A stretch of DNA of 33,017 nucleotides. Origin: a virus (taxonomy: Duplodnaviria; Heunggongvirae; Uroviricota; Caudoviricetes). The notes beneath the pieces were generated by a model. It searched no databases. It saw only the letters and a program-made list of their open reading frames with translations, and had not been told where the DNA came from. Position numbers and translations under genes: made by a program. Positions within the stretch are counted from its first letter, which is position 1; each line of letters opens with the position of its first letter. This document shows positions 1 through 33,017 of the stretch, one piece after another. Location of the stretch: IMG/VR virus record IMGVR_UViG_3300029886_000150. One strand, written 5' to 3'.

Positions 1-996
1 TTATGGACGCATTATGGACATTCCTGACACCGGGTTAAGAGTCACTGCATCTTGTAAGAAATCCGGTGCAAAGTGTGCGTAGGTCATAGTTTGCTGAATG
101 TTAGAATGACCCAGGATGCGCTGCAATGTGATTATGTTACCTCCATTCATTATAAAATGTGTGGCAAATGTATGCCTCAAAACATGCACTGCCTGTCCGT
201 CAGGTAAATCGGGTTTTACTTCCCTGAGAGCGTTGCGCACTTTGTAGTAACTGGCATTAAAAAGCCTGCCTGAATTTTTGGTCTTGATCCGTTTAATCAG
301 GTCCTGCGAAACGGGAATTGTCCTGCGCTTTCCGTTTTTAGTTTTCATAAACGTAACCATCTGGTTAATGATGTGTTCAGCTTTTAAATTAGACACTTCA
401 CTCCAGCGTCCACCAGTAGAAAGGCAGACCAGAGTCGCATTTAATTCATCACCATCGAGCATGGATAACAGCCGTGTAATCTCTTCACTGGACAAAAAAG
501 CCATTTCTGTAACAGCTTCACGTAATCGCTTAACCTCACGGAACGGGTTGTGAGAATGGTATTCACCGGCATCAATTAACTTGGTGAACATCCCGCTCAT
601 TATTGCCAGATGCCGATTTACGCTGGCTGGTTTTAGACCATCGTTCATCATTACAACGCGATAATCAGTTATCGTTTTCTTTGTTAGCTGGTCAGCTCTG
701 GACACTCCCATTTCTGCAAATTTGGCGATTATTGTCGTCAAACGCCCCCGTTCAATATCTCCACGCTCATGTGATTTTCCGTGATATATCCACCATCTGC
801 CTAACAACTCTGTAAGAGTTCGGCGGTCGGCTGGCTTCTCCAGCCACTCTTTGTTGTGGTAGTTAACCAGTACATGACGTTCGAATGCTTGAGCTTCACC
901 TTTAGTTTTAAATTTCCGCCTGATACGTTTTCCATCTGCACCCTGCGGTCTGACGTCCACTTCATAACGACCATCATCGAGCTTTTTAATAGACAT
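1..996 (-). CDS. int: Tyrosine site-specific integrase (P2 Int-like), 331 aa
   Basis: ORF track 1..996 minus; start codon ATG at 994-996. Conserved tyrosine-recombinase C-terminal motifs (HVLRHTFATHF, LGHSNIQQTMTYAH). Position next to the C repressor at the prophage end. Confidence 0.9.
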   Translation of the reverse strand: MSIKKLDDGRYEVDVRPQGADGKRIRRKFKTKGEAQAFERHVLVNYHNKEWLEKPADRRTLTELLGRWWIYHGKSHERGDIERGRLTTIIAKFAEMGVSRADQLTKKTITDYRVVMMNDGLKPASVNRHLAIMSGMFTKLIDAGEYHSHNPFREVKRLREAVTEMAFLSSEEITRLLSMLDGDELNATLVCLSTGGRWSEVSNLKAEHIINQMVTFMKTKNGKRRTIPVSQDLIKRIKTKNSGRLFNASYYKVRNALREVKPDLPDGQAVHVLRHTFATHFIMNGGNIITLQRILGHSNIQQTMTYAHFAPDFLQDAVTLNPVSGMSIMRP

Positions 997-1089
997 AAAG
1001 CCCTCCGATGACGCTGTTTACTTCTACTACTTGAAAATTAATGCAATTTTCTTTCGTACATTTACTGCATACATATGCTGAATAAATCG

Positions 1090-1401
1090 TCAGCCAGTCT
1101 TTTGGTCTGAGTGGTGCAAGGTTGTTGAGTCTTGCCCAATGTGCGCGAGCGCCGGGGCTATTTGTCCGCCAGCGGGATCAGTTTCATCAAACATGAACCA
1201 GTCACGGTACTTGCGAAATCTTTCAGGCTTGAAAAATTTCATGCCTGCGTCAAAAGACATCTTTACTTTTCCCTGCTCATATCCAGCATAGGTGTTGTAG
1301 TTAATTCCAGTTAATTCAGCAACTTGCTTCCTTGTCATTCTTTCTGACTCCCGAATAAGTGCGAGTTTCTCTGCTTGAGATGTGATTTGTGTATTTGACA
1401 T
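1090..1401 (-). CDS. C: Immunity repressor C (P2 C-like HTH repressor), about 103 aa
   Basis: ORF 1090..1449 minus trimmed to the internal ATG at 1399-1401 (MSNTQITSQ...). HTH segment MTRKQVAELTGINYNTYAGYEQG; size and position match P2 C, divergent from cox. Confidence 0.85.
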   Translation of the reverse strand: MSNTQITSQAEKLALIRESERMTRKQVAELTGINYNTYAGYEQGKVKMSFDAGMKFFKPERFRKYRDWFMFDETDPAGGQIAPALAHIGQDSTTLHHSDQKTG

Positions 1402-1505
1402 GAATTGTCGTATCTCGTAATTTATGTTGTATGCGACACACCAGAACAACTCAGAGCGGCTTCAAATAGCTCTGGTTGAATGGCACCAAAGTTGAGGATA
1501 TCAAA
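1402..1505. promoter_or_regulatory. C/cox lysis-lysogeny switch region (expected face-to-face Pc and Pe promoters and operators)
   Basis: Short intergenic region between the divergent C (minus) and cox (plus) genes; assignment by position as in P2. Individual -10/-35 elements and operators not resolved. Confidence 0.5.
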
Positions 1506-1862
1506 ATGAGTATTGGATCAGAAATGAATAACGATGTTGGAGAAAAAGTATCTGATCTCACAAAAAGTAAAAAATGTGACATCAAACTTGCAGCCGCACC
1601 GTCGGATTTGCTCTCGAAAGAGGGATTTGCTCTTTACATCGGTAAGACGCCTCGTGCTGTTGCTGAAATGGCGAAAGCAGGCAAGTTACCAGCCTTTTAT
1701 ATGACGGACCCATTAAAGCCGGGCGGTCATGCTGAGTTATGGATTAATCGCCGTGAGTGGGACAAGTACGCAGCCCAACTAGTTGATGAAGCTCCGACAG
1801 AATGGCATGACTGGAAAAATCGCATTAGTTACAGCAAATCAAGACATGGCCGTGCGGCTTAA
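1506..1862 (+). CDS. cox: Cox-like excisionase / transcriptional regulator, N-terminally extended
   Basis: ORF track 1476..1862 begins at TTG; first in-frame ATG at 1506 preceded by GAGGA. HTH-like segment FALYIGKTPRAVAEMAKAGKLP...MTDP resembles P2 Cox. The start is uncertain (ATG 1524 is also possible). Confidence 0.7.
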   Translation: MSIGSEMNNDVGEKVSDLTKSKKCDIKLAAAPSDLLSKEGFALYIGKTPRAVAEMAKAGKLPAFYMTDPLKPGGHAELWINRREWDKYAAQLVDEAPTEWHDWKNRISYSKSRHGRAA

Positions 1863-1872
1863 GGTGGAAAGG

Positions 1873-2043
1873 ATGAACGAGCCTCGTTGTATTGCTCAGT
1901 TATTGCGTAACGAAAGCCCCAGGGCGATTGACTTCACCATTACCCACGGTAAGGGGCGTAAGGGAATCATTATCCGCACCAAAAAACAGAGTCCGTTAAA
2001 AAAGGCTCTGACCTTTCTGAAAAGCCGGAGGGTATGGAAATGA
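1873..2043 (+). CDS. Small hypothetical early protein (position of P2 orf78)
   Basis: In-frame ATG at 1873 after an AAGGTGGAAAGG ribosome-binding site; ORF ends at 2043 and overlaps the B start. Confidence 0.4.
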   Translation: MNEPRCIAQLLRNESPRAIDFTITHGKGRKGIIIRTKKQSPLKKALTFLKSRRVWK

Positions 2044-2540
2044 CAGTGATGACGCTCAATCTCGTTGAAAAACAACCAGCAACTATGCGCCGGATAATTG
2101 GTAAGCATCTTGCCGTCCCTCGCTGGCAGGAGACATGTGATTATTATAATCAGATGATGGAGCGCGAACGGCTAACGGTTTGCTTCCATGCACAGTTAAA
2201 ACAGCATCATGCAACGATGCGTTTTGAAGAAATGAACGACGTCGAACGTGAACGGCTGGTTTGTGCAATTGATGAATTGCGTGGGGCATTCTCAAAACGC
2301 CGTCAGGTCGGTGCAAGTGAGTATGCATATATTAGCTTTTTAACTGTCAGTCAGCGCCGTACTTTATTTATGCACGCACGACTGACAGAAAAAGAATTTA
2401 ATCAGCCATACTGGCGAATTAATGAAGAGTCATGTTACTGGCGTGATGCTTTATTCCGTGCATTACGTGAATTATTCAGTCTGTTTGAATATGCACCGAC
2501 AATTCTGACGTCGGTAAAACCAGAGCAATATCTGCATTAA
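2034..2540 (+). CDS. B: Replication protein B (P2 gpB-like), 168 aa
   Basis: ORF 2034..2540 plus; length and sequence (MTLNLVEKQPA...RINEESCYWRDALFRALRELF) match the P2 gpB family as recalled; position between cox and A. Confidence 0.85.
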   Translation: MEMTVMTLNLVEKQPATMRRIIGKHLAVPRWQETCDYYNQMMERERLTVCFHAQLKQHHATMRFEEMNDVERERLVCAIDELRGAFSKRRQVGASEYAYISFLTVSQRRTLFMHARLTEKEFNQPYWRINEESCYWRDALFRALRELFSLFEYAPTILTSVKPEQYLH

Positions 2541-2603
2541 GTAATTAACCAAAGTTTTTAACGCACTTAATCGTGCGGGGCTTCTTTTTGCCTGGAGAAA
2601 GTC

Positions 2604-2816
2604 ATGCATACAGTTTCTGAAAATCAGTGCGGTAAATACGCATTAATGCTGCAACAGGCCAGAACCGAAGCACAGGCCGATGCAGCAACGCGCTTTTCGT
2701 CTCATCTTGATGCCATGATTCGCCACATCACAAAGGCGGAGTTATCCCGCGTGGAGATAGTCGAGTTGCTCAGTCAGGAGTCTGCCAAATTCCATAATCT
2801 AGGACTCAATAAATAA
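2604..2816 (+). CDS. Hypothetical early protein (P2 orf80 position), 70 aa
   Basis: ATG at 2604 with upstream GGAGAAAG; compact same-strand array of small early ORFs. Confidence 0.6.
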
Positions 2817-2830
2817 CAGGGAAGTTGGAG

Positions 2831-3076
2831 ATGACAAATACAAAATGGTTCAGGAAACGCTTAACAGATTATCAACTTTCATTACTTAAAAAATTAGATG
2901 ACAAGACTCCACTACATCCTTCAAGCGATGTCTTCCGCTCCTGTCCTAGTCGTGTGGAAAAAGCATTTATAGCAATGGGGAAATGGGGGCTTGTGACCAA
3001 ATCAAGAGAAGGTTTCTGTATTACCGATAATGGCCGGGAAATGATTGATTCTGCGGAGAGGGCATATAGCGAATGA
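2831..3076 (+). CDS. Hypothetical early protein (P2 orf81 position), 81 aa
   Basis: ORF track 2825 start is TTG; ATG at 2831 follows GGAG. Its stop overlaps the start of the next ORF. Confidence 0.6.
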   Translation: MTNTKWFRKRLTDYQLSLLKKLDDKTPLHPSSDVFRSCPSRVEKAFIAMGKWGLVTKSREGFCITDNGREMIDSAERAYSE

Positions 3077-3363
3077 AAAATATATTGCTTAATAACTGGC
3101 TGAAGATTTCAGTCATGAAAAATGGTGATTTGTCGCTAGCTGATATTAAACGCGATAAAAACACTGGGGATATGGTGGAATCAACTATAGCCATTTATGC
3201 GGATAAATTAAATCTCCTGTCTGATGTGGTCAATTTACTTGTTAAACGCGCTGTATTTCATAAGCAAATTTCATCCGTGGATGAACTGACAAAATTAACG
3301 ACAGAAATCGCCAGTTATTGCGCTGATGAATTTAAGAAACTGAACGACAAAAGGAACTGGTAA
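3073..3363 (+). CDS. Hypothetical early protein (P2 orf82 position), 96 aa
   Basis: ATG at 3073; ORF through 3363, translationally coupled to neighbours. Confidence 0.6.
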   Translation: MKNILLNNWLKISVMKNGDLSLADIKRDKNTGDMVESTIAIYADKLNLLSDVVNLLVKRAVFHKQISSVDELTKLTTEIASYCADEFKKLNDKRNW

Positions 3364-3587
3364 TGCCGGACAACGTAGATTTCATTCAGGAACAACAGGC
3401 TGAATTACTGGAGCGCCAGATTAACGCGGCAAGGGTAAAACATTGCGGTGTTTCTGCGCTGGTTTGCGAAGAGTGTGACGCGCCAATACCTGCTGCCCGT
3501 CGTGCGGCTTATCCGTCAGCCACGCGTTGTGTTTCCTGTCAGTCAGTCTTTGAAGCAAAAAACAAACATTACCGGAGAACGGCATGA
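3363..3587 (+). CDS. TraR/DksA-family C4 zinc-finger protein, 74 aa
   Basis: Four cysteines in CxxC...CxxC spacing (CEECD ... CVSCQ) typical of the TraR/DksA fold; ATG 3363 overlaps the previous stop (TAATG). Confidence 0.7.
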   Translation: MPDNVDFIQEQQAELLERQINAARVKHCGVSALVCEECDAPIPAARRAAYPSATRCVSCQSVFEAKNKHYRRTA

Positions 3588-3859
3588 GTATTCGTATCGA
3601 AATTGGCGAACGTTATGTCGTTACCAGTGACAGCTTTCAGTTTATTCTCCACGAGAAAAAGAGAGCGGAAAGCGGTAAAAACGCCGGTCAGGAATGGCTG
3701 GCGGTGGTTGGTTATTACCCGAAATTAAGCCAGCTCGTTTCCGGCCTGATGCATCACGATATTCTGACCGGAAGCGCAAAGTCTTTTGCTGATTTAAACG
3801 CGCAGGTTGAGCAACTCAGCAAGCGTTGTTCAGAGGCTTTTGGCTCATATGGCCGTTAA
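3584..3859 (+). CDS. Hypothetical early protein, 91 aa
   Basis: ATG 3584 after GGAGAACGGC; ends at 3859, overlapping the A start. Confidence 0.6.
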   Translation: MSIRIEIGERYVVTSDSFQFILHEKKRAESGKNAGQEWLAVVGYYPKLSQLVSGLMHHDILTGSAKSFADLNAQVEQLSKRCSEAFGSYGR

Positions 3860-6134
3860 AGCCTCCGGGCGTTTTGTCCCTCCGTCAGCATTTGCCGCAG
3901 GCACCGGTAAGGCGTTTACCGGTGCTTATGCATGGAACGCGCCACGCGAGGCTGTCGGGCGCGAAAGACCCCTTACACGTGACGAGATGCGTCAGGTGCA
4001 AGGTGTTTTATCCACGATTAACCGCCTGCCTTACTTTTTGCGCTCGCTGTTTACTTCACGCTATGACTACATCCGGCGCAATAAAAGCCCGGTGCACGGG
4101 TTTTATTTCCTCACATCCACTTTTCAGCGTCGTTTATGGCCGCGCATTGAGCGCGTGAATCAGCGCCATGAAATGAACACCGACGCGTCGTTACTGTTTC
4201 TGGCAGAGCGTGACCACTATGCGCGCCTGCCGGGGATGAATGACAAGGAGCTGAAAAAGTTTGCCGCCCGTATCTCATCGCAGCTTTTCATGATGTATGA
4301 GGAACTCTGCGATGCATGGGTTGATGCACATGGCGAAAAAGAATCGCTGTTTACGGATGAGGCGCAGACTCACCTGTATGGTCATGTTGCTGGCGCTGCA
4401 CGTGCTTTCAATATTTCCCCGCTCTACTGGAAAAAATACCGTAAAGGACAGATAACCACGAGGCAGGCATATTCTGCCATTGCCCGTCTGTTTAACGATG
4501 AGTGGTGGACTCATCAGCTTAAAGGCCAGCGTATGCGCTGGCATGAGGCGTTACTGATTGCTGTCGGGGAGGTCAATAAAGACCGTTCTCCTTATGCCAG
4601 TAAACATGCCATTCGTGATGTGCGTGCACGCCGCCAGGCAAATCTGGAATTTCTTAAATCGTGTGACCTTGAAAACAGGGAAACCGGCGAGCGCATCGAC
4701 CTTATCAGTAAGGTGATGGGCAGTATTTCTAATCCTGAAATTCGCCGGATGGAGCTGATGAACACCATCGCCGGAATTGAGCGTTATGCCGCCGCAGAGG
4801 GTGATGTGGGGATGTTTATCACGCTGACCGCGCCGTCAAAGTATCACCCGACACGTCAGGTCGGAAAAGGCGAAAGTAAAACCGTCCAGCTAAATCACGG
4901 CTGGAATGATGAGGCATTTAATCCAAAGGATGCGCAGCGTTATCTCTGCCATATCTGGAGCCTGATGCGCACGGCATTCAAGGATAATGATTTACAGGTC
5001 TACGGTTTGCGTGTCGTCGAGCCACACCACGACGGAACGCCGCACTGGCATATGATGCTTTTTTGTAATCCACGCCAGCGTAACCAGATTATTGAAATCA
5101 TGCGTCGCTATGCGCTCAAAGAGGATGGCGACGAAAGAGGAGCCGCGCGAAACCGTTTTCAGGCAAAACACCTTAACCGGGGCGGTGCTGCGGGATATAT
5201 CGCGAAATACATCTCAAAAAACATCGACGGCTATGCACTGGATGGTCAGCTCGATAATGATACCGGTAGGCCGCTGAAAGACACAGCTGCGGCTGTTACC
5301 GCATGGGCGTCAACGTGGCGCATTCCGCAATTTAAAACGGTTGGTCTGCCGACAATGGGGGCTTACCGTGAATTACGCAAATTGCCTCGCGGCGTCAGCA
5401 TTGCTGATGAGTTTGACGAGCGCGTCGAGGCTGCACGCGCCGCCGCAGACAGTGGTGATTTTGCGTTGTATATCAGCGCGCAGGGTGGGGCAAATGTTCC
5501 GCGCGATTGTCAGACTGTCAGAGTCGCCCGTAGCCCGTCGGATGACGTTAACGAGTACGAGGAAGAAGTCGAGAGAGTGGTCGGCATTTACGCACCGCAT
5601 CTCGGCGCGCGTCATATTCATATCACCAGAACCACGGATTGGCGCATTGTGCCGAAAGTTCCGGTCGTTGAGCCTTTGACTTTAAAAAGCGGCATCGCCG
5701 CGCCTCGGAGTCCTGTCAATAACTGTGGAAAGCTCACTGGTGGTGATACTTCGTTACCGGCTCCCACGCCTTCTGAGCACGCCGCAGCAGTGCTTAATCT
5801 GGTTGATGACGGTGTTATCGAATGGAATGAACCGGAGGTCGTGAGGACGCTCAGGGGTGCATTAAAACACGGCCTGAAAACACCAAACCGTCAGCAAAGA
5901 AACGGAAGCCCGTTAAAATCACATGAAATAGCACCGTCGGCCAGGCTGACCCGGTCGGAACGATTGCAAATCACCCGTATCCGCGTTGACCTTGCTCAGA
6001 ATGGAATCTTGCCCCAGCGATGGGAGCTTGAGGCGCTGGCGCGTGGGGCAACCATAAATTATGACGGGAAACAATTCACGTATCTGGCTGCTGATGAGTG
6101 GCCGGGATTCTCAACAGTAATGGAGTGGACATGA
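3849..6134 (+). CDS. A: Rolling-circle replication initiator / nicking endonuclease A (P2 gpA-like), 761 aa
   Basis: ORF track 3807..6134 begins at TTG; first ATG at 3849 gives 761 aa, the P2 gpA length. Sequence resembles the gpA family as recalled; position after B and the early ORFs. Confidence 0.9.
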   Translation: MAVKASGRFVPPSAFAAGTGKAFTGAYAWNAPREAVGRERPLTRDEMRQVQGVLSTINRLPYFLRSLFTSRYDYIRRNKSPVHGFYFLTSTFQRRLWPRIERVNQRHEMNTDASLLFLAERDHYARLPGMNDKELKKFAARISSQLFMMYEELCDAWVDAHGEKESLFTDEAQTHLYGHVAGAARAFNISPLYWKKYRKGQITTRQAYSAIARLFNDEWWTHQLKGQRMRWHEALLIAVGEVNKDRSPYASKHAIRDVRARRQANLEFLKSCDLENRETGERIDLISKVMGSISNPEIRRMELMNTIAGIERYAAAEGDVGMFITLTAPSKYHPTRQVGKGESKTVQLNHGWNDEAFNPKDAQRYLCHIWSLMRTAFKDNDLQVYGLRVVEPHHDGTPHWHMMLFCNPRQRNQIIEIMRRYALKEDGDERGAARNRFQAKHLNRGGAAGYIAKYISKNIDGYALDGQLDNDTGRPLKDTAAAVTAWASTWRIPQFKTVGLPTMGAYRELRKLPRGVSIADEFDERVEAARAAADSGDFALYISAQGGANVPRDCQTVRVARSPSDDVNEYEEEVERVVGIYAPHLGARHIHITRTTDWRIVPKVPVVEPLTLKSGIAAPRSPVNNCGKLTGGDTSLPAPTPSEHAAAVLNLVDDGVIEWNEPEVVRTLRGALKHGLKTPNRQQRNGSPLKSHEIAPSARLTRSERLQITRIRVDLAQNGILPQRWELEALARGATINYDGKQFTYLAADEWPGFSTVMEWT

Positions 6135-6586
6135 TGGCAAAAATTCACGAGGTAAAGCTGCACGCAAAATATTTTGACCTTGTGCTGGAAGGAAAGAAAC
6201 GCGCAGAGTTTCGGAAAAATGACCGTAATTATGAGCGCGGGGACACGTTGATTTTGCATGAATGGGTGCAGGGTGTGTATACGGGGCGAAAGGTTGAAGC
6301 CCGGATAACAGATGTTACTGACCTGTCAGACTGGCTGGCAGATTATGTCTTGCTAAGTATTGAGCTGCTTAATACAGGCGCATATGAGATTGTGAACTGG
6401 AAAGAACTTAGTGAGCGTGGTCTGGTATTCAGAATTAATCATGAAATTATGCATCAGCTCGGCCTTGCTGTTATGTATGAACCAGAGACGGGGATGTCTG
6501 GCGGGGCAATGGTTGCCACGGATGGAGCATGGAACTATTCAGATGAACAGATGGAGCGTGCAAAGCAAAACGGGTGGCTTGGATAA
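6131..6586 (+). CDS. ASCH-like (DUF3850-like) domain protein, about 151 aa, first cargo gene
   Basis: ATG at 6131 overlapping the A stop (ATGA). N-terminal segment HEVKLHAKYFDLVLEGKKRAEFRKNDRNYERGDTLILHEW matches the ASCH/DUF3850 pattern as I recall it. Confidence 0.6.
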   Translation: MMAKIHEVKLHAKYFDLVLEGKKRAEFRKNDRNYERGDTLILHEWVQGVYTGRKVEARITDVTDLSDWLADYVLLSIELLNTGAYEIVNWKELSERGLVFRINHEIMHQLGLAVMYEPETGMSGGAMVATDGAWNYSDEQMERAKQNGWLG

Positions 6587-6792
6587 TGCACAGAATACCA
6601 GGCGAGATACCGCGACATAACACTAAAAATATCAAGCTGATGGCTATTGTTCACCGTCTACAGCAGATTATGGTCAACGAAAATCTGACGCCTGACGAGC
6701 TGGTCGGGTGTGCCGAAATAGTCCGGGATAATTACGGGCGGCTTAACTATATCGGTCAGTCCAGCGTTGCGCCACCACTACGCAGACGATAG
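6586..6792 (+). CDS. Small hypothetical protein, 68 aa
   Basis: ATG 6586 overlaps the upstream stop (TAATG); ORF ends at TAG 6790-6792, followed immediately by the hairpin at 6797-6835. No recognisable motif. Confidence 0.4.
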   Translation: MHRIPGEIPRHNTKNIKLMAIVHRLQQIMVNENLTPDELVGCAEIVRDNYGRLNYIGQSSVAPPLRRR

Positions 6793-6796
6793 AGAA

Positions 6797-6835
6797 CGCC
6801 GCCAGCCGTGAAACTTGTTTTCAGGGCTGGCGGCG
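6797..6835 (+). terminator. Stem-loop element, copy 1 (11-bp GC-rich stem, 17-nt loop containing GAAACTTGTTTTCAG), followed by GTTGAACAAC
   Basis: CGCCGCCAGCC (6797-6807) pairs with GGCTGGCGGCG (6825-6835); sits 5 nt after the stop of the 68-aa ORF. No U-tract follows, so it is not a canonical intrinsic terminator. Confidence 0.5.
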
Positions 6836-7016
6836 TTGAACAACGAGCGTAGCGAGGCGTTAGTTGACAGTCATATTTTTACTGCGTAGGTGCTGGTTTT
6901 TGACGGTTGAAAGGAGTTAGGTTGGAGAGCTAACAACTTACAAATATTCAAAAGTGAGCATCCTGTTGCTAACATGAGGTCGATTTTTTTATGTGGATGA
7001 TGCAAAAAGGATAGCT

Positions 7017-7748
7017 ATGGATACTGTAATCGCTTTTCTATCACTCGCTTTTTTCGTTGCTTTTTTCATCGGGTTAATCAAGCCATCACTGGTGCGGATG
7101 CCAAACCGTAAACGTGCAAGTGCGGTTTATCTCGGAGGTGGTTTTGCATTGAGCATAATTGGTTCAATACTCTACCCAACAGAAAAAAGCCAGCCAGTTG
7201 CTAAAACTGAAACATCAACCGTAGCAGAACACCAAACCCAAAAAACATTCGAATATAGTGAAAAAACACTCAAGGAATATCGGAACGAGCCAAAGAAGAC
7301 TCGACACGATATTGTGAATAGTTACATTGACTTTAAGAAAGTGCCTGTCACCGCATCAGATGTATTTTACGCCTGCATGAGTGAGTATACATTTACCAAA
7401 GATGATGAGTTGAAACTCGGTGATGTTCTTGGGTGGTGCTTTAATGATTATGAAAATGACCCGAATTCATTAAACAATAAAATCAATCTTGATACATTTC
7501 AGAGTAATTTTAGTGGTTGGGATGGTTCTTATCGGCCATTGGAAAAACTAATTAAAGATAATATGAACGATGATTCATCTTATAAACATGTGTCAACGCT
7601 ATATCATTTGGTTTTGAATAAAGACCCGCATGCCATTGTGAAAACCACGTTTCGCGGAACTAATGCTTATGGCGGGGTGGTTAAACAGACGATCTCGGCG
7701 CGTGTTGATGTGCGAACGGGTGAAGTTGTTTCGATACTCGATAACTAA
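7017..7748 (+). CDS. Cargo protein with two predicted N-terminal transmembrane helices and a C-terminal soluble domain of about 180 aa; function unknown
   Basis: ORF track 6993..7748 starts at GTG; ATG 7017 has a better ribosome-binding site (AGGA, 5-nt spacer). Hydrophobic segments VIAFLSLAFFVAFFIGLI and AVYLGGGFALSIIGSILY. AT-rich coding sequence. Confidence 0.65.
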   Translation: MDTVIAFLSLAFFVAFFIGLIKPSLVRMPNRKRASAVYLGGGFALSIIGSILYPTEKSQPVAKTETSTVAEHQTQKTFEYSEKTLKEYRNEPKKTRHDIVNSYIDFKKVPVTASDVFYACMSEYTFTKDDELKLGDVLGWCFNDYENDPNSLNNKINLDTFQSNFSGWDGSYRPLEKLIKDNMNDDSSYKHVSTLYHLVLNKDPHAIVKTTFRGTNAYGGVVKQTISARVDVRTGEVVSILDN

Positions 7749-7765
7749 ACCAGTAAAGTGATAAA

Positions 7766-7802
7766 CGCCGTCAGTACTGAAACTTGTTTCAGGCTGACGG
7801 TG
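7766..7802 (+). terminator. Stem-loop element, copy 2 (CGCCGTCAG / CTGACGGTG stem around CTGAAACTTGTTTCAG), followed by GTTGAACGAC
   Basis: Same loop core and same downstream GTTGAAC motif as copy 1, with different but still complementary stem bases; sits 18 nt after the 2-TM gene stop. Confidence 0.5.
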
Positions 7803-7848
7803 TTGAACGACATTAACAGTGATAAATTAGTAGCGGAACACAATAATC

Positions 7849-7877
7849 TTGTTTTGTGCATGAAAAGCATGTATTGT
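7849..7877 (+). promoter_or_regulatory. Candidate sigma70-type promoter for the 224-aa cargo gene (TTGTTT, 17-nt spacer, TATTGT)
   Basis: Hexamers with a 17-nt spacer about 30 nt upstream of ATG 7908, in an AT-rich intergenic region after the copy-2 hairpin. Confidence 0.3.
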
Positions 7878-7907
7878 GCGTAAAACGTCTATTTTACGAG
7901 GTGCGTT

Positions 7908-8582
7908 ATGGTTTTTCGTGCAGATGAAAGTGCTCAACGTGGATTTGAGAAAGCATGCAGTGTATTGATTACAAATGATATCGTTGGTAATGAGAGAGCT
8001 TTTGCTCGTCAAAAACTGGAACAAATTATTGATGAATGTGGTTCCGTAGTTGATGGGTATCCAGGTTGGCATCCTTTTTTGATGGAAACTGATTCAGATA
8101 GTTTTTCTCCAATGATTCCTGATAATTGCTCAAGTTATCGACTGCTTGATCATTCTGTATATCTGGTAAATGGAATCATAACGTGTCCTTATAGTCATGC
8201 AGTTGGCCAGTTAGTTAGCAATATTCAAGCGATACGAAACAAGCATGATTTAGCTGATATAACGATAGAAGAAATTAAAGGCGTGACTTTCTACAATTCT
8301 CATACAACACCTATGTTAATTAGATGCCGTTGGAAAACTGGACTGGAAGAAGATGGCACAATCCCCCTGCGTACAGCTTTGGGGTTGATGCTTGAAAGAG
8401 AATTGCCGGGATGGAGATGGGGACGATTTAATCAGAGTTGGGAAAGCATGAGAGGGGATATTTTGGGTTATCCTCATGGCGCTAGGTCTTCTTTATTTGT
8501 CAATCAGCAAACAGGTCAGCAGCTAAAAAACGTATGGAATCAACTTATAAAAGCTGGTTTATGGGGGGATGAATATAAATAA
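7908..8582 (+). CDS. Soluble cargo protein, 224 aa, function unknown
   Basis: ATG 7908 after GAGG; AT-rich; last gene before the cos region. No motif I can assign to a known family. Confidence 0.65.
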   Translation: MVFRADESAQRGFEKACSVLITNDIVGNERAFARQKLEQIIDECGSVVDGYPGWHPFLMETDSDSFSPMIPDNCSSYRLLDHSVYLVNGIITCPYSHAVGQLVSNIQAIRNKHDLADITIEEIKGVTFYNSHTTPMLIRCRWKTGLEEDGTIPLRTALGLMLERELPGWRWGRFNQSWESMRGDILGYPHGARSSLFVNQQTGQQLKNVWNQLIKAGLWGDEYK

Positions 8583-8723
8583 TCAGAATTATATTCCTGT
8601 GCATGTCTGTGACGCATTAATTTGCATGCGTTTTCCTCTACTGTTGCTTGTGAGAGCCGTCAGTGCCGGCGCGCTCTTGGAGTGTTCATGCAACTGCATT
8701 AAAACCGCCCCATGAAGCGGGCG

Positions 8724-8742
8724 GGCGAGGCGGGGAAAGCAC
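8724..8742. other. Cohesive-end (cos) site, 19-nt P2-type sequence GGCGAGGCGGGGAAAGCAC
   Basis: Exact match to the P2 19-nt cohesive end as I recall it, about 170 bp beyond the 3' end of Q, where cos lies in P2. Preceded by a GC hairpin CCGCCC..GGGCGG. Confidence 0.6.
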
Positions 8743-8885
8743 TGCGCGCTGGCGGTGGTGCTGATTTTATTTTTTCAGCGTCTGAGCGCGTCGTGATGGC
8801 GTTTAGATTGTTCGCCGGGGCCGTTGGTGTGTCTGCGGGGTGTTTTGTGCGGTGGTGAGCGTATGAGGGCGTGATGACGGGGTGT

Positions 8886-8909
8886 AAAAAAGCCGCCCGC
8901 AGGCGGCGA
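8886..8909 (-). terminator. Rho-independent terminator downstream of Q (minus strand)
   Basis: GCCGCC / GGCGGC stem (8893-8898, 8904-8909) followed on the minus strand by a 6-U tract (plus-strand A-run 8886-8891), 3 nt past the Q stop. Confidence 0.7.
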
Positions 8910-8912
8910 TGT

Positions 8913-9947
8913 TCAGCCGTTGTCAGTGTCCAGTGAGTAGTTTTTAAAGCGGATGACTTCCTGGCCGAGCCAGCCGTTTATCTCGCGGATCCTGTCCTGT
9001 AGCGGGATAAGCTCATTGCGGACAAAGACCTTTGCCACTTTCTCAATATCGCCCAGCGACCCGACGTTCTCCGGCTTGCCGCCCATCAACTGAAAGGGGA
9101 TGCGGTGCGCGTCCAGCAGGTCAGCGGCGCTGGCTTTTTTGATATTAAAAAAATCGTCCTTCGTTGCCACTTCACTGAGCGGGATAATTTTAATGCCGTC
9201 GGCTTTCCCCTGTGGGGCATAGAGAAACAGGTTTTTAAAGTTGTTGCGGCCTTTCGACTTCACCATGTTTTCGCGGAGCATTTCGATATCGTTGCGATCC
9301 TGCACGGCATCGGTGACGTACATGATGTATCCGGCATGTGCGCCGTTTTCGTAATACTTGCGGCGGAACAGCGTGGCTGATTCATTCAGCCAGGCAGAGT
9401 TAAGGGCGCTGAGATATTCCGGCAGGCCGTACAGCTCCTGATTGATATCCGGCTCCAGCAGGTGAAACACGGAGCCGGGCGTGAAAGGTGTTGGCTCGTT
9501 GAAGGACGGCACCCACCAGTAAATATCTTCTTCCACACCACGGCGGGTATATTTTGCCGGTGAGGTTTCCAGTCTGATGACCTTACCGGTGGTGCTGTAA
9601 CGCTTTTCCAGAAACGCATTACCGAACACCAGAAAATCCAGCACAAAGCGGCTGAAATCCTGCTGGGAAAGCCACGGATGCGGGATAAATGTCGAGGCCA
9701 GAATATTACGTTTGACGTAAATCGGGGAGCTGTGATGCACGGCAGCACGCAGGCTTTTTGCCAGACCGGTAAAGCTGACCGGTGGCTCATACCATCTGCC
9801 GTTACTGATGCACTCGACGTAATCCAGAATGTCACGGCGATCGAGTACCGGCACCGGCTCACCAAAGGTGAATGCCTCCATTTTCGGGGCGCTGGCGGTC
9901 ATTGTTTTTGCCGCTGGTCGCGGTGTTTTCCCTTTTTTCTTGCTCAT
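8913..9947 (-). CDS. Q: Portal protein (P2 gpQ-like), 344 aa
   Basis: ORF 8913..9947 minus; length equals P2 gpQ and the sequence resembles it as recalled; overlaps the P stop. Confidence 0.9.
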   Translation of the reverse strand: MSKKKGKTPRPAAKTMTASAPKMEAFTFGEPVPVLDRRDILDYVECISNGRWYEPPVSFTGLAKSLRAAVHHSSPIYVKRNILASTFIPHPWLSQQDFSRFVLDFLVFGNAFLEKRYSTTGKVIRLETSPAKYTRRGVEEDIYWWVPSFNEPTPFTPGSVFHLLEPDINQELYGLPEYLSALNSAWLNESATLFRRKYYENGAHAGYIMYVTDAVQDRNDIEMLRENMVKSKGRNNFKNLFLYAPQGKADGIKIIPLSEVATKDDFFNIKKASAADLLDAHRIPFQLMGGKPENVGSLGDIEKVAKVFVRNELIPLQDRIREINGWLGQEVIRFKNYSLDTDNG

Positions 9948-11719
9948 CAGTAAAACTCCAGAATGGTGGATGTCAGCGGAGTGCTGATACCGGCGGTGAG
10001 TGGCTCATTTAACAGGGCGTGCATGGTCGCCCAGGCGAGGTCGGCGTGGCTGGCTTCCTCGCTGCGGCTGGCCTCATAGGTGGCGCTGCGTCCGCTGCTG
10101 GTCATGGTCTTGCGGATAGCCATAAACGAGCTGGTGATGTCGGTGGCGCTGACGTCATATTCCAGACAGCCACGGCGGATAACGTCTTTTGCCTTGAGCA
10201 CCATTGCGGTTTTCATTTCCGGCGTGTAGCGGATATCGCGCGCGGCGGGATAGAACGAGCGCACGAGCTGGAACACACCGACACCGAGGCCGGTGGCATC
10301 AATCCCGATGTATTCGACGTTGTATTTTTCGGTGAGTTTGCGGATGGATTCTGCCTGGGTGGCAAAGTCCATGCCTTTCCACTGGTGACGTTCAAGGATC
10401 CTGAATTTGCCACCGGCCACCACCGGCGGTGCCAGCACCACGCATCCGGCGCTGTCGCCACGGTGTGACGGGTCGTAACCAATCCATACCGGACGGGAGC
10501 CGAACGGATTGGCGGCAAACGGCGCATAGTCTTCCCATTCTTCCAGCGTGTCGACCATGCAGCGTTGCAGCTCCTCGAACGGGAACACCGACGCCTTGTC
10601 GTCAACAAATTCACACATGAACAGGTTTTTAAAATCGTCGGCGCTGTTTTCACGTTTGAGCTGCTCAATGTCGAACAGTGTGCAGCCACCTTTCAGGGCA
10701 TCCTCAATGGTGACAATCTGCCGCCACTGGCCGTCCGCACAGAGAAGACCTCCGGCAAGGGCGTTATGACTGACGTCGATTTCCACACGTTCGGCGGCGC
10801 TGGCGCGTCCCCGGTTGAACAGTTCACCCGACCAGAACGGGTAGGCGTCGTGCGCCAGCGTGGACGGGGTGGAGAAATAGGTCGAGCGCAGGTGACTCTG
10901 TGAGGCCATACCTGATGCCACCTTACGCAGTACCTGAAAATTCGGGATCCAGAAAATCTCGTCGACGTACAGGTCGCCGTTATGGCTCTGCGCGGTGTTG
11001 GAGTTGGTGCCGAGAAAAATCAGTTTTGCGCCGTTATTGCCCAGGACAATCGGGTCACCGGTCAGGTCAACGTCAACCAGCCGGGCAAAGGCGATGATGT
11101 ATTCGCGGAACACATACGCCTGCGTTTTACTGGCCGACAGAAAAATCTGGTTATGACCGGTTTTCAGGGCGCGCAGCAGCGCCTCGCGGGAAAAATAAAA
11201 CGTCGCGCCAATCTGGCGGGATTTCAGGATATCGCGGATGCGGTGCTCAAGCCCGGCGCGATACCAGTGCAACTGATATTCGAAAGACTGCTCAAAGAAA
11301 ATCTGCTCCAGCTTTTCGATGGCCTCGTCACTGAAAAAATTCTTTTTCGGTTTGCGACGCCCGCCTTTGTTGCGGTTAGCGACGTTCGGATTAAGGTCTG
11401 CCTCGTTGCCGGTCTGACTGTAACGGTTGACCCGTGCCAGTCGTTCAATCTGGCGTCCGAGCAGGTCAATTTCCTTGAAGTCACCGCCGGTTTTCTGCGG
11501 TTTGATGATGAGCTGGGTCAGCCGCGCTTCCAGACTCATTTCGACACGGCTGATGGGGGCAACGCTGTCCCAGCCGTCGCGCTGCTTCCAGCTCTGCACC
11601 GTCGGGCGTTTCATCTGCAACATGGCGGCAATCTGCGGCACGGAAAATCCCTGCCAGTACAGCAGCGCCGCCTGACGACGCGGGTCGTGTAAAAGAGTGG
11701 TGTCTGTGGTGATGGTCAT
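9947..11719 (-). CDS. P: Terminase large subunit / ATPase (P2 gpP-like), 590 aa
   Basis: ORF track 9947..11749; trimmed to ATG at 11717-11719 (MTITTDTT...), giving 590 aa, the P2 gpP length. Divergent from O. Confidence 0.9.
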   Translation of the reverse strand: MTITTDTTLLHDPRRQAALLYWQGFSVPQIAAMLQMKRPTVQSWKQRDGWDSVAPISRVEMSLEARLTQLIIKPQKTGGDFKEIDLLGRQIERLARVNRYSQTGNEADLNPNVANRNKGGRRKPKKNFFSDEAIEKLEQIFFEQSFEYQLHWYRAGLEHRIRDILKSRQIGATFYFSREALLRALKTGHNQIFLSASKTQAYVFREYIIAFARLVDVDLTGDPIVLGNNGAKLIFLGTNSNTAQSHNGDLYVDEIFWIPNFQVLRKVASGMASQSHLRSTYFSTPSTLAHDAYPFWSGELFNRGRASAAERVEIDVSHNALAGGLLCADGQWRQIVTIEDALKGGCTLFDIEQLKRENSADDFKNLFMCEFVDDKASVFPFEELQRCMVDTLEEWEDYAPFAANPFGSRPVWIGYDPSHRGDSAGCVVLAPPVVAGGKFRILERHQWKGMDFATQAESIRKLTEKYNVEYIGIDATGLGVGVFQLVRSFYPAARDIRYTPEMKTAMVLKAKDVIRRGCLEYDVSATDITSSFMAIRKTMTSSGRSATYEASRSEEASHADLAWATMHALLNEPLTAGISTPLTSTILEFY

Positions 11720-11749
11720 GAATACCTCGCCGTGATGAATACACGGCAA

Positions 11750-11892
11750 GGCTACTGAGTCGCGCCCCGCGATTCGCTAAGGTGCTGTTGTGTCAGTGAT
11801 AAGCCATCCGGGACTGATGGCGGAGGATGCGCATCGTCGGGAAACTGATGCCGACATGTGACTCCTCTAATCACTATTCAGGACTCCTGACA
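11750..11892. promoter_or_regulatory. Divergent late promoter region (expected P_P and P_O, Ogr-dependent in P2)
   Basis: Intergenic region between divergent P and O; assignment by position only. I did not find a clean TGT-N12-ACA activator-site match. Confidence 0.4.
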
Positions 11893-12747
11893 ATGGCAAA
11901 AAAAGTCTCAAAATTCTTTCGTATCGGCGTTGAGGGTGACACCTGTGACGGGCGTGTCATCAGTGCGCAGGATATTCAGGAAATGGCCGAAACCTTTGAC
12001 CCGCGAGTCTATGGTTGCCGCATTAACCTGGAACATCTGCGCGGCATCCTGCCTGACGGCATTTTTAAGCGTTATGGCGATGTGGTCGAACTGAAGGCCG
12101 AAAAGATTGACGATGATTCGGCGCTGAAAGGCAAATGGGCGCTGTTTGCGAAAATCACCCCGACCGATGACCTTATCGCGATGAACAAGGCCGCGCAGAA
12201 GGTCTATACCTCAATGGAAATTCAGCCGAACTTTGCCAATACCGGCAAATGTTATCTGGTGGGTCTGGCCGTCACCGATGACCCGGCAAGCCTCGGCACG
12301 GAATACCTGGAATTCTGCCGCACGGCAAAACACAACCCCCTGAACCGCTTCAAATTAAGCCCTGAAAACCTGATTTCAGTGGCAACGCCTGTTGAGCTGG
12401 AATTTGAAGACCTGCCTGAAACCGTGTTCACCGCCCTGACCGAAAAGGTGAAATCCATTTTTGGCCGCAAACAGGCCAGCGATGACGCCCGTCTGAATGA
12501 CGTGCATGAAGCGGTGACCGCTGTTGCTGAACATGTGCAGGAAAAACTGAGCGCCACTGAGCAGCGCCTCGCTGAGATGGAAACCGCCTTTTCCGCACTT
12601 AAGCAGGATGTGACTGACAGGGCGGATGAAACCAGCCAGGCATTCACCCGCCTGAAAAACAGTCTCGACCACACCGAAAGTCTGACCCAGCAGCGCCGCA
12701 GCAAGGCCACCGGTGGTGGCGGTGACGCCCTGATGACGAACTGCTGA
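11893..12747 (+). CDS. O: Capsid scaffolding protein (P2 gpO-like), 284 aa
   Basis: ORF track 11827 extended; ATG at 11893 (MAKKVSKFFRIG...) gives 284 aa, the P2 gpO length. Confidence 0.9.
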   Translation: MAKKVSKFFRIGVEGDTCDGRVISAQDIQEMAETFDPRVYGCRINLEHLRGILPDGIFKRYGDVVELKAEKIDDDSALKGKWALFAKITPTDDLIAMNKAAQKVYTSMEIQPNFANTGKCYLVGLAVTDDPASLGTEYLEFCRTAKHNPLNRFKLSPENLISVATPVELEFEDLPETVFTALTEKVKSIFGRKQASDDARLNDVHEAVTAVAEHVQEKLSATEQRLAEMETAFSALKQDVTDRADETSQAFTRLKNSLDHTESLTQQRRSKATGGGGDALMTNC

Positions 12748-12805
12748 CCGGCGTCAGTCAGTCCGGGAAAACCTTCACGATTAACCCTTAATTTCAGGAA
12801 AAACT

Positions 12806-13879
12806 ATGCGCCAGGAAACCCGCTTTAAATTTAATGCCTATCTGTCCCGTGTTGCCGAACTGAACGGCATCGACGCCGGTGATGTGTCGAAAAAATTCAC
12901 CGTTGAACCGTCGGTCACCCAGACCCTGATGAACACCATGCAGGAGTCCTCTGACTTTCTGACCCGCATCAACATTGTGCCGGTCAGCGAAATGAAAGGG
13001 GAAAAAATTGGTATCGGTGTCACCGGCTCCATCGCCAGTACCACCGACACCGCCGGTGGCACTGAGCGTCAGCCGAAGGACTTCTCGAAGCTGGCGTCAA
13101 ACAAGTACGAATGCGACCAGGTTAACTTCGATTTTTATATCCGCTACAAAACGCTTGACCTGTGGGCGCGTTATCAGGATTTCCAGCTCCGTATCCGTAA
13201 CGCCATTATCAAACGCCAGTCCCTTGATTTCATCATGGCCGGTTTTAACGGCGTGAAGCGTGCCGAAACCTCTGACCGCAACAGTAATCCGATGCTGCAG
13301 GATGTGGCGGTCGGCTGGCTGCAGAAATACCGCAATGAAGCCCCGGCGCGCGTGATGAGCAAGGTCACTGACGAGGAAGGCCGCACCACCTCTGAGGTCA
13401 TCCGCGTGGGTAAGGGCGGTGATTATGTAAGCCTCGATGCACTGGTGATGGATGCGACCAACAACCTGATTGAGCCGTGGTATCAGGAAGACCCTGACCT
13501 TGTGGTGATTGTGGGACGTCAGCTACTGGCGGACAAGTATTTTCCCATCGTCAACAAGGAGCAGGACAACAGCGAAATGCTGGCCGCTGACGTCATCATC
13601 AGCCAGAAACGCATCGGCAACCTGCCAGCGGTACGCGTCCCGTACTTCCCGGCGGATGCGATGCTCATCACGAAGCTGGAAAACCTGTCCATCTACTACA
13701 TGGATGACAGCCATCGCCGCGTGATTGAGGAAAACCCGAAACTCGACCGCGTGGAGAACTACGAGTCAATGAACATTGATTACGTGGTGGAAGACTACGC
13801 CGCCGGTTGTCTGGTGGAAAAAATTAAGGTCGGTGATTTCTCCACACCGGCTAAGGCGACCGCAGAGCCGGGAGCGTAA
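12806..13879 (+). CDS. N: Major capsid protein (P2 gpN-like), 357 aa
   Basis: ORF 12806..13879; length equals P2 gpN; position after O. Confidence 0.9.
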   Translation: MRQETRFKFNAYLSRVAELNGIDAGDVSKKFTVEPSVTQTLMNTMQESSDFLTRINIVPVSEMKGEKIGIGVTGSIASTTDTAGGTERQPKDFSKLASNKYECDQVNFDFYIRYKTLDLWARYQDFQLRIRNAIIKRQSLDFIMAGFNGVKRAETSDRNSNPMLQDVAVGWLQKYRNEAPARVMSKVTDEEGRTTSEVIRVGKGGDYVSLDALVMDATNNLIEPWYQEDPDLVVIVGRQLLADKYFPIVNKEQDNSEMLAADVIISQKRIGNLPAVRVPYFPADAMLITKLENLSIYYMDDSHRRVIEENPKLDRVENYESMNIDYVVEDYAAGCLVEKIKVGDFSTPAKATAEPGA

Positions 13880-13882
13880 CCG

Positions 13883-14626
13883 ATGACGAGTCCCGCACAG
13901 CGCCACATGATGCGGGTCTCGGCAGCGATGACCGCGCAGCGGGAAGCCGCCCCGCTGCGACATGCAACTGTCTATGAGCAGATGCTGGTCAAGCTGGCCG
14001 CAGACCAGCGCACACTGAAAGCAATTTATTCAAAAGAGCTGAAGGCCGCGAAAAAACGCGAACTGCTGCCGTTCTGGTTGCCGTGGGTGAACGGCGTGCT
14101 GGAGCAGGGCAAAGGTGCACAGGATGACATTCTGATGACGGTCATGCTGTGGCGTCTGGATACCGGCGATATTGCCGGTGCGCTGGAGATTGCCCGTTAT
14201 GCCCTGAAGTACGGTCTGACCATGCCGGGTAAACACCGCCGCACCCCGCCGTACATGTTCACCGAGGAGGTGGCACTTGCGGCCATGCGCGCTCACGCTG
14301 CCGGTGAGTCAGTGGATCCCCGCCTGCTGACGGACACCCTTGAACTGACCGCCACGGCTGACATGCCTGATGAAGTGCGCGCAAAGCTGCACAAAATCAC
14401 CGGTCTGTTTCTGCGTGACGGTGGTGATGCCGCCGGTGCGCTGGCTCACCTGCAACGTGCGACACAGCTCGACTGTCAGGCAGGCGTCAAAAAAGAGATT
14501 GAACGACTGGAGCGGGAGCTGAAACCGAAGCCGGAGCCGCAGCCAAAAGCGGCCACCCGCGCCCCGCGTAAGACCCGGAGCGTGACACCGGCAAAACGTG
14601 GACGCCCGAAAAAGAAAGCCAGTTAA
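13883..14626 (+). CDS. M: Terminase small subunit / endonuclease (P2 gpM-like), 247 aa
   Basis: ORF 13883..14626; GGAG ribosome-binding site; length equals P2 gpM. Confidence 0.9.
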   Translation: MTSPAQRHMMRVSAAMTAQREAAPLRHATVYEQMLVKLAADQRTLKAIYSKELKAAKKRELLPFWLPWVNGVLEQGKGAQDDILMTVMLWRLDTGDIAGALEIARYALKYGLTMPGKHRRTPPYMFTEEVALAAMRAHAAGESVDPRLLTDTLELTATADMPDEVRAKLHKITGLFLRDGGDAAGALAHLQRATQLDCQAGVKKEIERLERELKPKPEPQPKAATRAPRKTRSVTPAKRGRPKKKAS

Positions 14627-14725
14627 CAACCGAATGCGCCCCGCGCCAGGGCGGCACGCCGGTCAGTGAGGGTGACTCACCTGACGCTGTACCGGCGTCC
14701 ACCGCCCGACTTTTCAGAGGTAGTC

Positions 14726-15235
14726 ATGATGACGCTGATTATTCCGCGAAAGGAGGCTCCCGTGTCCGGTGAGGGTACGGTGATCATCCCGCAACCGGCA
14801 GGCGACGAGCCGGTGATTAAAAACACGTTCTTTTTTCCCGATATCGACCCGAAGCGCGTCCGGGAACGTATGCGCCTTGAGCAGACCGTCGCCCCCGCCC
14901 GTCTGCGTGAGGCCATCAAGTCAGGCATGGCGGAGACGAATGCGGAGCTGTACGAGTACCGCGAACAGAAAATTGCCGCCGGTTTTACGCGTCTGGCGGA
15001 CGTCCCGGCGGACGATATCGACGGTGAAAGCATCAAAGTTTTTTACTACGAGCGCGCCGTGTGTGCGATGGCGACCGCGTCGCTTTATGAGCGTTATCGC
15101 GGCGTGGATGCCAGTGCGAAAGGCGACAAGAAGGCTGACAGCATTGACAGCACCATTGATGAGCTGTGGCGGGATATGCGCTGGGCGGTGGCGCGTATCC
15201 AGGACAAGCCGCGCTGCATCGTGAGTCAAATCTGA
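14726..15235 (+). CDS. L: Capsid completion protein (P2 gpL-like), 169 aa
   Basis: ORF track 14666 extended; ATG at 14726 (MMTLIIPRKE...) gives 169 aa, the P2 gpL length. Confidence 0.85.
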   Translation: MMTLIIPRKEAPVSGEGTVIIPQPAGDEPVIKNTFFFPDIDPKRVRERMRLEQTVAPARLREAIKSGMAETNAELYEYREQKIAAGFTRLADVPADDIDGESIKVFYYERAVCAMATASLYERYRGVDASAKGDKKADSIDSTIDELWRDMRWAVARIQDKPRCIVSQI

Positions 15236-15438
15236 TGAAGACCTTTGCGCTACAGGGCGACACGCTCGACGCCATTTGTGTCCGGTATTACGGGCGCACT
15301 GAGGGCGTGGTCGAAGCCGTGCTCGCCGCAAATCCGGGACTGGCTGAACTGGGGGCGGTGCTGCCACATGGCACCGCCGTCGAACTGCCCGACGTTCAGA
15401 CCGCGCCCGTGGCTGAAACTGTCAATCTGTGGGAGTAA
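15235..15438 (+). CDS. X: Tail protein X (P2 gpX-like, LysM-type), 67 aa
   Basis: ATG 15235 overlapping the L stop (TGATG); MKTFALQGDTLDAICVRYYGRTEG...; 67 aa as in P2 gpX. Confidence 0.85.
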   Translation: MKTFALQGDTLDAICVRYYGRTEGVVEAVLAANPGLAELGAVLPHGTAVELPDVQTAPVAETVNLWE

Positions 15439-15441
15439 CGC

Positions 15442-15723
15442 ATGACAGCAGAAGAAAAAAGCGTCCTGTCGCTTTTCATGATTGGGGTGCTGATTGTTGT
15501 CGGCAAGGTGCTTGCCGGTGGTGAACCCATCACCCCGCGTCTGTTTATCGGTCGCATGTTGCTCGGTGGTTTTGTCTCAATGGTTGCCGGTGTTGTTCTG
15601 GTGCAGTTTCCTGACCTGTCACTGCCTGCGGTGTGCGGCATCGGCTCCATGCTGGGTATCGCCGGTTATCAGGTGATTGAGATTGCCATTCAGCGCCGCT
15701 TTAAGGGCAGGGGGAAACCGTAA
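15442..15723 (+). CDS. Y: Holin (P2 gpY-like), 93 aa
   Basis: Small protein with hydrophobic membrane segments directly upstream of the endolysin; 93 aa as in P2 Y. Confidence 0.85.
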   Translation: MTAEEKSVLSLFMIGVLIVVGKVLAGGEPITPRLFIGRMLLGGFVSMVAGVVLVQFPDLSLPAVCGIGSMLGIAGYQVIEIAIQRRFKGRGKP

Positions 15724-16220
15724 TGCCGGTAATTAACACGCATCAGAATATCGCCGCCTTTCTCGACATGCTGGCCGTGTCCGAAGGGACGGCGAACCAT
15801 CCGCTGACGAAAAACCGGGGCTATGACGTGATAGTCACCGGACTGGACGGAAAGCCGGAAATTTTCACCGACTACAGTGACCACCCGTTCGCACATGGCC
15901 GACCGGCGAAGGTGTTTAACCGTCGCGGTGAAAAATCCACGGCCTCCGGTCGCTATCAGCAGCTTTACCTGTTCTGGCCGCATTACCGCAAACAGCTTGC
16001 CCTGCCGGATTTCAGTCCGTTGTCACAGGACAGACTTGCCATTCAGTTGATCCGCGAACGCGGTGCACTGGATGACATCCGGGCGGGACGCATTGAGCGC
16101 GCCATTTCACGCTGTCGCAATATCTGGGCGTCCCTGCCGGGTGCCGGTTACGGTCAGCGTGAGCATTCACTGGAAAAACTGGTCACCGTCTGGCGTACCG
16201 CTGGCGGCGTACCGGCTTAA
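15723..16220 (+). CDS. K: Endolysin / lysozyme (P2 gpK-like), 165 aa
   Basis: ORF 15723..16220; 165 aa as in P2 K; lysis cassette position. Confidence 0.9.
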   Translation: MPVINTHQNIAAFLDMLAVSEGTANHPLTKNRGYDVIVTGLDGKPEIFTDYSDHPFAHGRPAKVFNRRGEKSTASGRYQQLYLFWPHYRKQLALPDFSPLSQDRLAIQLIRERGALDDIRAGRIERAISRCRNIWASLPGAGYGQREHSLEKLVTVWRTAGGVPA

Positions 16221-16234
16221 ACGGAGTAAACACC

Positions 16235-16660
16235 ATGAAGAAATTATCCCTTTCACTGATGCTGAACGTGTCGCTGGCGCTGATGCTGGCACTGTCCCTG
16301 ATTTACCCGCAGAGCGTGGCCGTCAATTTTGTCGCCGCCTGGGCGATTCTGGCGACGGTTATCTGTGTGGTTGCCGGTGGTGTCGGCGTGTATGCCACGG
16401 AGTATGTGCTGGAACGCTACGGGCGGGAGCTGCCGCCGGAATCGCTGGCCGTGAAGATTGTCACGTCGCTGTTTTTGCAGCCGGTGCCGTGGCGCAGACG
16501 GGCGGCGGCTCTGGTGGTGATGGTGGCGACGTTTATCTCGCTGGTCGCTGCCGGGTGGATTTTTACCGCGCTGATTTACCTCGTGGCGTCGGTGTTCTTC
16601 CGGTTGATACGCACGGCCTGTCGTCAGCGTTTTGAGGGGCGGGAACCATGTCAAAGCTGA
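16235..16660 (+). CDS. lysA: Lysis regulatory membrane protein LysA, 141 aa
   Basis: Multi-pass hydrophobic protein after K; 141 aa as in P2 LysA. Confidence 0.8.
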   Translation: MKKLSLSLMLNVSLALMLALSLIYPQSVAVNFVAAWAILATVICVVAGGVGVYATEYVLERYGRELPPESLAVKIVTSLFLQPVPWRRRAAALVVMVATFISLVAAGWIFTALIYLVASVFFRLIRTACRQRFEGREPCQS

Positions 16661-17073
16661 TGACTGTGCTGGTTGTGTTGTTATCACTGGCGGTGGCCGG
16701 TCTGTTTCTGGCGAAGCATGAAAACGCCAGCCTGCGCACCTCGCTGGACAGGGCGAACAACGTCGCCAACGGGCAGCAGACGACCATCACCATGCTGAAA
16801 AATCAGCTTCATGTTGCCCTCGCCAGAGCAGACAAAAACGAGCTGGCGCAGGTGGCACTGCGTCAGGAACTGGAGAACGCGGCGAAGCGTGAAGCACAGC
16901 GCGAGAAAACCATCACGAGGTTACTGAATGAAAACGAAGATTTTCGCCGCTGGTACGGCGCTGGCCTGCCTGATGCTGTGCGCCGGTTGCACCAGCGCCC
17001 GGCCTGCACCGACGCCAGTGATTGTCGCCAACGCCTGCCCGAAAGTGAGCCTTTGCCCGATGCCGGGCAGTGA
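16648..17073 (+). CDS. lysB: Rz-like inner-membrane spanin component LysB, 141 aa
   Basis: N-terminal TM segment followed by a charged helical region; 141 aa; overlaps lysA and contains the lysC start. Confidence 0.8.
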   Translation: MSKLMTVLVVLLSLAVAGLFLAKHENASLRTSLDRANNVANGQQTTITMLKNQLHVALARADKNELAQVALRQELENAAKREAQREKTITRLLNENEDFRRWYGAGLPDAVRRLHQRPACTDASDCRQRLPESEPLPDAGQ

Positions 17074-17218
17074 CCCGGAGACGAACGGCGATTTAAGTGC
17101 CGATATCCGACAGCTTGAGAACGCGCTGGCACGCTGTGCCAGCCAGGTAAAAATGATTAAACACTGTCAGGACGAAAACGATGCTCAAACCCGACAGCCT
17201 GCGCAGGGCGCTGACTGA
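16928..17218 (+). CDS. lysC: Rz1-like outer-membrane lipoprotein spanin LysC, 96 aa, in the +1 frame overlapping lysB and R
   Basis: ATG 16928; signal peptide with lipobox (LMLCAGC); the embedded arrangement is classical for Rz/Rz1-type spanins. Confidence 0.75.
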   Translation: MKTKIFAAGTALACLMLCAGCTSARPAPTPVIVANACPKVSLCPMPGSDPETNGDLSADIRQLENALARCASQVKMIKHCQDENDAQTRQPAQGAD

Positions 17219-17648
17219 TGCCGTCACGGTGCTGAAAACCAGTCCCGAGATGCTGCGGATATTCGTGGATAACGGGAGTATTGCCTCCACACTGGCGGCG
17301 TCGTTGTCATTTGAAAAGCGTTACACGCTCAATGTGATTGTGACCGACTTTACCGGTGATTTTGACCTGCTCATCGTGCCGGTGCTGGCGTGGCTGCGGG
17401 AAAATCAGCCCGACATCATGACCACCGACGAAGGCCAGAAAAAGGGCTTCACGTTTTATGCAGACATCAACAATGACAGCAGCTTTGATATCAGCATCAG
17501 CCTGATGCTGACCGAGCGCACGCTGGTCAGTGAGGTGGACGGCGCACTGCATGTGAAGAATATCCCGGAACCCCCGCCGCCGGAGCCGGTCACCCGCCCG
17601 ATGGAGCTGTATATCAATGGCGAACTGGTGAGCAAGTGGGATGAATGA
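17181..17648 (+). CDS. R: Tail completion protein R (P2 gpR-like), 155 aa
   Basis: ORF 17181..17648; 155 aa as in P2 gpR. Confidence 0.85.
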   Translation: MLKPDSLRRALTDAVTVLKTSPEMLRIFVDNGSIASTLAASLSFEKRYTLNVIVTDFTGDFDLLIVPVLAWLRENQPDIMTTDEGQKKGFTFYADINNDSSFDISISLMLTERTLVSEVDGALHVKNIPEPPPPEPVTRPMELYINGELVSKWDE

Positions 17649-18093
17649 GTTTAAGCGTTTTGAAGACCGGCTGACCGGACTGATTGAGTCGCTGTCACCG
17701 TCAGGGCGTCGGCGGCTGAGTGCAGAGCTGGCGAAGCGTCTGCGGCAGAGTCAGCAGCGTCGGGTGATGGCACAGAAAGCCCCGGACGGCACACCCTACG
17801 CGCCACGCCAGCAGCAGAGCGCCAGAAAAAAGACCGGTCGTGTTAAGCGAAAAATGTTTGCGAAACTTATCACCAGTCGTTTTTTGCATATCCGCGCCAG
17901 CCCGGAACAGGCATCAATGGAATTTTACGGCGGGAAGTCGCCGAAAATCGCCAGTGTGCATCAGTTCGGTCTGTCGGAAGAAACCCGGAAAGACGGTAAG
18001 AAAATTGATTATCCGGCGCGTCCTCTGCTCGGCTTTACCGGTGAGGATGTGCAGATGATTGAGGAGATTATCCTGGCTCACCTTGAGCGTTAG
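17641..18093 (+). CDS. S: Tail completion protein S (P2 gpS-like), 150 aa
   Basis: ORF 17641..18093; 150 aa as in P2 gpS; ends with TAG. Confidence 0.85.
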   Translation: MNEFKRFEDRLTGLIESLSPSGRRRLSAELAKRLRQSQQRRVMAQKAPDGTPYAPRQQQSARKKTGRVKRKMFAKLITSRFLHIRASPEQASMEFYGGKSPKIASVHQFGLSEETRKDGKKIDYPARPLLGFTGEDVQMIEEIILAHLER

Positions 18094-18113
18094 TTTTATC
18101 CAGGCAGAGGCTG

Positions 18114-18158
18114 ATGCTCAATTAAACATTGAGCGGCCATGCTGGTCGCTCAATGTTT
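18114..18158. terminator. Convergent-gene hairpin region with two mutually exclusive stem-loops (three copies of GCTCAAT / ATTGAGC)
   Basis: GCTCAAT (18116-18122), AAACATTGAGCG (18124-18135) and CGCTCAATGTTT (18147-18158): a perfect 12-bp inverted repeat plus an alternative 7-bp hairpin, between the 3' ends of S (plus) and the minus-strand moron. Confidence 0.5.
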
Positions 18159-18164
18159 AGAGGT

Positions 18165-18950
18165 TTATGAGTGATTTTTATTTGATGCTTTGTATTCTAA
18201 AACCTTCTTATTGGCGTAAAAGAATTTTGTATATGACAGGAATATAACCAGACCTGAAGTGAAATAGACGAGGGATAGTATTAATAATGCTTTTTTGTGA
18301 CTGTTATTATCTTTAATCTCCTGGCTTAACCATTCGGAGTCCTCCTCGTTTAGCTGTAAGAGCTTATTGCAGGCGATTTCAGGAAGTGTGTCTTTTATAA
18401 ATACGTTTTGCAGTCTCTTGCAATCGGCAAGGCTATAAGTTTTATTAAATTCAACTGCTTTATTTTTGAAGGATAAAAGAACTTTGTCACTATAAACATA
18501 GTACATCATATTTTTATATGGTATGCCTATGGCATCTCTTACTATAGCGGATTGTTTGTTGTGTATATAACATGCGAAGAGAATATAAATAATACTGGCC
18601 AGAATTACAATTGTTGTTTTAATTATGTGTGGTGGTTTTGTTATGTCACCCCAGAAGCGAGTAAGGAAAAAATACGATGTTTTTAGTTTTCCATCAATCA
18701 GCCCCTGCTGTATCATTCTCACATCTTCGATGCCTGATACATTGATTCCGTTAATTATTTTAAATAGTTGAATGTCGCGCCATTTTTTGTCGAGCATTTT
18801 TAACTTTCTGTCTGAATACTCAAGATTGAAATGATGTGCAATAAACCTCATAAGATTACTTTTACCAAAGGTAACAAATGTTAATGCTATTAATAAAAAT
18901 AGATACAAAGAGATAAACCACCACGCATTAGTCACATTATCACTGAACAT
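18165..18950 (-). CDS. AT-rich moron: predicted 3-TM membrane protein, 261 aa, function unknown (position of P2 orf30)
   Basis: ORF 18165..18950 minus; ATG with GGAG ribosome-binding site; hydrophobic segments WWFISLYLFLLIALTFVTF, TTIVILASIIYILFACYI and ALLILSLVYFTSGLVIFLSY; opposite strand to the flanking late genes. Confidence 0.7.
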   Translation of the reverse strand: MFSDNVTNAWWFISLYLFLLIALTFVTFGKSNLMRFIAHHFNLEYSDRKLKMLDKKWRDIQLFKIINGINVSGIEDVRMIQQGLIDGKLKTSYFFLTRFWGDITKPPHIIKTTIVILASIIYILFACYIHNKQSAIVRDAIGIPYKNMMYYVYSDKVLLSFKNKAVEFNKTYSLADCKRLQNVFIKDTLPEIACNKLLQLNEEDSEWLSQEIKDNNSHKKALLILSLVYFTSGLVIFLSYTKFFYANKKVLEYKASNKNHS

Positions 18951-19033
18951 TACGCTCTCCTCGAATGTTGTATGGTCGTTCTACAAATGAATCCAGATAG
19001 CATAACTTTTATATATTGTGCAATCTCACACGC
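18951..19033. promoter_or_regulatory. Divergent promoter region: moron promoter (minus) and expected late promoter P_V (plus)
   Basis: 83-bp gap between divergent start codons; contains an imperfect dyad TGT-N11-ACA (18969-18985) resembling, but not exactly matching, the activator-site pattern I recall for P2 late promoters. Confidence 0.4.
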
Positions 19034-19669
19034 ATGAACACTCTCGCAAATATTCAGGAACTCGCGCGCGCACTGCGCAACATGATTCGCACCGGCATTA
19101 TCGTCGAAACCGACCTTAACGCCGGTCGCTGCCGCGTGCAGACCGGCGGCATGTGCACCGACTGGCTTCAGTGGCTGACCCATCGCGCAGGACGTTCGCG
19201 CACATGGTGGGCACCTTCCGTGGGGGAACAGGTGCTGATTCTGGCCGTGGGTGGTGAACTCGACACGGCGTTCGTTCTGCCGGGGATTTATTCCGGCGAT
19301 AACCCCTCGCCGTCTGTGTCGGCGGATGCCCTGCATATCCGTTTCCCTGACGGGGCGGTGATTGAATATGAACCCGAAACCAGTGCACTCACGGTAAGCG
19401 GAATTAAAACGGCCAGCGTGACGGCTTCTGATTCTGTTACTGCCACGGTGCCGGTGGTCATGGTGAAAGCATCAACCCGCGTCACCCTGGACACCCCGGA
19501 GGTGGTCTGCACCAACAGGCTGATTACCGGCACGCTGGAAGTGCAGAAGGGCGGGACGATGCGCGGCAACATTGAACACACCGGCGGTGAACTCTCATCA
19601 AACGGTAAGGTACTGCATACCCATAAACACCCCGGCGACAGCGGCGGCACAACCGGGAGTCCTCTATGA
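19034..19669 (+). CDS. V: Baseplate spike / assembly protein V (P2 gpV-like), 211 aa
   Basis: ORF track 19016 starts at TTG; ATG 19034 (MNTLANIQELARAL...) gives 211 aa as in P2 gpV. Confidence 0.9.
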   Translation: MNTLANIQELARALRNMIRTGIIVETDLNAGRCRVQTGGMCTDWLQWLTHRAGRSRTWWAPSVGEQVLILAVGGELDTAFVLPGIYSGDNPSPSVSADALHIRFPDGAVIEYEPETSALTVSGIKTASVTASDSVTATVPVVMVKASTRVTLDTPEVVCTNRLITGTLEVQKGGTMRGNIEHTGGELSSNGKVLHTHKHPGDSGGTTGSPL

Positions 19670-20013
19670 CAGCGCGTTATCTCGGAATGAATCGCAGTGA
19701 TGGCCTGACGGTCACTGACCTCGAGCATATCAGCCAGAGTATCGGCGATATCCTGCGCACACCAGTCGGCTCACGGGTGATGCGTCGTGATTACGGCTCG
19801 TTGCTGGCGTCAATGATTGACCAGCCGCAGACCCCGGCGCTTGAGTTGCAGATTAAGGTCGCCTGTTACATGGCGGTGCTGAAATGGGAACCCCGCGTCA
19901 CCCTGTCATCCGTCACCACTGAGCGCAGTTTTGACGGGCGAATGACGGTCACGTTAACCGGCCAGCACAACGACACCGGCCAGCCACTTTCGTTAACCAT
20001 CCCTGTGAGTTGA
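19666..20013 (+). CDS. W: Baseplate wedge protein W (gp25-like), 115 aa
   Basis: ORF 19666..20013; 115 aa as in P2 gpW. Confidence 0.85.
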   Translation: MTARYLGMNRSDGLTVTDLEHISQSIGDILRTPVGSRVMRRDYGSLLASMIDQPQTPALELQIKVACYMAVLKWEPRVTLSSVTTERSFDGRMTVTLTGQHNDTGQPLSLTIPVS

Positions 20014-20017
20014 AACC

Positions 20018-20926
20018 ATGCCGATTATCGACCTGAACCAGCTACCCGCACCGGATGTGGTCGAGGAGCTGGACTTTGAAACCATTCTTGCCGAACGCAA
20101 GGCGACACTGATTTCCCTTTACCCGGAAGACCAGCAGGAGGCGGTCGCCCGTACCCTGACGCTGGAATCCGAGCCTCTCGTCAAACTGCTGGAGGAAAAT
20201 GCGTATCGCGAGCTTATCTGGCGTCAGCGTGTGAATGAGGCTGCACGGGCGGTGATGCTGGCCTGGGCAGCCGGTAATGACCTTGATGTGATTGGTGCCA
20301 ATTACAACACCACGCGCCTGACTATCACCCCGGCAGATGATTCGACTATCCCGCCGACACCGGCAGTGATGGAGTCTGACACCGATTATCGTCTGCGTAT
20401 TCAGCAGGCGTTTGAAGGCTTAAGCGTCGCCGGGTCGGTGGGAGCCTATCAGTATCATGGTCGCAGTGCCGACGGGCGTGTCGCGGATATCTCTGTCACC
20501 AGTCCGTCTCCGGCCTGTGTCACCATCTCTGTGCTGTCACGTGAAAATAACGGTGTGGCATCTGAAGACCTGCTGGCTGTGGTGCGCAACGCCCTGAATG
20601 GCGAGGACGTCAGACCGGTGGCCGACCGTGTGACCGTGCAGTCTGCCGCCATCGTTGAATACCAGATAAATGCCACGCTTTACCTTTACCCTGGCCCCGA
20701 AAGCGAACCCATTCGCGCTGCCGCCGTGAAAAAACTGGAAGCGTACATCACGGCACAGCACCGGCTGGGGCGCGACATCCGTCTGTCTGCCATTTATGCC
20801 GCCTTGCATGTGGAAGGCGTGCAGCGTGTCGAACTGGCTGCACCACTGGCCGACATCGTGCTCAACAGTACGCAGGCGTCTTTCTGCACCGAATACCGCG
20901 TCGTGACCGGAGGCTCGGATGAGTGA
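20018..20926 (+). CDS. J: Baseplate protein J (P2 gpJ-like), 302 aa
   Basis: ORF 20018..20926; 302 aa as in P2 gpJ. Confidence 0.9.
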   Translation: MPIIDLNQLPAPDVVEELDFETILAERKATLISLYPEDQQEAVARTLTLESEPLVKLLEENAYRELIWRQRVNEAARAVMLAWAAGNDLDVIGANYNTTRLTITPADDSTIPPTPAVMESDTDYRLRIQQAFEGLSVAGSVGAYQYHGRSADGRVADISVTSPSPACVTISVLSRENNGVASEDLLAVVRNALNGEDVRPVADRVTVQSAAIVEYQINATLYLYPGPESEPIRAAAVKKLEAYITAQHRLGRDIRLSAIYAALHVEGVQRVELAAPLADIVLNSTQASFCTEYRVVTGGSDE

Positions 20927-21449
20927 TTCGCGCCTGCTGCCGACCGGCTCATCACCGCTTGAAGTCGCTGCCGCGAAAGCCTGTGCGGAAATTGAAAAAA
21001 CGCCGGTCAGTATTCGTGAGCTGTGGAACCCGGACACCTGCCCGGCAAATCTGCTGCCGTGGCTGGCGTGGGCGTTTTCGGTCGACAGGTGGGATGAAAA
21101 GTGGCCGGAAGCGACAAAACGCGCCGTTATCCGCGATGCCTATTTCATCCACTGTCATAAGGGCACGATAGGTGCAATCCGACGTGTGGTGGAGCCGCTC
21201 GGCTATCTCATCAACGTGACGGAGTGGTGGGAAAACAGTGACCCGCCCGGCACCTTCCGGCTCGATATTGGTGTACTGGAAAGCGGTATCACAGAGGCAA
21301 TGTATCAGGAAATGGAACGGCTGATTGCTGATGCCAAACCTGCAAGCCGTCACCTTATTGGTCTGAACATTACCCGGGACATTCCCGGCTATCTGTTCGC
21401 CGGTGGTGTGGCTTACGACGGCGATGTAATTACGGTTTACCCCGGATAA
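20919..21449 (+). CDS. I: Baseplate protein I (P2 gpI-like), 176 aa
   Basis: ORF 20919..21449; 176 aa as in P2 gpI; overlaps the J stop. Confidence 0.85.
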   Translation: MSDSRLLPTGSSPLEVAAAKACAEIEKTPVSIRELWNPDTCPANLLPWLAWAFSVDRWDEKWPEATKRAVIRDAYFIHCHKGTIGAIRRVVEPLGYLINVTEWWENSDPPGTFRLDIGVLESGITEAMYQEMERLIADAKPASRHLIGLNITRDIPGYLFAGGVAYDGDVITVYPG

Positions 21450-21459
21450 GTGAGGAATA

Positions 21460-23706
21460 ATGAGCACAAAATTCAAAACCGTTATCACTACTGCCGGTGC
21501 AGCAAAGCTGGCAGCGGCAACCGCGCCGGGAGGGCGGAAGGTCAACATTACCACGATGGCCGTCGGGGATGGCGGTGGTAAATTGCCTGTCCCGGATGCC
21601 GGACAGACCGGGCTTATCCACGAAGTCTGGCGACATGCGCTGAACAAAATCAGTCAGGACAAACGAAACAGTAATTATATTATCGCAGAGCTGGTTATTC
21701 CGCCGGAGGTGGGCGGTTTCTGGATGCGTGAGCTTGGCCTGTACGATGATGCGGGAACATTAATTGCCGTGGCGAACATGGCCGAAAGTTATAAACCCGC
21801 TCTTGCCGAAGGCTCAGGGCGTTCGCAGACCTGCCGCATGGTCATCATCGTCAGCAGTGTGGCCTCAGTGGCGCTGACCATTGACACCACAACGGTGATG
21901 GCGACGCAGGATTACGTTGATGACAAAATTGCAGAACACGAACAGTCACGACGCCACCCGGACGCCTCACTGACTGCAAAAGGTTTTACTCAGTTAAGCA
22001 GCGCGACCAATAGTGAATCTGAAACGCTGGCTGCAACGCCGAAAGCGGTTAAGGCAGCGTATGACCTTGCTAACGGAAAATATACCGCTCAGGACGCCAG
22101 CACGGGGCGAAAAGGTCTTGTTCAGCTAAGTAGTGCCATCAACAGCGAATCTGAGACGCTCGCAGCAACGCCGAAGGCAGTTAAGACAGCATATGACCTT
22201 GCTAATGGCAAATACACCGCGCAGGACGCCACCACCGCGCGAAAAGGCCTTGTTCAGCTCAGTAGTGCCACCAACAGCGATTCTGAAACGCTGGCCGCAA
22301 CGCCAAAGGCGGTTAAGACAGCGTATGACCTTGCTAACGGGAAATACACTGCACAGGATGCCACCACAGCGCGAAAAGGTCTTGTCCAGCTAAGTAGCGC
22401 CACCAACAGTGATTCTGAAACGCTGGCCGCAACACCAAAAGCGGTGAAGTCTGCCAATGACAATGCTGAAAAACGTCTTCAGAAAGATCAGAACGGTGCG
22501 GATATTCCTGATAAAGAACGCTTCCTGAGTAACATTAATGTTTACAGCAAAGGTGAAGTGGATAAGAAAAAGGGAATGCGAAAGTATTCGTTTGCAGCCC
22601 CTGCAAATGTCGTTGCCGGGAAGTGGTATCCCGTTATCTTTCGCCGTGCTGCCAGCCTTTCAGGAGAAATGGCATCCCGCGTCGTTATTTCCACTGGTTG
22701 TTATAACGGCGATTATGTAATGAATAACTGCGAGTTTAATGGCATGGTTATGCCCGGAGGATGGACTGATCGTGGTTCATATGCGGCAGGTTATTTCTGG
22801 ACGTATCAGACCAATGAGCGTTCAATCCATTCCATTGTTACAAGCCTGAAAGATGATGATGTATGTAGTGTTTTTTATGTTGAAGCCAGAGCTTTCCCTG
22901 TGCAAATTCTTGCAGAGGAAGGGCTAACGGTTATTGTTCCGACAGAGGATTATGTCGTCGGTCAAACGACATATAAGTGGGGGGCAACTAATCCCGCTAC
23001 AGAAAGCACGAACGCACAGGCTATTCTGGATTTTAAAAATGGGCGCGGTTATTACTGCTCACATCCATTTATTTCCAACCTTTCAGGAAATGCTGCAACA
23101 GCCTCAAAACTCGAAACACCGAGGAAAATAGCAGGTGTTGCCTTTGATGGTTCTGGAGATATTACCCTTAATGCCAGAAATGTCGGTGCATTTGCACTTC
23201 GGCAGACAGGTAATACGGTTAATGGTGATACAGCCGTTGGATGGAATTGGGACAGTGGCGCATACAACGCTCTGATTGGGGGAGCATCTGCATTAATTCT
23301 TCACTTTAATATAAATGCTGGTAGCTGCCCGGCTGTACAGTTTCGTGTGAATTATAAAAATGGCGGTATATCTTACAGGTCAGCCCGTGATGGTTATGGT
23401 TTTGAATCTGGCTGGTCTGATTTCTATACCACAACACGAAAACCCTCAGCGGGAGATGTTGGTGCATACACCAAAGCTGAGTCAGATTCACGTTATGTGA
23501 GAGACATGCGGCTGGGCGGTGCATCTACATATAAACCAGCAAATAATGGTACTACATGGACGCATCAGGCTCCGTCAGGTTGCGTATATACCGGCATTAT
23601 TGTTCAGGATACCGGCTCAAACTCTGCCGATAACATTGGTGGCGTATATTACAGACCGGTGCAGAAATACATTAACGGGACATGGTATAACGTGGCGCAG
23701 GTATAA
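21460..23706 (+). CDS. H: Tail fibre protein H, 748 aa, with internal tandem repeats and a variable C-terminal region
   Basis: Position between I and G; N-terminal region as in P2 gpH; longer than the 669 aa I recall for P2 H, with the extra length explained by the repeat block. Confidence 0.85.
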   Translation: MSTKFKTVITTAGAAKLAAATAPGGRKVNITTMAVGDGGGKLPVPDAGQTGLIHEVWRHALNKISQDKRNSNYIIAELVIPPEVGGFWMRELGLYDDAGTLIAVANMAESYKPALAEGSGRSQTCRMVIIVSSVASVALTIDTTTVMATQDYVDDKIAEHEQSRRHPDASLTAKGFTQLSSATNSESETLAATPKAVKAAYDLANGKYTAQDASTGRKGLVQLSSAINSESETLAATPKAVKTAYDLANGKYTAQDATTARKGLVQLSSATNSDSETLAATPKAVKTAYDLANGKYTAQDATTARKGLVQLSSATNSDSETLAATPKAVKSANDNAEKRLQKDQNGADIPDKERFLSNINVYSKGEVDKKKGMRKYSFAAPANVVAGKWYPVIFRRAASLSGEMASRVVISTGCYNGDYVMNNCEFNGMVMPGGWTDRGSYAAGYFWTYQTNERSIHSIVTSLKDDDVCSVFYVEARAFPVQILAEEGLTVIVPTEDYVVGQTTYKWGATNPATESTNAQAILDFKNGRGYYCSHPFISNLSGNAATASKLETPRKIAGVAFDGSGDITLNARNVGAFALRQTGNTVNGDTAVGWNWDSGAYNALIGGASALILHFNINAGSCPAVQFRVNYKNGGISYRSARDGYGFESGWSDFYTTTRKPSAGDVGAYTKAESDSRYVRDMRLGGASTYKPANNGTTWTHQAPSGCVYTGIIVQDTGSNSADNIGGVYYRPVQKYINGTWYNVAQV
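21991..22455 (+). repeat. About 3.5 tandem copies of a 132-bp (44-aa) in-frame repeat inside H
   Basis: Units begin at 21991, 22123, 22255 and 22387 (QLSSATNSESETLAATPKAVK.AYDLANGKYTAQDA...RKGLV); nucleotide identity between units is high. Confidence 0.85.
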
Positions 23707-23709
23707 TTT

Positions 23710-24237
23710 ATGCAGCATTTAAAAAATATTACGGCGGGTAATCCAAAAACGGTTGAACAATATCAATTGACAAAGGACTTTGATGTTGTCTGGTTTTTTT
23801 CAGAAGATGGTAAGAACTGGTACGAACAACAAAAGTATTTTGCTGATGACACGATGAAAATAGCGTACGACAAAGATAATATCATCCGCTATGTGGAAAA
23901 GGATGTGACAGCTATCAGACCGGATGGATTAAGTGTTGTTGAAGTGGCGGATATTACTGCTAACCGACGGGCGGACATTTCAGGGAACTGGATGTTTAAG
24001 GACGGCAAAGTGATTAAACGCATTTATACGGCAGAGGAATTGCAGCAGCAGGCAGAAATTCGGAAAGCCAGACTTCTTGCAGATGCTGAATCCGTGATTT
24101 TGCCGCTGGAGCGCGCGGTCAGACTGAACATGGCAACAGAGGAGGAGCGCACACGGCTGGAGTCTTGGGAACGCTACAGCGTTCTGGTCAGTCGTGTGGA
24201 TCCTGCAAATCCTGAATGGCCGGAAATGCCGCAATAA
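23710..24237 (+). CDS. G: Tail fibre assembly chaperone G, 175 aa
   Basis: ORF 23710..24237 directly after H; 175 aa as in P2 gpG. Confidence 0.85.
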
Positions 24238-24428
24238 GTTGTATGAGCTCTGGTGGGAGCTTACATATCTATGGCACAGAGTAAAGCCTAATCTGACAGT
24301 CCGCTCTGTGCCATTACCGGACATACTGAGCAGAAGGCTAAAAAGGACGCTTTCAGGACATATAGCAAGGGAGCAAGGATGAAAGAATTAACCCAGTATA
24401 TTTAATGTTTCAATCATGATAGTTTCTG

Positions 24429-24461
24429 AATTAAAGGGGGGGGTACCCACCCCCTTTAATT
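24429..24461. terminator. Strong palindromic hairpin AATTAAAGGGGG (loop) CCCCCTTTAATT; candidate bidirectional terminator
   Basis: 12-bp perfect stem (24429-24440 / 24450-24461) with a 9-nt loop, overlapping the stop codon of the minus-strand 92-aa gene and about 190 bp downstream of G. Confidence 0.55.
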
Positions 24462-24738
24462 ACTTGTTCCACTCAGTCAGAATTTGGTTACTAACTTCAT
24501 CTGAGAGATTGTACCAATAAGCTGAGTTATTGGTTGCATCTACAACAATAAGCTTATCATCACTATCCATGACCGCCCTCACAATTTTGGCTGCATCCTC
24601 GACAGAGTAACTACAGTTAACATACCAGTTCGATTCAGTTGTTAAAGCCCAATTTCCTAAAGATTTAATTGCATCATACACAGCCGCATAATCTTTCGTT
24701 TTAATGAGGTCGTAAGTAATAAATAAATTATTAGCCAT
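24460..24738 (-). CDS. Hypothetical cargo protein, 92 aa, function unknown
   Basis: ORF 24460..24738 minus; ATG with GGGAG ribosome-binding site (6-nt spacer); AT-rich; alternating hydrophobic and charged segments suggest a small alpha/beta domain. Confidence 0.6.
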   Translation of the reverse strand: MANNLFITYDLIKTKDYAAVYDAIKSLGNWALTTESNWYVNCSYSVEDAAKIVRAVMDSDDKLIVVDATNNSAYWYNLSDEVSNQILTEWNK

Positions 24739-24761
24739 AAATCATCTCCCAAAGGACAAAG

Positions 24762-24784
24762 AAAAAAGCGCCTAGAAAGGCGCT
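24762..24784 (-). terminator. Rho-independent terminator between the DUF3606-like gene and the 92-aa gene (minus strand)
   Basis: Stem AGCGCCT / AGGCGCT (24767-24773, 24778-24784) with a 4-nt loop, followed on the minus strand by a 6-U tract (plus-strand A-run 24762-24767). Confidence 0.6.
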
Positions 24785-24790
24785 CATATA

Positions 24791-24970
24791 TTAATGGTCT
24801 TTAAGCCATGCCTGTACTTTCTTAGCCGAATGACCTACAGCCTGTACGGCTTGAACAAGTTTGGCCTCGCTAACTCCAAACTTTTCAGCCCAATCACGTC
24901 TCTCGTAATCCTGTTTGATACTTATTAAATCATTGTCAGGGGTACCGATTTTGGTCTTATCATCAGCCAT
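24791..24970 (-). CDS. DUF3606-like small protein, 59 aa
   Basis: ORF track 24791..25009 trimmed to ATG 24968-24970 (MADDKTKIGTPDNDLISIKQDYERRDWAEKFGVSEAKLVQAVQAVGHSAKKVQAWLKDH); the pattern matches the DUF3606 family as I recall it; GAGGA ribosome-binding site. Confidence 0.6.
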   Translation of the reverse strand: MADDKTKIGTPDNDLISIKQDYERRDWAEKFGVSEAKLVQAVQAVGHSAKKVQAWLKDH

Positions 24971-25461
24971 TTTACTGATTCCTCGTGATACAGGCTTATA
25001 CCTGCCCATTAGTTATATGGCTCCCGTGCTGCTTCGTAAACGTTCAATAATCAAACAATTGACACTGATCATAAAACCAGTTAGAGGATTTGACTCTAGC
25101 TTGGATATATGATGATGCCACCCCCTTTATATTGTTGTCGGTAACTCACAGACATTGAACTCATGCTGGTGAGTGAAAGGCTACATAAACGCCCAACATT
25201 TAAACTGCCCTCAGCAGTGTTCGCGGAGCAATATACAGGCTTCGTATTCAATCCTTGCCCTACGAGAAACCCTAGCCGTTGCCTCGTTTTCAAGTGTCAG
25301 GAAGTTCTTTGTCAGACCTCATACAGTCTTGGGCTGGGTGAGGTGCATGGGGGAAGTTGAAGCCTTAACTGTTGAGGTAAATCGAACTATAAGTGTGCAA
25401 TTTTTCAAGCTCGGCGCTATTTTAGTATTGAAAACAATTAGTACGCCCCCAAGGACAACTC

Positions 25462-26028
25462 ATGATCGAATTTATCGCAGAGCATATAAACACAGTAAGT
25501 ACACTTATCTCCGCTTTGGCAGCATTGCTAACAGCAGTTGCTACATTTTTCTTGTGGAGAGTAACAAGGCTATTAGCAGACGAGACAAAAAGGATGGTTG
25601 ACGCATCAGTTCAACCTCATGTCGTTGTGACTCTTGAACCAAATTCTTGGGCTGCTTTTTATTTTGATATCAATATTGCTAATACCGGAAATGCCCCAGC
25701 CTATGATATTGAAGTCGGATTTAATCCCCCACTGGTTAATGCAGAACATAGAAAAAATAAAGGTATACCATTTAGCAAGGTTAGCGTATTGAAAAACGGC
25801 CATTCCCTCAACAGCAGTCTTTGTAAGTATGACCAGATTAAAGATCAAGTTTATTCTGTTAGTATTAGCTGGTCTAAACAGCCGGGCTCAACTGAAAGAG
25901 AGCGGAATGAGTATTCTTATGATATGGCTTCTTTCGAGGGGGTTAGCTACTTAGGTGCAAGGAGTCCAATGACACAGATAGCTGAGCAGATGAAAAAGAT
26001 TAGAGAAGACTGGAGGCCGATTTCCTAG
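25462..26028 (+). CDS. Membrane-anchored cargo protein, 188 aa (one N-terminal TM helix plus soluble domain), function unknown; ends at an in-frame TAG
   Basis: ATG 25462 after AAGGA; hydrophobic segment VSTLISALAALLTAVATFFLW; AT-rich. The frame stays open for 41 further codons after TAG 26026-26028, to TAA 26152-26154. Confidence 0.6.
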   Translation: MIEFIAEHINTVSTLISALAALLTAVATFFLWRVTRLLADETKRMVDASVQPHVVVTLEPNSWAAFYFDINIANTGNAPAYDIEVGFNPPLVNAEHRKNKGIPFSKVSVLKNGHSLNSSLCKYDQIKDQVYSVSISWSKQPGSTERERNEYSYDMASFEGVSYLGARSPMTQIAEQMKKIREDWRPIS

Positions 26029-26289
26029 GGAAGCAAAAAAATTAAAACAGACAACTATAATTCAAGTGACAGAGCCGAGGAACAACGAGCACGTGAAGAG
26101 TGGTATCAGACCACTGCAAAGAAATGGGATAAAGAAAAGCAAAAAGATAACTAATACAATTGACCTGCTCCCCATAAATTAGCATACCACAATCTCAGGT
26201 CCGCTCTTCGCTCAAAACAGGCTGTCAGATTTGACAGAATTTTGGTTACGTAATTTGTCAGTTGGAAACAGAGAGAGTACAAATCAAGG

Positions 26290-26414
26290 CAGGCAAGCTG
26301 ATTGCCCGCCTTTTCTTTATCTGTTGTTTCATCCACTGACCAGCCAGGTCAAATAGCGTCTCATGTACTACCCAACGGAAAATAGTTGCACCCATTAACC
26401 ACGGAGTTAAACGG
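26290..26414 (+). promoter_or_regulatory. Expected late promoter region P_F upstream of FI
   Basis: Intergenic region upstream of the FI start, assigned by position as in P2; contains the dyad TGACC-N5-GGTCA (about 26350-26364). Not confirmed as an Ogr site. Confidence 0.35.
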
Positions 26415-27605
26415 ATGAGTGACTATCATCATGGCGTGCAGGTGCTGGAGATTAACGACGGCACCCGCGTCATTTCCACCGTATCTACTGCCATTGTCGG
26501 CATGGTCTGCACGGCCAGCGATGCGGATGCGGAAACCTTTCCCCTCAATAAACCTGTACTGATTACCAATGTGCAGAGCGCAATTGCAAAGGCCGGTAAA
26601 AAAGGCACGCTGGCGGCATCGTTGCAGGCCATCGCTGACCAGTCAAAACCGGTCACCGTTGTCGTGCGCGTGGAAGACGGCACCGGTGATGACGAGGAAA
26701 CGAAACTCGCACAGACCGTTTCCAATATCATCGGCACCACCGACGAAAACGGTCAGTACACCGGACTGAAAGCCCTGCTGGCGGCGGAGTCGGTAACCGG
26801 TGTTAAACCGCGTATTCTCGGTGTGCCGGGACTGGACACCAAAGAGGTTGCTGTTGCACTGGCATCCGTCTGTCAGAAGCTGCGCGCTTTCGGATATATC
26901 AGCGCATGGGGCTGTAAGACCATTTCCGAGGTGAAAGCCTACCGCCAGAATTTCAGCCAGCGTGAGCTGATGGTCATCTGGCCGGATTTCCTCGCATGGG
27001 ATACGGTCACCAGTACCACCGCCACCGCGTATGCCACCGCCCGTGCGCTGGGTCTGCGCGCTAAAATCGACCAGGAGCAGGGCTGGCATAAAACGCTGTC
27101 CAATGTCGGGGTAAACGGTGTTACCGGCATCAGTGCCTCTGTATTCTGGGATTTGCAGGAGTCCGGCACCGATGCTGACCTGTTGAACGAGTCAGGTGTC
27201 ACAACGCTGATTCGCCGTGACGGTTTCCGCTTCTGGGGTAACCGTACCTGCTCGGATGACCCGCTGTTCCTCTTTGAAAACTATACCCGCACCGCGCAGG
27301 TGCTGGCCGACACGATGGCTGAGGCGCACATGTGGGCGGTGGACAAGCCCATCACTGTAACGCTGATTCGCGACATCGTTGACGGCATCAATGCCAAATT
27401 CCGTGAGCTGAAAACAAACGGCTATATCGTGGATGCGACCTGCTGGTTCAGCGAAGAATCCAACGATGCGGAAACCCTCAAGGCCGGAAAACTGTATATC
27501 GACTACGACTATACACCGGTGCCTCCTCTTGAAAACCTGACCCTGCGCCAGCGTATTACCGATAAATACCTGGCAAATCTGGTCACCTCGGTTAACAGCA
27601 ATTAA
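26415..27605 (+). CDS. FI: Contractile tail sheath protein FI, 396 aa
   Basis: ORF 26415..27605; 396 aa as in P2 gpFI. Confidence 0.9.
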   Translation: MSDYHHGVQVLEINDGTRVISTVSTAIVGMVCTASDADAETFPLNKPVLITNVQSAIAKAGKKGTLAASLQAIADQSKPVTVVVRVEDGTGDDEETKLAQTVSNIIGTTDENGQYTGLKALLAAESVTGVKPRILGVPGLDTKEVAVALASVCQKLRAFGYISAWGCKTISEVKAYRQNFSQRELMVIWPDFLAWDTVTSTTATAYATARALGLRAKIDQEQGWHKTLSNVGVNGVTGISASVFWDLQESGTDADLLNESGVTTLIRRDGFRFWGNRTCSDDPLFLFENYTRTAQVLADTMAEAHMWAVDKPITVTLIRDIVDGINAKFRELKTNGYIVDATCWFSEESNDAETLKAGKLYIDYDYTPVPPLENLTLRQRITDKYLANLVTSVNSN

Positions 27606-27617
27606 GGAGCCTGACCG

Positions 27618-28136
27618 ATGGCAATGCCGCGCAAACTCAAGTTAATGAACGTCTTTCTGAACGGCTACAGCTATCAGGGCGTCGCGAAGTCCGTCACGCT
27701 GCCAAAACTGACCCGTAAGCTCGAAAACTATCGCGGTGCGGGGATGAACGGCAGCGCACCGGTAGACCTCGGCCTTGATGACGATGCGCTGTCAATGGAG
27801 TGGTCGCTCGGGGGCTTCCCGGATTCGGTTATCTGGGAGCTTTACGCCGCAACCGGTGTGGATGCCGTACCGATTCGTTTTGCAGGCTCTTACCAGCGCG
27901 ACGATACCGGCGAAACGGTGGCCGTCGAGGTGGTCATGCGTGGCCGTCAGAAAGAAATCGACACCGGCGAGGGTAAACAGGGAGAAGACACCGAGTCGAA
28001 AATCTCCGTGGTCTGCACCTATTTCCGGCTGACGATGGACGGTAAGGAGCTGGTCGAAATCGACACCATCAACATGATTGAGAAGGTGAACGGCGTCGAC
28101 CGGCTGGAGCAACACCGCCGGAATATCGGCCTGTGA
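27618..28136 (+). CDS. FII: Tail tube protein FII, 172 aa
   Basis: ORF 27618..28136; 172 aa as in P2 gpFII. Confidence 0.9.
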   Translation: MAMPRKLKLMNVFLNGYSYQGVAKSVTLPKLTRKLENYRGAGMNGSAPVDLGLDDDALSMEWSLGGFPDSVIWELYAATGVDAVPIRFAGSYQRDDTGETVAVEVVMRGRQKEIDTGEGKQGEDTESKISVVCTYFRLTMDGKELVEIDTINMIEKVNGVDRLEQHRRNIGL

Positions 28137-28143
28137 TTTTCAT

Positions 28144-28164
28144 CCGGTCAGCCTGGCTGACCGG
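28144..28164 (+). terminator. Perfect 9-bp hairpin CCGGTCAGC-CTG-GCTGACCGG between FII and E (possible attenuator or RNA-stability element)
   Basis: Seen directly in the sequence; no U-tract follows, so at most a partial terminator. Confidence 0.4.
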
Positions 28165-28192
28165 TTAACCCCGATTCAGAAGTGAGAAAACC

Positions 28193-28468
28193 ATGAACAA
28201 AGAAAACGTCATTACCCTGGATAATCCGGTTAAACGTGGTGAACAGGTTATCGAACAGGTCACGCTGATGAAACCCAATGCCGGGACGCTGCGCGGTGTC
28301 AGTCTGGCTGCGGTCGCAAACTCCGAAGTCGATGCACTGATTAAAGTGCTGCCGCGCATGACGGCACCGATGCTGACCGAGCAGGAGGTCGCCACGCTGG
28401 AACTGCCTGACCTTGTGGCGCTGGCCGGTAAGGTGGTCGGTTTTTTGTCGCCGAACTCGGTGCAGTGA
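28193..28468 (+). CDS. E: Tail assembly chaperone E, 91 aa
   Basis: ORF 28193..28468; 91 aa as in P2 gpE; contains the slippery site near its 3' end. Confidence 0.85.
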   Translation: MNKENVITLDNPVKRGEQVIEQVTLMKPNAGTLRGVSLAAVANSEVDALIKVLPRMTAPMLTEQEVATLELPDLVALAGKVVGFLSPNSVQ

Positions 28469-28620
28469 CGTTTCCGAAAAATCTCTCGGTCGATGACCTG
28501 ATGGCGGATGTGGCAGTGATATTTCACTGGCCGCCATCAGAACTGTATCCCATGAGCCTGACCGAACTCATCACATGGCGCGAAAAGGCGCTCCGGCGAA
28601 GCGGAAACACGAATGAGTAA
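28193..28620 (+). CDS. E: E+E' frameshift product (programmed -1 frameshift at TTTTTTG 28442-28448)
   Basis: After the slip, the -1 frame is open from 28447 to TAA 28618-28620 (about 57 codons), overlapping the T start; same architecture as the P2 E/E' (gpG/GT-like) chaperone pair. Confidence 0.7.
28442..28448 (+). other. Slippery heptamer TTTTTTG for -1 programmed ribosomal frameshifting
   Basis: Heptamer located 6 codons before the E stop, with an open -1 frame downstream. Confidence 0.7.
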
Positions 28621-31060
28621 CAATGTAAAATTACAGGTATTGCTCAGGGCTGTTGACCAGGCATCCCGCCCGTTTAAATCCATCCGCACAGCGAGCAAGT
28701 CGCTGTCGGGGGATATCCGGGAAACACAAAAATCACTGCGCGAGCTGAACGGTCACGCATCCCGTATTGAGGGATTCCGCAAGACCAGTGCACAGCTCGC
28801 CGTGACTGGTCATGCACTTGAAAAGGCTCGGCAGGAAGCAGAAGCCCTTGCCACACAGTTTAAAAACACCGAACGTCCGACCCGTGCTCAGGCGAAAGTG
28901 CTGGAATCCGCAAAGCGTGCGGCGGAGGACTTACAGGCGAAATATAACCGCCTGACGGATTCCGTTAAACGCCAGCAGCGGGAACTGGCCGCTGTGGGAA
29001 TTAATACCCGCAATCTTGCACATGATGAGCAGGGACTGAAAAACCGTATCAGTGAAACCACCGCACAGCTTAACCGTCAGCGCGACGCGCTGGCGCGTGT
29101 CAGTGCGCAACAGGCAAAACTTAACGCAGTCAAACAGCGTTATCAGGCCGGAAAGGAGCTGGCCGGAAATATGGCCTCAGTGGGCGCTGCCGGTGTGGGG
29201 ATTGCGGCGGCGGGAACGATGGCCGGAGTTAAGCTGCTGATGCCCGGTTATGAGTTTGCGCAGAAAAACTCAGAATTGCAGGCCGTGCTCGGAGTGGCAA
29301 AAGACTCCGCCGAAATGACCGCACTACGCAAACAGGCGCGCCAGCTCGGCGACAATACCGCCGCCTCGGCGGATGATGCGGCCGGTGCACAGATAATCAT
29401 CGCGAAAGCGGGTGGGGATGTTGATGCCATTCAGGCAGCAACGCCGGTCACGCTGAATATGGCGCTGGCGAACCGCCGCACGATGGAAGAAAACGCCGCC
29501 CTGCTGATGGGGATGAAATCCGCCTTTCAGCTTTCAAACGATAAGGTCGCTCATATCGGGGATGTTCTCTCCATGACGATGAACAAAACCGCCGCCGATT
29601 TTGACGGCATGAGCGATGCGCTGACCTATGCCGCACCTGTGGCAAAAAATGCCGGTGTCAGCATTGAAGAAACCGCCGCAATGGTCGGGGCGCTGCATGA
29701 TGCAAAAATCACAGGCTCAATGGCGGGGACGGGAAGCCGTGCCGTATTAAGCCGCCTGCAGGCACCGACGGGAAAAGCATGGGATGCACTCAAAGAGCTT
29801 GGAGTGAAAACCTCAGACAGCAAGGGAAACACCCGGCCAATATTTACCATTCTGAAAGAAATGCAGGCCAGTTTTGAGAAAAACCGGCTCGGTACTGCCC
29901 AGCAGGCTGAATACATGAAAACTATTTTCGGGGAGGAGGCCAGCTCAGCCGCCGCCGTGCTGATGACTGCCGCCTCAACCGGAAAGCTGGACAAACTGAC
30001 CGCTGCGTTTAAAGCCTCAGACGGGAAGACCGCCGAGCTGGTAAATATCATGCAGGACAACCTAGGCGGTGACTTTAAAGAGTTTCAGTCCGCTTATGAG
30101 GCAGTGGGGACTGACCTGTTTGACCAGCAGGAAGGCGCACTGCGTAAGCTCACTCAGACGGCCACAAAGTATGTGTTAAAACTCGACGGCTGGATCCAGA
30201 AAAACAAATCACTGGCGTCAACCATCGGCATCATTGTCGGTGGTGCACTGGCACTGACTGGTGTCATCGGTGCCATTGGCCTCGTAGCCTAGCCGGTTAT
30301 CACCGGCATCAATGCCATCATCGCGGCAGCAGGCGCAATGGGGGCAATCTTCACGACGGTTGGCAGTGCTGTTATAACCGCCATCGGGGCGATTAGCTGG
30401 CCGGTTGTGGCCGTGGTGGCCGCCATTGTCGCCGGGGCGTTGCTTATCCGTAAATACTGGGAGCCTGTCAGCGCATTCTTTGGCGGTGTGGTGGAAGGGC
30501 TGAAAGCGGCATTTGCGCCGGTGTGGGAACTGTTCACGCCACTTAAACCGGTGTTTGACTGGCTGGGTGAAAAGTTACAGGCCGCGTGGCAGTGGTTTAA
30601 AAACCTGATTGCCCCGGTCAAAGCCACCCGGGACACCCTGAACCGTTGCCGTGACACGGGCGTCATGTTCGGGCAGGCACTGGCTGACGCGCTGATGCTG
30701 CCGCTTAATGCGTTCAACAAACTGCGCAGTGGTATTGACTGGGTACTGGAAAAACTCGGTGTTATCAACAAAGAGTCAGACACACTTGACCAGACCGCCG
30801 CCAGAACTCAAGCCGCCACGTATGGCAGCGGTGGTTATATTCCGGCGACCAGCTCTTATGCAGGTTATCAGGCTTATCAGCCGGTCACGGCACCGGCTGG
30901 CCGCTCTTATGTAGACCAGAGTAAAAACGAATATCACATCAGCCTGACGGGTGGTACTGCGCCGGGGACACAGCTCGACCGCCAGTTACAGGATGCGCTC
31001 GAAAAATACGAGCGGGATAAACGTGCGCGCGCCCGTGCCAGCATGATGCATGACGGTTAA
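28613..31060 (+). pseudogene. T: Tail tape-measure protein T, full-length frame of 815 codons interrupted by one in-frame TAG at 30290-30292 (codon 560)
   Basis: ORF track splits it into 28613..30292 (559 aa) and 30338..31060 (240 aa) in the same frame; total length equals P2 gpT (815 aa); no frameshift, a single amber codon. Confidence 0.8.
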
Positions 31061-31074
31061 GGAGGTGACGAAAA

Positions 31075-31554
31075 ATGATGCTCGCGTTAGGTATGTTTGT
31101 TTTTATGCGCCAGACGCTGCCACACCAGACCATGCAGCGTGAATCAGATTATCGCTGGCCGTCAAATTCCCGTATCGGTAAACGGGACGCTTTTCAGTTT
31201 CTCGGTGTGGGTGAGGAAAACATCACGCTTGCCGGTGTGCTTTATCCCGAACTGACCGGCGGCAAGCTGACGATGACCACGCTCAGGCTGATGGCAGAGG
31301 AGGGGCGGGCGTGGCCGTTGCTGGATGGCACCGGCATGATTTACGGCATGTATGTCATCAGCAAGGTGAGTGAAACAGGGAGTATTTTCTTTGCAGACGG
31401 CACACCCCGGAAAATTGATTTTACGCTGTCGCTCACCCGCGTTGATGAATCACTGGCCGCGCTTTATGGCGATATCGGTAAACAGGCGGAATCGCTCATC
31501 GGTAAGGCTGGCAGTATGGCGACTAAATTCACGGGTATGACGGGGGCGGGATAA
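31075..31554 (+). CDS. U: Tail protein U, 159 aa
   Basis: ORF 31075..31554; 159 aa as in P2 gpU. Confidence 0.85.
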   Translation: MMLALGMFVFMRQTLPHQTMQRESDYRWPSNSRIGKRDAFQFLGVGEENITLAGVLYPELTGGKLTMTTLRLMAEEGRAWPLLDGTGMIYGMYVISKVSETGSIFFADGTPRKIDFTLSLTRVDESLAALYGDIGKQAESLIGKAGSMATKFTGMTGAG

Positions 31555-32717
31555 TGCTGGATGCACTGACATTTGATGCAGGCAGTACGCTGACGCCGGA
31601 TTACATGCTGATGCTCGACAGCAGGGATATTACCGGCAATATCAGCGACCGTCTGATGAGCATGACCCTGACGGATAACCGGGGCTTTGAGGCTGACCAG
31701 CTTGATATTGAACTGAACGATGCCGACGGGCAGGTCGGACTACCGATTCGTGGCGCTGTCCTGACGGTGTATATCGGCTGGAAAGGTTTTGCCCTGGTAT
31801 GCAAAGGGAAATTTACCGTTGATGAGGTTGAACATCGGGGCGCACCGGATGTGGTCACCATCCGCGCCCGGAGTGCAGATTTTCGCGGGACGCTCAATTC
31901 CCGCCGTGAAGGCTCATGGCATGACACCACGCTCGGTGCGATTGTTGAGGCGATAGCCTCCCGTAACAGGCTGGAAGCCAGTGTCGCTCCGTCACTGGCC
32001 GGAATTAAAATCCCGCACATCGACCAGTCGCAGGAGTCTGATGCGAAATTTCTGACCCGTCTTGCAGAACGCAACGGCGGTGAGGTGTCGGTAAAAATGG
32101 GAAAACTGCTGTTTCTCAAAGCGGGGCAGGGGGTGACGGCCAGCGGTAAAAAAATCCCGCAGGTCACCATCACCCGCAGCGACGGTGACCGCCATCATTT
32201 TGCGATTGCTGACCGTGGAGCCTACACCGGCGTAACGGCAAAGTGGTTACACACCAAAGACCCGAAGCCGCAAAAGCAGAAGGTAAAACTGAAACGCAAA
32301 AAGAAAGAGAAACACCTGCGCGCACTGGAGCACCCGAAAGCGAAACCGGTCACGCAGAAGAAAGCGCCAAAAGTACCGGAAGCGCGCGAAGGTGAATACA
32401 TGGCAGGTGAGGCTGACAATGTTTTTGCCCTGACCACGGTATATGCCACGAAAGCGCAGGCCATGCGCGCCGCTCAGGCGAAGTGGGATAAACTGCAACG
32501 GGGCGTTGCGGAGTTCTCCATCAGCCTGGCTACCGGTCGGGCTGATATTTACACGGAAACACCGGTTAAAGTGTCAGGCTTTAAGCGCGTCATAGACGAG
32601 CAGGACTGGACAATCACTAAGGTGACACATTTTCTGAATAATAGCGGCTTCACGACGTCCTTAGAGCTTGAGGTCAGGCTTTCTGATGTGGAGTACGAAA
32701 CAGAAGATGATGAGTGA
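31554..32717 (+). CDS. D: Tail protein D (baseplate hub / late control), 387 aa
   Basis: ORF 31554..32717; 387 aa as in P2 gpD. Confidence 0.9.
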   Translation: MLDALTFDAGSTLTPDYMLMLDSRDITGNISDRLMSMTLTDNRGFEADQLDIELNDADGQVGLPIRGAVLTVYIGWKGFALVCKGKFTVDEVEHRGAPDVVTIRARSADFRGTLNSRREGSWHDTTLGAIVEAIASRNRLEASVAPSLAGIKIPHIDQSQESDAKFLTRLAERNGGEVSVKMGKLLFLKAGQGVTASGKKIPQVTITRSDGDRHHFAIADRGAYTGVTAKWLHTKDPKPQKQKVKLKRKKKEKHLRALEHPKAKPVTQKKAPKVPEAREGEYMAGEADNVFALTTVYATKAQAMRAAQAKWDKLQRGVAEFSISLATGRADIYTETPVKVSGFKRVIDEQDWTITKVTHFLNNSGFTTSLELEVRLSDVEYETEDDE

Positions 32718-32798
32718 TGTTTTTATTTTATCTGTTTGTTTTATAAGGATAAATTAACTAAAATGGCACCATTAACAAAACCGGAAGAGGTGCTCGCG

Positions 32799-33017
32799 AT
32801 GTTTCATTGTCCTTTATGCCAGCATGCCGCACATGCGCGTACAAGTCGCTATATCACTGACACGACAAAAGAGCGTTATCACCAGTGTCAGAACGTGAAT
32901 TGCAGCGCCACGTTCATCACTTATGAGTCGGTACAGCGATACATTGTGAAGCCGGGAGAAGTCCACGCCGTGAGGCCGCACCCGTTGCCGTCAGGGCAGC
33001 AAATTATGTGGATGTAA
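32799..33017 (+). CDS. ogr: Late transcription activator Ogr (zinc-finger), 72 aa
   Basis: ORF track 32736 extended; ATG 32799 (MFHCPLCQHAAHARTSRYITDTTKERYHQCQNVNCSATF...) matches P2 Ogr as recalled; C4 zinc finger; last gene before the expected attachment site. Confidence 0.9.
   Translation: MFHCPLCQHAAHARTSRYITDTTKERYHQCQNVNCSATFITYESVQRYIVKPGEVHAVRPHPLPSGQQIMWM

Follow-up and report, generated by a model that had tools for sequence, protein, structure and literature searches.

Introduction

In P2-like prophages, the interval between the replication gene A and the portal gene Q (the gpA-gpQ hotspot) is a reservoir of anti-phage genes; partition systems and a cytolethal distending toxin are carried there as well (Rousset et al. 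2022, PMC9122126). In P2 itself, this slot, located between A/orf91 and cos, contains tin and old, with their promoter adjoining cos. Tin is a single protein of around 220–250 amino acids without a recognisable domain. In coliphage 186, also of the P2 family, orf97 is found in a cos-proximal position downstream of gene A. In the passage of PMC5322425 that cites Brumby et al. 1996, orf97 is described as the second gene of an SOS operon (p95, tum-orf97); LexA controls this tum operon. The GenBank record of 186 carries a note on orf97 that "expression from plasmid blocks 186 infection".

Here, the equivalent region of a prophage with P2-type immunity (C/Cox) is analysed. The window, i.e. the whole stretch of DNA that was analysed, is 33,017 nt long, and all positions are numbered accordingly. 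A first-pass annotation had regarded four genes in this region as a cargo island of uncharacterised genes, with a candidate for an undescribed anti-phage or exclusion function.

Position and composition of the locus

The four open reading frames lie where the first-pass annotation had placed them and encode proteins of 151, 68, 243 and 224 amino acids (genes 1 to 4). All are located on the + strand, the strand of gene A, and P2 tin and old are transcribed in the opposite direction. E. coli DG341-1 has a prophage of 100% identity, for which RefSeq annotates the same four coding sequences; only the start of gene 1 differs, being put one codon later, at 6134. Gene A (3807–6134) is the left neighbour. 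On the right, the cos cohesive end GGCGAGGCGGGGAAAGCAC (8724–8742, + strand) is an exact match to the P2 sequence annotated as cosR (NC_001895), and is followed by portal gene Q (8913–9947, minus strand). The four genes are thus located between A and Q and adjoin cos, at the tin/old slot, as had been proposed, and the idea that this position is a defence hotspot agrees with the description of the gpA-gpQ interval (Rousset et al. 2022, PMC9122126). In an alignment with 9W, P2 and strain 50579417, the sequence is conserved from CATGCAACTGCATTAAAACC on; the backbone is back from about position 8687, where the hotspot ends on the right.

The base composition divides the segment. The variable, AT-rich cargo comprises positions 6866–8686 only, with 39% GC versus 53–57% in the flanking genes (A 0.531, Q 0.533 and P 0.573). 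Genes 3 and 4 have GC contents of 0.395 and 0.393, with third-position values (GC3) of 0.357 and 0.271, respectively, in agreement with the earlier view that these two genes are AT-rich and horizontally acquired. Gene 1 has a value of 0.465 and gene 2 one of 0.498. Genes 3 and 4 are variable among close P2-like phages and of odd composition, as expected for hotspot cargo, while genes 1 and 2 are not.

The cassette boundaries are marked by a stable hairpin, of which the window contains two copies (chance expectation 0). The first (6795–6837, + strand) starts 3 nt past the stop codon of gene 2, at the left boundary of the gene 3 cassette; it has 19-nt arms with 95% complementarity and a folding energy of −35.1 kcal/mol (z = −7.1). 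The second (7764–7806, + strand), 16 nt past the stop codon of gene 3, lies at the boundary between the cassettes of genes 3 and 4. It is 85% identical to the first across 26 nt and has a folding energy of −25.2 kcal/mol (z = −5.9). Other P2-like prophage loci have the same hairpin, an aligned copy lies 3′ of orf97 of phage 186, and conservation with other phages stops just past the second copy.

Our preferred reading, with a probability of roughly 0.6, is that the segment is a mosaic and not a four-gene system: a backbone part (6131–6792) is followed by two independent single-gene cassettes (about 6866–8686), one carrying an envelope exclusion gene, orf97 (gene 3), and the other a stand-alone conflict protein, which we call F224 (gene 4). 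The mosaic structure is shown by how common each gene is, the junction with P2 Orf91, the GC content and the boundaries.

Genes 1 and 2

Gene 1 (6131–6586, + strand) is a homologue of P2 orf91. Its earlier description as ASCH-like is borne out by Pfam matches to DUF3850 (1.1e-17; 64.4 bits with a cut-off of 22.9), ASCH (1.3e-10) and DUF7415 (2.3e-14), the DUF3850/ASCH-like part being amino-terminal and DUF7415 carboxy-terminal. It also matches PHROG 1812 (1.8e-82). The start of the gene overlaps the stop codon of gene A, with DUF3850 encoded directly downstream, as for P2 Orf91, with which residues 1–75 share 96% identity. Gene 2 (6586–6792, + strand), encoding 68 amino acids, is a homologue of Wphi gp92 and part of the semi-conserved backbone. 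Its start overlaps the stop of gene 1, it matches PHROG 11386 (1.5e-39) and has no match in Pfam, PADLOC or NCBIfam, and its nucleotide sequence is around 95% identical to those of Wphi, 9W and L-413C. The region 6011–6865, which spans both genes, shares about 95–96% nucleotide identity with Wphi (gp91 and gp92), L-413C and numerous further P2-like phages and is present in 417 of 5,426 complete E. coli genomes (345 at a coverage of at least 80%). Given the amino-terminal identity with P2 Orf91 and the block shared with Wphi gp91 and gp92, genes 1 and 2 are conserved P2 backbone, the tail of the early/replication operon, and not cargo.

A single cargo island of all four genes, possibly a multi-gene system with an undescribed anti-phage function, would be consistent with their common orientation and close packing, the start/stop codon overlaps joining A, gene 1 and gene 2, the position in a known defence hotspot, and arrangements of the type "DUF3850/ASCH + hypothetical x3" in Table S5A of Rousset et al. 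2022 (PMC9122126). However, genes 1 and 2 occur in hundreds of P2-like prophages with varied cargo, such as old/tin-type ATPases and methylases, and they are far more common (the 417 genomes above) than gene 3 (84 genomes) or gene 4 (9 records). The GC content cuts the segment in two, the family of gene 3 has a recorded exclusion phenotype by itself, and genes 3 and 4 are found independently of each other. At this hotspot, Atlantibacter, Serratia, E. coli NC101 and Pantoea have F224 but no orf97. Conversely, orf97 is followed by other genes in 9W, P24A7b and further E. coli prophages as well as in Serratia and Salmonella, and a Photorhabdus prophage has it at the opposite end. The two types are also separate single-gene entries (#12 and #47) in Table S5B of Rousset et al. 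2022 (PMC9122126). Since each is found without the other and is listed separately, genes 3 and 4 are not one system, and a single four-gene island is very improbable.

Comparison with known defence proteins

None of the four proteins is Old or Tin, as had been noted before. BLASTP comparison with P2 Tin gives E-values of 14 for F224 and 1.7 for Orf97, and comparison of F224 with P2 Old an E-value of 12. The ABC ATPase and TOPRIM domains of OLD-family nucleases have no Pfam or PADLOC match in any of the four. Nothing significant was found in PADLOC-DB v2.0.0, the best match being PDC-M11B (E = 0.025) over 20 residues of gene 1, with none for genes 2 to 4. The likeness to Tin lies in the slot and in the protein type, as F224 and Orf97 are also single proteins of this size without a recognisable domain. 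Entry #12 of Rousset et al. ("2 TM", 210 occurrences) is a homologue of Orf97, and entry #47 (no domain, 82 occurrences) is the F224 homologue of the NC101 type, 52% identical to the window protein. Both entries are without functional annotation, with no connection made to 186 orf97, and neither sequence is tabulated among the systems that were cloned and tested (Rousset et al. 2022, PMC9122126).

Gene 3, a homologue of 186 orf97

Gene 3 (7017–7748, + strand, 243 amino acids) is homologous to coliphage 186 Orf97 (AAC34191.1), with 78.6% identity at 100% coverage (E = 2e-120, tblastn), and matches PHROG 3403 (1e-145) across 243 of 243 positions. It is present in 84 of the 5,426 complete E. coli genomes. 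From the GenBank note on plasmid expression of the 186 gene, an exclusion phenotype is already recorded for the family, so gene 3 is a described gene, the window allele being assigned to it by homology. As the 186 gene was expressed from a plasmid, the phenotype could reflect overexpression of a membrane protein.

Two transmembrane helices are predicted (residues 2–21 and 31–52), as the first-pass annotation had indicated, connected by the basic loop KPSLVRMPNRKRAS, which includes invariant residues. A disordered linker then leads to a domain predicted to be periplasmic. The Orf97 of phage 186 has the same architecture of two transmembrane helices and a carboxy-terminal domain. Applying the positive-inside rule manually, the amino-terminus would be outside, followed by the first helix, the conserved basic loop in the cytoplasm, the second helix and the carboxy-terminal domain in the periplasm. 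Cys120 and Cys141 are invariant and located on neighbouring predicted helices, and a disulfide between them may hold the periplasmic domain together, which can be likened to the small periplasmic binders HdeA/B, Rap1a and Tai4. The best structural matches include Rap1a, Tai4, HdeA and HdeB, with scores below the level that establishes homology, and sequence similarity to HdeA/HdeB, Rap1a, Tai4 and YmgD is undetectable. These are small, all-helical periplasmic proteins, to which Orf97 adds the two-helix anchor and a four-stranded beta subdomain.

We propose that Orf97 acts in superinfection exclusion at the envelope, where it would stop DNA entry or tail-tip action of P2/186-like phages, neither cutting DNA nor killing the cell. 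The predicted anchor and disulfide-containing periplasmic domain fit an envelope-level block; the proposed exclusion of DNA entry is derived from the predicted topology and the 186 phenotype. T4 Imm and Sp and HK97 gp15 are small, phage-encoded inner-membrane proteins that stop incoming phage by blocking DNA entry; the likeness of Orf97 to these membrane-anchored superinfection-exclusion proteins, compared by description, is one of inferred mechanism only.

Of the proteins matched in structure, Rap1a and Tai4 are type VI immunity proteins, and HdeA and HdeB are acid chaperones. These matches, together with a predicted periplasmic domain with a conserved disulfide, could also indicate that Orf97 is in nature a lysogenic-conversion protein of the envelope. 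It would then be an HdeA-like periplasmic stress chaperone or an orphan immunity protein that counters toxins acting in the periplasm (type VI amidase effectors or bacteriocins). However, the family's only experimental record is the block of 186 infection, the loci examined all belong to P2/186-like or related myovirus prophages, and no type VI secretion genes were seen near them. We consider a conversion protein quite improbable.

The regulation of gene 3 is probably different from that of orf97 in phage 186. Upstream, only around 70 nt, equivalent to the t95a region, align with 186. No tum or DinI-like gene is located between A and orf97, no LexA-box-like site is present at 6790–7016 and no promoter-like site was found between 6792 and 7017. 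In the window, orf97 follows the orf91 and gp92 homologues and is not part of a LexA-repressed operon downstream of tum; the p95 promoter is missing. The timing of orf97 expression would then probably differ too.

Gene 4, F224

Gene 4 (7908–8582, + strand) encodes F224, a member of an unannotated family. Its 224 residues have a maximum Kyte-Doolittle hydropathy of 0.91 (19-residue window), consistent with the soluble protein proposed earlier. There is no match in Pfam, PHROG, PADLOC or NCBIfam. The predicted structure is confident (pLDDT 92) and has no match at homology level in the PDB or BFVD. His55, His82 and Cys93 are invariant in all 44 sequences (44/44) and may form a metal-binding or catalytic centre. 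A predicted beta-hairpin has His82 on one side and Cys93 on the other, and F224 carries the motif GxPHGARSSLFVNQ.

Homologues are found across phyla (38–75% identity), patchily among host genomes, with 9 records in the 5,426 complete E. coli genomes. They are present on 200 plasmids, 158 of which are conjugative, and in integrative islands; none of the 50,697 deposited phage genomes has one. On IncFII plasmids, the gene is located downstream of repA and not in the leading region. One homologue is near a giant-virus-type capsid gene. Among 138 genes neighbouring F224 in 21 loci, no Pfam family occurs more than three times, and there is no conserved partner gene. The neighbours include PDC-S49 (a KAP NTPase), an Eco57I-type methyltransferase, HicB, PIN_12, PsyrTA, ParDE and a pyocin. 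The association with defence genes is mild, and some loci resemble ordinary chromosome. F224 would be a stand-alone cytoplasmic protein of a family borne by mobile elements, with a fold not previously seen. It may work by itself, for defence or counter-defence, where mobile elements and hosts are in conflict.

If F224 were a counter-defence or establishment factor, it would neutralise a host immune pathway for the benefit of the mobile element and leave the lysogen unprotected. Its presence on several kinds of mobile element (P2/186-like prophages, plasmids and islands) favours this, as each of these has to overcome host immunity; the protein is small, partnerless and mildly acidic (family median pI 5.7), and the homologue near the capsid gene would also be in line with it. 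Nevertheless, the IncFII position outside the leading region, the absence from deposited phage genomes and the mostly defence-type neighbours at the P2 hotspot argue against it, as does the detection of anti-defence systems in only 28 P2 elements of the dataset of De Sousa et al. 2026. We consider such a role unlikely.

A somewhat more plausible, though still doubtful, alternative is that F224 is a passenger with no part in phage conflict, which is in the hotspot only because recombination offered the opportunity. It could be a small enzyme of metabolism or the stress response, or an addiction factor of the toxin/antitoxin kind. The hotspot also holds partition systems and a cytolethal distending toxin (Rousset et al. 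2022, PMC9122126), some loci are ordinary chromosomal neighbourhoods, several lie amid toxin-antitoxin modules, and a defence domain was not detected in F224. Against this, the same cos-proximal slot has captured the gene repeatedly and independently in at least five lineages, including the window; the small adjacent partner typical of a toxin-antitoxin pair is missing; and conservation across phyla is strong despite the patchy host carriage.

Implications

Among the four genes, only F224, with a predicted fold unlike any solved structure, is truly uncharacterised and worth testing. Within the mosaic reading, it is a real candidate for defence or counter-defence, as yet unproven. Tentatively, F224 might found a new class of single-protein effectors in the conflict between mobile elements and hosts, with a new fold and a His-His-Cys metal or catalytic centre. 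Such effectors would move between P2/186-like prophage hotspots, conjugative plasmids and genomic islands in several bacterial phyla, and possibly reach a giant virus. On their own, they would either stop phage infection, by a block or by abortion, or disable an immune pathway that is widespread.

Organization of the region between genes A and Q

The window is a P2-like prophage of Escherichia coli, and the region between its replication gene A and its portal gene Q belongs to the known gpA-gpQ (old/tin) hotspot. This locus contains one known exclusion gene, the mechanism of which was never worked out, and one candidate gene with an unmatched predicted fold. The prophage starts with the integrase gene (1-996, minus strand), followed by the C/Cox-type immunity genes, gene B and gene A (3807-6134). 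Four genes come next: gene 1 (6131-6586), gene 2 (6586-6792), gene 3 (orf97, 7017-7748) and gene 4 (7908-8582), the product of which is called F224 here. They are followed by cos (8724-8742), an exact copy of the P2 sequence annotated as cosR (GGCGAGGCGGGGAAAGCAC), by the portal gene Q (8913-9947, minus strand) and then by the terminase gene P. All four reading frames proposed in the first-pass annotation are present, and RefSeq contains the same four coding sequences, except that the start of gene 1 is placed one codon further downstream. The segment 6000-8900 is 100% identical to a prophage beside pflA in the chicken isolate DG341-1 and to a few other records. A Rfam scan of positions 6000-9000 revealed no RNA gene. 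Two 48-residue reading frames (8569-8715 and 8712-8858) lie across the cos region; they are probably spurious, because the sequence flanking cos is conserved and non-coding and they are absent from the RefSeq annotation.

The base composition by itself divides the four-gene segment in two parts. The GC content is 39% for genes 3 and 4 with their intervening spacer (GC3 of 0.36 for gene 3 and 0.27 for gene 4), 47-50% for genes 1 and 2, and 53-57% for genes A, Q and P. The first-pass annotation had described all four genes as a cargo island and the last two as AT-rich, which is accurate for the composition of genes 3 and 4. Genes 1 and 2, however, are not cargo, but part of a backbone common to many P2-like phages: the stretch 6011-6865 is about 95-96% identical at the nucleotide level to Wphi (gp91 and gp92), L-413C, several Yersinia P2-like phages and others, and, of the 5,426 complete genomes of E. 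coli, 417 contain the block of genes 1 and 2, 345 of these at a coverage of at least 80%. Gene 1 is ASCH-like, as had been proposed, with DUF3850/ASCH and DUF7415 domains, and is followed by the 68-residue gene 2 (PHROG 11386); neither matches a defence model in PADLOC. When window positions 6131-6586 are compared with Orf91 of reference P2 (109 residues; NC_001895, 30316-30645, or 3817-4146 of the compared locus L033), identity is 96% over residues 1-75 and the sequences diverge beyond. The gene in the window is thus the longer, Wphi-type version, with the extra DUF7415 domain, and the restriction of the match to residues 1-75 places the P2 old/tin insertion junction inside orf91.

The profile searches proposed in the first-pass annotation found the gene 1 domains, while proteins 3 and 4 are without match in Pfam, NCBIfam or PADLOC; searches of the PDB sequences with these two proteins, by single sequence and by profile, gave no match either. 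Alignment of proteins 3 and 4 against P2 Tin, and of protein 4 against Old, agrees with the initial impression that none of the four proteins is Old or Tin.

Gene 3 is a homologue of 186 orf97

Sequence comparison assigns gene 3 to the family of Orf97, the exclusion-gene product of coliphage 186. In tblastn searches of phage genomes, its product shows 78.6% amino acid identity to 186 Orf97 over the full length and 93-94% identity to proteins of phages S164, 9W, P22H4 and P24A7b; the P22H4 record itself names the gene Orf97. The orf97 entry of the 186 GenBank record carries the note 'expression from plasmid blocks 186 infection', for which the primary reference, as cited in PMC5322425, is Brumby et al. 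1996. An exclusion function, guessed at first from position, is supported for gene 3 by its homology to 186 Orf97, but it is not an undescribed one, being already on record.

The family corresponds to PHROG 3403 and comprises 159 cluster representatives, nearly all of about 243 residues and without Pfam domain. All representatives with an organism name are from Enterobacterales; Vibrio phage VHML and others encode more distant relatives. Every orf97 locus examined is a P2/186-like prophage, in which the gene usually lies between A and Q (as in Serratia and Salmonella), or, in Photorhabdus, at the opposite prophage end, adjoining ogr. It is present in 84 of the 5,426 E. coli genomes. Entry #12 in the curated hotspot table of Rousset et al. 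2022 (PMC9122126) is an Orf97 homologue, listed as '2 TM' with 210 occurrences, unannotated and absent from the tables of cloned systems.

The two transmembrane helices recognised in the first-pass annotation are predicted at the amino-terminus. In the family alignment, the first is followed by a strongly conserved basic loop (KPSLVRMPNRKRAS, with P23, V26, M28 and R31 invariant), the second helix, a variable linker modelled at low confidence and a conserved domain of about 165 residues. The carboxy-terminal domain is modelled with pLDDT values of 91-96 per ten-residue block; a four-stranded sheet follows, which is weakly similar to cystatin and to NTF2-like inhibitors. From the positive-inside rule, the loop is predicted to be cytoplasmic and the carboxy-terminal domain periplasmic. 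The invariant Cys120 and Cys141 of this domain are located on neighbouring predicted helices, consistent with a disulfide between them. Taken together, this architecture and the 186 phenotype suggest that Orf97 probably functions at the envelope, as a superinfection-exclusion protein that, while a phage enters, would bind something periplasmic or located at the inner membrane. Proteins known to block phage entry are Imm and Sp of T4 and gp15 of HK97; the resemblance of Orf97 to these would be one of mode of action, not of family membership.

In 186, orf97 is the second gene, after tum, of the LexA-repressed p95 operon (186 GenBank record), whereas this SOS regulation is absent from the window: no tum, LexA box or recognisable promoter was found upstream of orf97. 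The only CTG-N10-CAG core upstream of orf97 or of the F224 gene is part of the hairpin described below, and its spacing is not kept in other hairpin copies. Expression of orf97 may proceed via read-through from the early operon.

Hairpins and proposed cassette exchange

The orf97 and F224 cassettes are independent and have a repeat at their bounds. Just past the stop codons of gene 2 (6795-6837) and orf97 (7764-7806), a very stable hairpin without T-run is found, with folding energies of -35.1 and -25.2 kcal/mol (z of -7.1 and -5.9), respectively. The same hairpin is located downstream of orf97 in 186 (around 4745-4790 of locus L028), flanks orf97 in other prophages (2285-2310 and 3258-3283 of locus L017; 3785-3810 of locus L003) and is conserved at the cassette boundaries of other P2/186-like phages. 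Similarity to other phages ends just past the second copy and returns ahead of cos, near position 8687. This pattern points to an exchange of cassettes through recombination at junctions that are short and conserved, which fits the account of rapid swapping at the hotspot given by de Sousa et al. 2026 (PMC13586616). The hairpin could serve as the recombination junction, or else form the 3' end of an RNA or a partial terminator.

Downstream of orf97, most P2-like prophages of E. coli encode one of several divergent proteins of 218-232 residues (L002, 4836-5534; L003, 4950-5648; L016, 3327-3983; L017, 3352-4014). These share an amino-terminus with two transmembrane helices (WxMLGGWVSGxAT...), have variable carboxy-terminal domains and match nothing in Pfam or PADLOC. 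They were considered as divergent F224 homologues, which is ruled out, as they are membrane proteins without similarity to F224; they may form a family of diversifying membrane proteins paired with orf97.

The F224 family

F224 belongs to no described family. In addition to the searches mentioned, it is without match in PHROGs, and a Pfam scan of all 44 aligned relatives gave none. The protein lacks hydrophobic segments, consistent with its initial description as soluble; it is compact and models confidently, with a predicted fold unmatched in the PDB and BFVD. The family, which is well conserved, includes 133 homologues with identities of 36-75%; in a collection of 1.84 billion representatives, it accounts for 288 clusters (50% identity). 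Almost all members have 215-235 residues; informative domain fusions were sought, but the carboxy-terminal extension of a 310-325-residue subfamily has no Pfam match. Among the invariant residues are H55 (in YPxWHP), H82 (LDH), C93 (TCPY) and a GxPHGxRSSLF block, with H82 and C93 flanking a predicted beta-hairpin. H55, H82 and C93 are suspected to form a metal or catalytic centre.

In 186-like prophages from several hosts, the F224 gene is found at this same position near cos, and orf97 is missing. It adjoins DUF8168 in Atlantibacter, an Eco57I-type methyltransferase and HicB in Serratia, and a KAP NTPase in E. coli NC101 (L018, 6473-9560) and 23 other genomes; in Pantoea (L022, 7001-8814), its neighbour is a PIN_12 gene with overlapping stop and start codons. 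Its other settings are a Marinobacter locus with an adjacent pyocin, a cyanobacterial locus with Uma2 and ParDE modules around the gene, an integrative island in Acinetobacter and an ordinary-looking locus in Burkholderiales. A few neighbours match PsyrTA, type III methyltransferase, PDC-S49 or DpdF-like helicases. Among the 138 genes neighbouring F224 at 21 loci of species-representative genomes, no Pfam family occurs more than three times, which argues that F224 works without a fixed partner. A two-gene system with the KAP NTPase or PIN_12 was rejected, as neither recurs across these loci, and the NC101 KAP NTPase matches the PADLOC candidate PDC-S49 by itself. Arrangements of KAP_NTPase and PIN_12 are also present in Table S5A of Rousset et al. 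(PMC9122126), and F224, KAP NTPase and PIN_12 may be combined at the hotspot in mix-and-match fashion.

Relatives at 28-46% identity are present on 200 PLSDB plasmids, 158 of them conjugative. Many conjugative plasmids of the IncFII/IncFIB and IncA types in Klebsiella, Enterobacter, Citrobacter and E. coli, among them carriers of KPC and VIM carbapenemases, encode a longer subfamily, which has 282-312 residues in three plasmids (L031, 8998-9852; L058, 14004-14852; L032, 7911-8849). On the IncFII plasmids, the gene is downstream of repA, at the head of a cluster of five small genes without annotation, which rules out a location in the leading region; on an IncA plasmid, its neighbours are a PAAR protein on one side and HipA on the other.

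No F224 homologue was found in 50,697 deposited phage genomes. One homologue, 41-42% identical, is encoded on a 398-kb contig of JGI metagenome 3300036962 (L023, 7001-7684), in a stretch with 57% GC, adjoining a MutS gene and 2.6 kb from a gene with Pfam matches to NCLDV major capsid proteins.

Full-text searches of the available literature with the F224 motif and accession numbers retrieved no paper, and nothing was found in the searched supplements of Vassallo et al. 2022. The NC101 homologue is entry #47 of Rousset et al. 2022 (PMC9122126), with 82 occurrences, unannotated and absent from the cloned-system tables.

Implications

Taken as a whole, the locus contributes little that is new, since both the hotspot and its role in defence were established before. 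The anonymous but fairly common hotspot entry #12 is now tied to the old, nearly forgotten exclusion phenotype of 186 orf97, which in turn gains a testable structural hypothesis, that of a membrane-anchored periplasmic binder excluding phage at the envelope. A simple cloning test of F224 is worthwhile, and cheap, since a single gene of 675 bp is involved. If F224 is an immune or anti-immune effector, the defence catalogue would gain a novel protein fold and, probably, a novel mechanism as well.

Follow-up and report, generated by a model that had tools for sequence, protein, structure and literature searches.

A covarying hairpin element with a conserved tail just before the variable region of P2- and 186-like prophages

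How do P2-like phages exchange the genes that lie between gene A and cos? This interval is among the best studied hotspots of anti-phage defence genes, and recent surveys regard the mechanism by which its content is exchanged so fast, even between unrelated backbones, as unknown (PMC9122126; PMC13586616). The window analysed here is a 33,017-nt (33-kb) stretch of a P2-like prophage where two related stem-loops were found in that interval, one on either side of a gene that the preliminary description had taken for a cargo gene with two TM helices (Table 1). The TM pair is indeed present but the gene is not a one-off cargo, as it is the homologue of orf97 of the phage 186 SOS operon and a widely conserved accessory gene (69-95% identity across loci by tblastn). 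The phage 186 record annotates orf97 with 'expression from plasmid blocks 186 infection'. In the window, 15 nt separate the stop of this homologue from copy 2. On the other side, the ori nick region precedes copy 1 by about 1.09 kb and is likewise on the + strand. The 224-aa cargo ORF gave no family match in Pfam or PHROG.

Table 1. Features of the window with their positions, strand and supporting evidence
Feature	Positions	Strand	Evidence
P2-type origin nick region within gene A, GCGCCTCGG/AGTCCTGTCAA	5700..5720	+	identical to annotated P2 ori
orf91 homologue (DUF3850/ASCH + DUF7415), last broadly conserved upstream gene	6131..6586	+	Pfam, PHROG matches
orf92-like small gene, phrog_11386, stop codon 2 nt 5' of copy 1	6586..6792	+	ORF list, PHROG match
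Copy 1, whole element (hairpin plus tail)	6795-6863	+	
Copy 1 hairpin	6795..6837	+	sequence, RNA fold, CM match, family covariation
Copy 1 tail, GAACAACGAG-CGTA-GCGAGGCGTTAG, conserved, single-stranded, SD-like GAGG inside	6838..6863	+	loop-motif loci
Phage 186 orf97 homologue, phrog_3403, 2 N-terminal TM helices, between both hairpin copies	7017..7748	+	tblastn
Copy 2, whole element (hairpin plus tail)	7764-7830	+	
Copy 2 hairpin	7764..7804	+	sequence, RNA fold, CM match
Copy 2 tail, decayed, GAACGACATTAACAGTGATAAATTAG	7805..7830	+	CM alignment to consensus
Variable cargo ORF, 224 aa, between copy 2 and cos	7908..8582	+	ORF list
Portal gene Q, conserved gene bounding the variable interval on the right	8913..9947	-	ORF list, tblastn anchors

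Both stem-loops were confirmed by sequence, by folding against shuffles and by a covariance model (CM) search. The hairpin of copy 1 consists of AAC, a 10-bp GC-rich lower stem, a 1x1 mismatch, a 5-bp UGAAA/UUUCA upper stem, the loop CUUGU and the closing GUU. In copy 2, AAC is followed by an 8-bp lower stem with one G.T wobble and a 6-bp CUGAAA/UUUCAG upper stem, again with a closing GUU. The AAC...GTT closure is formed by residues 6795-6797/6835-6837 in copy 1 and 7764-7766/7802-7804 in copy 2. The RNA minimum free energies are -35.5 (copy 1) and -25.9 kcal/mol (copy 2), with z-scores of -5.7 and -5.1 respectively against shuffles. A CM built from relatives matched copy 1 at 6786-6866 (94 bits, E 4e-26) and copy 2 at 7755-7833 (39.8 bits, E 4e-10), and no third copy was observed in the window, where all other matches had E > 0.5. 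The two copies had been described as sharing a loop core and a downstream GTTGAAC. Both are shared, but the supposed loop is an A/U-rich upper helix of 5-6 bp with a loop of 4-5 nt, and GTTGAAC opens a 26-nt tail. This tail reads GAACAACGAGCGTAGCGAGGCGTTAG in copy 1, up to position 6863, while copy 2 retains only GAAC, scattered bases and TTAG (7827-7830). Decayed tails were also observed in the second copies at other two-copy loci.

Across the family, the element spans about 69 bases and comprises a hairpin of about 20 bp with an invariant AAC/GUU closure, followed by the tail GAACAACGAG-N3-6-(G)CGAGGCGUUAG. At the level of sequence comparison, our alignment of 63 distinct relatives shows that selection acts on the structure of the element, as the preliminary description had proposed from the window pair, where a single genuine double change (C-G to T-A) is seen beside one G-C to G-T wobble. 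Over 17 pairs, 96.2% of the cells were paired, against at most 53% when the partner was slid. Double-sided changes were found in 12 of these 17 pairs (134 such cells), and none of 500 shuffles was as high. The + strand was observed to fold more stably in 58 of the 63 relatives (Wilcoxon p 1e-11), and about 107 G.U cells are found in the family alignment against 13 A.C cells. Single-stranded + strand DNA would likewise tolerate G.T better than A.C, which weakens this asymmetry as a sign of an RNA role.

The element might have no function of its own and be a passively duplicated 3' flank carried along by orf92 and orf97. The decay of second copies would agree with this, as would the dispensability of the element and a wide distribution that comes partly from horizontal spread with these two genes. 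However, compensatory changes on both sides of most pairs across genera, with pairing still at 96%, argue against such a flank, and the element was also observed to persist where both flanks have been replaced. We therefore find a functionless element hardly credible.

About 50 loci found through the loop motif also proved to carry the tail, which had been no part of that search. In the genome-wide set its invariance is partly imposed by the search pattern, and only the loop-anchored and portal-anchored sets are unbiased as to its conservation. In some 186-like prophages the ATG of a real ORF is located 8-9 nt 3' of GAGG. For two unrelated ORFs the ATG is located 2-3 nt past TTAG; one is phrog_2100 and the other has a UmuD-like N-terminus, recognised by eye, with no match in Pfam. 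Two further features are fixed in the hairpin: the invariant AAC/GUU has an adjacent conserved G.G mismatch, and the upper stem keeps its polarity, being A-rich on the 5' side and U-rich on the 3' side. An exonuclease barrier alone would leave the tail, the AAC/GUU with its G.G mismatch and the polarity of the upper stem unexplained and therefore, a sequence-specific reader of the element is probable. No Rfam 15 family reaches its gathering threshold, and the E-value mode gave only chance matches to miRNA-like hairpins. The element is thus a clean covarying structured motif without an Rfam match, in which the tail and the fixed base triplets suggest a specific reader. Candidates for such a reader are the neighbouring ASCH-domain Orf91, Orf92, Hfq and ProQ. 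A weak Rfam alignment in 186 had suggested that the 3' arm might pair with the variable spacer in an alternative, attenuator-like hairpin; no covariation was found for it, and complementarity to the own spacer (4.21) was close to that of cross-pairing (4.18), with 217 of 500 shuffles as high.

When the motif was searched for in related prophages, as had been suggested, the element was found to recur just before the variable region in P2- and 186-like prophages across many Enterobacterales genera. Its position is constant, between the replication gene A and cos/portal Q, and its orientation is that of A. In 38 of 71 distinct contexts it starts exactly 2 nt past a stop codon, which belongs to orf92, orf97 or tum/DinI, and a gene follows it immediately in 8 of the 71. 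Homologous recombination alone does not explain this 2-nt distance behind the stop codons of unrelated genes. The element is present wherever a full orf92, orf97 or tum/DinI is the last rightward gene, with the exception of one locus, and is absent at loci where these genes are missing or truncated. An orf92-like gene precedes it in many loci, and two copies flank an orf92-like gene in five of the loci. In phage 186 the element follows orf97, while in several 186-like prophages it is found directly after tum/DinI, at the place of the partial terminator t95a in 186. For other genera, a placement after gene B (the site of a P2 terminator) was considered and rejected, as tblastn located the element downstream of A, after a DinI/Tum-like gene. 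Horizontal transfer along with orf97 and orf92 accounts for part of how widely the element is distributed.

A census of 5426 E. coli genomes found the element in 511, with a median of 1 and a maximum of 2 copies, which rules out a dispersed mobile repeat or MITE. P2 itself is without the element. Furthermore, in an unbiased sample most E. coli P2-type loci were observed to carry variable cargo but no element. The element is therefore dispensable, and is neither essential nor a general mechanism of hotspot turnover.

The flanks of the element change abruptly. BLAST homology of the window to many P2-like phages, with Wphi, P2 OU784549 and YpM_46 as examples, stops at position 6865, 2 nt past the tail of copy 1. 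In five of seven compared pairs, including one of a P2-type with a 186-type backbone, homology begins at most 3 nt from the 5' edge of the element. A total of 117 contexts were distributed over 60 downstream classes, and one downstream class was found to be joined to at least four upstream genes. The order of the units is also permuted, for example orf92-element-orf97-element, orf97-element-orf92-element and DinI-element-orf92-element. A linkage analysis showed that hairpin variants go with the upstream flank whereas those of the spacer go with the downstream flank (permutation p 0.016), which places the breakpoints inside the element, spread along its length. Read as an evolutionary pattern, these comparisons show that the element marks the exact points of gene swapping. 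The suggestion that the stem-loops are recombination boundaries thus holds for the homology edges, permuted units and internal breakpoints. There is no sign of a dedicated system of cassette exchange, since there is mostly one copy and at most two, and since the cargo of most E. coli P2-type loci varies without the element.

We noticed that several of these features are shared with integron attC sites, where structure is likewise conserved over sequence, AAC/GTT is near-invariant at the base, GTTRRRY is found on the 3' side and the site is 3' of an ORF. The element could accordingly be an attC-like site, with a recombinase or an HUH nuclease reading its folded strand and precisely capturing 'gene + hairpin' cassettes. 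This would agree with an invariant AAC...GTT closing a palindrome of variable sequence and conserved structure, with GTTGAAC fitting GTTRRRY, with the conserved mismatch adjoining the AAC/GTT box, and with the cassette-like place 3' of an ORF. It would also agree with the very sharp junctions, the recurrent 2-nt distance from stops and the permuted cassette order. Unlike attC sites, however, the element forms no array and usually occurs once, its breakpoints are dispersed along its length and not at one bond, and its 26-nt conserved tail has no attC counterpart. It may also differ in the strand used: the top strand folds better than the bottom strand (58/63), whereas in attC the strand that folds and recombines is the bottom one. 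The 7-mers to the left (AGAGAAC, GATAAAC, GACAAAC and AGCGAAC) do not conform to the R'' box RYYYAAC of attC, and attC membership was rejected on this misfit, on the copy number of at most two and on the missing array. A general ORF scan of the window, not specific to IntI, gave the usual P2-type gene set and nothing resembling an integron integrase. The element has no similarity to the gpA nick site either. We also considered that the AAC/GTT-closed hairpin, folded on the + strand displaced in rolling-circle replication, might serve as a cassette-capture site for a phage or host enzyme that joins 'gene + hairpin' units exactly behind stop codons, in an integron-like manner but without an integron integrase. 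If true, this would account for the 2-nt distance from the stops of unrelated genes as well as for the sharpness of the junctions on the left side of the P2/186 defence hotspot. Both forms of site-specific capture are considered highly improbable.

The strand and the place of the hairpin also bear on replication. P2 is the phage in which the rolling-circle mode was worked out. The gene A protein introduces a nick in the + strand at ori, and this strand is then displaced rightward by rolling-circle synthesis. A hairpin folded on it might provide an ssi/PAS-like site where the lagging strand is primed or a primosome assembled. The hairpin shares its strand with the ori nick sequence and in every case lies downstream, from 1.1 kb in the window to 1.8 kb in phage 186, as would suit an ssi/primosome site on the displaced strand. 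It is asymmetric between the strands, with G.T tolerated on the + strand, and is stable when folded as DNA (z = -8.6 for copy 1 and -6.5 for copy 2 against shuffles). One intact copy per genome is usual, with the second copy decaying, which would also fit. However, P2 and most E. coli P2-type loci are without the element, and its presence tracks particular upstream genes and stop codons, which replication does not need. No similarity to the gpA nick site was observed (p 0.45), and a second gpA nick site inside the element was rejected because they share only a 7-mer (p 0.45) that is not conserved in the 186 ori. A replication signal is therefore considered unlikely.

In its neighbourhood, its orientation and its place at the end of rightward operons, the element resembles t95a and t95b of 186 and the B-orf80 terminator of P2. 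Those terminators are hairpins with a T-tract, whereas a T-tract is absent 3' of both copies by sequence and by terminator scan. The preliminary description was correct in not regarding the stem-loops as plain intrinsic terminators: the hairpin is GC-rich, but GAACAACGAG and not a U/T run follows the stem, and the terminator scan flags neither copy. The annotated terminator of p95 in 186, t95b, is a hairpin of its own that lies some 20 nt past the element. The element may still signal to the elongating polymerase, as a pause, partial termination or antitermination site (ops/nut/put-like) or as a terminator lacking a U-tract, which would control read-through from the early/SOS operon into the AT-rich cargo. 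Its occurrence in several 186-like prophages where 186 has t95a, and immediately upstream of horizontally acquired genes, would be consistent with this. The tail contains GGCGTTAG, which matches the RfaH ops core GGCGGTAG at 7 of 8 positions. The mismatch falls at G5, which is essential for RfaH. RfaH ops/JUMPstart membership was rejected, as the tail has T at position 5 and GGCGGTAG with both G5 and T6 was not found, and as there was no Rfam match at any threshold, including to such JUMPstart, nut and put-type models as Rfam contains. The absence of a U-tract, the canonical terminator that comes after the element in 186 and the frequent location of downstream cargo on the opposite strand also argue against an elongation signal, which we regard as distinctly unlikely.

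We lean towards an intercistronic or 3'-UTR RNA hairpin module that doubles as a linker for homologous recombination in a PeSL-like manner, and regard this as somewhat probable. The module, typical of P2/186-like phages (Peduoviridae) of Enterobacterales, consists of a structure-conserved hairpin of the + strand, the sense of the rightward genes, together with the sequence-conserved unpaired tail with its SD-like GAGG, located directly behind the stop of the last rightward gene or genes (orf92, orf97 or tum/DinI) before the variable A-to-cos interval. In the transcript, the stable hairpin may form a protected 3' end or a processing point of the upstream message and insulate this message from downstream sequence, while the tail may offer a ribosome-binding region to an immediately following gene. 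A role in RNA stability or processing, one of those first suggested for the stem-loops, is plausible. If this is true, a stable 3' end would be expected at the foot of the hairpin, or else a cleavage site within the stem or within GUUGAACAAC. In the DNA, the pattern shows the module as the sole sequence common to otherwise unrelated flanks, including P2-type and 186-type backbones, and homologous crossovers therefore happen there. Such crossovers swap the downstream cargo block and add, remove or reorder 'gene + hairpin' units. The duplication in the window may record one of them, with orf92-element followed by orf97-element and a redundant second copy that is decaying in its tail.

T4-type phages carry regulatory cassettes known as PeSLs, for promoter-early stem-loop (Arbiol et al. 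2010, PMC2839356; Comeau et al. 2014, PMC4122927). A strong sigma-70 early promoter within the motif and excised 'ORF + motif' mini-circles are characteristic of these cassettes. The element resembles them as a short conserved intergenic stem-loop motif in a variable region (hyperplastic in T4-type phages) that flanks small non-essential ORFs and gives homology for shuffling. In both, 'ORF + motif' units come and go and change their order, and insertions, deletions and replacements between related phages end at the motif. Unlike the PeSLs, which number dozens per genome, the element has 1-2 copies per genome, a stem-loop without a U-tract and a conserved SD-containing tail, and no sigma-70 promoter-like site was found in or beside either copy.

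The REP/BIME sequences of enterobacteria are likewise imperfect GC-rich palindromes directly 3' of genes. They are transcribed, and their best-known role is that of a barrier to 3'-5' exonucleases which stabilises the upstream message. The element differs from REP in its sequence, its longer stem and its conserved tail. REP/BIME membership was rejected, since REP sequences have hundreds of dispersed copies per chromosome whereas the element is found only in P2/186-like prophages, in 511 of the 5426 E. coli genomes with at most two copies in each. According to the modular theory of lambdoid phages, homologous crossovers occur at mosaic joints, in short conserved sequences that separate exchangeable modules. 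The element would be a comparable linker between exchangeable modules. Unlike the lambdoid boundary sequences, it is a covarying structure with a defined strand, which implies a function of its own beyond homology.

The element carries no annotation in the GenBank records of P2, Wphi and phage 186 and is unmentioned in Rousset 2022, the 2026 NAR hotspot paper, the 2026 P2-virus survey and the BTP5 transcriptome papers. It is apparently undescribed, although it may have been described earlier. For the hotspot, it provides a concrete and testable left-hand crossover point of exchange, and in practice it is a useful landmark for delimiting cargo in Peduoviridae prophages. An article by Nilsson, Karlsson and Haggard-Ljungquist from 2004 (Mol Biol Evol 21:1) reportedly speaks in its title of site-specific recombination at the same region. 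The element is shared by P2-type and 186-type phages though their replication proteins are only about 37% identical.

Two stem-loops were found where the preliminary description had placed them (6797-6845 and 7766-7810), both within the A-to-Q interval of a nearly complete P2-like prophage. Their RNA minimum free energies are -35.5 (copy 1) and -25.9 kcal/mol (copy 2), with z of -5.7 and -5.1 against shuffles, and as DNA folds they are also far above shuffled sequence in stability (z of -8.6 and -6.5). The stems of both copies reach outward to an AAC...GTT triplet pair, and what had been described as the loop is actually an A/U-rich upper helix bearing a loop of 4-5 nt. A covariance model built from relatives and searched across the 33-kb window recovered exactly these two copies. 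Compensatory stem changes had been proposed between them; one double change was observed, but otherwise only one wobble, so relatives were needed to test for selection on structure.

Features in and around the A-to-Q interval of the window, and features of other records
Feature	Position	Strand	Remarks
B, orf80-83, replication gene A		+	
P2 ori nick sequence	~5700-5720		
orf91 (DUF3850/ASCH)			first after gene A
Small orf92-like gene			second after gene A
Element, copy 1	6786-6866		94 bits; tail complete (to 6863)
orf97 homologue (2-TM cargo gene)	7017-7748	+	third after gene A
orf97 homologue, L164	5105-5836		
Element, copy 2	7755-7833		39.8 bits, E 4e-10; tail decayed
Orphan cargo ORF, 224 aa	7908-8582	+	fourth after gene A; between copy 2 and cos
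cos region			after the orphan ORF
Terminator, canonical hairpin + T-tract	8705-8724	-	inside cos-proximal region
Portal Q, terminase P		-	after the cos region
Terminator, canonical hairpin + T-tract	8892-8907	-	just past portal gene Q
Element, phage 186 record	30335-30415		between orf97 and t95b
t95b, phage 186 record	30436-30463		annotated p95 terminator; ordinary hairpin plus T7
Element remnant, L210	9685-9737		
Element remnant, L216	9187-9249		
Element remnant, L242	9053-9103		
Hairpin of P24A7b (L002)	4745-4795		after orf97 homologue
Hairpin of phage 9W (L001)	3250-3280		after orf97 homologue

Relatives were sampled by three routes. Scanning viral contigs for the loop motif plus GTTGAAY gave ~50 P2-like loci, nearly all with a further conserved tail though this was absent from the search pattern. 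The unit is AAC-hairpin-GGTT-GAACAACGAG-N3-6-(G)CGAGGCGTTAG, ~69 nt, and matches no Rfam family. A tail-anchored scan of one genome per species, in which invariance of the tail is imposed by the search pattern, gave 39 loci (Citrobacter, Enterobacter, Pantoea, Serratia, Erwinia, Kluyvera, Raoultella, Tatumella, Mixta and others) with hairpins very unlike one another in sequence. Lastly, 80 loci fixed on portal protein Q provided an unbiased view. Part of the wide distribution is horizontal spread with orf97 and orf92; homologues of orf97 share 69-95% identity across genera.

In an alignment of 63 distinct sequences, one 17-bp helix was supported by both RNAalifold and explicit pair counting, and selection on structure is upheld: 96.2% of cells are paired, a share that falls to 31-53% if the 3' partner is slid 1-3 columns away, and 12 of the 17 pairs show changes on both sides (134 cells). 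None of 500 shuffles reached the observed values for four of five measures and three did so for the fifth, pairs with both-side change, but shuffle-based statistics are inflated by related sequences, and it is fairer to compare with the slid controls. No alternative hairpin pairing the 3' arm with the spacer was found. Conserved beyond pairing are the closing AAC/GUU, the mismatch adjoining it (mostly G.G) and the polarity of the upper stem, where the 5' side is A-rich and the 3' side U-rich, never flipped. G.U pairs occupy ~107 cells against 13 for A.C, so the + strand folds better; it was the better folder in 37/37 sequences of the first set and 58/63 of the full set (means of -25.6 versus -17.9 kcal/mol, Wilcoxon p 1e-11). 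What folds is therefore the + strand, whether as ssDNA or as the sense transcript of the rightward genes. That the displaced strand carries a priming signal as ssDNA is considered less probable than a role in the transcript; no similarity to the gpA nick site was found in the element.

The element always lies between gene A and Q in the orientation of A. The gene ahead of it is orf92, orf97, a tum/DinI-like gene or sometimes another one, and in 38 of 71 distinct contexts AAC begins exactly 2 nt past the stop codon. Apart from L200, every locus in which an intact copy of one of these three genes comes last has the element, and loci in which they are absent or truncated lack it. It is a conserved module of defined structure and strand that occupies a fixed place. 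It is also dispensable: P2 itself is without it because tin/old abut a truncated orf91, and among the E. coli P2-type loci sampled through portal Q only 8 of 35 have a copy, mostly diverged.

At the other end, an ORF starts 2-3 nt past the final TTAG in 8 of 71 contexts, and from this spacing GAGG probably acts as its Shine-Dalgarno. Loci with an ORF this close behind the element include L126, L127, L139, L143, L145, L147, L155 and L162. Two unrelated ORFs would use this GAGG. One is phrog_2100 (unknown function), a conserved ~85-aa ORF (MGKKDxNYQIVYRG...) right after the element in 186-like prophages; the other (L141, L151) has the N-terminus MGFPSPAQDY, which we take to be UmuD-like, and no Pfam match. 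The tail ends in GGCGTTAG (window 6856-6863 and all full copies), one base off the RfaH ops core, GGCGGTAG. A transcription-elongation signal is suggested by this resemblance, but the mismatch falls at an essential position, a base that RfaH needs, and the likeness is therefore only a lead to a less probable reading.

The preliminary view that these are not plain intrinsic terminators is borne out, as there is no T-tract at either copy and t95b of phage 186 is a separate hairpin. The two - strand terminators of the window contrast with the U-tract-less element. A dispersed repeat was also ruled out, since 511 of 5426 complete E. coli genomes have a match and do so at no more than two places each (median one); four of the 534 matching places are on plasmid records, not chromosomes.

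The A-to-Q interval is the classical 'TO region', a defence hotspot of P2-like phages (PMC9122126, PMC6823313). According to the phage 186 record, orf97 belongs to the LexA-controlled p95 SOS operon and its plasmid-borne expression blocks 186 infection. The 224-aa ORF matches nothing in Pfam, PHROGs, PADLOC or NCBIfam and is an orphan cargo gene within this hotspot.

The suggestion that the stem-loops mark recombination boundaries agrees with homology edges, permuted gene order and breakpoints inside the element, and the motif recurs at the A-to-Q cargo border across genera. Homology of the window to Wphi, a P2 isolate and Yersinia phages stops at 6865, 2 nt past the tail. In five of the seven pairs of loci compared (L157/L135, L135/L156, L005/L230, L005/L110 and L009/L021), the upstream genes are unrelated and homology sets in no more than 3 nt from the first base of the element, continuing through the block downstream; in the remaining two it starts further upstream, in shared orf92. 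Gene A is P2-type in L157 and 186-type in L135. By what lies downstream, the 117 distinct contexts sort into 60 classes; each class of upstream gene occurs with 5-16 of them, and the t95b-type downstream class is found behind at least four upstream genes. Hairpin variants are linked more to the upstream flank (AMI 0.42 versus 0.33 downstream) and spacer variants more to the downstream flank (0.53 versus 0.34 upstream), a contrast with permutation p of 0.016 and a bootstrap CI excluding 0, which indicates that crossovers fall inside the element. Two copies bracket one gene in 10 of 123 loci, in permuted orders such as orf92-element-orf97-element (window, L059, L100), orf97-element-orf92-element (L093, L154 and L210, where the first copy is a deletion remnant) and DinI-element-orf92-element (L223, L226, L235); in most pairs the copy after orf92 has the intact tail and the other is decayed. 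The edges and interior of the element are joints of mosaic exchange.

We favour a model where the exchange would be ordinary homologous recombination with the element as sole shared sequence, and a true site-specific, attC-like site has a lower probability. In the transcript, the hairpin may mark a processing point or a protected 3' end and so insulate the message upstream of it, with the tail as a putative ribosome-binding or other protein-binding region. This model does not fully explain the sequence-specific features and the 2-nt spacing from stop codons of unrelated genes. The closest analogue is the PeSL regulatory cassettes of T4-type phages, which mediate modular shuffling (PMC2839356, PMC4122927); however, the element has no promoter or functional terminator, differs in copy number and has the conserved tail as its own feature.

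The remnants in L210, L216 and L242 are internally deleted or truncated, with the hairpin gone, the tail only, or the tail cut. In P24A7b the hairpin shares the architecture of the element but is strongly diverged, and the model missed it (GCCACCGA...TCGGTGGC, then ATTGAAAG); phage 9W has a small unrelated one (GCCAGCAT/ATGCTGGC). Furthermore, the matches to orf83 and gene A lie ~0.8-1.05 kb apart in L030, L054 and L102; these genes overlap in P2, and an insertion at the start of A may account for the extra DNA.

Follow-up and report, generated by a model that had tools for sequence, protein, structure and literature searches.

Phages and prophages encode small inner-membrane proteins, such as HK97 gp15, T4 Imm, and P22 SieA, that block DNA entry of related phages. 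Two other phage-excluding proteins are encoded by P2, of which Tin acts inside the cell against T-even phages and Old acts against lambda. The genes tin and old are P2's own cargo in the interval between gpA and gpQ, which is an accessory and defense hotspot of P2-like phages (Rousset et al., 2022, PMC9122126). Among the entries catalogued at this hotspot is "system #12," a protein whose only annotation is "2 TM" and which occurs 210 times among the P2-like prophages of E. coli (Rousset et al., 2022, PMC9122126, Table S5B). In phage 186, the GenBank record (U32222) states for Orf97 that "expression from plasmid blocks 186 infection" and lists orf97 in second place in the p95 operon, which LexA represses and which comprises p95, tum, the partial terminator t95a, orf97, and the terminator t95b; the source cited for 186 Orf97, as referenced in PMC5322425, is Brumby et al. 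(1996, Virology 219:105).

We analyzed a stretch of 33,017 nucleotides (the window) from a P2-type (Peduovirus) prophage, in which the gpA–gpQ interval carries an orf97 homolog between two copies of a stem-loop (Table 1). Judged by sequence, the product belongs to the Orf97 family of phage 186: it shares 78.6% identity with 186 Orf97 (AAC34191.1) at 100% coverage (tblastn, E 2e-120), the two proteins are both 243 amino acids long, and phrog_3403 covers residues 1–243 of 243 (E 1.3e-145). The window protein corresponds to system #12 of the P2 hotspot, which was catalogued without a name or a link to 186 Orf97. The family is already known, from the exclusion phenotype of 1996 and the catalogue entry of 2022, and the gene is ordinary for its locus. 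What our analysis does is to join three records, namely the 1996 phenotype of 186, the unnamed hotspot entry, and many "hypothetical protein" annotations in Enterobacterales, into a single-gene candidate for exclusion between P2-like phages. It adds a predicted compartment and fold for the protein, the placement of its domain in a large family that has no curated model, the loss of SOS coupling in the P2-type copies, and a conserved, unannotated 70-nt hairpin element at the left edge of the hotspot and at the joints of small-gene modules, which bears on how defense cassettes are swapped. None of these findings overturns current ideas.

Copies with 93–94% identity to the window protein are present in phages S164, P24A7b, P22H4, and 9W, and more remote copies in phages of Salmonella, Yersinia, Klebsiella, Erwinia, Vibrio, Aeromonas, and Helicobacter. 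Apart from two close phage records that already name Orf97, the database names for the protein are "hypothetical protein." The Peduovirus-type gene occurs in 84 of 5426 complete E. coli genomes and is chromosomal in every case. In all 52 surveyed loci with orf97, the gene lies between replication gene A and cos/gpQ, as it does in the window. Searches of Pfam, NCBIfam, and PADLOC-DB v2 (0 PADLOC families at E up to 1) gave no family match, and a search of PDB sequences with the family profile gave no relative. Orf97-family sequences are also absent from the table of cloned systems of Rousset et al. (PMC9122126), from which we infer that system #12 was not tested there. The "2TM + 1TM + TIR" system AC1 of the same authors was considered as a system that might contain an Orf97 homolog, and the idea was dropped, as Orf97 motifs are absent from the cloned-systems table that lists AC1.

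Table 1. Features of the window around the orf97-family gene, with the predicted domain map of its product (given as residue numbers)
Feature	Position	Strand	Evidence or remark
gpA replication initiator gene	3807–6134	+	left limit of the hotspot by its published definition
ASCH/DUF3850 + DUF7415 gene (phrog_1812)	6131–6586	+	4-nt overlap with the end of gpA
orf92-like small gene (phrog_11386)	6574–6792	+	conserved gene 5′ of hairpin copy 1
Hairpin copy 1 (HP1), 18-bp GC-rich stem-loop	6795–6837	+	inverted repeat, RNA fold, nhmmer
3′ box of the hairpin element (GAACAACGAGCGTAGCGAGGCGTTAG)	6838–6862	+	at least 90% column conservation; copy listing
Decayed homolog of the t95a partial terminator	6951–7003	+	aligned locally to the sequence 5′ of orf97 in 186
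Shine-Dalgarno sequence AAGGA	7007–7011	+	5 nt before the ATG
orf97-family gene, 243 aa	7017–7748	+	ORF, phrog_3403, hydropathy, alignment, AlphaFold2, dN/dS
TM1 (predicted)	residues 3–21		
Cytoplasmic basic loop (predicted)	residues 22–33		
TM2 (predicted)	residues 34–54		
Variable disordered linker (predicted)	residues 55–77		
HdeA-like helical subdomain (predicted)	residues ~78–155		
Helix + 4-strand sheet subdomain (predicted)	residues ~156–243		
Hairpin copy 2 (HP2), degenerate	7764–7804	+	inverted repeat, fold, nhmmer
Orphan ORF, 224 aa	7908–8582	+	same variable region as the orf97-family gene
gpQ portal gene	8913–9947	-	right border of the hotspot

The orf97-family gene has 243 codons, from an ATG start to a TAA stop. 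At 74.5% nucleotide identity to 186 orf97, its dN/dS is ~0.05, which shows that it is protein-coding and under strong purifying selection. The preliminary description had credited the ATG with a good ribosome-binding site, and this arrangement of ATG and Shine-Dalgarno sequence is kept in phage 186 and 52 related loci, with AAAGGAAAATCATG as the equivalent Shine-Dalgarno sequence in the 186-type loci. Some public gene calls (e.g., the cluster representative P0001, 251 aa) start at an upstream GTG at 6993. The conserved Shine-Dalgarno sequence and the alignment with 186 lead us to favor the ATG as the probable start.

Among the neighbors, the orf92-like gene with its flank is 92.6% identical in nucleotide sequence to Wphi gp92. 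In some related loci, a tblastn match to the ASCH gene is placed before gpA, not behind it. The 224-aa ORF downstream of HP2 has 39% GC, belongs to a 90% cluster of n = 6, and was seen in 1 of the 125 loci surveyed; Pfam, PADLOC, PHROG, and NCBIfam returned 0 matches. It is orphan hotspot cargo and no consistent partner of orf97. Beyond it follow the cos-proximal region and then gpQ and gpP, the portal and terminase genes, on the minus strand.

How does the window gene compare with its 186 counterpart? The two are alike in their layout of two transmembrane (TM) segments followed by a C-terminal domain, in their start context, in their place between gene A and cos, and in the hairpin element that lies 3′ of them. 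However, whereas 186 orf97 stands second in the LexA-controlled p95 operon, behind tum and t95a, the window gene has orf92 and a hairpin copy ahead of it and a P2-type backbone around it. No tum was found in the window by tblastn, and no match to a LexA box with 2 or fewer mismatches was found near the gene. The 60 nt before the ATG align with the t95a region of 186; the T-run is still there, but the left arm of the stem has been deleted. Of the components of the 186 SOS operon, the p95/LexA box and tum are therefore absent from the window, and t95a is represented by homologous sequence without its left arm. When the 180 nt upstream were searched for remains of the p95 promoter, the LexA box, or the start of tum, only the 60 nt proximal to t95a aligned convincingly, and the gap-ridden remainder of the alignment was rejected. 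The 52 orf97 loci fall into two upstream classes: all Peduovirus-type copies resemble the window, and all 186-type copies have an intact t95a.

The decayed t95a indicates that the orf97 copies of the window and other P2-type phages derive from a 186-type tum-t95a-orf97 SOS operon. In the simplest history, such an operon would have donated its orf97 segment to a P2-type backbone, at a site behind orf92, and tum and SOS control would have been lost. A promoter scan between HP1 and the ATG called no promoter-like site. Since no promoter was called and the LexA-controlled promoter of 186 is absent, any expression of the window gene in a lysogen is hypothetical, and read-through from the early lytic operon may be the sole source of its transcript.

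The preliminary description had read the protein as two N-terminal hydrophobic helices followed by a region with no assignable motif. Kyte-Doolittle hydropathy in 19-residue windows bears out the helices, at residues 3–21 (mean up to 2.67) and 34–54 (mean up to 1.68), and the empty Pfam, NCBIfam, and PADLOC searches agree with the second point. The loop between the two segments, KPSLVRMPNRKRAS, has a net charge of +5, from which the positive-inside rule predicts that the N terminus is outside, the loop inside, and the C terminus outside. Two cysteines of the HdeA-like subdomain, C120 and C141, are invariant in 30 diverse homologs, down to 52% identity. An exhaustive profile search identified 2842 cluster representatives at 50% identity, in many of which the similarity is limited to the final ~85 residues. 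For the 149 best of the 2842 relatives, the C-terminal domain nearly always follows an export signal, which may be a GLIKP 2-TM module, a cytoplasmic zinc ribbon with one TM segment, a lipobox, or a signal anchor. From the charge distribution, the invariant cysteines, and the export signals of the relatives, the C-terminal domain of the window protein is predicted to be periplasmic. The description of this domain as unassigned therefore holds in that it belongs to no curated family, but not beyond that, since the family was described in 1996 and the domain now has a predicted compartment. Scans of ten longer relatives found no Pfam domain over the region corresponding to the Orf97 C terminus in any of them.

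The N-terminal 2-TM module (7017–7181 of the window, residues 1–55; motif GL(I/F)KP..V) is conserved in its own right. It recurs with C-terminal parts that share only the last sheet subdomain or are wholly different (P0123, P0125, P0141, P0208–P0214, and P0253), one example being P0253, in which an SxtJ-like region lies behind the module. Two further families, phrog_28655 and phrog_23546, match residues 1–65 only.

A fold search of the C-terminal region, as the preliminary description had proposed, was carried out on a confident AlphaFold2 model. The pLDDT is above 90 at residues 80–243, and a model of the domain alone has a pLDDT of 92.5 and a pTM of 0.80; residues 55–77 are disordered and variable in sequence. 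In the model, the domain is predicted to combine an HdeA/HdeB-like helical subdomain with a cystatin/NTF2/VirB8-like sheet. Identity to 186 Orf97 is 45% in the linker and 77–88% in the domains, with the sheet subdomain the highest at 88%. The top-ranking structural matches are to binding domains of the chaperone, immunity, or scaffold type. The helical subdomain resembles HdeA/HdeB, YmgD, and the type VI immunity proteins Rap1a and Tai4, which are periplasmic, helical, and disulfide-bonded, at 6–18% identity, a resemblance of fold only; the modeled helical fold agrees with HdeA/HdeB, but the sequence falls outside the Pfam HdeA family. A fold search of BFVD matched only uncharacterized or "lipoprotein" phage proteins. 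The modeled fold is of an extracytoplasmic binding type, from which nothing certain follows about the target.

We consider it probable, with moderate confidence, that the window gene encodes an inner-membrane-tethered superinfection-exclusion protein that acts at an envelope step. Homology, the topology argument, fold, and locus come from our analysis; the phenotype comes from the annotation of the 186 homolog, a single GenBank note for a 79%-identical protein. Like known exclusion proteins, the product is prophage-encoded and predicted to lie in the envelope, with its active part facing the periplasm or membrane. In HK97 gp15 the bulk of the protein is likewise on the periplasmic side, where we predict that of the window protein to be, although neither HK97 gp15, T4 Imm, nor P22 SieA was matched in sequence or fold in the Pfam, PADLOC, PDB, or BFVD searches of the window protein. 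The P2 genes tin and old share the locus and the general phage-excluding role of the window gene, but their products are unrelated, non-membrane proteins.

If this reading is correct, the two helices would insert in the inner membrane with the N terminus out, the basic loop in the cytoplasm, and the C terminus out, and a flexible linker of ~23 residues would tether the 165-residue domain, probably disulfide-bonded, in the periplasm. There, the domain might bind an incoming tail or ejection component, or a host envelope factor that this component uses. The infecting genome would in this way be kept from crossing the envelope, and the cell would survive. The phages excluded would most likely be P2/186-like, and possibly others as well. 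Within this scheme, we infer the step that is blocked, the target, and whether the window copy is expressed in a lysogen.

The preliminary description had suggested that the protein is an abortive-infection or superinfection-exclusion effector. The locus is the P2 defense hotspot. Homology to 186 Orf97, with its annotation, supports exclusion in the broad sense without settling the choice between abortive infection and exclusion proper. For abortive infection, the 2-TM module would have to form or trigger a membrane lesion on infection, such that the cell dies before progeny are made. A small 2-TM protein in a defense hotspot where membrane effectors are common would suit such a role, as would the conservation of the GLIKP 2-TM module by itself and its occurrence with other C-terminal regions. 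However, no PADLOC model matches the protein, no sensor or partner gene is consistently adjacent in the surveyed loci, and the part conserved most strongly is the large periplasmic domain, above all its sheet subdomain. Moreover, the domain also occurs in lipoproteins and signal-peptide proteins that lack the 2-TM module, so that the module looks like an anchor rather than an effector. Together, these observations make death by membrane lesion very improbable. We assign a similarly small likelihood to the possibility that the periplasmic domain disturbs assembly of the lipopolysaccharide (LPS) core, or another envelope process, and that P2/186-type phages consequently adsorb poorly. An active domain predicted to face the periplasm would be well placed for this, "blocks infection" could equally describe an adsorption defect, and enzymes occur among NTF2-like folds. 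Yet neither a catalytic family nor a catalytic motif turned up in searches of Pfam, PDB sequences, and NCBIfam, the closest folds belong to the binding domains named above, and a flexible tether suits capture of a partner more than an enzymatic step embedded in the membrane.

It is also conceivable that the protein is a helper of induction or the lytic cycle, made only after induction (by SOS in 186 and by early-operon read-through in the window), which might stop secondary infection of the induced cell or condition the envelope before lysis. In 186, orf97 does share its LexA-repressed operon with the antirepressor gene tum, and tum is the top-expressed prophage transcript of Salmonella prophage BTP5 under some stress conditions. 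In the window, no promoter of its own was detected for the gene, and HP1 has no U-tract that would stop read-through. The main time of its production may therefore be lytic development, not the resting state of the lysogen. This alternative differs from exclusion at the envelope more in timing than in mechanism, however, and exclusion would remain the activity. Since P2-type phages that have lost tum and the LexA box still carry the gene, its value appears to be independent of SOS coupling, and we regard a role confined to induction as highly unlikely.

The two stem-loops that flank the gene proved to be part of a larger pattern. HP1 is an inverted repeat with 19-nt arms that are 95% complementary (RNA MFE -35.5 kcal/mol, z -6.3; nhmmer score 77.8), and HP2 folds with an RNA MFE of -25.9 kcal/mol (z -4.8) and has an 18-bp stem, as does HP1. 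The core that they have in common, TGAAACTTGTTT..CAGG, occurs twice in the window against 0.14 occurrences expected by chance. These values uphold the observation, made in the preliminary description, of two related stem-loops around the gene. Compared with HP1, HP2 carries one compensatory change, from C-G to U-A (pair 16–44 UA), and it has kept the stem-loop and GTTGAAC but lost the 3′ box, GAGGCGTTAG. The whole element, of ~70 nt, consists of the 18-bp stem-loop followed by GAACAACGAGC...GCGAGGCGTTAG; its copies extend over 6793–6862 and 7762–7812 of the window and 4237–4308 of locus L001, with further copies in loci L005–L124.

We scanned a collection with a stem-seeded pattern in which the sequence of the 3′ arm was fixed, which gave 120 loci, and searched with an nhmmer profile of the element built from four copies. 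By nhmmer, the element is present in 125 of 125 loci, as a single copy in most and as two copies on the same strand in 15. Among 136 copies surveyed, it starts 6–20 nt past the end of orf92 (62 copies), orf97 (35), or tum (19). The architectures of the 125 loci include gpA-tum-orf97-HP, gpA-tum-HP, gpA-tum-HP-orf92-HP, gpA-ASCH-orf92-HP-orf97, and gpA-ASCH-orf92-HP-orf97-HP, the last being that of the window. Where copies are paired, they are spaced by ~975 nt around an orf97 cassette or ~405 nt around an orf92 cassette. The suggestion that the gene is an independent cassette thus gains support, as the element directly follows tum, orf92, or orf97 in the 125 loci and both orf97 and orf92 are seen bracketed by it. 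The hairpins are indeed related, but rather than forming a local pair they represent a single conserved 70-nt element that is widespread.

The loci resemble one another as far as GCGTTAG, immediately beyond which the sequence is wholly different, and the distance from the end of the element to gpQ varies from 410 to 4109 nt. Since similarity ends at the element and the length from there to gpQ is variable, the element is the left edge of the variable hotspot. In the collections searched, it is confined to P2/186-like phages of Enterobacterales, and it is unannotated in 64 phage records, which by name are P2/186-like phages of Escherichia, Salmonella, Yersinia, Klebsiella, and Erwinia. Rfam covariance models gave 0 matches at E up to 1 in 6000–9200 of the window, and neither of two papers on the hotspot makes mention of a hairpin or terminator at this locus.

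What might the element do? In 55 of 55 unique copies, the plus-strand fold is ~10 kcal/mol more stable than the minus-strand fold, because of G-U pairs, of which there are 2.5 on average. This asymmetry suggests that the element acts on the rightward transcript, or else on that one strand of the DNA. We also considered whether it terminates leftward hotspot genes on the minus strand, and rejected this because the minus-strand fold is weaker by this amount in every copy. The ~25 nt of unpaired flank are conserved at at least 90%. Covariation in the stem is weak, being limited and partly biased by the 3′ arm fixed in the scan pattern, and we claim no statistical covariation support.

Could the hairpins be ordinary intrinsic terminators, with the bracketing of the gene incidental? 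Every copy lies 6–20 nt after a stop codon, and the stems are long and GC-rich, as those of terminators are. However, there is no U-tract 3′ of the stem on the plus strand, where GAACAACG or GAACGACA (GUUGAAC) is found instead, and a terminator scan called neither HP1 nor HP2 on either strand. The terminator annotated in 186, t95b, is found ~25 nt past the element, and a plain terminator would not need the conserved ~25-nt flank. We therefore regard plain termination as unlikely. Most likely, the element works both as a 3′-end RNA stem-loop on the rightward transcript and as a homology joint for shuffling the tum, orf92, and orf97 modules. In being an imperfect palindrome just after stop codons, strand-asymmetric, and at the joints of single-gene modules, it is like REP elements, lambda sib, and integron attC. 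A transcription terminator reported at retron junctions may correspond to the element.

Type VI immunity proteins and T4 Spackle neutralize injected peptidoglycan hydrolases. A bolder pair of proposals, which we think quite unlikely to hold as a whole, is that the periplasmic domain of Orf97 represents a very large, uncurated family of exported proteins (the 2842 representatives, with no Pfam, NCBIfam, or PDB entry) that exclude phages by capturing an ejected tail component, much as those proteins do, and that the 70-nt element is a dedicated cassette joint or RNA-level regulator which, as a folded single strand, mobilizes or controls the tum, orf92, and orf97 modules rather than serving as a plain terminator.

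Other loci, too, depart from the common form of the element. At the corresponding place, phage P24A7b carries a hairpin that has diverged further; its arms are different yet complementary. In its record (L003), an annotated minus-strand "hypothetical protein" CDS at 2559–2858 lies across the element; this CDS is probably an erroneous gene call on conserved, non-coding sequence. In locus L047, the element between orf97 and orf92 lacks its loop and 3′ arm (AAACGCCGCCGGTG/TTGAAAAACGACTACCGCGAGGCGTTTG), such that orf97 lies directly ahead of orf92-HP, and this loss looks like a deletion across the palindrome.

Follow-up and report, generated by a model that had tools for sequence, protein, structure and literature searches.

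The DNA analyzed here, a stretch of 33,017 nucleotides referred to as the window, represents a P2-like E. coli prophage, and the gene under study encodes a protein of 224 amino acids and is the last cargo gene before cos. The first-pass annotation had described it as an AT-rich gene with a ribosome-binding site and a soluble product, and these points, along with the place before cos, were corroborated. The open reading frame begins with ATG and has a GC content of 39.3% and a GC3 of 27%, vs. 53% and 65%, respectively, in the flanking gpA and portal genes. The hydropathy of the protein over 19 residues reached a maximum of 0.91, and its pI was 5.7, i.e., mildly acidic, with a value of 4.8 for the N-terminal 45 residues. 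Table 1 shows the features of the region, including the Shine-Dalgarno sequence and the P2-type cos. The position beside cos and the foreign composition are those of cargo at the gpA-gpQ hotspot. In identical E. coli chromosomes, the product is annotated as the hypothetical protein WP_096167889.1; when the 2.1 kb from 6800 to 8900 were used as a query, they were found unchanged in nine complete E. coli assemblies (eight of them with chromosomes of identical length), and in E. coli DG341-1 the prophage is inserted beside pflA. This is a genuine gene, far beyond a chance open reading frame, because its homologues are numerous, of near-constant length, and share invariant residues, as described below.

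Table 1. Features of the gene and its surroundings (positions in the window).
Feature	Position	Strand	Remarks
2-TM gene, phrog_3403, WP_137557578.1	7017..7748	+	Adjoining but separate cassette
Strong hairpin, upstream cassette junction	7764..7805	+	dG -25.9 kcal/mol, z -5.6; without U-tract
Swapped one-gene cassette vs. other E. coli P2-like prophages	7807..8613	+	GC 38.8%; homology breakpoints
Operator-like region	7837..7880	+	Two overlapping 24-bp palindromes yGCAyrA-N10-TyrTGCr, 20 bp apart
Half-site aACACAA, degenerate	7837-7843		
Half-site TTGTGCA	7854-7860		
Half-site TGCATGA	7857-7863		
Half-site TTGTGCG	7874-7880		
Candidate sigma70 promoter TTGTTT-17-TATTGT	7849..7877	+	Weak by consensus; positional conservation
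Shine-Dalgarno sequence GAGGTG	7898..7903	+	4 nt upstream of ATG; GGT invariant in enterobacterial alignment
CDS, 224 aa	7908..8582	+	Founding E. coli member of an uncharacterised family
Possible weak terminator	8611..8636	+	7-bp stem, 8-nt loop, UUUUCC; like shuffled sequence
P2-type cos, 19-nt cohesive end GGCGAGGCGGGGAAAGCAC	8724..8742	.	Aligns with cosR of phage P2
Portal gene Q	8913-9947	-	Beyond cos

The nucleotide homology to other E. coli P2-like prophages stops at 7806-7811, after the 2-TM gene and the hairpin, and restarts at 8614 or at 8687, depending on the prophage compared (L003 and L002, respectively). These breakpoints therefore delimit a swapped module made of the gene, about 100 nt of upstream DNA, and 30-100 nt of downstream DNA, and we are highly confident that it is a real, independent cassette. 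The earlier view of the gene as a cargo unit organised on its own, complete with a promoter region, is supported. The hairpin that had been reported upstream of the gene was also recovered, and it is a diverged copy of another at 6795-6837. The sigma70 promoter assigned to the gene stood in part. Its two hexamers, TTGTTT (7849-7854) and TATTGT (7872-7877), are present, and seven enterobacterial homologues have a TTGnnn-16/17-TAnnnT arrangement in the corresponding position, in agreement with the upstream consensus of the whole family. However, the hexamers match only 7 of the 12 consensus positions, and for this reason the sequence was not listed by a consensus promoter scan, which detected no excess of promoters over shuffled sequences. 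In DNA this rich in AT, picking the best-scoring consensus promoter gave too much noise to place the -35 at every locus, and only the consensus profile was used.

Next, the distribution and the relationships of the encoded protein were analyzed. An absence of conservation, named beforehand, along with a lack of expression in lysogens, as an outcome that would speak against the gene, was contradicted by 133 homologues at E ≤ 1e-3 in a set of 5.8 billion proteins, and by 283 family clusters at 50% identity among 1.84 billion representatives. The hosts are alpha-, beta-, and gammaproteobacteria and cyanobacteria. Nearly all the members have about 222 amino acids (subfamily 1), and those of subfamily 2 have about 311 because of a C-terminal extension; the extended homologues were scanned for informative fusions, and none was found. 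The remote homology and structure searches proposed in the first-pass annotation returned no family or fold match. With the 224-aa protein as the query, Pfam and NCBIfam gave no match, the 5,027 defence-protein HMMs of PADLOC 2.0 gave none at E ≤ 1, and PHROGs gave one noise match only (E 0.17). A Pfam scan of 134 family members showed no recurrent family, and nothing was found when the family profile was searched against all the PDB sequences. The AlphaFold2 model, one compact globule, had a pLDDT of 90.8 and a pTM of 0.88; Foldseek found no meaningful neighbour for it in the PDB (best E 0.12), and nothing was retrieved from BFVD. Judging by these searches, the family is unlike any characterised family or solved fold and apparently represents a new fold. 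H-NOX domains were the weak but recurrent top natural matches in the structure searches. The hallmarks of these domains are the H-NOX fold itself, a proximal His, and a YxSxR propionate motif, and those of the haem-thiolate sensors are Cys-Pro and His; the Cys-Pro dipeptide of the 224-aa protein, in T92-C93-P94-Y95, resembles a haem regulatory motif.

The alignment of 134 sequences revealed that G45, W54-H55-P56, and G187 are invariant, and that D81, H82, and C93 are conserved in 93%, 94%, and 87% of the sequences, respectively. P94-Y95 (>90%) and S194-S195 (88-98%) are also highly conserved, as are many aromatic residues across the family, and the H55/D81-H82/C93 core is common to both subfamilies. 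Residue 190 varies, with 67 sequences having His, 32 Cys, and 11 Asn. On balance, we favour by a little the interpretation of H55, D81-H82, C93, and the His or Cys at 190 as a putative metal or cofactor site. The alternation of His and Cys at 190 leads us to expect a metal or haem ligand rather than a general base. The first-pass annotation had stated that no catalytic motif, whether of a nuclease, an ATPase, or another enzyme, could be named, and this held for Pfam, NCBIfam, and PADLOC motifs, but the conserved enzyme- or cofactor-like centre had been overlooked, together with the phased, clade-specific, operator-like boxes described below. The model predicts a small hairpin and a helix for residues 188-215, and the PHGxRSSLFVNQ sequence of this hairpin-helix raised the idea of a His-Me finger nuclease. 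The hallmark of these enzymes (beta-beta-alpha-Me, HNH-like) is an invariant catalytic His ending the first strand, followed by Asn or His metal ligands. The idea was dropped, since residue 190 alternates among His, Cys, and Asn, with His in only 67 of the 134 sequences, and N199 is variable.

The N-terminus contains a conserved M1-x-F3-R4, followed by helices 5-20 and 27-44, so that the first helix begins at residue 5, and this was compared with the ribbon-helix-helix (RHH) repressors, such as NikR, Arc, and CopG, which have an N-terminal beta-strand, two short helices, a tight G-x-S/T/N turn, and a basic surface. No RHH match to the 224-aa protein was found in Pfam or among the PDB sequences. 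The loop connecting the two helices varies in length, and, because of this and the acidity of the segment (pI 4.8), an RHH is an unlikely reading of the MxFR terminus.

The analysis of the upstream DNA showed a set of short repeated boxes over the promoter. The perfect palindrome at 7857-7880 is the only one in the window; the -35 of the candidate promoter lies inside the first palindrome, and the -10 overlaps the last half-site. The seven enterobacterial homologues mentioned above, with 50-67% amino-acid identity, have an upstream block GCATgAAA...TTGTGCG over the promoter, and each family locus carries two to four copies of the 7-nt box within about 90 nt of the ATG. In the 120 nt upstream of 74 non-identical subfamily 1 regions, YGCAYRA occurred at 19.6 per kb, vs. 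a background of 0.94 per kb (about 20-fold), and YACGTRA at 0.1 per kb, vs. 0.19 per kb. The same analysis of 62 subfamily 2 regions gave 25.8 per kb for YACGTRA, vs. a background of 0.17 per kb (about 140-fold), and 1.1 per kb for YGCAYRA, vs. 1.03 per kb. The predicted DNA target thus differs between the two clades, and this extends to alphaproteobacterial loci, two of which (L067 and L068) carry yGCAyrA and two others (L069 and L071) yACGTrA. The span from forward to reverse box in subfamily 1 was exactly 24 bp in 30 cases and 44 bp in 14. The upstream consensus of this subfamily was CGCAcAAaATTg...TTTtATGCG, followed 14 bp on by TcaTGC; the start of the palindrome is fixed 64-73 nt upstream of the ATG, with the -35 usually at the palindrome centre and a third box at -10/+1. 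Subfamily 2 has three boxes after the -35, with an 18-bp period, and the last one abuts the Shine-Dalgarno sequence. The spacers between boxes are not conserved.

Two RNA-based interpretations of the boxes were tried and rejected. The fold of the 5' leader was no better than that of shuffled sequences, and the y/r positions are not the same in the two half-sites, which favours a DNA site over an RNA stem; a search of positions 6500-9000 in Rfam gave no match at E ≤ 1. A ToxI-like repeat RNA of type III systems did not fit either, as the repetition is limited to the 7-nt boxes and units of 18-20 nt are not repeated. The type of box switches with the protein clade within one bacterial class, no other gene is co-inherited, and the spacers vary, and from this we infer that the protein binds and represses its own promoter. 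We consider such autoregulatory binding to be likely on these sequence patterns. With such boxes over its promoter, the gene would seem to be under repression, with its output buffered, and not simply constitutive.

The locus type is well known (PMC9122126; 2026 P2/P4 preprint), and the family itself has been recorded before. Anti-phage systems are known to accumulate at the P2 gpA-gpQ hotspot, and such hotspots also house non-defence cargo, e.g., partition systems and toxins (PMC9122126). The family appears in Table S5B of Rousset et al. 2022 (Cell Host Microbe, PMC9122126) as "system #47", a single-protein entry with no Pfam domain, counted in 82 of 18,150 E. coli gpA-gpQ loci. The 223-aa sequence listed there, MAFRAEEAAASNFENAYRYL...PHGARSSLFVNQQTGQ, is the NC101-type homologue (WP_000885505); the protein of the window, found in nine complete E. 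coli assemblies, is a rarer variant that has diverged from it outside one short stretch. System #47 is absent from the tables of tested systems of that study and is thus catalogued only, and its listing describes no function, fold, conserved site, or operator (PMC9122126). The family is absent from the supplements of Vassallo 2022 and of the 2026 P2/P4 preprint, and its RefSeq accessions are not mentioned in the literature corpus searched. The candidate self-operator and the cofactor-like centre predicted here are previously undescribed.

The closest positional parallels are Tin and Old, which are lysogenic-conversion exclusion genes expressed by the P2 prophage (phage P2 annotation; PMC9122126). 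Like the gene studied here, they lie between gpA/orf91 and cos, are AT-rich, and have their own promoter, but they are on the opposite strand. A homology to a known P2 accessory protein such as Tin, with matching function, had been named beforehand as a result that would speak against the first description, and homology to Tin is absent: hhalign of the family profile with NP_046797 gave a probability of 0.05% (E 0.8). A relationship to Old was also rejected, as no Old, ATPase, or TOPRIM match was found for the 224-aa protein. To our knowledge, no self-operator has been described for Tin or Old.

Type II toxin-antitoxin operons and fused modules, e.g., CapRel(SJ46), are small mobile modules of prophages, plasmids, and islands that are often defence-related, and the operators of type II systems are palindromes lying across the -35 and -10 to which the module's own product binds. 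The operator-like architecture of the family is similar, but it comprises a single gene with no detectable toxin or antitoxin domain, and membership in type II systems was rejected because the family loci have no conserved second gene. The architecture over the promoter thus makes regulation of this kind possible without such membership. Among the DNA-binding sensors, NikR combines an RHH with a His3Cys nickel site, and CooA senses haem through Cys and His. Rev-erb is also a Cys/His haem sensor (PMC2652392). The family may share with these three proteins a His/Cys site and binding to widely spaced inverted repeats. In functional terms, the family recalls autoregulated modules of the toxin-antitoxin or abortive-infection type as well as cofactor-sensing repressors, e.g., NikR and CooA, and we have filed it under none of them.

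The genomic settings of the family were then compared. Within Enterobacterales, its location is almost always the gpA-gpQ hotspot of a P2/186-like prophage, where it is usually the final gene ahead of the portal gene, and this was seen in E. coli, Atlantibacter, Raoultella, and Serratia, in the latter within a prophage remnant. The gene holds this last place in 18 of 43 viral contigs from IMG/VR. A tblastn search of 50,697 sequenced phage records found no homologue. Twelve Tn4371-like ICEs contain the family gene between DUF736 and a large ParB-N protein, with identical family proteins in different genera, and 200 plasmids carry it, of which 158 are conjugative; in IncFII plasmids it lies near repA, and in pAsa8 within a run of small hypothetical genes on the same strand. 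The ICE (DUF736/ParB-like) and IncFII (repA) settings would suit an establishment or anti-defence role just as well. An integrase-bearing island has the gene between Hachiman and SIR2/pAgo, and its island neighbours elsewhere are Avs2, Gabija GajB, a GajA/OLD-like ATPase, HipA, HEPN, ParDE/Uma2, HicB, and pyocin S. All-against-all clustering revealed no conserved neighbour in 65 subfamily 1 or 66 subfamily 2 loci. These data showed that the gene travels alone, with about 100 nt of upstream DNA, among P2/186-like prophages, ICEs, conjugative plasmids, and islands. The possibility that the protein acts alone, which had been raised beforehand, agrees with the one-gene cassette and with the lack of a conserved neighbour in more than 130 loci.

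Taking the pieces as a whole, we tentatively propose, with confidence just short of even, a self-contained, autorepressed cargo cassette with a putative cofactor site and a role in immunity or exclusion. The encoded protein, probably as an oligomer, would bind the boxes at 7837-7880, covering the -35, the spacer, and the -10, and this binding would repress its own transcription. A lysogen would thereby make a low, buffered amount of the protein, independently of the early and late phage operons. The putative metal or cofactor site, lined by the conserved aromatic residues, would be the sensing or effector part, and the whole could be an abortive-infection or addiction-like module held in check by autorepression. 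The part of this proposal that assigns to the single gene a defence or exclusion role against competing phages or mobile elements, judged by genomic association only, is one to which we give somewhat less than an even chance. A bolder form of it, which we regard as unlikely, is that the family is a new DNA-binding class with an unseen fold and a His/Cys metal or haem sensor, acting as a one-gene immune or exclusion module that rests on its own operator and is freed or activated by a cofactor or redox change driven by infection.

The settings could also be read from the side of the invader, with the protein being an anti-defence or establishment factor that helps an incoming phage, ICE, or plasmid to beat host immunity or to settle. 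With an autorepressed promoter, expression would surge as the element enters, while repressor is still lacking, and would then be shut off; besides, the family is found on every kind of transmissible element, its plasmid carriers are largely conjugative, its place in the ICEs is typical of transfer-proximal accessory regions, and it is cos-proximal in P2 and part of the run of small genes in pAsa8. We nonetheless hold this to be improbable. The neighbours in the islands are defence and toxin-antitoxin systems, with no known anti-defence genes among them, and no ssb, psiB, or ardA is annotated near the gene in the IncFII plasmid. Known anti-defence genes were present in only 28 of 1,511 P2 elements in a 2026 survey, and the family is larger and far more conserved than typical anti-defence proteins.

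Low probability was likewise given to a transcription factor that senses a cofactor or ligand and acts in trans on genes of the host or the element, with self-regulation as a side feature. The operator-like boxes along with the cofactor-like site do recall NikR and CooA, and the box consensus is conserved across phyla. However, when one mismatch at most was allowed, the 140-nt upstream stretches of 54 loci contained the 24-bp palindrome 55 times, whereas the remaining 829 kb of flanking DNA contained it just 17 times, vs. 2-7 times in shuffled sequences, with 7 of these 17 corresponding to one conserved coding site. The palindrome is, then, essentially confined to the family's own promoter; in the window, the sole perfect site is its own, and no trans targets were found in the window and the flanks. 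Moreover, the spread of the family over three classes of proteobacteria and the cyanobacteria makes a fixed host regulon unlikely. A near-match to the palindrome at 18999-19022 is within chance expectation.

That the boxes are bound by another factor, encoded by the host or the element, or serve purely as parts of the promoter, with the protein having no DNA binding, seemed to us quite improbable, even though the protein is acidic and has no known DNA-binding motif. Even inside a single bacterial class, the box type follows the clade of the protein; the boxes also accompany the gene onto plasmids and into hosts from four phylum- or class-level groups, and no other gene is inherited along with it. 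The idea of a selfish element, either of the addiction type, with a fused toxin-antitoxin-like protein whose loss is harmful, or of the homing type, spreading itself with no benefit to the host, had even less to recommend it. The gene is solitary and sporadic (33 of 5,426 complete E. coli genomes, i.e., 0.6%, and 53 of 185,579 species genomes), is horizontally mobile, as underlined by the identical proteins in different genera, and often adjoins toxin-antitoxin genes; besides, type II toxin-antitoxin operons are characteristically autoregulated. Against this, there is no second gene, antitoxin, or repeat RNA, the diversity of its insertion sites rules out site-specific homing, the lack of a fixed catalytic His at residue 190 argues against a His-Me nuclease, and the long-term purifying selection across phyla points to a maintained function.

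Finally, the partnership with the upstream 2-TM protein that the first-pass annotation had raised, i.e., a two-gene system where the soluble protein senses and the membrane protein executes, can practically be dismissed: the two genes do lie side by side on one strand with a similarly high AT content, but in other E. coli P2 prophages, where the phrog_3403 gene is common, it is followed by differing, unrelated genes for membrane proteins, the co-occurrence analysis that had been suggested revealed no conserved pairing, with no 2-TM homologue in 70 genome- or assembly-derived family loci, between the two genes lie a strong hairpin and a recombination breakpoint, and the family is a single-protein system in the list of Rousset et al. 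(PMC9122126).

The family is one of the uncharacterised single-gene entries of the P2 gpA-gpQ locus, a proven source of anti-phage systems, and what was a hypothetical protein is now a cassette with exact limits, a confident model without relatives, and a short list of residues, H55, D81, H82, C93, and H190. If the protein binds its boxes, it would provide a new DNA-binding fold, and if the preferred reading of an autorepressed immunity or exclusion cassette is right and it protects against phages or plasmids, it would be a new one-gene immune system on phages, ICEs, and conjugative plasmids. The conjugative carriers include clinically relevant ones, the IncFII/FIB and IncA plasmids in Klebsiella, Enterobacter, and Citrobacter. 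The plasmid relatives conform to the same box pattern, with CTTACGC-N18-GCGTAAG in the IncFII/FIB plasmid and TACGCAC/TACGTAA/TACGCAA, with an 18-bp period, in the IncA plasmid.

The 224-aa protein encoded in the window has homologues on mobile elements of several genera. Among the loci on integrative and conjugative elements (ICEs; L039-L043 and L028/L029), those of Thauera, Thermomonas, Achromobacter, and Variovorax encoded identical family proteins, the Vogesella copy was 99% identical to these, and a further identical pair was shared by Stenotrophomonas and Achromobacter. Because identical or 99%-identical proteins are present in ICEs of different genera, sequence comparison indicates that the family gene was transferred between genera recently. 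Distant homologues (~30% identity) were common on conjugative IncFII/FIB plasmids, including the NDM plasmid pK218-NDM, and likewise on IncA and Aeromonas plasmids; the carriers were clinical and aquaculture bacteria. These plasmid-borne genes were annotated as 'hypothetical' throughout, and each had its own upstream box variant. A Phenylobacterium MAG contains a compact defence island in which the family gene is placed exactly between a Hachiman system, composed of a HamB helicase and a 304-aa gene upstream, and a SIR2-APAZ/short pAgo pair.

With regard to the position relative to cos, a Serratia prophage remnant had a cos-like sequence 5' of both the family gene and a HicB gene, and a DUF8168 gene was located downstream of a cos-like sequence in Atlantibacter; therefore, the interval between cos and the portal gene can hold cargo too.

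In the window, the upstream 2-TM gene was flanked on both sides by diverged copies (n = 2) of one long GC-rich hairpin, and a U-tract was absent from both. Homology to other P2-like prophages ended directly 3' of the second copy, and further copies were observed in the comparison loci L002, L003, and L020, again at cassette junctions. The hairpins may be recombination or insulation points in the swapping of hotspot cassettes. In the same hotspot of E. coli bR_120_Kylling, an IS3-family element has inserted after the first hairpin, ahead of the 2-TM gene.

The 2-TM protein (phrog_3403) was common across E. coli P2 prophages, where the gene that usually follows encodes a ~220-aa membrane protein belonging to a different family; the two versions compared showed 28% identity to each other. 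Rousset et al. (PMC9122126) list the 2-TM entry only as 'hypothetical + hypothetical' in their Table S5A. The 2-TM gene and the membrane protein gene may be a distinct two-gene system, whose second gene was swapped out in the window. The orf91-like product encoded after gpA is longer than P2 Orf91 (109 aa).

A second AT-rich cargo island encodes a multi-pass membrane protein of 261 aa at the boundary of the tail-completion and baseplate genes, i.e., the P2 orf30 position. In the interval between this gene and gene V, AGCATAACTTTTATATATTGTGCA matched the putative family operator with one mismatch and was followed by the box CGCATGAA, both being intergenic. Since 0.5 one-mismatch matches per window are expected by chance, this match is probably a coincidence.

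Coordinates of the features described in the text
Feature	Locus	Coordinates	Remarks
orf91-like gene	window	6098-6586	DUF3850/ASCH fused to DUF7415
Hairpin copy 1	window	6795-6837	dG -35.1 kcal/mol, z -7.7
2-TM gene	window	7017-7748	
Hairpin copy 2	window	7764-7805	dG -25.9 kcal/mol, z -5.6
Second cargo island	window	18165-18950	minus strand, GC 0.34-0.38
Operator-like match and box	window	18999-19038 region	
2-TM/downstream membrane protein comparison	L002	5038-5694	
2-TM/downstream membrane protein comparison	L003	5392-6054	
IS3-family element	L003	3280-4508	
Cos-like sequence, Serratia	L004	7109-7183	
Cos-like sequence, Atlantibacter	L012	8672-8848	
Defence island, Phenylobacterium	L033	5220-14123	
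Plasmid-borne distant homologue	L183	2589-3362	
Plasmid-borne distant homologue	L184	8001-8927	
Plasmid-borne distant homologue	L185	8911-9849

What the first reader, a model, noticed from the sequence alone, without database searches (positions are those of the whole stretch)
18165..18950. Opposite-strand AT-rich moron between tail genes S and V encodes a 3-TM membrane protein
A 261-aa protein with three predicted transmembrane segments is inserted on the minus strand inside the otherwise co-directional late gene block, at the position where P2 carries orf30. It has its own ribosome-binding site and a divergent promoter region shared with V, consistent with expression from the prophage. Membrane morons of this kind often mediate exclusion, abortive infection or host-envelope modification.
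Basis: partly seen in the sequence, partly recalled or inferred. Interest (0 to 1): 0.55.

Follow-up and report, generated by a model that had tools for sequence, protein, structure and literature searches.

The report
Phage P2 orf30 membrane gene
This is an allele of phage P2's long-known optional gene orf30, encoding a small inner-membrane protein of untested function that may help the prophage's host exclude other phages.

Summary
Window 18165-18950 (-) is a 261-aa ORF with three hydrophobic helices, GC 0.33 against about 0.58 in the flanks. It lies between tail genes S and V of a P2-type prophage.

It does not merely sit where P2 carries orf30: it is orf30 (87.7% aa, 93.6% nt identity; PHROG 2407, unknown function). 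It occurs in 464 of 5,426 complete E. coli genomes and follows about 27% of P2-type S genes.

New here:
- The S-V junction is a cassette site. It is empty in 51 of 80 close relatives, holds orf30 in 22, and holds two other AT-rich minus-strand genes in 7.
- Homologues at 17-35% identity occupy the same site in divergent P2-like prophages. Lone intact copies sit in Enterobacter chromosomes.
- The gene is under purifying selection but evolves fast (dN/dS 0.44, against 0.02 for S).
- The loops are conserved and the membrane helices are not. A conserved cysteine pair lies in the predicted periplasmic loop.

No Pfam, NCBIfam, PADLOC or confident fold match was found. No sigma-70 promoter was found. 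No published function was found.

My best guess, at about 0.4, is an envelope-level phage-exclusion protein analogous but not homologous to P22 SieA. The gene itself is already known, so interest is modest.

The parts
18165..18950 (-). orf30 coding sequence (261 aa; stop codon 18165-18167, ATG 18948-18950). Predicted inner-membrane protein with three membrane helices.
   Evidence: ORF. P2 Orf30 identity 87.7% aa. PHROG 2407 full-length match, E 1.6e-144. Hydropathy. AF2 model pLDDT 84.
18957..18962 (-). Shine-Dalgarno sequence GAGGAG, 6 nt upstream of the orf30 ATG.
   Evidence: Read directly from the sequence. Conserved in P2.
18122..18160 (.). Strong hairpin between the convergent S and orf30 stop codons. 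Its core is the perfect 12-bp inverted repeat AAACATTGAGCG / CGCTCAATGTTT. It probably acts as a bidirectional terminator.
   Evidence: P2 annotates the same sequence as the rho-independent terminator of the O operon. Fold energy is -30.4 kcal/mol (z -6.0) on the + strand and -22.3 (z -5.3) on the - strand.
18965..18992 (+). Ogr-type activator-binding site of the late promoter for the V operon, inside the 83-nt orf30-V spacer.
   Evidence: Gap-free alignment to P2 positions 10239-10266, annotated 'activator binding site; activation of pV promoter'.
18094..19033 (.). The whole replaceable S-V cassette: terminator, orf30 and the V-promoter region. In 'empty' relatives about 66 nt of unrelated sequence takes its place.
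   Evidence: Comparison of 80 loci with gpS at least 98.7% identical.
17641..18093 (+). gpS (tail completion), left anchor gene.
   Evidence: Pfam Phage_tail_S, E 4.9e-44.
19034..19669 (+). gpV (baseplate spike), right anchor gene.
   Evidence: Pfam Phage_base_V, Phage_spike and Apex. Start codon placed by alignment to the P2 V gene.

Best explanation
IDENTITY (shown, essentially certain). The feature is an allele of bacteriophage P2 gene orf30, a nonessential single-gene cassette between tail genes S and V. It belongs to a small, very divergent, uncharacterised protein family (PHROG 2407).

ARCHITECTURE (inferred from sequence statistics and an AF2 model):
- a short N-terminus outside the cell;
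- membrane helix 1;
- a basic, helical cytoplasmic domain (about residues 30-107) carrying the family's most conserved motif, D-x-Q-L-F-[KR]-x-x-N-G-[IV]-N-V...D-A;
- membrane helix 2;
- a periplasmic alpha/beta domain (about residues 131-220) with a nearly invariant cysteine pair (C177, C194), probably a disulfide;
- membrane helix 3;
- a basic cytoplasmic tail.
The membrane helices are the least conserved parts, so they look like anchors rather than a pore.

FUNCTION (inferred, not shown; about 0.4). The protein may be made in the lysogen, probably at low or conditional levels because the gene is AT-rich and lacks a consensus promoter. H-NS silencing is plausible. It would act at the inner membrane and periplasm to stop another phage establishing infection, most likely at the DNA-entry step as P22 SieA does. 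That would benefit the host and therefore the prophage.
For: Identity:
- 93.6% nt and 87.7% aa identity to P2 orf30, with near-identical flanking terminator and V-promoter sequences.
- PHROG 2407 match, E 1.6e-144.

Real, selected gene:
- dN/dS is 0.44 overall and 0.12-0.18 in the conserved loop segments. No allele carries a stop codon.

Optional accessory gene:
- Absent from 51 of 80 near-identical S-V junctions, and replaced by other AT-rich minus-strand genes in 7.
- Follows about 27% of P2-type S genes in complete E. coli genomes.
- Annotated 'nonessential' in P2.

Long residence and fast evolution:
- Homologues at 17-35% identity sit between V and S, on the opposite strand, in divergent P2-like prophages.
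- dN is about 20-fold higher than in gpS at similar dS.

Host benefit independent of the phage:
- Intact lone copies sit at one chromosomal locus in two Enterobacter species with no phage genes within 4 kb, and their dN/dS is 0.21.

Topology and anchor helices:
- Family-wide net charges are N-terminus -0.8, loop 1 +4.6, loop 2 -0.3 and tail +2.5.
- The cysteine pair occurs only in loop 2.
- Mean pairwise identity is 0.13-0.15 in helices 2 and 3 against 0.36 in loop 1b.

Precedents:
[quoted passage not shown] It has types less than 30% identical that share a conserved cytoplasmic motif (PMC10883804). Its gene has GC 0.337 and lies on the opposite strand directly after a late gene.
- The AT-rich e14 membrane protein YmfE is H-NS-silenced and acts like a superinfection-exclusion protein (bioRxiv 10.64898/2026.09.05.749240).
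Against: - No experiment or homology links the family to any function. PADLOC gives 0 hits. Pfam and NCBIfam give only sub-threshold noise.
- hhalign probability is 0.2% against SieA and 0.08% against YmfE.
- No sigma-70 promoter was found upstream, so expression in the lysogen is unproven.
- From my own recollection, not checked here: immunity-insensitive P2 vir mutants and phage 186 plate on P2 lysogens. That argues against exclusion of P2-like phages themselves.
- Crude counts suggest no depletion of genomes carrying two orf30 copies. At most 18 of 464 genomes have two, against roughly 15-18 expected by chance.
- dN/dS of 0.44 could equally reflect relaxed constraint rather than an arms race.
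Confidence: 0.4

Rival explanations
1. Abortive-infection sensor or effector. The protein senses an infection cue and then damages or depolarises the membrane, killing the infected cell.
Confidence: 0.15
2. Lysogenic-conversion factor unrelated to phages. It is an envelope protein that improves host fitness in some niche, for example stress tolerance, colonisation or serum resistance, as NeaT does at another moron site of a P2-like prophage.
For: Lone chromosomal copies in Enterobacter are under purifying selection without any phage context. NeaT is a precedent for an AT-rich, opposite-strand moron in a P2-like prophage (PMC3573123). No defence-family match was found.
Against: No enzymatic or transport motif was found. 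The family is tied to one junction of the tail module across divergent P2-like phages and evolves fast. That pattern is more typical of phage-phage conflict genes, but this is only circumstantial.
Confidence: 0.2
3. Lytic-cycle accessory of P2. The protein would be made during phage growth, for example to stop progeny or co-infecting phages injecting into the already infected cell, to tune lysis, or to assist tail or baseplate assembly at the membrane.
For: The gene lies directly between the tail-completion and baseplate operons and next to the Ogr-activated V promoter. No independent sigma-70 promoter was found.
Against: It is on the opposite strand to all late operons. The Ogr site is centred only about 27 nt from the orf30 ATG, too close for it to drive orf30. 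The gene is nonessential in P2 and absent from about two-thirds of near-identical phages. It is retained alone in bacterial chromosomes.
Confidence: 0.1
4. Decaying or functionless passenger DNA kept only by hitch-hiking with the prophage.
For: No function, promoter or family assignment was found. The membrane helices show dN/dS of at least 1.
Against: The frame is intact in every allele and in distant homologues. Loop segments have dN/dS 0.12-0.26. There are conserved motifs and a conserved cysteine pair across 17-35% identity. The AF2 model is confident once the family alignment is used. Lone copies are conserved between species.
Confidence: 0.05

Closest known systems
Bacteriophage P2 Orf30 (AAD03281.1; PHROG 2407)
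   Same: Same gene. It has the same length (261 aa), the same position and strand between S and V, 87.7% aa and 93.6% nt identity, and the same terminator and V-promoter flanks.
   Different: There are 32 amino-acid differences, concentrated in the N-terminal segment and the membrane helices. The window allele is closer to other prophage alleles, at 93-95%.
P22 SieA (superinfection exclusion, inner membrane)
   Same: It works like this at the level of anatomy. SieA is a temperate-phage gene on the opposite strand at the end of a late structural operon. Its GC is about 0.33, it has three predicted membrane helices, it is a single-gene system, and its sequence types are less than 30% identical yet share one conserved cytoplasmic motif.
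   Different: There is no detectable homology (hhalign probability 0.2%). SieA is 164 aa with short loops, whereas Orf30 is 261 aa with two soluble domains of 80-90 residues. SieA's activity is demonstrated and Orf30's is not.
e14 YmfE ('Kunado') and other AT-rich prophage cargo silenced by H-NS
   Same: YmfE is an AT-rich prophage-borne membrane protein with no strong expression under laboratory conditions. It is a plausible model for why orf30 has shown no phenotype.
   Different: There is no homology (hhalign probability 0.08%). It sits in a different prophage and locus. H-NS binding to orf30 was not tested.
P2 variable regions TO (tin/old) and Z/fun
   Same: These are also AT-rich optional cargo sites between conserved P2 genes. 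The orf30 site was already listed with them as a place where other P2-like phages carry foreign genes (PMC3091744).
   Different: The S-V site holds a single small gene, is empty in most relatives, and is not treated as a defence hotspot in recent surveys. Its cargo matches no known defence model.
CorA/ZntB/Mrs2 divalent-cation channels
   Different: Identity is 3-11%. There is no GMN motif. One helix, not two, follows the domain. The predicted side of the membrane is opposite. The membrane helices are not conserved. Foldseek against PDB finds nothing significant.

Membership tests
P2 Orf30 / PHROG 2407 | Full-length profile match to the family | tested here: met
   phrog_2407, E 1.6e-144, residues 1-261 on profile positions 1-261. 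Divergent members also match: P0025 4e-97, P0043 8e-46, P0017 4e-32.
P2 Orf30 / PHROG 2407 | Orthology to P2 orf30: high identity plus the same position and strand between S and V | tested here: met
   87.7% aa identity over 261 aa and 93.6% nt over 922 nt. The P2 record annotates orf30 at the homologous place.
P2 Orf30 / PHROG 2407 | Three hydrophobic helices, the loop-1 motif D-x-Q-L-F-[KR]-x-x-N-G-[IV]-N-V and the loop-2 cysteine pair | tested here: met
   Hydropathy. Family alignment with G68, G87, C194 and I212 invariant, and Q61, D76, C177, N247 and K254 in at least 90% of sequences.
P22 SieA superinfection-exclusion family | Sequence homology to SieA | tested here: not met
   hhalign of the 26-sequence family profile against P22 SieA gives probability 0.2%, E 0.29.
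P22 SieA superinfection-exclusion family | Inner-membrane protein with three membrane helices encoded by a temperate phage | tested here: inconclusive
   This is a prediction only. Localisation was not measured.
P22 SieA superinfection-exclusion family | Blocks DNA injection by superinfecting phage | not testable with these tools
   Needs plating, potassium-efflux or DNA-entry assays.
Known anti-phage defence systems (PADLOC-DB v2) | Match to any defence-protein model | tested here: not met
   0 families at E up to 10. The alternative S-V cargos also give 0.
e14 YmfE (Kunado) | Sequence homology | tested here: not met
   hhalign probability 0.08%.
CorA/ZntB metal-ion transporter superfamily | Significant fold match, the GMN motif and two C-terminal membrane helices | tested here: not met
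Phage 'moron' (optional gene with its own expression signals inside a late operon region) | Presence/absence polymorphism between otherwise near-identical phages, and atypical composition | tested here: met
   51 empty, 22 orf30 and 7 other cargo among 80 loci with gpS at least 98.7% identical. GC 0.33 against 0.58.
Phage 'moron' (optional gene with its own expression signals inside a late operon region) | Own promoter and terminator | tested here: inconclusive
   The terminator hairpin is present and strong. No consensus promoter was found.

The most novel reading that the evidence does not exclude
PHROG 2407 (Orf30) is a new family of single-gene inner-membrane superinfection-exclusion proteins, unrelated in sequence to SieA, Imm or YmfE. 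It has lived at the S-V junction of P2-like phages for a long time, diversifying in an arms race. Its constant GC of about 0.33 in hosts of 0.50-0.60 GC is maintained by selection for H-NS-type conditional silencing. On this reading the S-V junction is an overlooked small anti-phage hotspot whose other cargos (PHROG 9373, PHROG 12680) are also new defence genes.
Probability: 0.3. Interest if true: 0.55.

Novelty: already known. Interest (0 to 1): 0.3.

Why it matters
orf30 is one of the few genes of the model phage P2 that still has no function. It sits in about 8.5% of complete E. coli genomes. If it is an exclusion protein, it adds a new single-gene membrane defence family and a further defence site in P2-like prophages, which have already yielded many defence systems. 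It would also give another example of why AT-rich prophage cargo shows no phenotype in standard laboratory tests. If it is not, the lone, conserved Enterobacter copies still point to a host-beneficial envelope function worth finding. As it stands, the finding re-identifies a known gene.

Tried and rejected
Family and fold searches that gave nothing:
- Pfam, NCBIfam and PADLOC scans of Orf30 gave only sub-threshold noise: DUF6535 at 18.7 bits against a cut-off of 23.9, and RP671a at 15 bits against 120.
- AF2 with the shallow 5-sequence alignment gave pLDDT 53 and was discarded. The 26-sequence alignment gave pLDDT 84.
- Foldseek against BFVD and PDB found nothing at E up to 0.001. The top PDB hits were claudin/TARP-type proteins with TM-scores of 0.13-0.2.
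- The afdb50 library was unavailable.
- A profile search of PDB sequences found nothing.
- hhalign against P22 SieA and e14 YmfE was negative.

Searches with limited reach:
- The word-indexed protein search found only close relatives. Distant relatives needed the exhaustive HMMER search.
With a closer subset it found only three Enterobacter loci.

Other negatives:
- Promoter scans found no sigma-70 consensus facing orf30. Upstream regions of homologues gave no consistent promoter either.
- The Rfam scan gave only below-threshold hits on the terminator hairpin.
- Literature searches for an orf30 function found only 'unknown' or 'nonessential'. The Christie and Calendar P2 review could not be fetched.

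Full report

Yes. Window 18165-18950 on the minus strand is an ATG-initiated ORF of 261 codons. Its GC content is 0.327, while 400-nt windows on either side are 0.56-0.60. Kyte-Doolittle hydropathy gives three hydrophobic stretches, about residues 9-29, 108-128 and 221-240.

The neighbours are gpR (17181-17648), gpS (17641-18093; Pfam Phage_tail_S, E 5e-44) and gpV (Phage_base_V, Phage_spike and Apex). By alignment with P2, V starts at 19034. A GAGGAG Shine-Dalgarno sequence lies 6 nt before the ATG.

The only part of the observation I could not confirm is the 'divergent promoter'. The 83-nt spacer contains what P2 annotates as the Ogr-activator site of the V promoter (18965-18992 here). Two scans found no sigma-70-like promoter pointing towards orf30, and the P2 record annotates none.

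**2. What is it?**

It is P2 orf30 itself.
- The 922 nt between S and V are 93.6% identical to phage P2, where the ORF is annotated 'orf30, nonessential'. The protein is 87.7% identical.
- The flanks are almost base-for-base the same as in P2.
- One flank is the hairpin at 18122-18160, which P2 annotates as the O-operon terminator. It folds strongly on both strands, with z -6.0 and -5.3, so it probably terminates both S and orf30.

The protein matches PHROG 2407 ('unknown function') end to end. It matches nothing above threshold in Pfam or NCBIfam and nothing at all in PADLOC.

It is common. It occurs in 464 of 5,426 complete E. coli genomes, always on the chromosome, with one 100% identical copy in strain DG341-1. 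It also occurs in 21 sequenced P2-type phages.

**3. The locus**

Among 80 IMG/VR loci whose gpS is at least 98.7% identical to the window's, the S-V junction takes these states:

| State of the S-V junction | Loci |
|---|---|
| Empty (about 66 nt of unrelated sequence) | 51 |
| orf30 | 22 |
| A 357-aa membrane protein (PHROG 9373) | 5 |
| A 268-aa soluble protein with an R-x4-H motif (PHROG 12680) | 2 |

- PHROG 12680 has a 247-position profile, the same length as the ORF reported to replace orf30 in phage R18C.
- All three cargos are AT-rich (GC about 0.34) and lie on the minus strand. None hits Pfam or PADLOC.
- Each state brings its own intergenic sequence, so the whole stretch 18094-19033 behaves as a replaceable cassette.
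- In complete E. coli genomes, 482 of 1,803 P2-type S genes (27%) are followed by orf30. Among phage isolates the figure is 21 of 74.
- That this site often carries foreign genes in other P2-like phages was already stated in the literature (PMC3091744). Recent hotspot surveys do not list it.

**4. The family**

The word-indexed search found only relatives of at least 75% identity. An exhaustive HMMER search of 1.84 billion cluster representatives found 42 hits, about 20 of them full-length proteins of 250-270 aa at 17-31% identity. PHROG 2407 already spans these.

Three of the distant relatives that I could place lie between gpV and gpS, on the opposite strand, in divergent P2-like prophages. 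These are P0043 in an E. coli genome, and P0006 and P0025 in IMG/VR prophage contigs. In those prophages gpV is 73-84% identical to the window's, gpS is 47-51%, and the Orf30-like protein is 27-35% or less. The junction is therefore also a mosaic boundary.

Further placements:
- An Enterobacter prophage carries a homologue plus a second two-helix membrane protein in the same gap.
- Two Enterobacter species carry a lone, intact homologue at one collinear chromosomal locus (94% nt identity over 8.7 kb). Its neighbours are an ECF sigma factor, a chemoreceptor, a LacI-type regulator and a GH32 hydrolase, with no phage gene within 4 kb. Its dN/dS between the two species is 0.21.
- These lone copies keep about 65 nt of the upstream sequence seen in a prophage copy.
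- Every family member has GC 0.33-0.35, whatever the flanks (0.50-0.60).

Low GC is therefore a stable property of the family, not a sign of recent arrival.

**5. Selection**

Pairwise Nei-Gojobori estimates over 17 distinct orf30 alleles and their own flanking genes:

| Gene | dN | dS | dN/dS |
|---|---|---|---|
| orf30 | 0.051 | 0.117 | 0.44 |
| gpS | 0.002 | 0.102 | 0.02 |
| gpV | 0.012 | 0.067 | 0.18 |

orf30 has diverged for as long as its neighbours but accepts far more amino-acid change. By region:
- Conserved loop segments give 0.18 (residues 57-107) and 0.12 (residues 176-219).
- Helix 1 gives 1.18 and helix 3 gives 2.1, on few sites.

Family-wide, helices 2 and 3 are the least conserved parts (mean pairwise identity 0.13-0.15) and loop 1b the most (0.36).

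**6. Architecture**

Net charge across the family is -0.8 for the N-terminus, +4.6 for loop 1, -0.3 for loop 2 and +2.5 for the C-tail. The nearly invariant cysteine pair (C177, C194) lies in loop 2 only.

By the positive-inside rule, and because disulfides form in the periplasm, the likely topology is N-terminus out, loop 1 cytoplasmic, loop 2 periplasmic and C-terminus in.

AF2 with the 26-sequence alignment gives pLDDT 84 and pTM 0.71. It shows a helical loop-1 domain. Loop 2 has four strands followed by helices, and a long helix runs through the third membrane segment.

**7. How it most likely works**

Shown:
- It is a selected, optional, single-gene membrane cassette of P2-type prophages.
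- It can persist alone in bacterial chromosomes.

Inferred:
- It benefits the host rather than the lytic cycle.
- Its soluble domains, one on each side of the inner membrane, do the work, and the helices are anchors.

The best-fitting known model is P22 SieA. SieA is a three-helix inner-membrane protein encoded on the opposite strand right after a late gene. Its gene has GC 0.337, and its sequence types are less than 30% identical but share a conserved cytoplasmic motif. It blocks DNA injection (PMC10883804).

The absent consensus promoter and the AT-richness fit conditional, H-NS-type silencing. This has recently been shown for other AT-rich prophage cargo, including the membrane protein YmfE (bioRxiv 10.64898/2026.09.05.749240).

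There is no homology to either protein, so this is 'works like', not 'is a member of'. I put this reading at about 0.4.

Points against:
- No expression evidence exists.
- No defence-family match was found.
- By my recollection, unchecked here, P2 vir and 186 plate on P2 lysogens.
- A crude count shows no shortage of genomes with two orf30 copies.

Rivals are abortive infection (0.15), phage-unrelated lysogenic conversion (0.2), a lytic-cycle accessory role (0.1) and junk DNA (0.05).

**8. Novelty and verdict**

The gene, its dispensability, its odd composition and the variability of its site are all already known. Its function is not.

This analysis adds four things: the depth and syntenic persistence of the family, the cassette states of the junction, the lone domesticated copies, and a topology and selection picture that favours anchor helices with functional loops.

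Interest is modest (0.3). The most novel reading still open is a new SieA-like exclusion family and an overlooked defence site. I give it a probability of about 0.3, and it would deserve interest of about 0.55 if true.

Noticed in passing
window 6993-7748 (+) and 7908-8582 (+), with 6098-6586 (+): The tin/old-type variable region between replication gene A and portal gene Q is AT-rich (GC about 0.38). It carries two ORFs (251 and 224 aa) with no Pfam or PADLOC match, preceded by an ASCH/DUF3850 + DUF7415 protein. This site is a known defence hotspot, so they are candidate uncharacterised defence cargo.
   Followed up: partly
window 24460-24738 (-), 25173-25601 (+), 25462-26028 (+): The Z/fun-type variable region between tail-fibre assembly gene G (23710-24237) and sheath gene FI (26415-27605) has GC 0.40-0.42. 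Its ORFs match nothing in Pfam or PADLOC.
   Followed up: partly
L020, L026, L038, L041, L074 (S-V gap about 1260-1270 nt); L027, L036 (gap 1044 nt): There are two other S-V cargos, both AT-rich and on the minus strand. One is a 357-aa protein with C-terminal membrane helices (PHROG 9373). The other is a 268-aa soluble protein with an L-R-N-I-L-T-H (R-x4-H, HEPN-like) motif (PHROG 12680, the length of R18C ORF16). Both are of unknown function and have no PADLOC hit.
   Followed up: partly
L094 3962-4753, L095 4001-4789, L083 1-788: Lone orf30 homologues (35-41% identity) sit in Enterobacter chromosomes with no phage genes nearby. L094 and L095 are collinear at 94% nt identity, and the gene's dN/dS is 0.21. 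About 65 nt of prophage-type upstream sequence is retained. This looks like a moron kept after loss of the prophage.
   Followed up: partly
L084-L089 and L082 versus window 17641-19669: The S-V junction is a mosaic boundary. In these prophages gpV is 73-84% identical to the window's, but gpS is only 47-51%.
   Followed up: no
L093 4945-5766 (-): In one Enterobacter P2-like prophage the S-V gap holds a second gene beside the orf30 homologue. It encodes a 273-aa protein with two N-terminal membrane helices, on the same strand as S and V, with no Pfam or PHROG match.
   Followed up: no
L090 and L091 (metagenome viral contigs): A 25%-identical family member (GC 0.335) lies upstream of gpR/gpS, rather than between S and V, in P2-like remnants (overall locus GC 0.43-0.46). 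An unrelated 329-aa ORF sits beside gpS.
   Followed up: no
window 21460-23706 (+): The tail-fibre protein (748 aa) contains four tandem copies of a motif of about 43 residues (…GLVQLSSATNS[ED]SETLAATPKAVK[TA]AYDLANGKYTAQDA…), visible in the translation.
   Followed up: no
window 18122-18160: The S/orf30 terminator hairpin gives below-threshold Rfam hits to a microRNA precursor model on both strands (30 and 28 bits against a gathering score of 80). This is an artefact of a long perfect hairpin, not an RNA gene.
   Followed up: yes

Follow-up and report, generated by a model that had tools for sequence, protein, structure and literature searches.

A cargo cassette matching the anti-phage system DS-46 at the Z/fun hotspot of a P2-like prophage

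In the 33,017-nucleotide stretch of viral DNA analysed here (the window), the slot between the tail genes G and FI is, judged by its flanks and junctions, the recognised Z/fun accessory hotspot of a P2-like prophage, and it carries a two-module cargo cassette. Module A (~24429-25083, minus strand) comprises a DUF3606 gene and a gene for a 92-aa protein of the Cas2/VapD superfamily. By the near-identity of both proteins it is the anti-phage system DS-46, for which protection of K-12 is taken from the literature on essentially identical proteins. Module B (~25331-26154, plus strand) holds a truncated allele of a membrane-anchored protein of the DUF8453 family. Overall, the locus is probably best explained as a Z/fun hotspot containing DS-46, an independent module B and a gap made up of promoters and spacer. 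The sequence-only reading had offered it as a candidate for an undescribed system, but it is already known: the pair is the validated DS-46 (PMC13092281 Table S6), and the cassette was deposited as AJ512682 and discussed for phage R18C in 2019 (PMC6823313).

The G-FI slot and its cassette

The left flank is a P2 G-like tail-fibre assembly (chaperone) gene (23710-24237, plus strand; Pfam Caudo_TAP, E 4.2e-33), whose RefSeq relatives are annotated "tail fiber assembly protein", and the right flank is the FI tail sheath gene (26415-27605, plus strand; Pfam Phage_sheath_1, E 9.8e-34, and Phage_sheath_1C, E 1.4e-22). Alignment to three P2-like phages with other cargo bounds the cassette at 24314-26198 (1,885 bp). 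On the left the backbone alignment ends at 24313 or 24325, following a conserved backbone hairpin (GGCACAGAG...CTCTGTGCC, 24273-24312, placed by its motif positions), with 24313 as the end of the common backbone. On the right the conserved backbone starts again at 26199 and includes a hairpin of 11 pairs upstream of FI (26286-26312, terminator scan). The same junctions, 24313 and 26199, are common to P2-like phages carrying a SMEK-domain gene, NUDIX and HAD genes, or other ORFs. The DNA between G and FI is variable, with unrelated cargo in the three phages, and its junctions are conserved, as is characteristic of the Z/fun hotspot. This comparison of G-FI content had been proposed as a check, and it bears out the placement of the cargo at the Z/fun position. 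The AT-rich character ascribed to the coding parts also holds, the insert having 40.8% GC vs 55% in the right flank and 51.5% in the whole window. Other cargo of P2 hotspots includes toxins, partition genes and hydrolases. The fun locus has been described as the second P2 defence hotspot (Vassallo 2022), and a defence hotspot has been reported inside the P2 tail genes (Moura de Sousa 2026).

Two repeat features at the cassette edges were considered and set aside. The 9-nt direct repeat GTCCGCTCT is found at both junctions in the window, and one P2 variant has it with one mismatch in the right copy. Because the right copy is absent from R18C, 12474III and P24C9, it was not retained as a site of general recombination. 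Inverted repeats are annotated in AJ512682 as well; in the window these are weak (33 nt at 73%, or ~93 nt if many mismatches are allowed) and were not treated as functional.

Among 5,426 complete E. coli genomes, module A is found in 102, module B in 105 and the whole cassette in 99. It is also present in phage R18C and in AJ512682, the P2-EC53 Z-region record of 2003, which labels the membrane gene "ORF1, putative lysogenic conversion protein". Each of the three ORFs is a real gene with many homologues, and dN/dS is 0.04-0.18. R18C gp23 and gp25 correspond to the window ORFs 24794-24928 (plus strand) and 26042-26185 (minus strand), which were set aside as candidate genes; both overlap conserved genes on the opposite strand.

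The DUF3606 and Cas2-like pair

The window DUF3606 protein is 100% identical to WP_001406733.1, and the 92-aa protein matches WP_000002748.1 at 91 of 92 residues (98.9%). The sole difference, V46A, falls at a position where relatives have either V or A. These two proteins, cloned with their native promoter, scored defensive as DS-46 in the DefensePredictor study (Science 2026, PMC13092281 Table S6), where the table row reads "RMRT", the strain list names the clone pCV1-RMRT and phage resistance was measured for the ECOR copy. The name DS-46 is given in the legend of Fig. S7A, and the main text, citing that figure, reports that only 1 of 24 randomly chosen units with HHblits hits defended (PMC13092281). 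DS-46 is the only validated system that the DefensePredictor model itself scored as non-defensive (-4.5; PMC13092281). In the window, as in DS-46, WP_001406733.1 is followed by WP_000002748.1 in one transcription unit, and the geometry equals that of the Table S6 copy: a 511-bp unit (there 62985-63495), a 491-bp gap and a 693-bp divergent ORF. A relationship to RmrT of RosmerTA, hinted at only by the working label "RMRT", was rejected, as neither gene family matched a PADLOC RmrT model.

The earlier statement that none of the proteins falls in a characterised defence family is accurate for PADLOC 2023 and NCBIfam, but not for the pair, which already is DS-46. An NCBIfam search returned no matches for the three proteins. 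PADLOC 2.0.0, which we take to include the PD systems, gave best E values of 0.029 and 0.027 and no match to either the truncated or the full-length form of the membrane protein. Solved structures, searched with both single-sequence and profile queries, yielded nothing significant. A defensive role for the locus stands for two of the three genes, the DS-46 pair; for the third it is predicted only.

The first gene of the unit (24791-24970, minus strand) encodes 59 residues and had been recognised as DUF3606-like. PF12244 matches it over the full model length (E 4.3e-18; 65.3 bits vs a gathering cut-off of 24.3), and its dN/dS is 0.035. A 72-aa form starting upstream at 25009 was rejected in favour of the start at 24970, because an AGGA ribosome-binding site lies 9 nt upstream, the RefSeq call agrees and a conserved promoter-like -10 element occupies 25012-25017. 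The promoter-like site TTTACG-N17-TATAAC (25012-25040, minus strand), a consensus match from a relaxed sigma-70 scan, is kept as TTTACG-N17-TATAAG in island loci L010 and L012. The terminator reported between the two minus-strand genes corresponds to a T-run hairpin of 8 pairs, 5 of them G-C, which the terminator scan placed at 24766-24785 (minus strand) and which may act as an attenuator; its GCGCC/GGCGC stem is retained in L010, L012 and L014, even with a different upstream gene. At the 3' end of the unit lies a G-rich palindromic hairpin (24429-24461), found as inverted repeat I2 and in the terminator scan, which is terminator-like on both strands and is conserved 3' of the 92-aa gene in the unrelated loci L010 and L012. 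The 234-aa gene upstream of the DUF3606 gene in Yersinia ruckeri is not a DUF8453 homologue.

The second gene (24460-24738, minus strand), also correctly called from the sequence, is an ORF with homologues. Its 92-aa product belongs to the Cas2/VapD superfamily and lies outside a CRISPR context: around its gene lie those of the P2 tail and the DUF8453 gene, with no cas1, no other cas gene and no array-type repeats in 24100-26500. Among 88 relatives, 14 match Pfam Cas2 models (best 6e-6) and 22 match PADLOC Cas2_II (best 1e-6), whereas the window protein has no Pfam match at E<=1 and, at E 0.029 with Cas2_II, passes none of the curated thresholds. Just 75 of the 88 relatives have D or E at the position of the Cas2-type Asp, and the window clade lacks both the usually basic residue 32 (Leu here) and Gln34. 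The sole invariant residue of the family is D61, in the loop between helix 2 and strand 4. Fused or longer relatives showed no informative partner domains in a Pfam scan, and other loci of the family adjoin integrases.

The architecture of the pair is conserved in other islands, where it adjoins integrases at island ends. The DUF3606 and Cas2-like genes are each also found without the other, and between the same two loci their divergence is discordant (98.6% vs 77% amino-acid identity, respectively). Separate occurrence and discordant divergence therefore argue against a tightly co-evolving toxin-antitoxin pair.

A tentative mechanism, which we hold to be possible though doubtful, is that DS-46 works through a Cas2-like effector restrained by DUF3606, in a toxin-antitoxin-like abortive infection. 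The 92-aa protein would be a small dimeric effector of the nuclease type, restrained or otherwise regulated by the very conserved DUF3606 protein. The latter may be made in excess because the intercistronic hairpin would attenuate transcription on its way to the second gene. On infection the effector would be set free, and the resulting nucleic acid damage would abort the infection, as in a toxin-antitoxin system.

The membrane protein gene and the gap

The plus-strand gene (25462-26028) had been described as encoding a membrane-anchored protein of 188 residues. The ORF and its hydrophobic N-terminal helix are there, but the product is a truncated allele of a 230-aa protein of the DUF8453 family (phrog_11802, E 3e-117, positions 1-188 of 230). 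Aligned with 230-aa relatives, a premature TAG (26026-26028) replaces the CAG of Gln189. The cut-off 3' end of the ancestral frame (26029-26154, translation GSKKIKTDNYNSSDR...) retains 41 codons and the original stop. Residues 1-188 are 100% identical to the family's cluster representative (P0001), and the DUF8453 name comes from three RefSeq copies that are 98.8-99.2% identical. The window allele departs from the full-length form in residues 189-230, a segment that holds the family-invariant G190, the near-invariant D197, D203 and R204 and the last predicted helix (201-229). Because the nonsense codon removes these conserved C-terminal 42 residues, the 188-aa allele is probably impaired. It is also rare: the 90 matching complete E. 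coli genomes contain no exact 58-mer match around the stop, and a large collection yielded the exact 188-aa product from just 4 contigs. Nonsense, IS-disrupted and N-terminally truncated copies of the gene exist.

Structure prediction, also suggested earlier, was run with AF2 on the full-length 230-aa form (pLDDT 87.5). Together with conservation, the model gives an Ig-like domain between a conserved transmembrane helix at the N-terminus and helices at the C-terminus; within the family the transmembrane helix and the C-terminus stand out as conserved. The protein would be oriented N-out/C-in, with the Ig-like sandwich and two C-terminal helices following the conserved membrane helix and the sandwich in the cytoplasm. 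As a stand-alone gene, module B occurs in Xanthomonas, Pectobacterium, a sphingomonad, Klebsiella, Enterobacter and E. coli tRNA islands; some of these copies adjoin AbiJ_NTD4 or DUF3800 genes. Related integrative elements carry either it or the Cas2-like gene as cargo. A ~130-bp block containing the promoter-like site TTAACT-N17-TATAAG (25365-25393, plus strand; a consensus match from the sigma-70 scan) travels with the DUF8453 gene, its sequence being conserved also at the island copies of Enterobacter and E. coli. Two 230-aa copies received DefensePredictor log-odds of 6.99 and 8.24, a prediction of defence only (PMC13092281). The full-length protein may be a membrane-acting defence or exclusion protein, a proposal that we rate somewhat below even.

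The long non-coding gap between the modules is real, although it measures 491 bp with the RefSeq DUF3606 start (24970) and 452 bp, close to the roughly 450 bp given before, only with the upstream ATG at 25009. It consists of two divergent promoter regions and a spacer of about 250 bp (25084-25330), which does not align to the upstream regions of either module elsewhere. The spacer is found only inside the cassette, bar four short weak matches; in 99 of the 103 E. coli genomes with a match, the alignment spans 80% or more of the query. A non-coding RNA was considered for the gap and set aside. The Rfam scan of 23700-26900 gave only two sub-threshold, chance-level matches (a hairpin, E 0.12; STnc150, 18 bits vs a 60-bit cut-off), folding of the gap on both strands gave no signal (z +0.65 and +0.26), and neither tandem nor array-type repeats were found in 24100-26500. 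The two divergent units would have their promoters and leaders in the gap, the spacer having no detectable function. Several further small ORFs, of 65-142 aa, lie in the gap.

Alternative readings and known systems

The three genes had been presented as a single locus, and one reading makes them a single system, with the membrane protein as effector or sensor of the DUF3606/Cas2-like pair and regulation from the shared divergent region. In E. coli the modules nearly always occur together, as the genome counts show, and they share the 491-bp control region. However, this co-occurrence represents one cassette lineage at >=97% identity and is therefore inheritance rather than independent association. 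In the window the pair is intact but the third gene is cut short, and in other elements the modules are found alone or as alternative cargo. On gene distribution, the cassette is two separate modules and not one three-gene system, because each can be found by itself in other mobile elements and the two genes of module A sufficed for defence on their own; we regard the single system as improbable. For module A taken by itself, the pair could serve chiefly for addiction (as a toxin-antitoxin module), keeping the cargo or the prophage stable, with defence as a side effect. The genes are small, a highly conserved upstream gene precedes an attenuated putative nuclease, and the pair adjoins integrases at island ends. 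VapD, a relative of Cas2, is a known toxin (cited in PMC10491678), a precedent that counts in the same direction. Yet the partners are not obligately linked and the measured phenotype of the pair is phage defence, which leaves addiction as an unlikely primary role, if a little less so than the single system. Far less probable still is an anti-CRISPR decoy, in which the stand-alone Cas2-like protein would poison spacer acquisition by the host Cas1-Cas2 to the benefit of the prophage; only the Cas2 fold relationship and the location on a phage speak for it.

For module B, the main competitor of a defensive role is a lysogenic-conversion or host-physiology factor. This reading accords with the AJ512682 label, with the position of the sphingomonad homologue between riboflavin and cell-shape genes, with the other kinds of cargo in P2 hotspots and with the existence of disrupted copies. 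It is opposed by the DefensePredictor log-odds of 7-8, by the recurrence of the gene in cargo slots of prophages, satellites and tRNA islands, some beside AbiJ-like or DUF3800 genes, and by the fact that no domain points to a metabolic or virulence role. We consider it a doubtful but serious possibility. Within the preferred account of two separate modules, the most extended version is speculative, and slightly more so than the mechanism proposed above for DS-46. It would cast DS-46 as a minimal offshoot of the Cas2/VapD lineage, independent of CRISPR and acting by abortive infection, with DUF3606 as antitoxin-like restraint or infection sensor, and DUF8453 as a mechanistically new single-gene defence with a transmembrane helix effector and a cytoplasmic Ig-like sensor.

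For annotation, the window is to be read as a P2-like prophage with DS-46 and a disabled DUF8453 gene, not as a new system. The proposed effector of DS-46 is a stand-alone Cas2-superfamily protein of only 92 aa, and because the system was validated yet scored as non-defensive, it offers a compact test case for Cas2-like proteins outside CRISPR. If the proposal is true, DS-46 would be a living example of the toxin-type ancestry suggested for Cas2. As for DUF8453, this widespread cargo gene scores highly in prediction and has a predicted role in defence, and its rare truncated allele is a natural C-terminal deletion that can be compared with the full-length form.

Among known systems, the small nucleases Cas2, VapD and BPSL1038 resemble the 92-aa protein in the acidic residue that closes strand 1 and the Ser at the turn between strands 2 and 3, and many of its relatives match Cas2 models weakly. 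In contrast to these nucleases, the catalytic-type Asp is not universal in the family, and the nuclease role is putative. Gene order and attenuator hairpin also fit a VapXD-like type II toxin-antitoxin system, but the partners occur separately and diverge discordantly. Gene B of the PADLOC candidate PDC-M03 matches 26 of 27 DUF3606 family members through its C-terminal ~40 residues (best E 9e-10). However, its model spans 262 positions, of which DUF3606 would be the terminal domain only, the match of the window protein itself is weak (E 0.02), and PDC-M03 is itself only a candidate.

Module B has a partial HHblits match to drt1b of DRT type 1 (coverage 0.16, probability 91-92), but no reverse transcriptase partner lies beside it. 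HK97 gp15 is a single-pass prophage exclusion protein. With drt1b and gp15 module B shares a single N-terminal transmembrane helix and the character of a prophage moron with its own promoter, whereas the bulk of the protein, the Ig-like domain and helices, has no known counterpart and an exclusion role is putative. P2 fun(Z) and the other cargo of the hotspot occupy the same insertion slot with the same junctions and are likewise AT-rich, self-contained genes with their own promoters. Phage 12474III carries its SMEK-domain gene there, SMEK being a domain of DS-27. Unlike in position, none of this cargo, including the three PD systems of Vassallo 2022, is related in sequence to the window genes. 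The published DS-46 entry gives the phenotype only, without fold assignment or mechanism (PMC13092281). With it the window has in common both genes, their order and their spacing, and the divergent 230-aa neighbour across the 491-bp gap; nothing material differs for module A, and the neighbour gene is truncated in the window.

The G-FI slot and its cargo

The window is a P2-like (Peduovirus) prophage, with ~82% of its first 25 kb aligning to P2-like phages at 96% identity. A cargo slot separates the tail-fibre assembly gene G, which ends at position 24237, from the sheath gene FI, which begins at 26415. In alignments with P2-like phages of differing cargo, the shared backbone extends to 24313, just past a conserved hairpin, and picks up again at 26199; the insert is therefore 24314-26198 (1,885 bp, 40.8% GC vs. 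55% on the right side and 51.5% overall). These junctions are constant irrespective of cargo, which in the compared phages comprises a SMEK-domain gene, NUDIX and HAD genes, or two other ORFs, and they bear out the placement at the P2 Z/fun position made in an earlier, sequence-only reading. The fun locus was named as a second defence-enriched locus of P2-like phages (Vassallo et al., 2022), and tail genes were found to contain a defence hotspot in a 2026 survey of 1,511 P2 elements. A 9-nt direct repeat, GTCCGCTCT, occurs at both cargo junctions (24299-24307 and 26199-26207). It was discarded as a general recombination site, and probably is not one, because among other P2 variants the right copy is missing in three and carries one mismatch in another.

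The cassette is already known as sequence and its slot is a known hotspot. GenBank AJ512682 ("Bacteriophage P2-EC53 proviral Z-region") matches it at 97.8% identity and labels the plus-strand gene "ORF1, putative lysogenic conversion protein." The cassette of phage R18C is equally close to the window, and in 2019 its genes were called morons, of unknown function, located at the fun(Z) position (PMC6823313). Of 5,426 complete E. coli genomes, 99 carry the cassette at a coverage of at least 80%, every time in the chromosome; in one genome (E. coli E6474, NZ_CP116981.1 1569205-1572716) ISVsa5, an IS4-like element, is inserted within it. The R18C record lacks an annotation for the DUF3606 gene itself, and its small ORFs gp23 and gp25 (2193-2327 and 3594-3734 of the R18C locus), which run antisense to DUF3606 and to the DUF8453 3′ end, look like mis-annotations.

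The window carries further cargo. The other P2 slot (6098-8582), flanked by replication gene A and portal gene Q, contains an ASCH/DUF3850+DUF7415 protein (162 aa) and ORFs of 251 and 224 aa; the latter two have no Pfam match, and none of the three proteins has a PADLOC match. Minus-strand ORFs of 261 and 128 aa, with no significant Pfam or PADLOC matches, lie amid plus-strand tail and baseplate genes at 18165-19336, a site that corresponds to the third moron position of R18C. In translation, the tail-fibre protein (21460-23706) contains a segment of ~45 residues ~4 times in tandem, ...KGLVQLSSATNS(D/E)SETLAATPKAVK(T/A)AYDLANGKYTAQDA....

Two modules, one of them DS-46

The sequence-only reading described the locus accurately. 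All three of its ORFs were found at the positions it gave: a minus-strand pair consisting of a DUF3606 gene (24791-24970, 59 aa) and a 92-aa gene (24460-24738), here module A, and a plus-strand gene of the DUF8453 family (25462-26028), module B. The terminator claimed between the two minus-strand genes is present as a T-run hairpin, and many homologues of each ORF together with purifying selection (dN/dS 0.035, ~0.11, and 0.13-0.18) support their being real genes.

By its sequence, module A is DS-46 of the DefensePredictor study (Science 2026, PMC13092281). Table S6 of that study lists the transcription unit RMRT as DS-46, defensive TRUE and not pBAD, within the "HHblits hits" control set, which is given as 24 random units remotely homologous to defence proteins and scored by DefensePredictor at log-odds < 0; the clone appears in the strain list as pCV1-RMRT and the name DS-46 in the legend of Fig. 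S7A. The window DUF3606 protein is identical to WP_001406733.1, and the 92-aa protein differs from WP_000002748.1 only by V46A, at a position where relatives carry V or A. The geometry agrees as well, with 511 bp for the unit, 491 bp for the gap, and 693 bp for the divergent ORF. The earlier suspicion of defence thus stands for the DUF3606 and 92-aa pair, which is published as defensive, and is a prediction only for the DUF8453 gene. The claim of an undescribed system falls, given the known hotspot, the deposited cassette and a two-gene part already validated and named.

Nor do the three genes form a single system: the cassette consists of two modules, each found without the other in other elements. 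In other enterobacterial islands, the module A pair adjoins integrases and the third gene is absent; these copies keep the 56-bp spacer hairpin, a promoter-like TTTACG-N17-TATAA(C/G), and a terminal G-rich hairpin. In Xanthomonas, Pectobacterium, a sphingomonad, Klebsiella, and Enterobacter, module B stands by itself, as it does in the tRNA-linked islands of E. coli E2348/69 and NCTC11023; in the aligned copies from enterobacterial islands, ~130 bp of conserved upstream DNA travels along. Module A is present in 102 E. coli genomes, module B in 105, and the whole cassette in 99, but because this is a single cassette lineage, their co-occurrence reflects shared descent rather than functional coupling. 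Two related integrative elements (L014 3476-5590 and L023 3645-7143) share an integrase fragment, small genes (51-65% aa identity), and a terminal integrase. Their common slot holds a 55-aa ORF and a Cas2-like gene in one, and a DUF8453 homologue with two small ORFs in the other, and looks like a cargo hotspot of another element family.

The gap between the DUF3606 and DUF8453 start codons (491 bp) has three parts. About 110 bp go with DS-46 and ~130 bp with module B, each with a promoter-like site (25012-25040 and 25365-25393, respectively) recognized by consensus match only. The middle (25084-25330, ~250 bp) is cassette-specific apart from four short, weak matches. No Rfam match, no repeats, and, in a fold test of either strand, no excess RNA stability were found in the gap.

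The DUF8453 membrane protein

The full-length family protein of module B has 230 residues. Its AF2 model (pLDDT 87.5) consists of a long N-terminal helix (residues 2-49) that includes a hydrophobic segment, a seven-strand Ig-like sandwich (54-154), and C-terminal helices (169-188 and 201-229). The hydrophobic segment is preceded by acidic residues and followed by an R/K-rich stretch, which predicts an N-out/C-in topology. The DefensePredictor tables (PMC13092281) score the 230-aa copy beside DS-46 at a mean log-odds of 6.99 and a further copy from E. coli at 8.24. Each is assigned there to the class "Predicted novel defense gene" and is partially matched by HHblits to drt1b, the membrane partner of DRT1, at a coverage of 0.16; neither accession is in the tested-unit table of that study. 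As 45% of its predicted units were validated, we give the full-length protein slightly less than an even chance of being defensive.

In the window allele, CAG to TAG at 26026-26028 removes residues 189-230, including an invariant Gly and the last helix, and leaves 188 aa. The exact 58-mer of the truncated allele is found in none of the 90 matching complete E. coli genomes, and the exact 188-aa product in only 4 contigs of a 15-billion-protein collection. The window copy is either a rare allele that is probably disabling or a sequencing error. In some other E. coli copies an IS insertion removes the N-terminal membrane helix. DUF8453 homologues are also convergent with an AbiJ_NTD4-domain or DUF3800 gene (L020-L022 4001-4573; L029 4001-5577; L038 4080-5591), with a serine recombinase and a DEAD/DEAH helicase near.

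DS-46 proteins and a possible mechanism

The 92-aa window protein by itself resembles Cas2 only below threshold (E 0.029). When 1.8 billion representatives were searched with a profile, the family came to 2,341 clusters, from which 88 relatives were taken for model and residue counts. Pfam CRISPR_Cas2 is matched by 14/88 (best E 6e-6), PADLOC Cas2_II by 22/88 (best E 1e-6), and other Cas2 models by many; among Pfam and PADLOC models, no other family came close for these relatives. With the family profile, BPSL1038 comes up too (E 0.12). The consensus contains K/R-x-Q-x-S-x-W-Y-V and, closing strand 1, a Y-D, which we take to resemble the Cas2 signature. From these similarities we conclude that the family is best placed in the Cas2/VapD superfamily, as a branch that stands alone. 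Three features qualify this placement: 75/88 members have D or E at the Cas2-type Asp, D61 is the sole invariant residue, and the P2-cassette clade has Leu and Thr at sites that are mostly a basic residue and Gln in the family.

The model that we prefer for DS-46, though we hold it doubtful, is a toxin-antitoxin-like abortive system. The Cas2-like protein would be a nuclease-type effector, the putative toxin, held in check by the DUF3606 protein. Only ~27 nt separate the intercistronic hairpin from the next start codon, too short for a separate promoter; the hairpin would therefore attenuate read-through into the 92-aa gene and keep DUF3606 in excess. Against this model, the DUF3606 and Cas2-like genes are each found without the other, and conservation of the active-site-like residues is imperfect. 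Strongly unequal divergence of the two genes between the same loci also speaks against a toxin-antitoxin-like pair. Between the window (24460-25083) and an island copy (L010 3650-4279) the unit is a mosaic: the small, extremely conserved DUF3606 protein retains 98.6% aa identity at dS 0.41 vs. 77% for the Cas2-like protein, whose gene is saturated at synonymous sites. Such a pattern implies recombination at the intercistronic hairpin or close to it.

The DUF3606 protein has a counterpart elsewhere: 26/27 members of its family match the C-terminal ~40 residues of the PADLOC candidate PDC-M03B (best E 9e-10), which suggests that the domain is reused in another candidate defence system, PDC-M03.

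Follow-up and report, generated by a model that had tools for sequence, protein, structure and literature searches.

Results

An accessory block in the tail region of a P2-like prophage

The DNA analyzed here, a 33,017-nt stretch that we call the window (IMG/VR record IMGVR_UViG_3300029886_000150), is a P2-like (Peduovirus) prophage of E. coli. Its integrase occupies positions 1-996, and its plus strand carries the genes for tail fibre H (21460-23706), the tail-fibre assembly protein G (23710-24237; Pfam Caudo_TAP), and the sheath FI (26415-27605; Pfam Phage_sheath). Genes G and FI are separated by 2.1 kb of low-GC DNA (about 40%; 0.37-0.45) in a backbone of about 55% GC, and this interval occupies the position that the non-essential Z/fun gene holds in P2. 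PMC9122126 (with Nilsson et al., 2004, cited therein) describes Z/fun as one variable locus among several in P2-like phages. The interval has the hallmarks of cargo at this locus, namely its position, its atypical composition, and the presence of other genes at the same site in other P2-like phages. Phage R18C and the P2-EC53 'Z-region' record carry the insert at 98% identity, E. coli strain DG341-1 carries it at 99.9% identity, and 99 of 5426 complete E. coli genomes have at least 80% of it; for most P2-like phages, and for 1029 E. coli genomes, similarity is confined to the flanks. Two small open reading frames in the insert are both encoded on the minus strand and run against the plus-strand genes H, G and FI, as a preliminary description of this DNA had stated. 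Both were recorded earlier in R18C, where they are entered at the fun(Z) position as morons with no known function (PMC6823313).

The first of the two in the direction of transcription (24791-24970, minus strand; ATG at 24970, TAA at 24793-24791) encodes a 59-aa protein that matches Pfam DUF3606 across the full 54-position profile (E 4e-18; 65.3 bits against a cut-off of 24.3). A 72-aa reading frame opens at 25009, and the PHROG profile matches residues 14-72 of it; because this match begins at residue 14, the longer frame is too long and the real start is the ATG at 24970. The profile match and this start uphold both the DUF3606-like assignment and the end coordinate of 24970 given in the preliminary description. 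A ribosome-binding site, GAGGAA, precedes the start codon (24984-24979, minus strand). Further upstream on the same strand is a promoter-like element (25012..25040) with a -35 hexamer TTTACG (25040-25035), a 17-nt spacer, and a -10 hexamer TATAAC (25017-25012), which is conserved in an alignment with two island loci (L086 and L065) and a Pantoea locus (L004). A stand-alone DUF3606 gene of Yersinia ruckeri has a homologous upstream element, TTGACG-17-TATAGC. From this conservation we infer that the element is the promoter of the DUF3606 gene; a consensus scan did not call it because its -10 hexamer (TATAAC or TATAAG) lacks the canonical final T. Directly upstream of the -35 hexamer, the alignment reveals an inverted repeat, ACTGGT-N6-ATCAGT (25064..25081, minus strand), which is perfect in the island loci (ACTGGT-N6-ACCAGT) and might, speculatively, be an operator. 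The DUF3606 protein is modelled as a UBA-like three-helix bundle. It matches its own DUF only, with no toxin-antitoxin or defence profile in Pfam, NCBIfam or PADLOC, and a literature search on DUF3606 found no functional paper.

The second gene (24460..24738, minus strand; ATG at 24738) encodes an acidic protein of 92 aa, as counted on the sequence. Its Shine-Dalgarno (SD) sequence, GGGAG, lies at 24746..24750 on the minus strand, and an SD of the form (T)GGAGA is conserved in an alignment of the regions upstream of this gene. At 24429..24461, a terminator scan places a G/C-run terminator (AATTAAAGGGGGGGG / CCACCCCCTTTAATT) that reads on both strands; it is predicted to end the transcript of the 92-aa gene and, on the other strand, transcription from the side of G and of an integrase remnant described next.

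The block comes from the integrase-proximal end of an integrative island

Searching genomes, viral contigs and assemblies, we gathered homologues of the 92-aa protein and compared about 100 related loci. In Enterobacterales, the 92-aa gene is found at the end of integrative islands, convergent with a DUF6538-type tyrosine integrase, from which it is separated by about 26-31 nt where the integrase is intact (L086-L090, L091-L094, and L107-L110). These islands are of two types. The first carries a DUF3606 gene upstream of the 92-aa gene (L086-L090, and L002 in E. coli EEC_W5). The second, a ~12-kb element at tRNA-Thr with a lambda-E-like capsid gene, carries a gene for a lysine-rich protein of 40-42 aa in that place (L091-L094, L107-L110, and L111).

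The window retains the C-terminal end of such an integrase, about 54 codons with an internal stop, at 24247..24408 on the plus strand and convergent with the 92-aa gene. By tblastn, this remnant is 52% identical to the integrase of L086 (E 5e-12), and the alignment reads ...AITGHTEQKAKKDAFRTYSKGARMKELTQYI*. In L086, the 92-aa gene and the integrase that converges on it are separated by an equivalent terminator, GGGGGGCACCCCCCCC. At the other end, similarity to the non-P2 island copies begins at about 25081, some 110 nt upstream of the DUF3606 start codon (the match covers window positions 24493-25081). Because of the integrase remnant, the shared G/C-run terminator, and the island similarity from about 25081, we conclude that the two genes are accessory ('moron') cargo that was taken up together, in a single block, from the part of an integrative island next to its integrase. 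The captured block consists of the promoter region, the DUF3606 gene, an intergenic hairpin, the 92-aa gene, the bidirectional terminator, and the 3' end of the integrase. Outside Enterobacterales, tblastn matched no DUF6538 integrase near the 92-aa gene, in a search that divergent recombinases would escape.

A terminator-like hairpin accompanies the 92-aa gene

Between the two genes, terminator scanning and folding place a hairpin with a U-tract, resembling an intrinsic terminator, at 24758..24785 on the minus strand. The stem-loop itself (24785-24766) has the sequence GAGCGCCT-TTCT-AGGCGCTT, with eight pairs, five of them G-C, and a 4-nt loop; it starts 5 nt past the DUF3606 stop codon and is followed by the tail TTTTCTTTG, in which six U's stand directly 3' of the stem. 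The element has the sequence form of an intrinsic terminator: a GC-rich stem-loop with a U-tract directly after it on the transcribed strand. The hairpin had been placed at 24762-24784, which is correct to within 1-4 nt. It had also been described as lying about 25 nt upstream of the ribosome-binding site; the two are indeed close, and the spacing is tighter than that figure. The end of the stem lies 15 nt from the SD (24750-24746) and 27 nt from the ATG (24738), the end of the U-tract lies 7 nt from the SD, and the whole intergenic gap measures 52 nt.

Across a 3.5-kb region, the terminator scan returned 10 terminator-like sites, against 3.0 ± 1.9 in shuffled sequences, and the 65-nt segment with the hairpin has a fold energy of -16.5 kcal/mol (z = -2.86). 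The motif GCGCC-N3-7-GGCGC is expected 0.41 times in 33 kb and appeared at least once in 34 of 100 shuffles; its single occurrence in the window, taken alone, is not improbable. The hairpin is more than a chance occurrence because its position is conserved in related loci. Rfam yielded nothing at gathering thresholds across the whole window, and chance-level matches only in 24200-25500.

The Enterobacterales clade of the family (64-100% protein identity) comprises 17 distinct upstream regions. All 17 contain a hairpin with a GCGCC/GGCGC core, its stem ending 25-32 nt before the ATG and an SD of the form (T)GGAGA coming after it, and at every locus some small gene lies directly upstream of the 92-aa gene. 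That gene encodes a DUF3606 protein in the window type, L004, L057, L059, L065, and L086-L090, an unrelated protein of 40-42 aa in L005, L006, L007, L008, L064, L066, and L095, and a DUF2188 protein in L009 (Pfam E 1e-14). When the window is compared with loci of the 42-aa type, nucleotide similarity starts at the hairpin. About 50 more distant loci (31-57% identity) have no terminator-like hairpin within 120 nt of the 92-aa gene, with the exception of L030 (84 nt). These comparisons indicate that the hairpin travels with the 92-aa gene and not with the DUF3606 gene.

Read-through as the probable source of 92-aa expression

A consensus sigma-70 scan called no promoter in 23000-26500. In a relaxed scan, applied to the DUF3606 reading frame and the post-hairpin segment of the window and of five related loci, nothing matched at 9/12 or more and the best match reached 7/12; both scans addressed promoters of the sigma-70 type only. 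The preliminary description had argued that the terminator leaves no room for a promoter behind it, and we agree: 7-15 nt separate it from the SD, with no sigma-70 match there. A promoter within the upstream reading frame, which would have spoken against that argument, was represented by nothing better than a 7/12 match. Because the terminator looks canonical, a promoter has no room after it, and no sigma-70 match was found, read-through is the simplest model for expression of the 92-aa gene, and the hairpin presumably terminates transcription in vivo. The gene has a good SD and no promoter of its own and therefore would be transcribed only by read-through from whichever small gene stands upstream. 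Of the earlier proposal, expression by read-through alone accordingly finds support in the geometry; a fixed ratio between members of a dedicated pair does not hold up, as described below.

Our preferred reading, which we hold with modest confidence, is that of an accessory gene fed through an attenuator, with ordinary read-through attenuation operating in captured cargo. Transcription would start at the DUF3606 promoter-like element, the DUF3606 gene being a self-sufficient unit, and most polymerases would stop at the hairpin and U-tract, which would act as a Rho-independent terminator/attenuator. Those that read through would produce an RNA covering both cistrons; the 92-aa protein would be translated from this RNA via its own SD, and the RNA would end at the bidirectional terminator. 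Throughout the Enterobacterales branch, the hairpin would form the fixed 5' boundary of a 92-aa gene cassette, and the 92-aa product, possibly a nuclease, would thereby be kept low relative to the upstream product.

Alternatively, the hairpin could be an efficient full stop to a monocistronic DUF3606 transcript, leaving the 92-aa gene silent in the lysogen and expressed only under certain conditions, either from an alternative-sigma or activator-dependent promoter invisible to a sigma-70 consensus scan or by antitermination during induction. The 8-bp stem, the tetraloop and the six U's are features of a strong terminator, the DUF3606 gene of Y. ruckeri is a complete monocistronic unit with its own, different terminator (AGGCGGGTTAATCCCCGCCTTTTTT), and the scans were limited to sigma-70-type promoters. 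We nevertheless consider this alternative unlikely: strong purifying selection and a good SD imply that the 92-aa gene must be expressed, and the three kinds of locus, which differ in their upstream gene, have no conserved sequence in common upstream of the hairpin. Further, with only ~7-15 nt before the SD, a promoter would have to overlap the hairpin or sit upstream of it, and in the latter case polymerases starting there would still run into the terminator.

The 92-aa protein belongs to a large family with a Cas2-like fold

The 92-aa protein falls in phrog_1090. Its family is large, with 139 clusters counted at 90% identity and, at E <= 1e-3, 2251 representative clusters; nearly all members are stand-alone proteins of ~92 aa. 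The family is uncharacterised and has a ferredoxin fold like that of Cas2 and BPSL1038. An invariant aspartate, D10, stands at the end of beta-1, the Cas2 catalytic position, and the family also has a T34-E35-S36-N37-W38 segment and a C-terminal helix. By fold, the protein shows what defines Cas2, a ferredoxin-like architecture in which beta-1 ends in a conserved acidic residue; by sequence it does not join Cas2, with no Pfam match at E <= 0.1 and a PADLOC Cas2_II score (E 0.029) that is not significant. No significant match was obtained in Pfam, NCBIfam or PADLOC, no PDB chain matched by sequence, and the BFVD viral fold library returned one weak, uncharacterised match. The homology and structure search that had been suggested for this protein thus yields the fold and no sequence match to a known family. 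DUF3884 (E 0.075), Cas2_II (E 0.029) and de novo TIM barrels were set aside as sub-threshold noise. Among the called neighbours of the homologues there was no Cas1, and the region examined held no array-like repeats.

By structure, the closest characterised non-CRISPR relative is BPSL1038, which is described as a Cas2/VapD-like DNase that works independently of CRISPR and has a D11(X20)SST motif and an additional helix at its C-terminus (PMC10491678). For the 92-aa protein, one may reasonably guess at a role as a nuclease or in nucleic-acid binding; nuclease or toxin activity is conceivable because of the Cas2/VapD-type fold and the conserved aspartate at the catalytic position.

A domain-fusion ('Rosetta stone') check of longer family members found no informative Pfam domains; the one exception is a doubtful 1507-aa Baseplate_J protein. 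More distant relatives of the 92-aa protein occur in Firmicutes phages, and distant homologues on ColE1-type plasmids are encoded between a 220-aa protein and a ~575-aa PIN-like protein. The latter arrangement is suggestive of a multi-gene system in the ColE1-plasmid branch of the family.

The two genes have different histories

Using the DUF3606 protein of the window as a tblastn query (E <= 1e-3), we found a DUF3606 neighbour of the 92-aa gene only in window-type islands, L002, L004, L065, and L086-L090; the same search found none beside the ~50 more distant 92-aa homologues, most of which are solitary or adjoin unrelated genes. Conversely, DUF3606 homologues occur with no nearby 92-aa gene in Yersinia ruckeri (77% identity) and in Burkholderiales (61%). 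Between window-type and island-type loci, the DUF3606 gene has a pN of 0.014 and a pS of 0.29-0.40, and codons 21-92 of the 92-aa gene have a pN of 0.18-0.28 and a pS of 0.83-0.87. Similarly, L086 and L065 differ with a pS of 0.14 in DUF3606 versus 0.74 in the 92-aa gene. A mosaic boundary lies ~60 nt inside the 92-aa gene, and purifying selection is strong on the two genes alike. Their histories are distinct, unlike those expected of a co-evolving toxin-antitoxin or regulator-effector pair.

Such a pair was what the preliminary description had compared the locus to. In this explanation, the terminator would set the ratio of the two products, with an upstream antidote in excess and a downstream Cas2/VapD-like toxin kept scarce; in a looser form, small upstream partners (DUF3606, the 42-aa protein, DUF2188) would be interchangeable. 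The layout, a small gene followed by one for a ~90-aa protein of Cas2/VapD fold, resembles that of vapXD. Three separate lineages (L009, L027, and L034) have DUF2188 upstream, and a two-component logic with interchangeable first components is possible because each locus of the Enterobacterales clade has a small gene directly upstream. The Cas2-like fold with its invariant aspartate at the end of beta-1 would suit a toxin, and BPSL1038 is reported to be a DNase (PMC10491678).

Against this explanation, partnership is conserved in neither direction: the 92-aa gene follows DUF3606, 40-42-aa, DUF2188 or unrelated genes in different genomes, DUF3606 genes stand alone, and the distant homologues are mostly solitary or beside unrelated genes. 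DUF3606 is near-invariant (pN 0.014), and the 92-aa gene differs at 18-28% of non-synonymous sites and is more deeply diverged at synonymous sites. The genes of type II toxin-antitoxin operons usually overlap or abut, and a 52-nt gap that contains a terminator is atypical of them. Neither protein matches a known toxin, antitoxin or defence family in Pfam, NCBIfam or PADLOC, and the UBA-like three-helix bundle modelled for DUF3606 is not a typical DNA-binding fold of antitoxins. These observations make the toxin-antitoxin or regulator-effector explanation quite unlikely and, as far as sequence comparison goes, indicate that no obligate functional pairing links the two proteins.

Variation among copies of the hairpin

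The hairpin loops in the clade vary from 4 to 6 nt (TTCT, TCCG, TCAG, TACG, CATAGC, TATAGC, CTTAGT, ATTTA, and GTAA), and the stem core is invariant save for two transitions that preserve G-U pairing in L064 and a bulge in L005. Inspection of the Enterobacterales-clade loci revealed no true compensatory double substitutions in the stem, and we claim no covariation; we judged this by inspection, as the 5' stem arm is shifted for L006 and L007 in the MAFFT alignment. Because compensatory changes are absent, descent of a short block from a common ancestor could explain the conservation as well as selection on structure could. Most copies, that of the window included, have a T run directly after the stem. 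The tails of L064, L008 and L005 are interrupted (ATTCATTT, ATTCTTTT). In L007, an 8-bp stem capped by a GNRA-type GUAA loop is retained next to a poor U-tract or none, and this copy hints at a role other than termination.

It is improbable that the hairpin serves mainly as an element of RNA stability or processing (a 3' stabiliser or a 5' protective stem-loop) or as a protein-bound DNA palindrome: the L007 stem, the interrupted tails, and a stem core conserved at the sequence level with no covariation would fit such a role, but the T run behind most stems, the 4-6 nt variation in loop length, which is awkward for a DNA operator of fixed spacing, and the absence of any Rfam family match all argue against it.

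Discussion

If the read-through model is true, this locus is a tidy but ordinary case of an internal terminator that grades expression in horizontally acquired cargo. What appears unusual is evolutionary: from the comparison of loci, the attenuator stays with the downstream gene in Enterobacterales while the upstream gene is replaced. The locus also shows that the cargo slot in the P2 tail region has been filled with a block from an integrative island, taken at its integrase end; the integrase fragment is the scar of that event. Further, the analysis delineates a widespread, unnamed family of ~92-aa proteins with a Cas2 fold and a conserved, putatively catalytic aspartate, present in phages, satellite-like islands and plasmids. 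One could imagine this family as stand-alone, Cas2-like, dose-sensitive effectors on mobile elements, either nuclease toxins or Cas2 mimics directed against host defence or spacer acquisition, which in Enterobacterales would be wired through the attenuator and accompanied by interchangeable upstream antidotes or regulators; we regard this broader picture as a long shot. The Cas2-fold family, more than the terminator, is worth experiments; as by-products of this work, that family and the scar left by the integrase hold more interest than the arrangement itself.

The 92-aa protein shares with Cas2 and with the Cas2/VapD nuclease sub-family of BPSL1038 an aspartate at the end of beta-1 and, like BPSL1038, has no linked CRISPR-Cas system. 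It also shares the C-terminal helix of BPSL1038, and its T-E-S-N-W segment can be aligned by eye with S32-S33-T34-A35-W36 of that protein. The two differ in spacing, D10-x23-TES in the 92-aa protein and D11-x20-SST in BPSL1038, and at the sequence level the 92-aa protein matches neither Cas2 (Pfam) nor any PDB chain.

A type II module of the vapXD kind consists of a small upstream gene followed by one for a ~90-aa protein of Cas2/VapD fold. The locus described here is similar in having a small upstream gene and a ~90-aa Cas2/VapD-fold protein and in residing on mobile elements. It departs from vapXD in that the pairing is not conserved, the two genes are separated by a 52-nt gap with a terminator, and there is no homology to VapX/VapD profiles.

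The block also resembles the morons and lysogenic-conversion cargo found at Z/fun of P2, with which it shares the site between G and FI, low GC content, orientation against the tail operons, flanking terminators, and variability among P2-like phages. A classic moron comprises a promoter, one gene and a terminator; here there are two genes, a single shared promoter-like region, and a terminator in between, and an integrase fragment betrays the element from which the cargo came.

In regulatory layout, the locus is comparable to the intra-operon intrinsic terminators of E. coli, such as T1 in rpsU-dnaG-rpoD and the rplL-rpoB attenuator, which give unequal expression of cistrons. As in those operons, a GC-rich hairpin with a U-tract stands between co-oriented genes, no promoter follows it, and the downstream gene has its own SD. 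The element in the window differs from them in that it is a predicted terminator, known here from sequence, and in that it lies in horizontally transferred cargo. It differs as well in its evolutionary behaviour: whereas the upstream gene has been swapped among three unrelated families, the hairpin appears to have stayed with the gene downstream of it.

Origin and borders of the cargo island

Directly 3' of G, the plus strand retains a remnant of a DUF6538-type tyrosine integrase (24247-24408), comprising its C-terminal ~54 residues, which are 52% identical (E 5e-12) to the intact integrase of a related island (L086) and contain an internal stop. Because this remnant follows G and converges on the 92-aa gene, the Z/fun slot must have taken its cargo from an integrative island, at the end that holds the integrase. 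The cargo is bordered by an imperfect 33-nt inverted repeat (24290-24322 and 26199-26231, 73% complementary), whose left arm falls within the integrase remnant; the P2-EC53 record AJ512682 (L001) labels the corresponding features "left/right inverted repeats".

Besides the DUF3606 and 92-aa genes, the island has a third cargo gene (phrog_11802; 25462-26028, plus strand), whose product has a predicted hydrophobic segment at its N-terminus and no match in Pfam or PADLOC; its P2-EC53 counterpart is ORF1, annotated as a "putative lysogenic conversion protein". In the window, a premature stop after ...DWRPIS shortens the protein to 188 aa, against 230 aa in the P2-like phage R18C and in P2-EC53. 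In the 2004 P2-EC53 record, the DUF3606 reading frame is split into three frames and the hairpin is one base short (AJ512682, 583-756), through either sequencing error or pseudogene formation. These defects probably explain why the DUF3606/92-aa pair lacks annotation there.

Other candidate cargo in the window

Two minus-strand ORFs of 261 and 128 aa (18165-19336), inserted amid plus-strand tail and baseplate genes, lie where P2 has its orf30 variable slot and have no matches in Pfam or PADLOC. Three plus-strand ORFs of 162, 251 and 224 aa (6098-8582) lie between a large replication-gene-like ORF (3807-6134) and minus-strand portal/terminase-like genes (8913-11749); by synteny, with these flanking genes putatively assigned, this is the position of the main P2 defence hotspot. 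PADLOC matched none of the three, and a Pfam scan covering the 251- and 224-aa ORFs returned no match. All three are therefore uncharacterised cargo candidates.

The 92-aa gene in other settings

Distant homologues of the 92-aa protein (31-36% identity) are found on ColE1-type plasmids of Rahnella and Klebsiella (L096, 2236-5112; L098, 2090-4879), flanked on one side by a 220-aa hypothetical protein and on the other by a ~575-aa protein with a PIN-like domain, an arrangement that may constitute a three-gene system. At two distant loci, a homologue adjoins ubiquitin-like-system components: a DUF6527 protein upstream in L028 (Pfam E 1e-24) and, downstream in L018, a candidate multiubiquitin-domain protein recognised by eye.

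The 92-aa gene also occurs in a ~12-kb integrative element at tRNA-Thr that is common across Enterobacteriaceae (L091-L094 and L107-L111; for example, NZ_CP018948.1, 3997327-4010947). Here the hairpin and the 92-aa gene are accompanied by the 42-aa gene (an alternative small upstream gene) and a DUF6538 integrase, and the element also encodes a lambda-E-like major capsid protein and a "TolA-like" protein of 614-621 aa. It looks like a phage-satellite-type element.

Follow-up and report, generated by a model that had tools for sequence, protein, structure and literature searches.

The Z/fun locus has been described as a second defence-enriched hotspot of P2-like phages (PMC9519451; bioRxiv 10.1101/2024.10.15.618418), and Z/fun of P2 as well as the other cargo found between the genes G and FI (Vassallo et al., 2022; PMC9519451) share with the gene described here the hotspot itself, a composition of low-GC foreign DNA, and presumably expression from the prophage. 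The likeness to this defence cargo is one of location only, and the gene has no sequence similarity to any PADLOC model. The same gene was deposited in 2002–2004 as part of the "Bacteriophage P2-EC53 proviral Z-region" (AJ512682), an island that is also present in phage R18C and whose annotation lists a "Left inverted repeat" and a 230-aa "putative lysogenic conversion protein ORF1" (CAD54906.1), a name that is a guess of the depositors. The family of ORF1 is named "DUF8453 domain-containing protein" in one RefSeq genome, and a literature search for P2-EC53 or DUF8453 found no papers.

The window, which is the whole stretch of 33,017 nucleotides that we analyzed, is a complete P2-like (Peduovirus) prophage of E. 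coli that extends from the integrase at 1–996 to ogr at the far end, and in relatives the prophage is inserted between pflA and pflB. The gene of interest sits between the tail-fibre-assembly gene G (23710–24237, Caudo_TAP) and the tail-sheath gene FI (26415–27605), which is the classical Z/fun cargo position of phage P2. It is part of a cargo island at roughly 24290–26231 that has 41% GC, compared with 51.5% for the window, and a repeat search showed that the island is bracketed by an imperfect inverted repeat of 33 nt and 73% complementarity, with its left arm at 24290–24322 and its right arm at 26199–26231. ORF reading, hydropathy and AlphaFold2 together describe a truncated cargo gene of 188 codons and an amber stop on the plus strand (25462–26028). 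A Shine–Dalgarno-like AAGGA can be read on the same strand 6 nt 5′ of the ATG (25451–25455), and a ribosome-binding site is annotated at the equivalent spot in AJ512682. About 130 nt past the original stop codon, a consensus scan, which is a pattern match only, detected a terminator-like G+C hairpin followed by a T-run on the plus strand (26286–26320) that likely ends the transcription unit. The correspondence with P2-EC53 ORF1 is close, with about 98–99% identity of DNA and protein, the same position between G and FI, inverted repeats, and a promoter-proximal ribosome-binding site; the difference is that codon 189 is CAG in P2-EC53, giving a protein of 230 aa, whereas it is TAG in the window, giving 188 aa.

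The reading frame starts with the ATG at 25462, meets the TAG at 26026–26028, and then continues with 41 sense codons, which translate to GSKKIKTDNYNSSDRAEEQRAREEWYQTTAKKWDKEKQKDN, up to a TAA at 26152–26154. All of this had been located exactly by a sequence-only reading of the same DNA, which had called the open stretch somewhat unexpected and had offered two explanations, either an acquired amber mutation in a gene that once encoded about 229 aa, or chance. The first of these assessments holds in part: the probability of 41 stop-free codons is 0.074 at the composition of the island (41% GC), and, counted empirically, the distance from one stop to the next is 41 codons or more in 8.7% of cases within the island and in 14% of cases across the whole window. 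By itself, the open run is thus only mildly unusual and not rare (P about 0.07–0.09), which would be compatible with a gene that had always ended at 26028 and was followed by non-coding DNA without stops. At such a probability, mutation and chance cannot be told apart from the sequence by itself, and it is the relatives that settle the matter.

Closest to the window is the prophage of E. coli DG341-1, which differs from it at 2 of 33,017 bases (24602 and 26026), has CAG at codon 189, and carries an annotated 230-aa CDS. CAG is also found at codon 189 in strain 2452, in SW071614, in phage R18C and in P2-EC53, and all of these frames have 230 aa or more. The whole 1.1-kb region is present in 98 complete E. 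coli genomes at 97.7–99.9% identity, and in the closest of these genomes the CDS is annotated with 693 nt, corresponding to 230 aa. The TAG is absent from all of the 90–99 complete genomes in which the stretch occurs. When 5,426 complete E. coli genomes were searched with an 81-nt probe centred on the TAG, none contained it exactly, and each of the 60 matches listed differed from it by exactly one base. The alignment therefore identifies the TAG at 26026–26028 (plus strand) as a derived codon that arose by C to T at 26026, all relatives having CAG (Gln189) at this place, and the mere two differences from the DG341-1 prophage show that the amber codon is very young. This also explains why the codons behind it are still open, as the mutation is so recent that no further change has accumulated; the former C-terminal 41 codons with the original TAA (26029–26154, plus strand) are identical in DNA to the intact allele.

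The same picture emerged when the comparison was extended to the family. The read-through form matches positions 1–230 of the 230 positions of PHROG 11802 with E=3.2e-147, and gp24 of phage R18C and P2-EC53 ORF1 (CAD54906.1), which are 98–99% identical to the window's gene, both encode 230 aa. A first search gave 234 homologues from Enterobacterales, Xanthomonas, sphingomonads and metagenomes. All 56 full-length aligned homologues (43–84% identity) run beyond position 188, by 27–58 residues with a median of 43, and at codon 189 the residue is Q, K, S or R in 53 of the 56. In the tail of these homologues, G190 is invariant, and D197, D203, R204 and E207 are conserved in at least 90%, forming the motif G190-x-[KR]-[KR]-x-x-x-D197-x-[YF]-x3-D203-R204-x2-E207. 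Relative to an 85%-identical homologue, dN/dS was 0.19 in the tail (codons 189–230) and 0.076 in the body, and by this measure the tail of the long subfamily is under purifying selection, less constrained than the body but clearly constrained. An alignment of homologues had been recommended by the sequence-only reading as a means to decide the case, and in the close family it gave neither a common end at position 188 nor a lack of conservation downstream; only a distant subfamily of about 185 aa ends at this boundary, which is the one further observation that would speak for chance. Every close or moderately distant homologue has a sense codon at this place, what follows codes for conserved residues on which purifying selection acts, and DG341-1 differs at codon 189 solely by C in place of T, so that the chance explanation is refuted and we regard it as having practically no probability left.

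The acquired amber mutation is thus the alternative that is borne out, by the CAG of DG341-1, by the absence of the TAG from complete genomes, by PHROG 11802 and by the homologues, with the correction that the longer ancestral product had 230 and not 229 aa. From these comparisons, we conclude that the ancestral product is the 230-aa protein and that the TAG is a very recent single-base truncating mutation (CAG to TAG), which is ordinary as a phenomenon. What the window's product lacks is the intact frame of 215–250 aa with the G190...D203-R204...E207 motif, yet the DNA behind the stop still encodes this motif together with a last helix at residues 201–229. The window's copy is a truncated allele of the PHROG 11802 family and not a different gene, and the codons at 26029–26154 are no longer translated in this allele. 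The stretch from 25462 to 26154 is one gene with a premature stop, the truncated allele of the 230-aa P2-EC53 ORF1/PHROG 11802 family, and should not be annotated as a 188-aa gene plus an unexplained ORF. With high confidence, we therefore describe it as one gene of a conserved stand-alone "moron" family in the P2-like Z/fun hotspot that has recently acquired a C-to-T amber mutation at Gln189.

The amber allele has a very narrow occurrence. The exact 188-aa protein with the TAG in its DNA was found in one human-gut metagenome only (ERR912185, project PRJEB9576), in two independent assemblies, and the TAG call is therefore the consensus of the reads of one sample. Two further records of an apparent 188-aa protein (contigs L014 and L016) were rejected as additional samples, as both belong to the CAG allele and break off with their contig after the second nucleotide of codon 189. 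One may thus ask whether the strain truly has CAG and the T is an error or stems from a sub-population of the metagenome, in which strain mixtures are common, especially as the allele is confined to a single sample and the two other records proved to be cut by contig ends. However, the T was called from ERR912185 by two independent assemblers, in an ENA megahit contig (L013) and in a Logan contig (L015), the site at 26026 lies outside any homopolymer, and the ENA contig is otherwise identical to the window, base by base, over 17,556 bp. An artefact or minority variant is, on this evidence, quite improbable, and we regard the TAG as the genuine sequence of this allele. As a separate observation, the two Logan contigs L014 (end at 10566) and L016 (end at 1474) come from unrelated samples and both stop 2 nt into codon 189 (...TTTCCCA); this shared end suggests a branch of the assembly graph, possibly due to coexisting alleles or paralogues.

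A second amber codon is present elsewhere in the prophage. The tape-measure gene (28613–31063) has an in-frame TAG at 30290–30292 in place of TGG (Trp560), which splits it into ORFs of 559 and 240 aa. This amber is common to at least nine of the complete genomes listed, with ten counted at ≥99% identity (DG341-1 clones and OY754371), and in the sister prophage RefSeq treats the gene as a pseudogene ("internal stop"). The window's prophage is probably unable to build tails, and it looks as if it is in early decay, with the tape-measure amber inherited from a DG341-1-like ancestor.

The presence of two amber codons, at 26026 and at 30290, raises the question of whether the TAG could be decoded, either by programmed read-through or by suppression, for example through a supE-type tRNA that inserts Gln, with the 230-aa protein still being made and the tape measure rescued in the same way. 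With a glnV(supE) suppressor, residue 189 would again be exactly the Gln of the wild type, and the supE44 allele occurs in 155 of 5,424 complete genomes. However, all 60 supE44 carriers listed among these 155 have genomes of about 4.5–4.8 Mb and are mostly named as K-12 laboratory derivatives, whereas the source of the window is a human-gut metagenome, and the window contains no tRNA gene. The stop is also not conserved, since no stop occurs at codon 189 in any of the 56 homologues or of the complete E. coli genomes, and the sister prophage has its tape measure annotated as a pseudogene. Both ambers are, moreover, simple G:C-to-A:T transitions, the commonest type of spontaneous change. We consider suppression or read-through very improbable.

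Where, then, does the truncation fall in the protein? There is a single hydrophobic segment, at residues ~12–32 (Kyte–Doolittle 2.05), and no other, and this hydropathy result and the AlphaFold2 model agree with the earlier description of one N-terminal transmembrane helix and an unassigned soluble domain. The AlphaFold2 model of the 230-aa form (mean pLDDT 82) consists of a helix at 2–49, which includes the membrane segment, a seven-stranded beta-sandwich at 54–154, a helix at 169–188, a loop at 189–200, and a helix at 201–229 with block pLDDT values of 84–93; the position of the amber codon coincides with the exact end of the helix 169–188. The hydrophobic segment is preceded by an acidic N-terminus and followed by the basic residues R33, R36, K43 and R44, and the soluble part, comprising sandwich and tail, is thus predicted to be cytoplasmic by the positive-inside rule. 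In the alignment, A27, T28, L31, W32, V34, T35, L38, A39, E41, T42 and R44 are invariant, and the C-terminal half of the membrane helix together with the juxtamembrane stretch belongs to the most conserved parts of the protein. This conservation points to a role of the segment in a specific interaction, within or at the membrane, beyond that of a passive anchor.

Scans of the 188- and 230-aa forms against Pfam, NCBIfam and PADLOC gave no significant match, and in PADLOC-DB 2.0.0, a library that includes the PD-T4, PD-lambda and PD-T7 systems, no defence family reached an E of 1 or better with the 230-aa form. A profile search against PDB sequences gave only noise at E>0.1, which was due to the charged helix. 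Structure searches returned only generic Ig-like sandwiches, proteins that combine a membrane helix with a sandwich, and uncharacterised phage proteins. The best matches, which were nevertheless weak, were archaeal type IV pilins and archaellins, TRAP subunits, and cytoplasmic domains of Kir channels, which resemble the protein in having a long hydrophobic N-terminal helix and, behind it, a sandwich. A class III signal peptide or prepilin-peptidase site was not found at the N-terminus (MIEFIAEHINTV), which is acidic and has neither a basic leader nor a G/A cleavage motif.

The normal product is 230 aa long and, according to these models, begins with a short acidic N-terminus and a membrane helix, on which a beta-sandwich of seven strands and two C-terminal helices follow, with a conserved basic/acidic linker between these helices. 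The single C-to-T transition at 26026 has turned Gln189 (CAG) into an amber codon (TAG), so that translation ends behind the helix 169–188 and the product lacks the conserved linker motif and the last helix. The 188-aa product would accordingly be devoid of whatever function the clade-specific tail has.

Natural proteins that lack the tail are known from two sides, and they bear on what the truncated product may still do. A profile search of 1.84 billion representatives identified 1,762 clusters at an E of 1e-3 or better, and about 19 of the best 150 profile hits have only 175–196 aa and end 0–10 residues after the equivalent of residue 188. Like the window's product, this short subfamily has the membrane helix, the beta-sandwich and a single C-terminal helix. 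In contrast to it, these proteins are only 25–42% identical, their short end is ancestral or long established and not due to a fresh nonsense mutation, and, as far as proteins show, there is no former tail behind their stop. The existence of this subfamily in nature implies that a membrane helix, a sandwich and one helix are self-sufficient, and that the tail is an addition found in the long subfamily. E. coli relatives of ~190 aa (P0058, P0064), which could be mistaken for further C-terminal truncations, were rejected as such: their N-terminus is cut by an IS3-family insertion and they keep the full tail.

The second case is an independent truncation at Tyr199 (TAT to TAA), carried by 10 of 99 complete genomes, whose hosts vary. 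The resulting 198-aa protein occurs on 553 contigs, compared with 576 for the commonest full-length sequence, and the allele is found, for example, at L003:3163–3861, on the contigs L017–L024 at 4001–4597, and in SW071614 (WP_001695640.1). It carries a further CAA-to-TAA change at codon 208 and a change of Lys179 to Asn, and in the prophages with this allele the tail fibres come in four lengths and the tape-measure gene is intact, with 815 aa. As in the window, the nonsense mutation removes the same C-terminal helix while the downstream frame is largely preserved; unlike the window's allele, the Y199* allele keeps G190–D197 and is found widely, Q189* in a single sample only. Since the cut in the window falls where the distant short subfamily of about 185 aa ends naturally, we infer that the 188-aa product probably still inserts into the membrane and folds. 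As the Y199* allele is common and tail-less relatives exist, the truncated protein may well keep full or part of its activity.

It could be argued from these cases that the loss of the tail is advantageous, for example because it relieves a cost or changes activity or specificity, and that the amber mutation is adaptive and not a sign of decay. Two independent nonsense mutations, Q189* and Y199*, have indeed occurred within 11 codons, Y199* is frequent and is carried by prophages whose tail fibres differ and whose tape measures are intact, there is a subfamily that naturally lacks the tail, and both SNPs relative to DG341-1 fall into the 1.9-kb cargo island. Two events are, however, too few for a test, and in the long subfamily purifying selection acts on the tail. 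The second stop in the Y199* lineage, at codon 208, shows only that the tail is no longer read, the second SNP in the island is conservative and lies at a variable site, and the Q189* allele has not spread beyond one sample. Furthermore, the prophage already looks defective due to the amber in its tape-measure gene, which fits a general decay. A selected truncation is therefore unlikely in our view. A more specific version, in which the protein acts against phages from a membrane anchor, its tail serves as a module for regulation or for binding a partner, and removal of the tail is recurrently selected in E. coli (Q189*, Y199*, tail-less relatives), is slightly less likely still; if it were true, truncation would yield a constitutively active or re-targeted form and not a dead gene. 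A recent truncating mutation in a conserved gene remains the reading that we prefer.

The island contains two further genes, both on the minus strand. One encodes a 92-aa protein that matches phrog_1090 (24460–24738), and the other is a DUF3606 gene (24791–25009; Pfam PF12244, E=4e-18) with an ORF of 72 aa that is annotated in relatives from an internal start with 59 aa. Both were rejected as functional partners, since they are never near the distant homologues of the 230-aa protein. The difference from DG341-1 at 24602 lies in the 92-aa gene, where the window has Val46 and DG341-1 has Ala46; we also rejected this SNP as a damaging change, as the site is variable, Val occurs naturally in homologues, and the change is conservative. 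The phrog_1090 proteins are very uniform, almost always of 92–93 aa, and widespread in Enterobacterales. They have a faint Cas2-like and DUF3884-like similarity (E about 0.03–0.08), and some sources label them "Cas2" or "Cas system-associated". Just 3′ of the 92-aa gene, there is a perfect G8/C5-rich hairpin at 24429–24461 (AATTAAAGGGGGGGG / CCACCCCCTTTAATT) that is terminator-like on both strands. The two differences at 24602 and 26026 are both situated in the 1.9-kb island and are both C-to-T changes on the coding (non-transcribed) strand of their own gene, which may be a coincidence or may stem from deamination that accompanies transcription, if these genes are expressed in the lysogen.

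The neighbourhoods of the homologues are heterogeneous. The gene beside a homologue is an integrase in Xanthomonas and an AbiJ_NTD4 gene in Enterobacter and E. coli, and other homologues lie in an ICE of Pectobacterium and in an integrase islet of Klebsiella. There is no conserved partner, which indicates a stand-alone gene. The E. coli case is a 70%-identical paralogue clade in a different island (L031–L033 at 4001–4573; L026 at 3501–5077), where the gene is convergent with the AbiJ_NTD4 gene and near a P4-like primase, and where its 5′ end including the membrane helix has been replaced or cut by an IS3-family insertion; an intact version of 234 aa adjoins the same AbiJ_NTD4 gene in Enterobacter roggenkampii. 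A distant relative is encoded by the Bacillus phages Goe12/Goe13 (MT601273.1, 64411–64890), with 27% identity over residues 34–187, and the sandwich core of the family thus reaches Firmicute phages, namely large phages of Bacillus subtilis.

Circumstantial pointers lead to the exclusion class of phage proteins, namely the hotspot location, the membrane anchor with its invariant juxtamembrane segment, and neighbours of the mobile or defence type such as AbiJ_NTD4. By location and neighbours only, we tentatively suggest that the prophage could express the protein in the inner membrane as a factor for phage exclusion or abortive infection, a possibility to which we give somewhat less than an even chance.

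In summary, the amber mutation matters little by itself, and the gene family to which the truncated allele belongs had already been catalogued. The family is more interesting than the mutation: with about 1,760 clusters at 50% identity it is large, it is wholly uncharacterised, and its stand-alone genes are found on prophages, ICEs and small islands. The three natural alleles with 230, 198 and 188 aa would provide a ready-made deletion series for the tail, and the family would be a reasonable candidate for a phage-exclusion screen.
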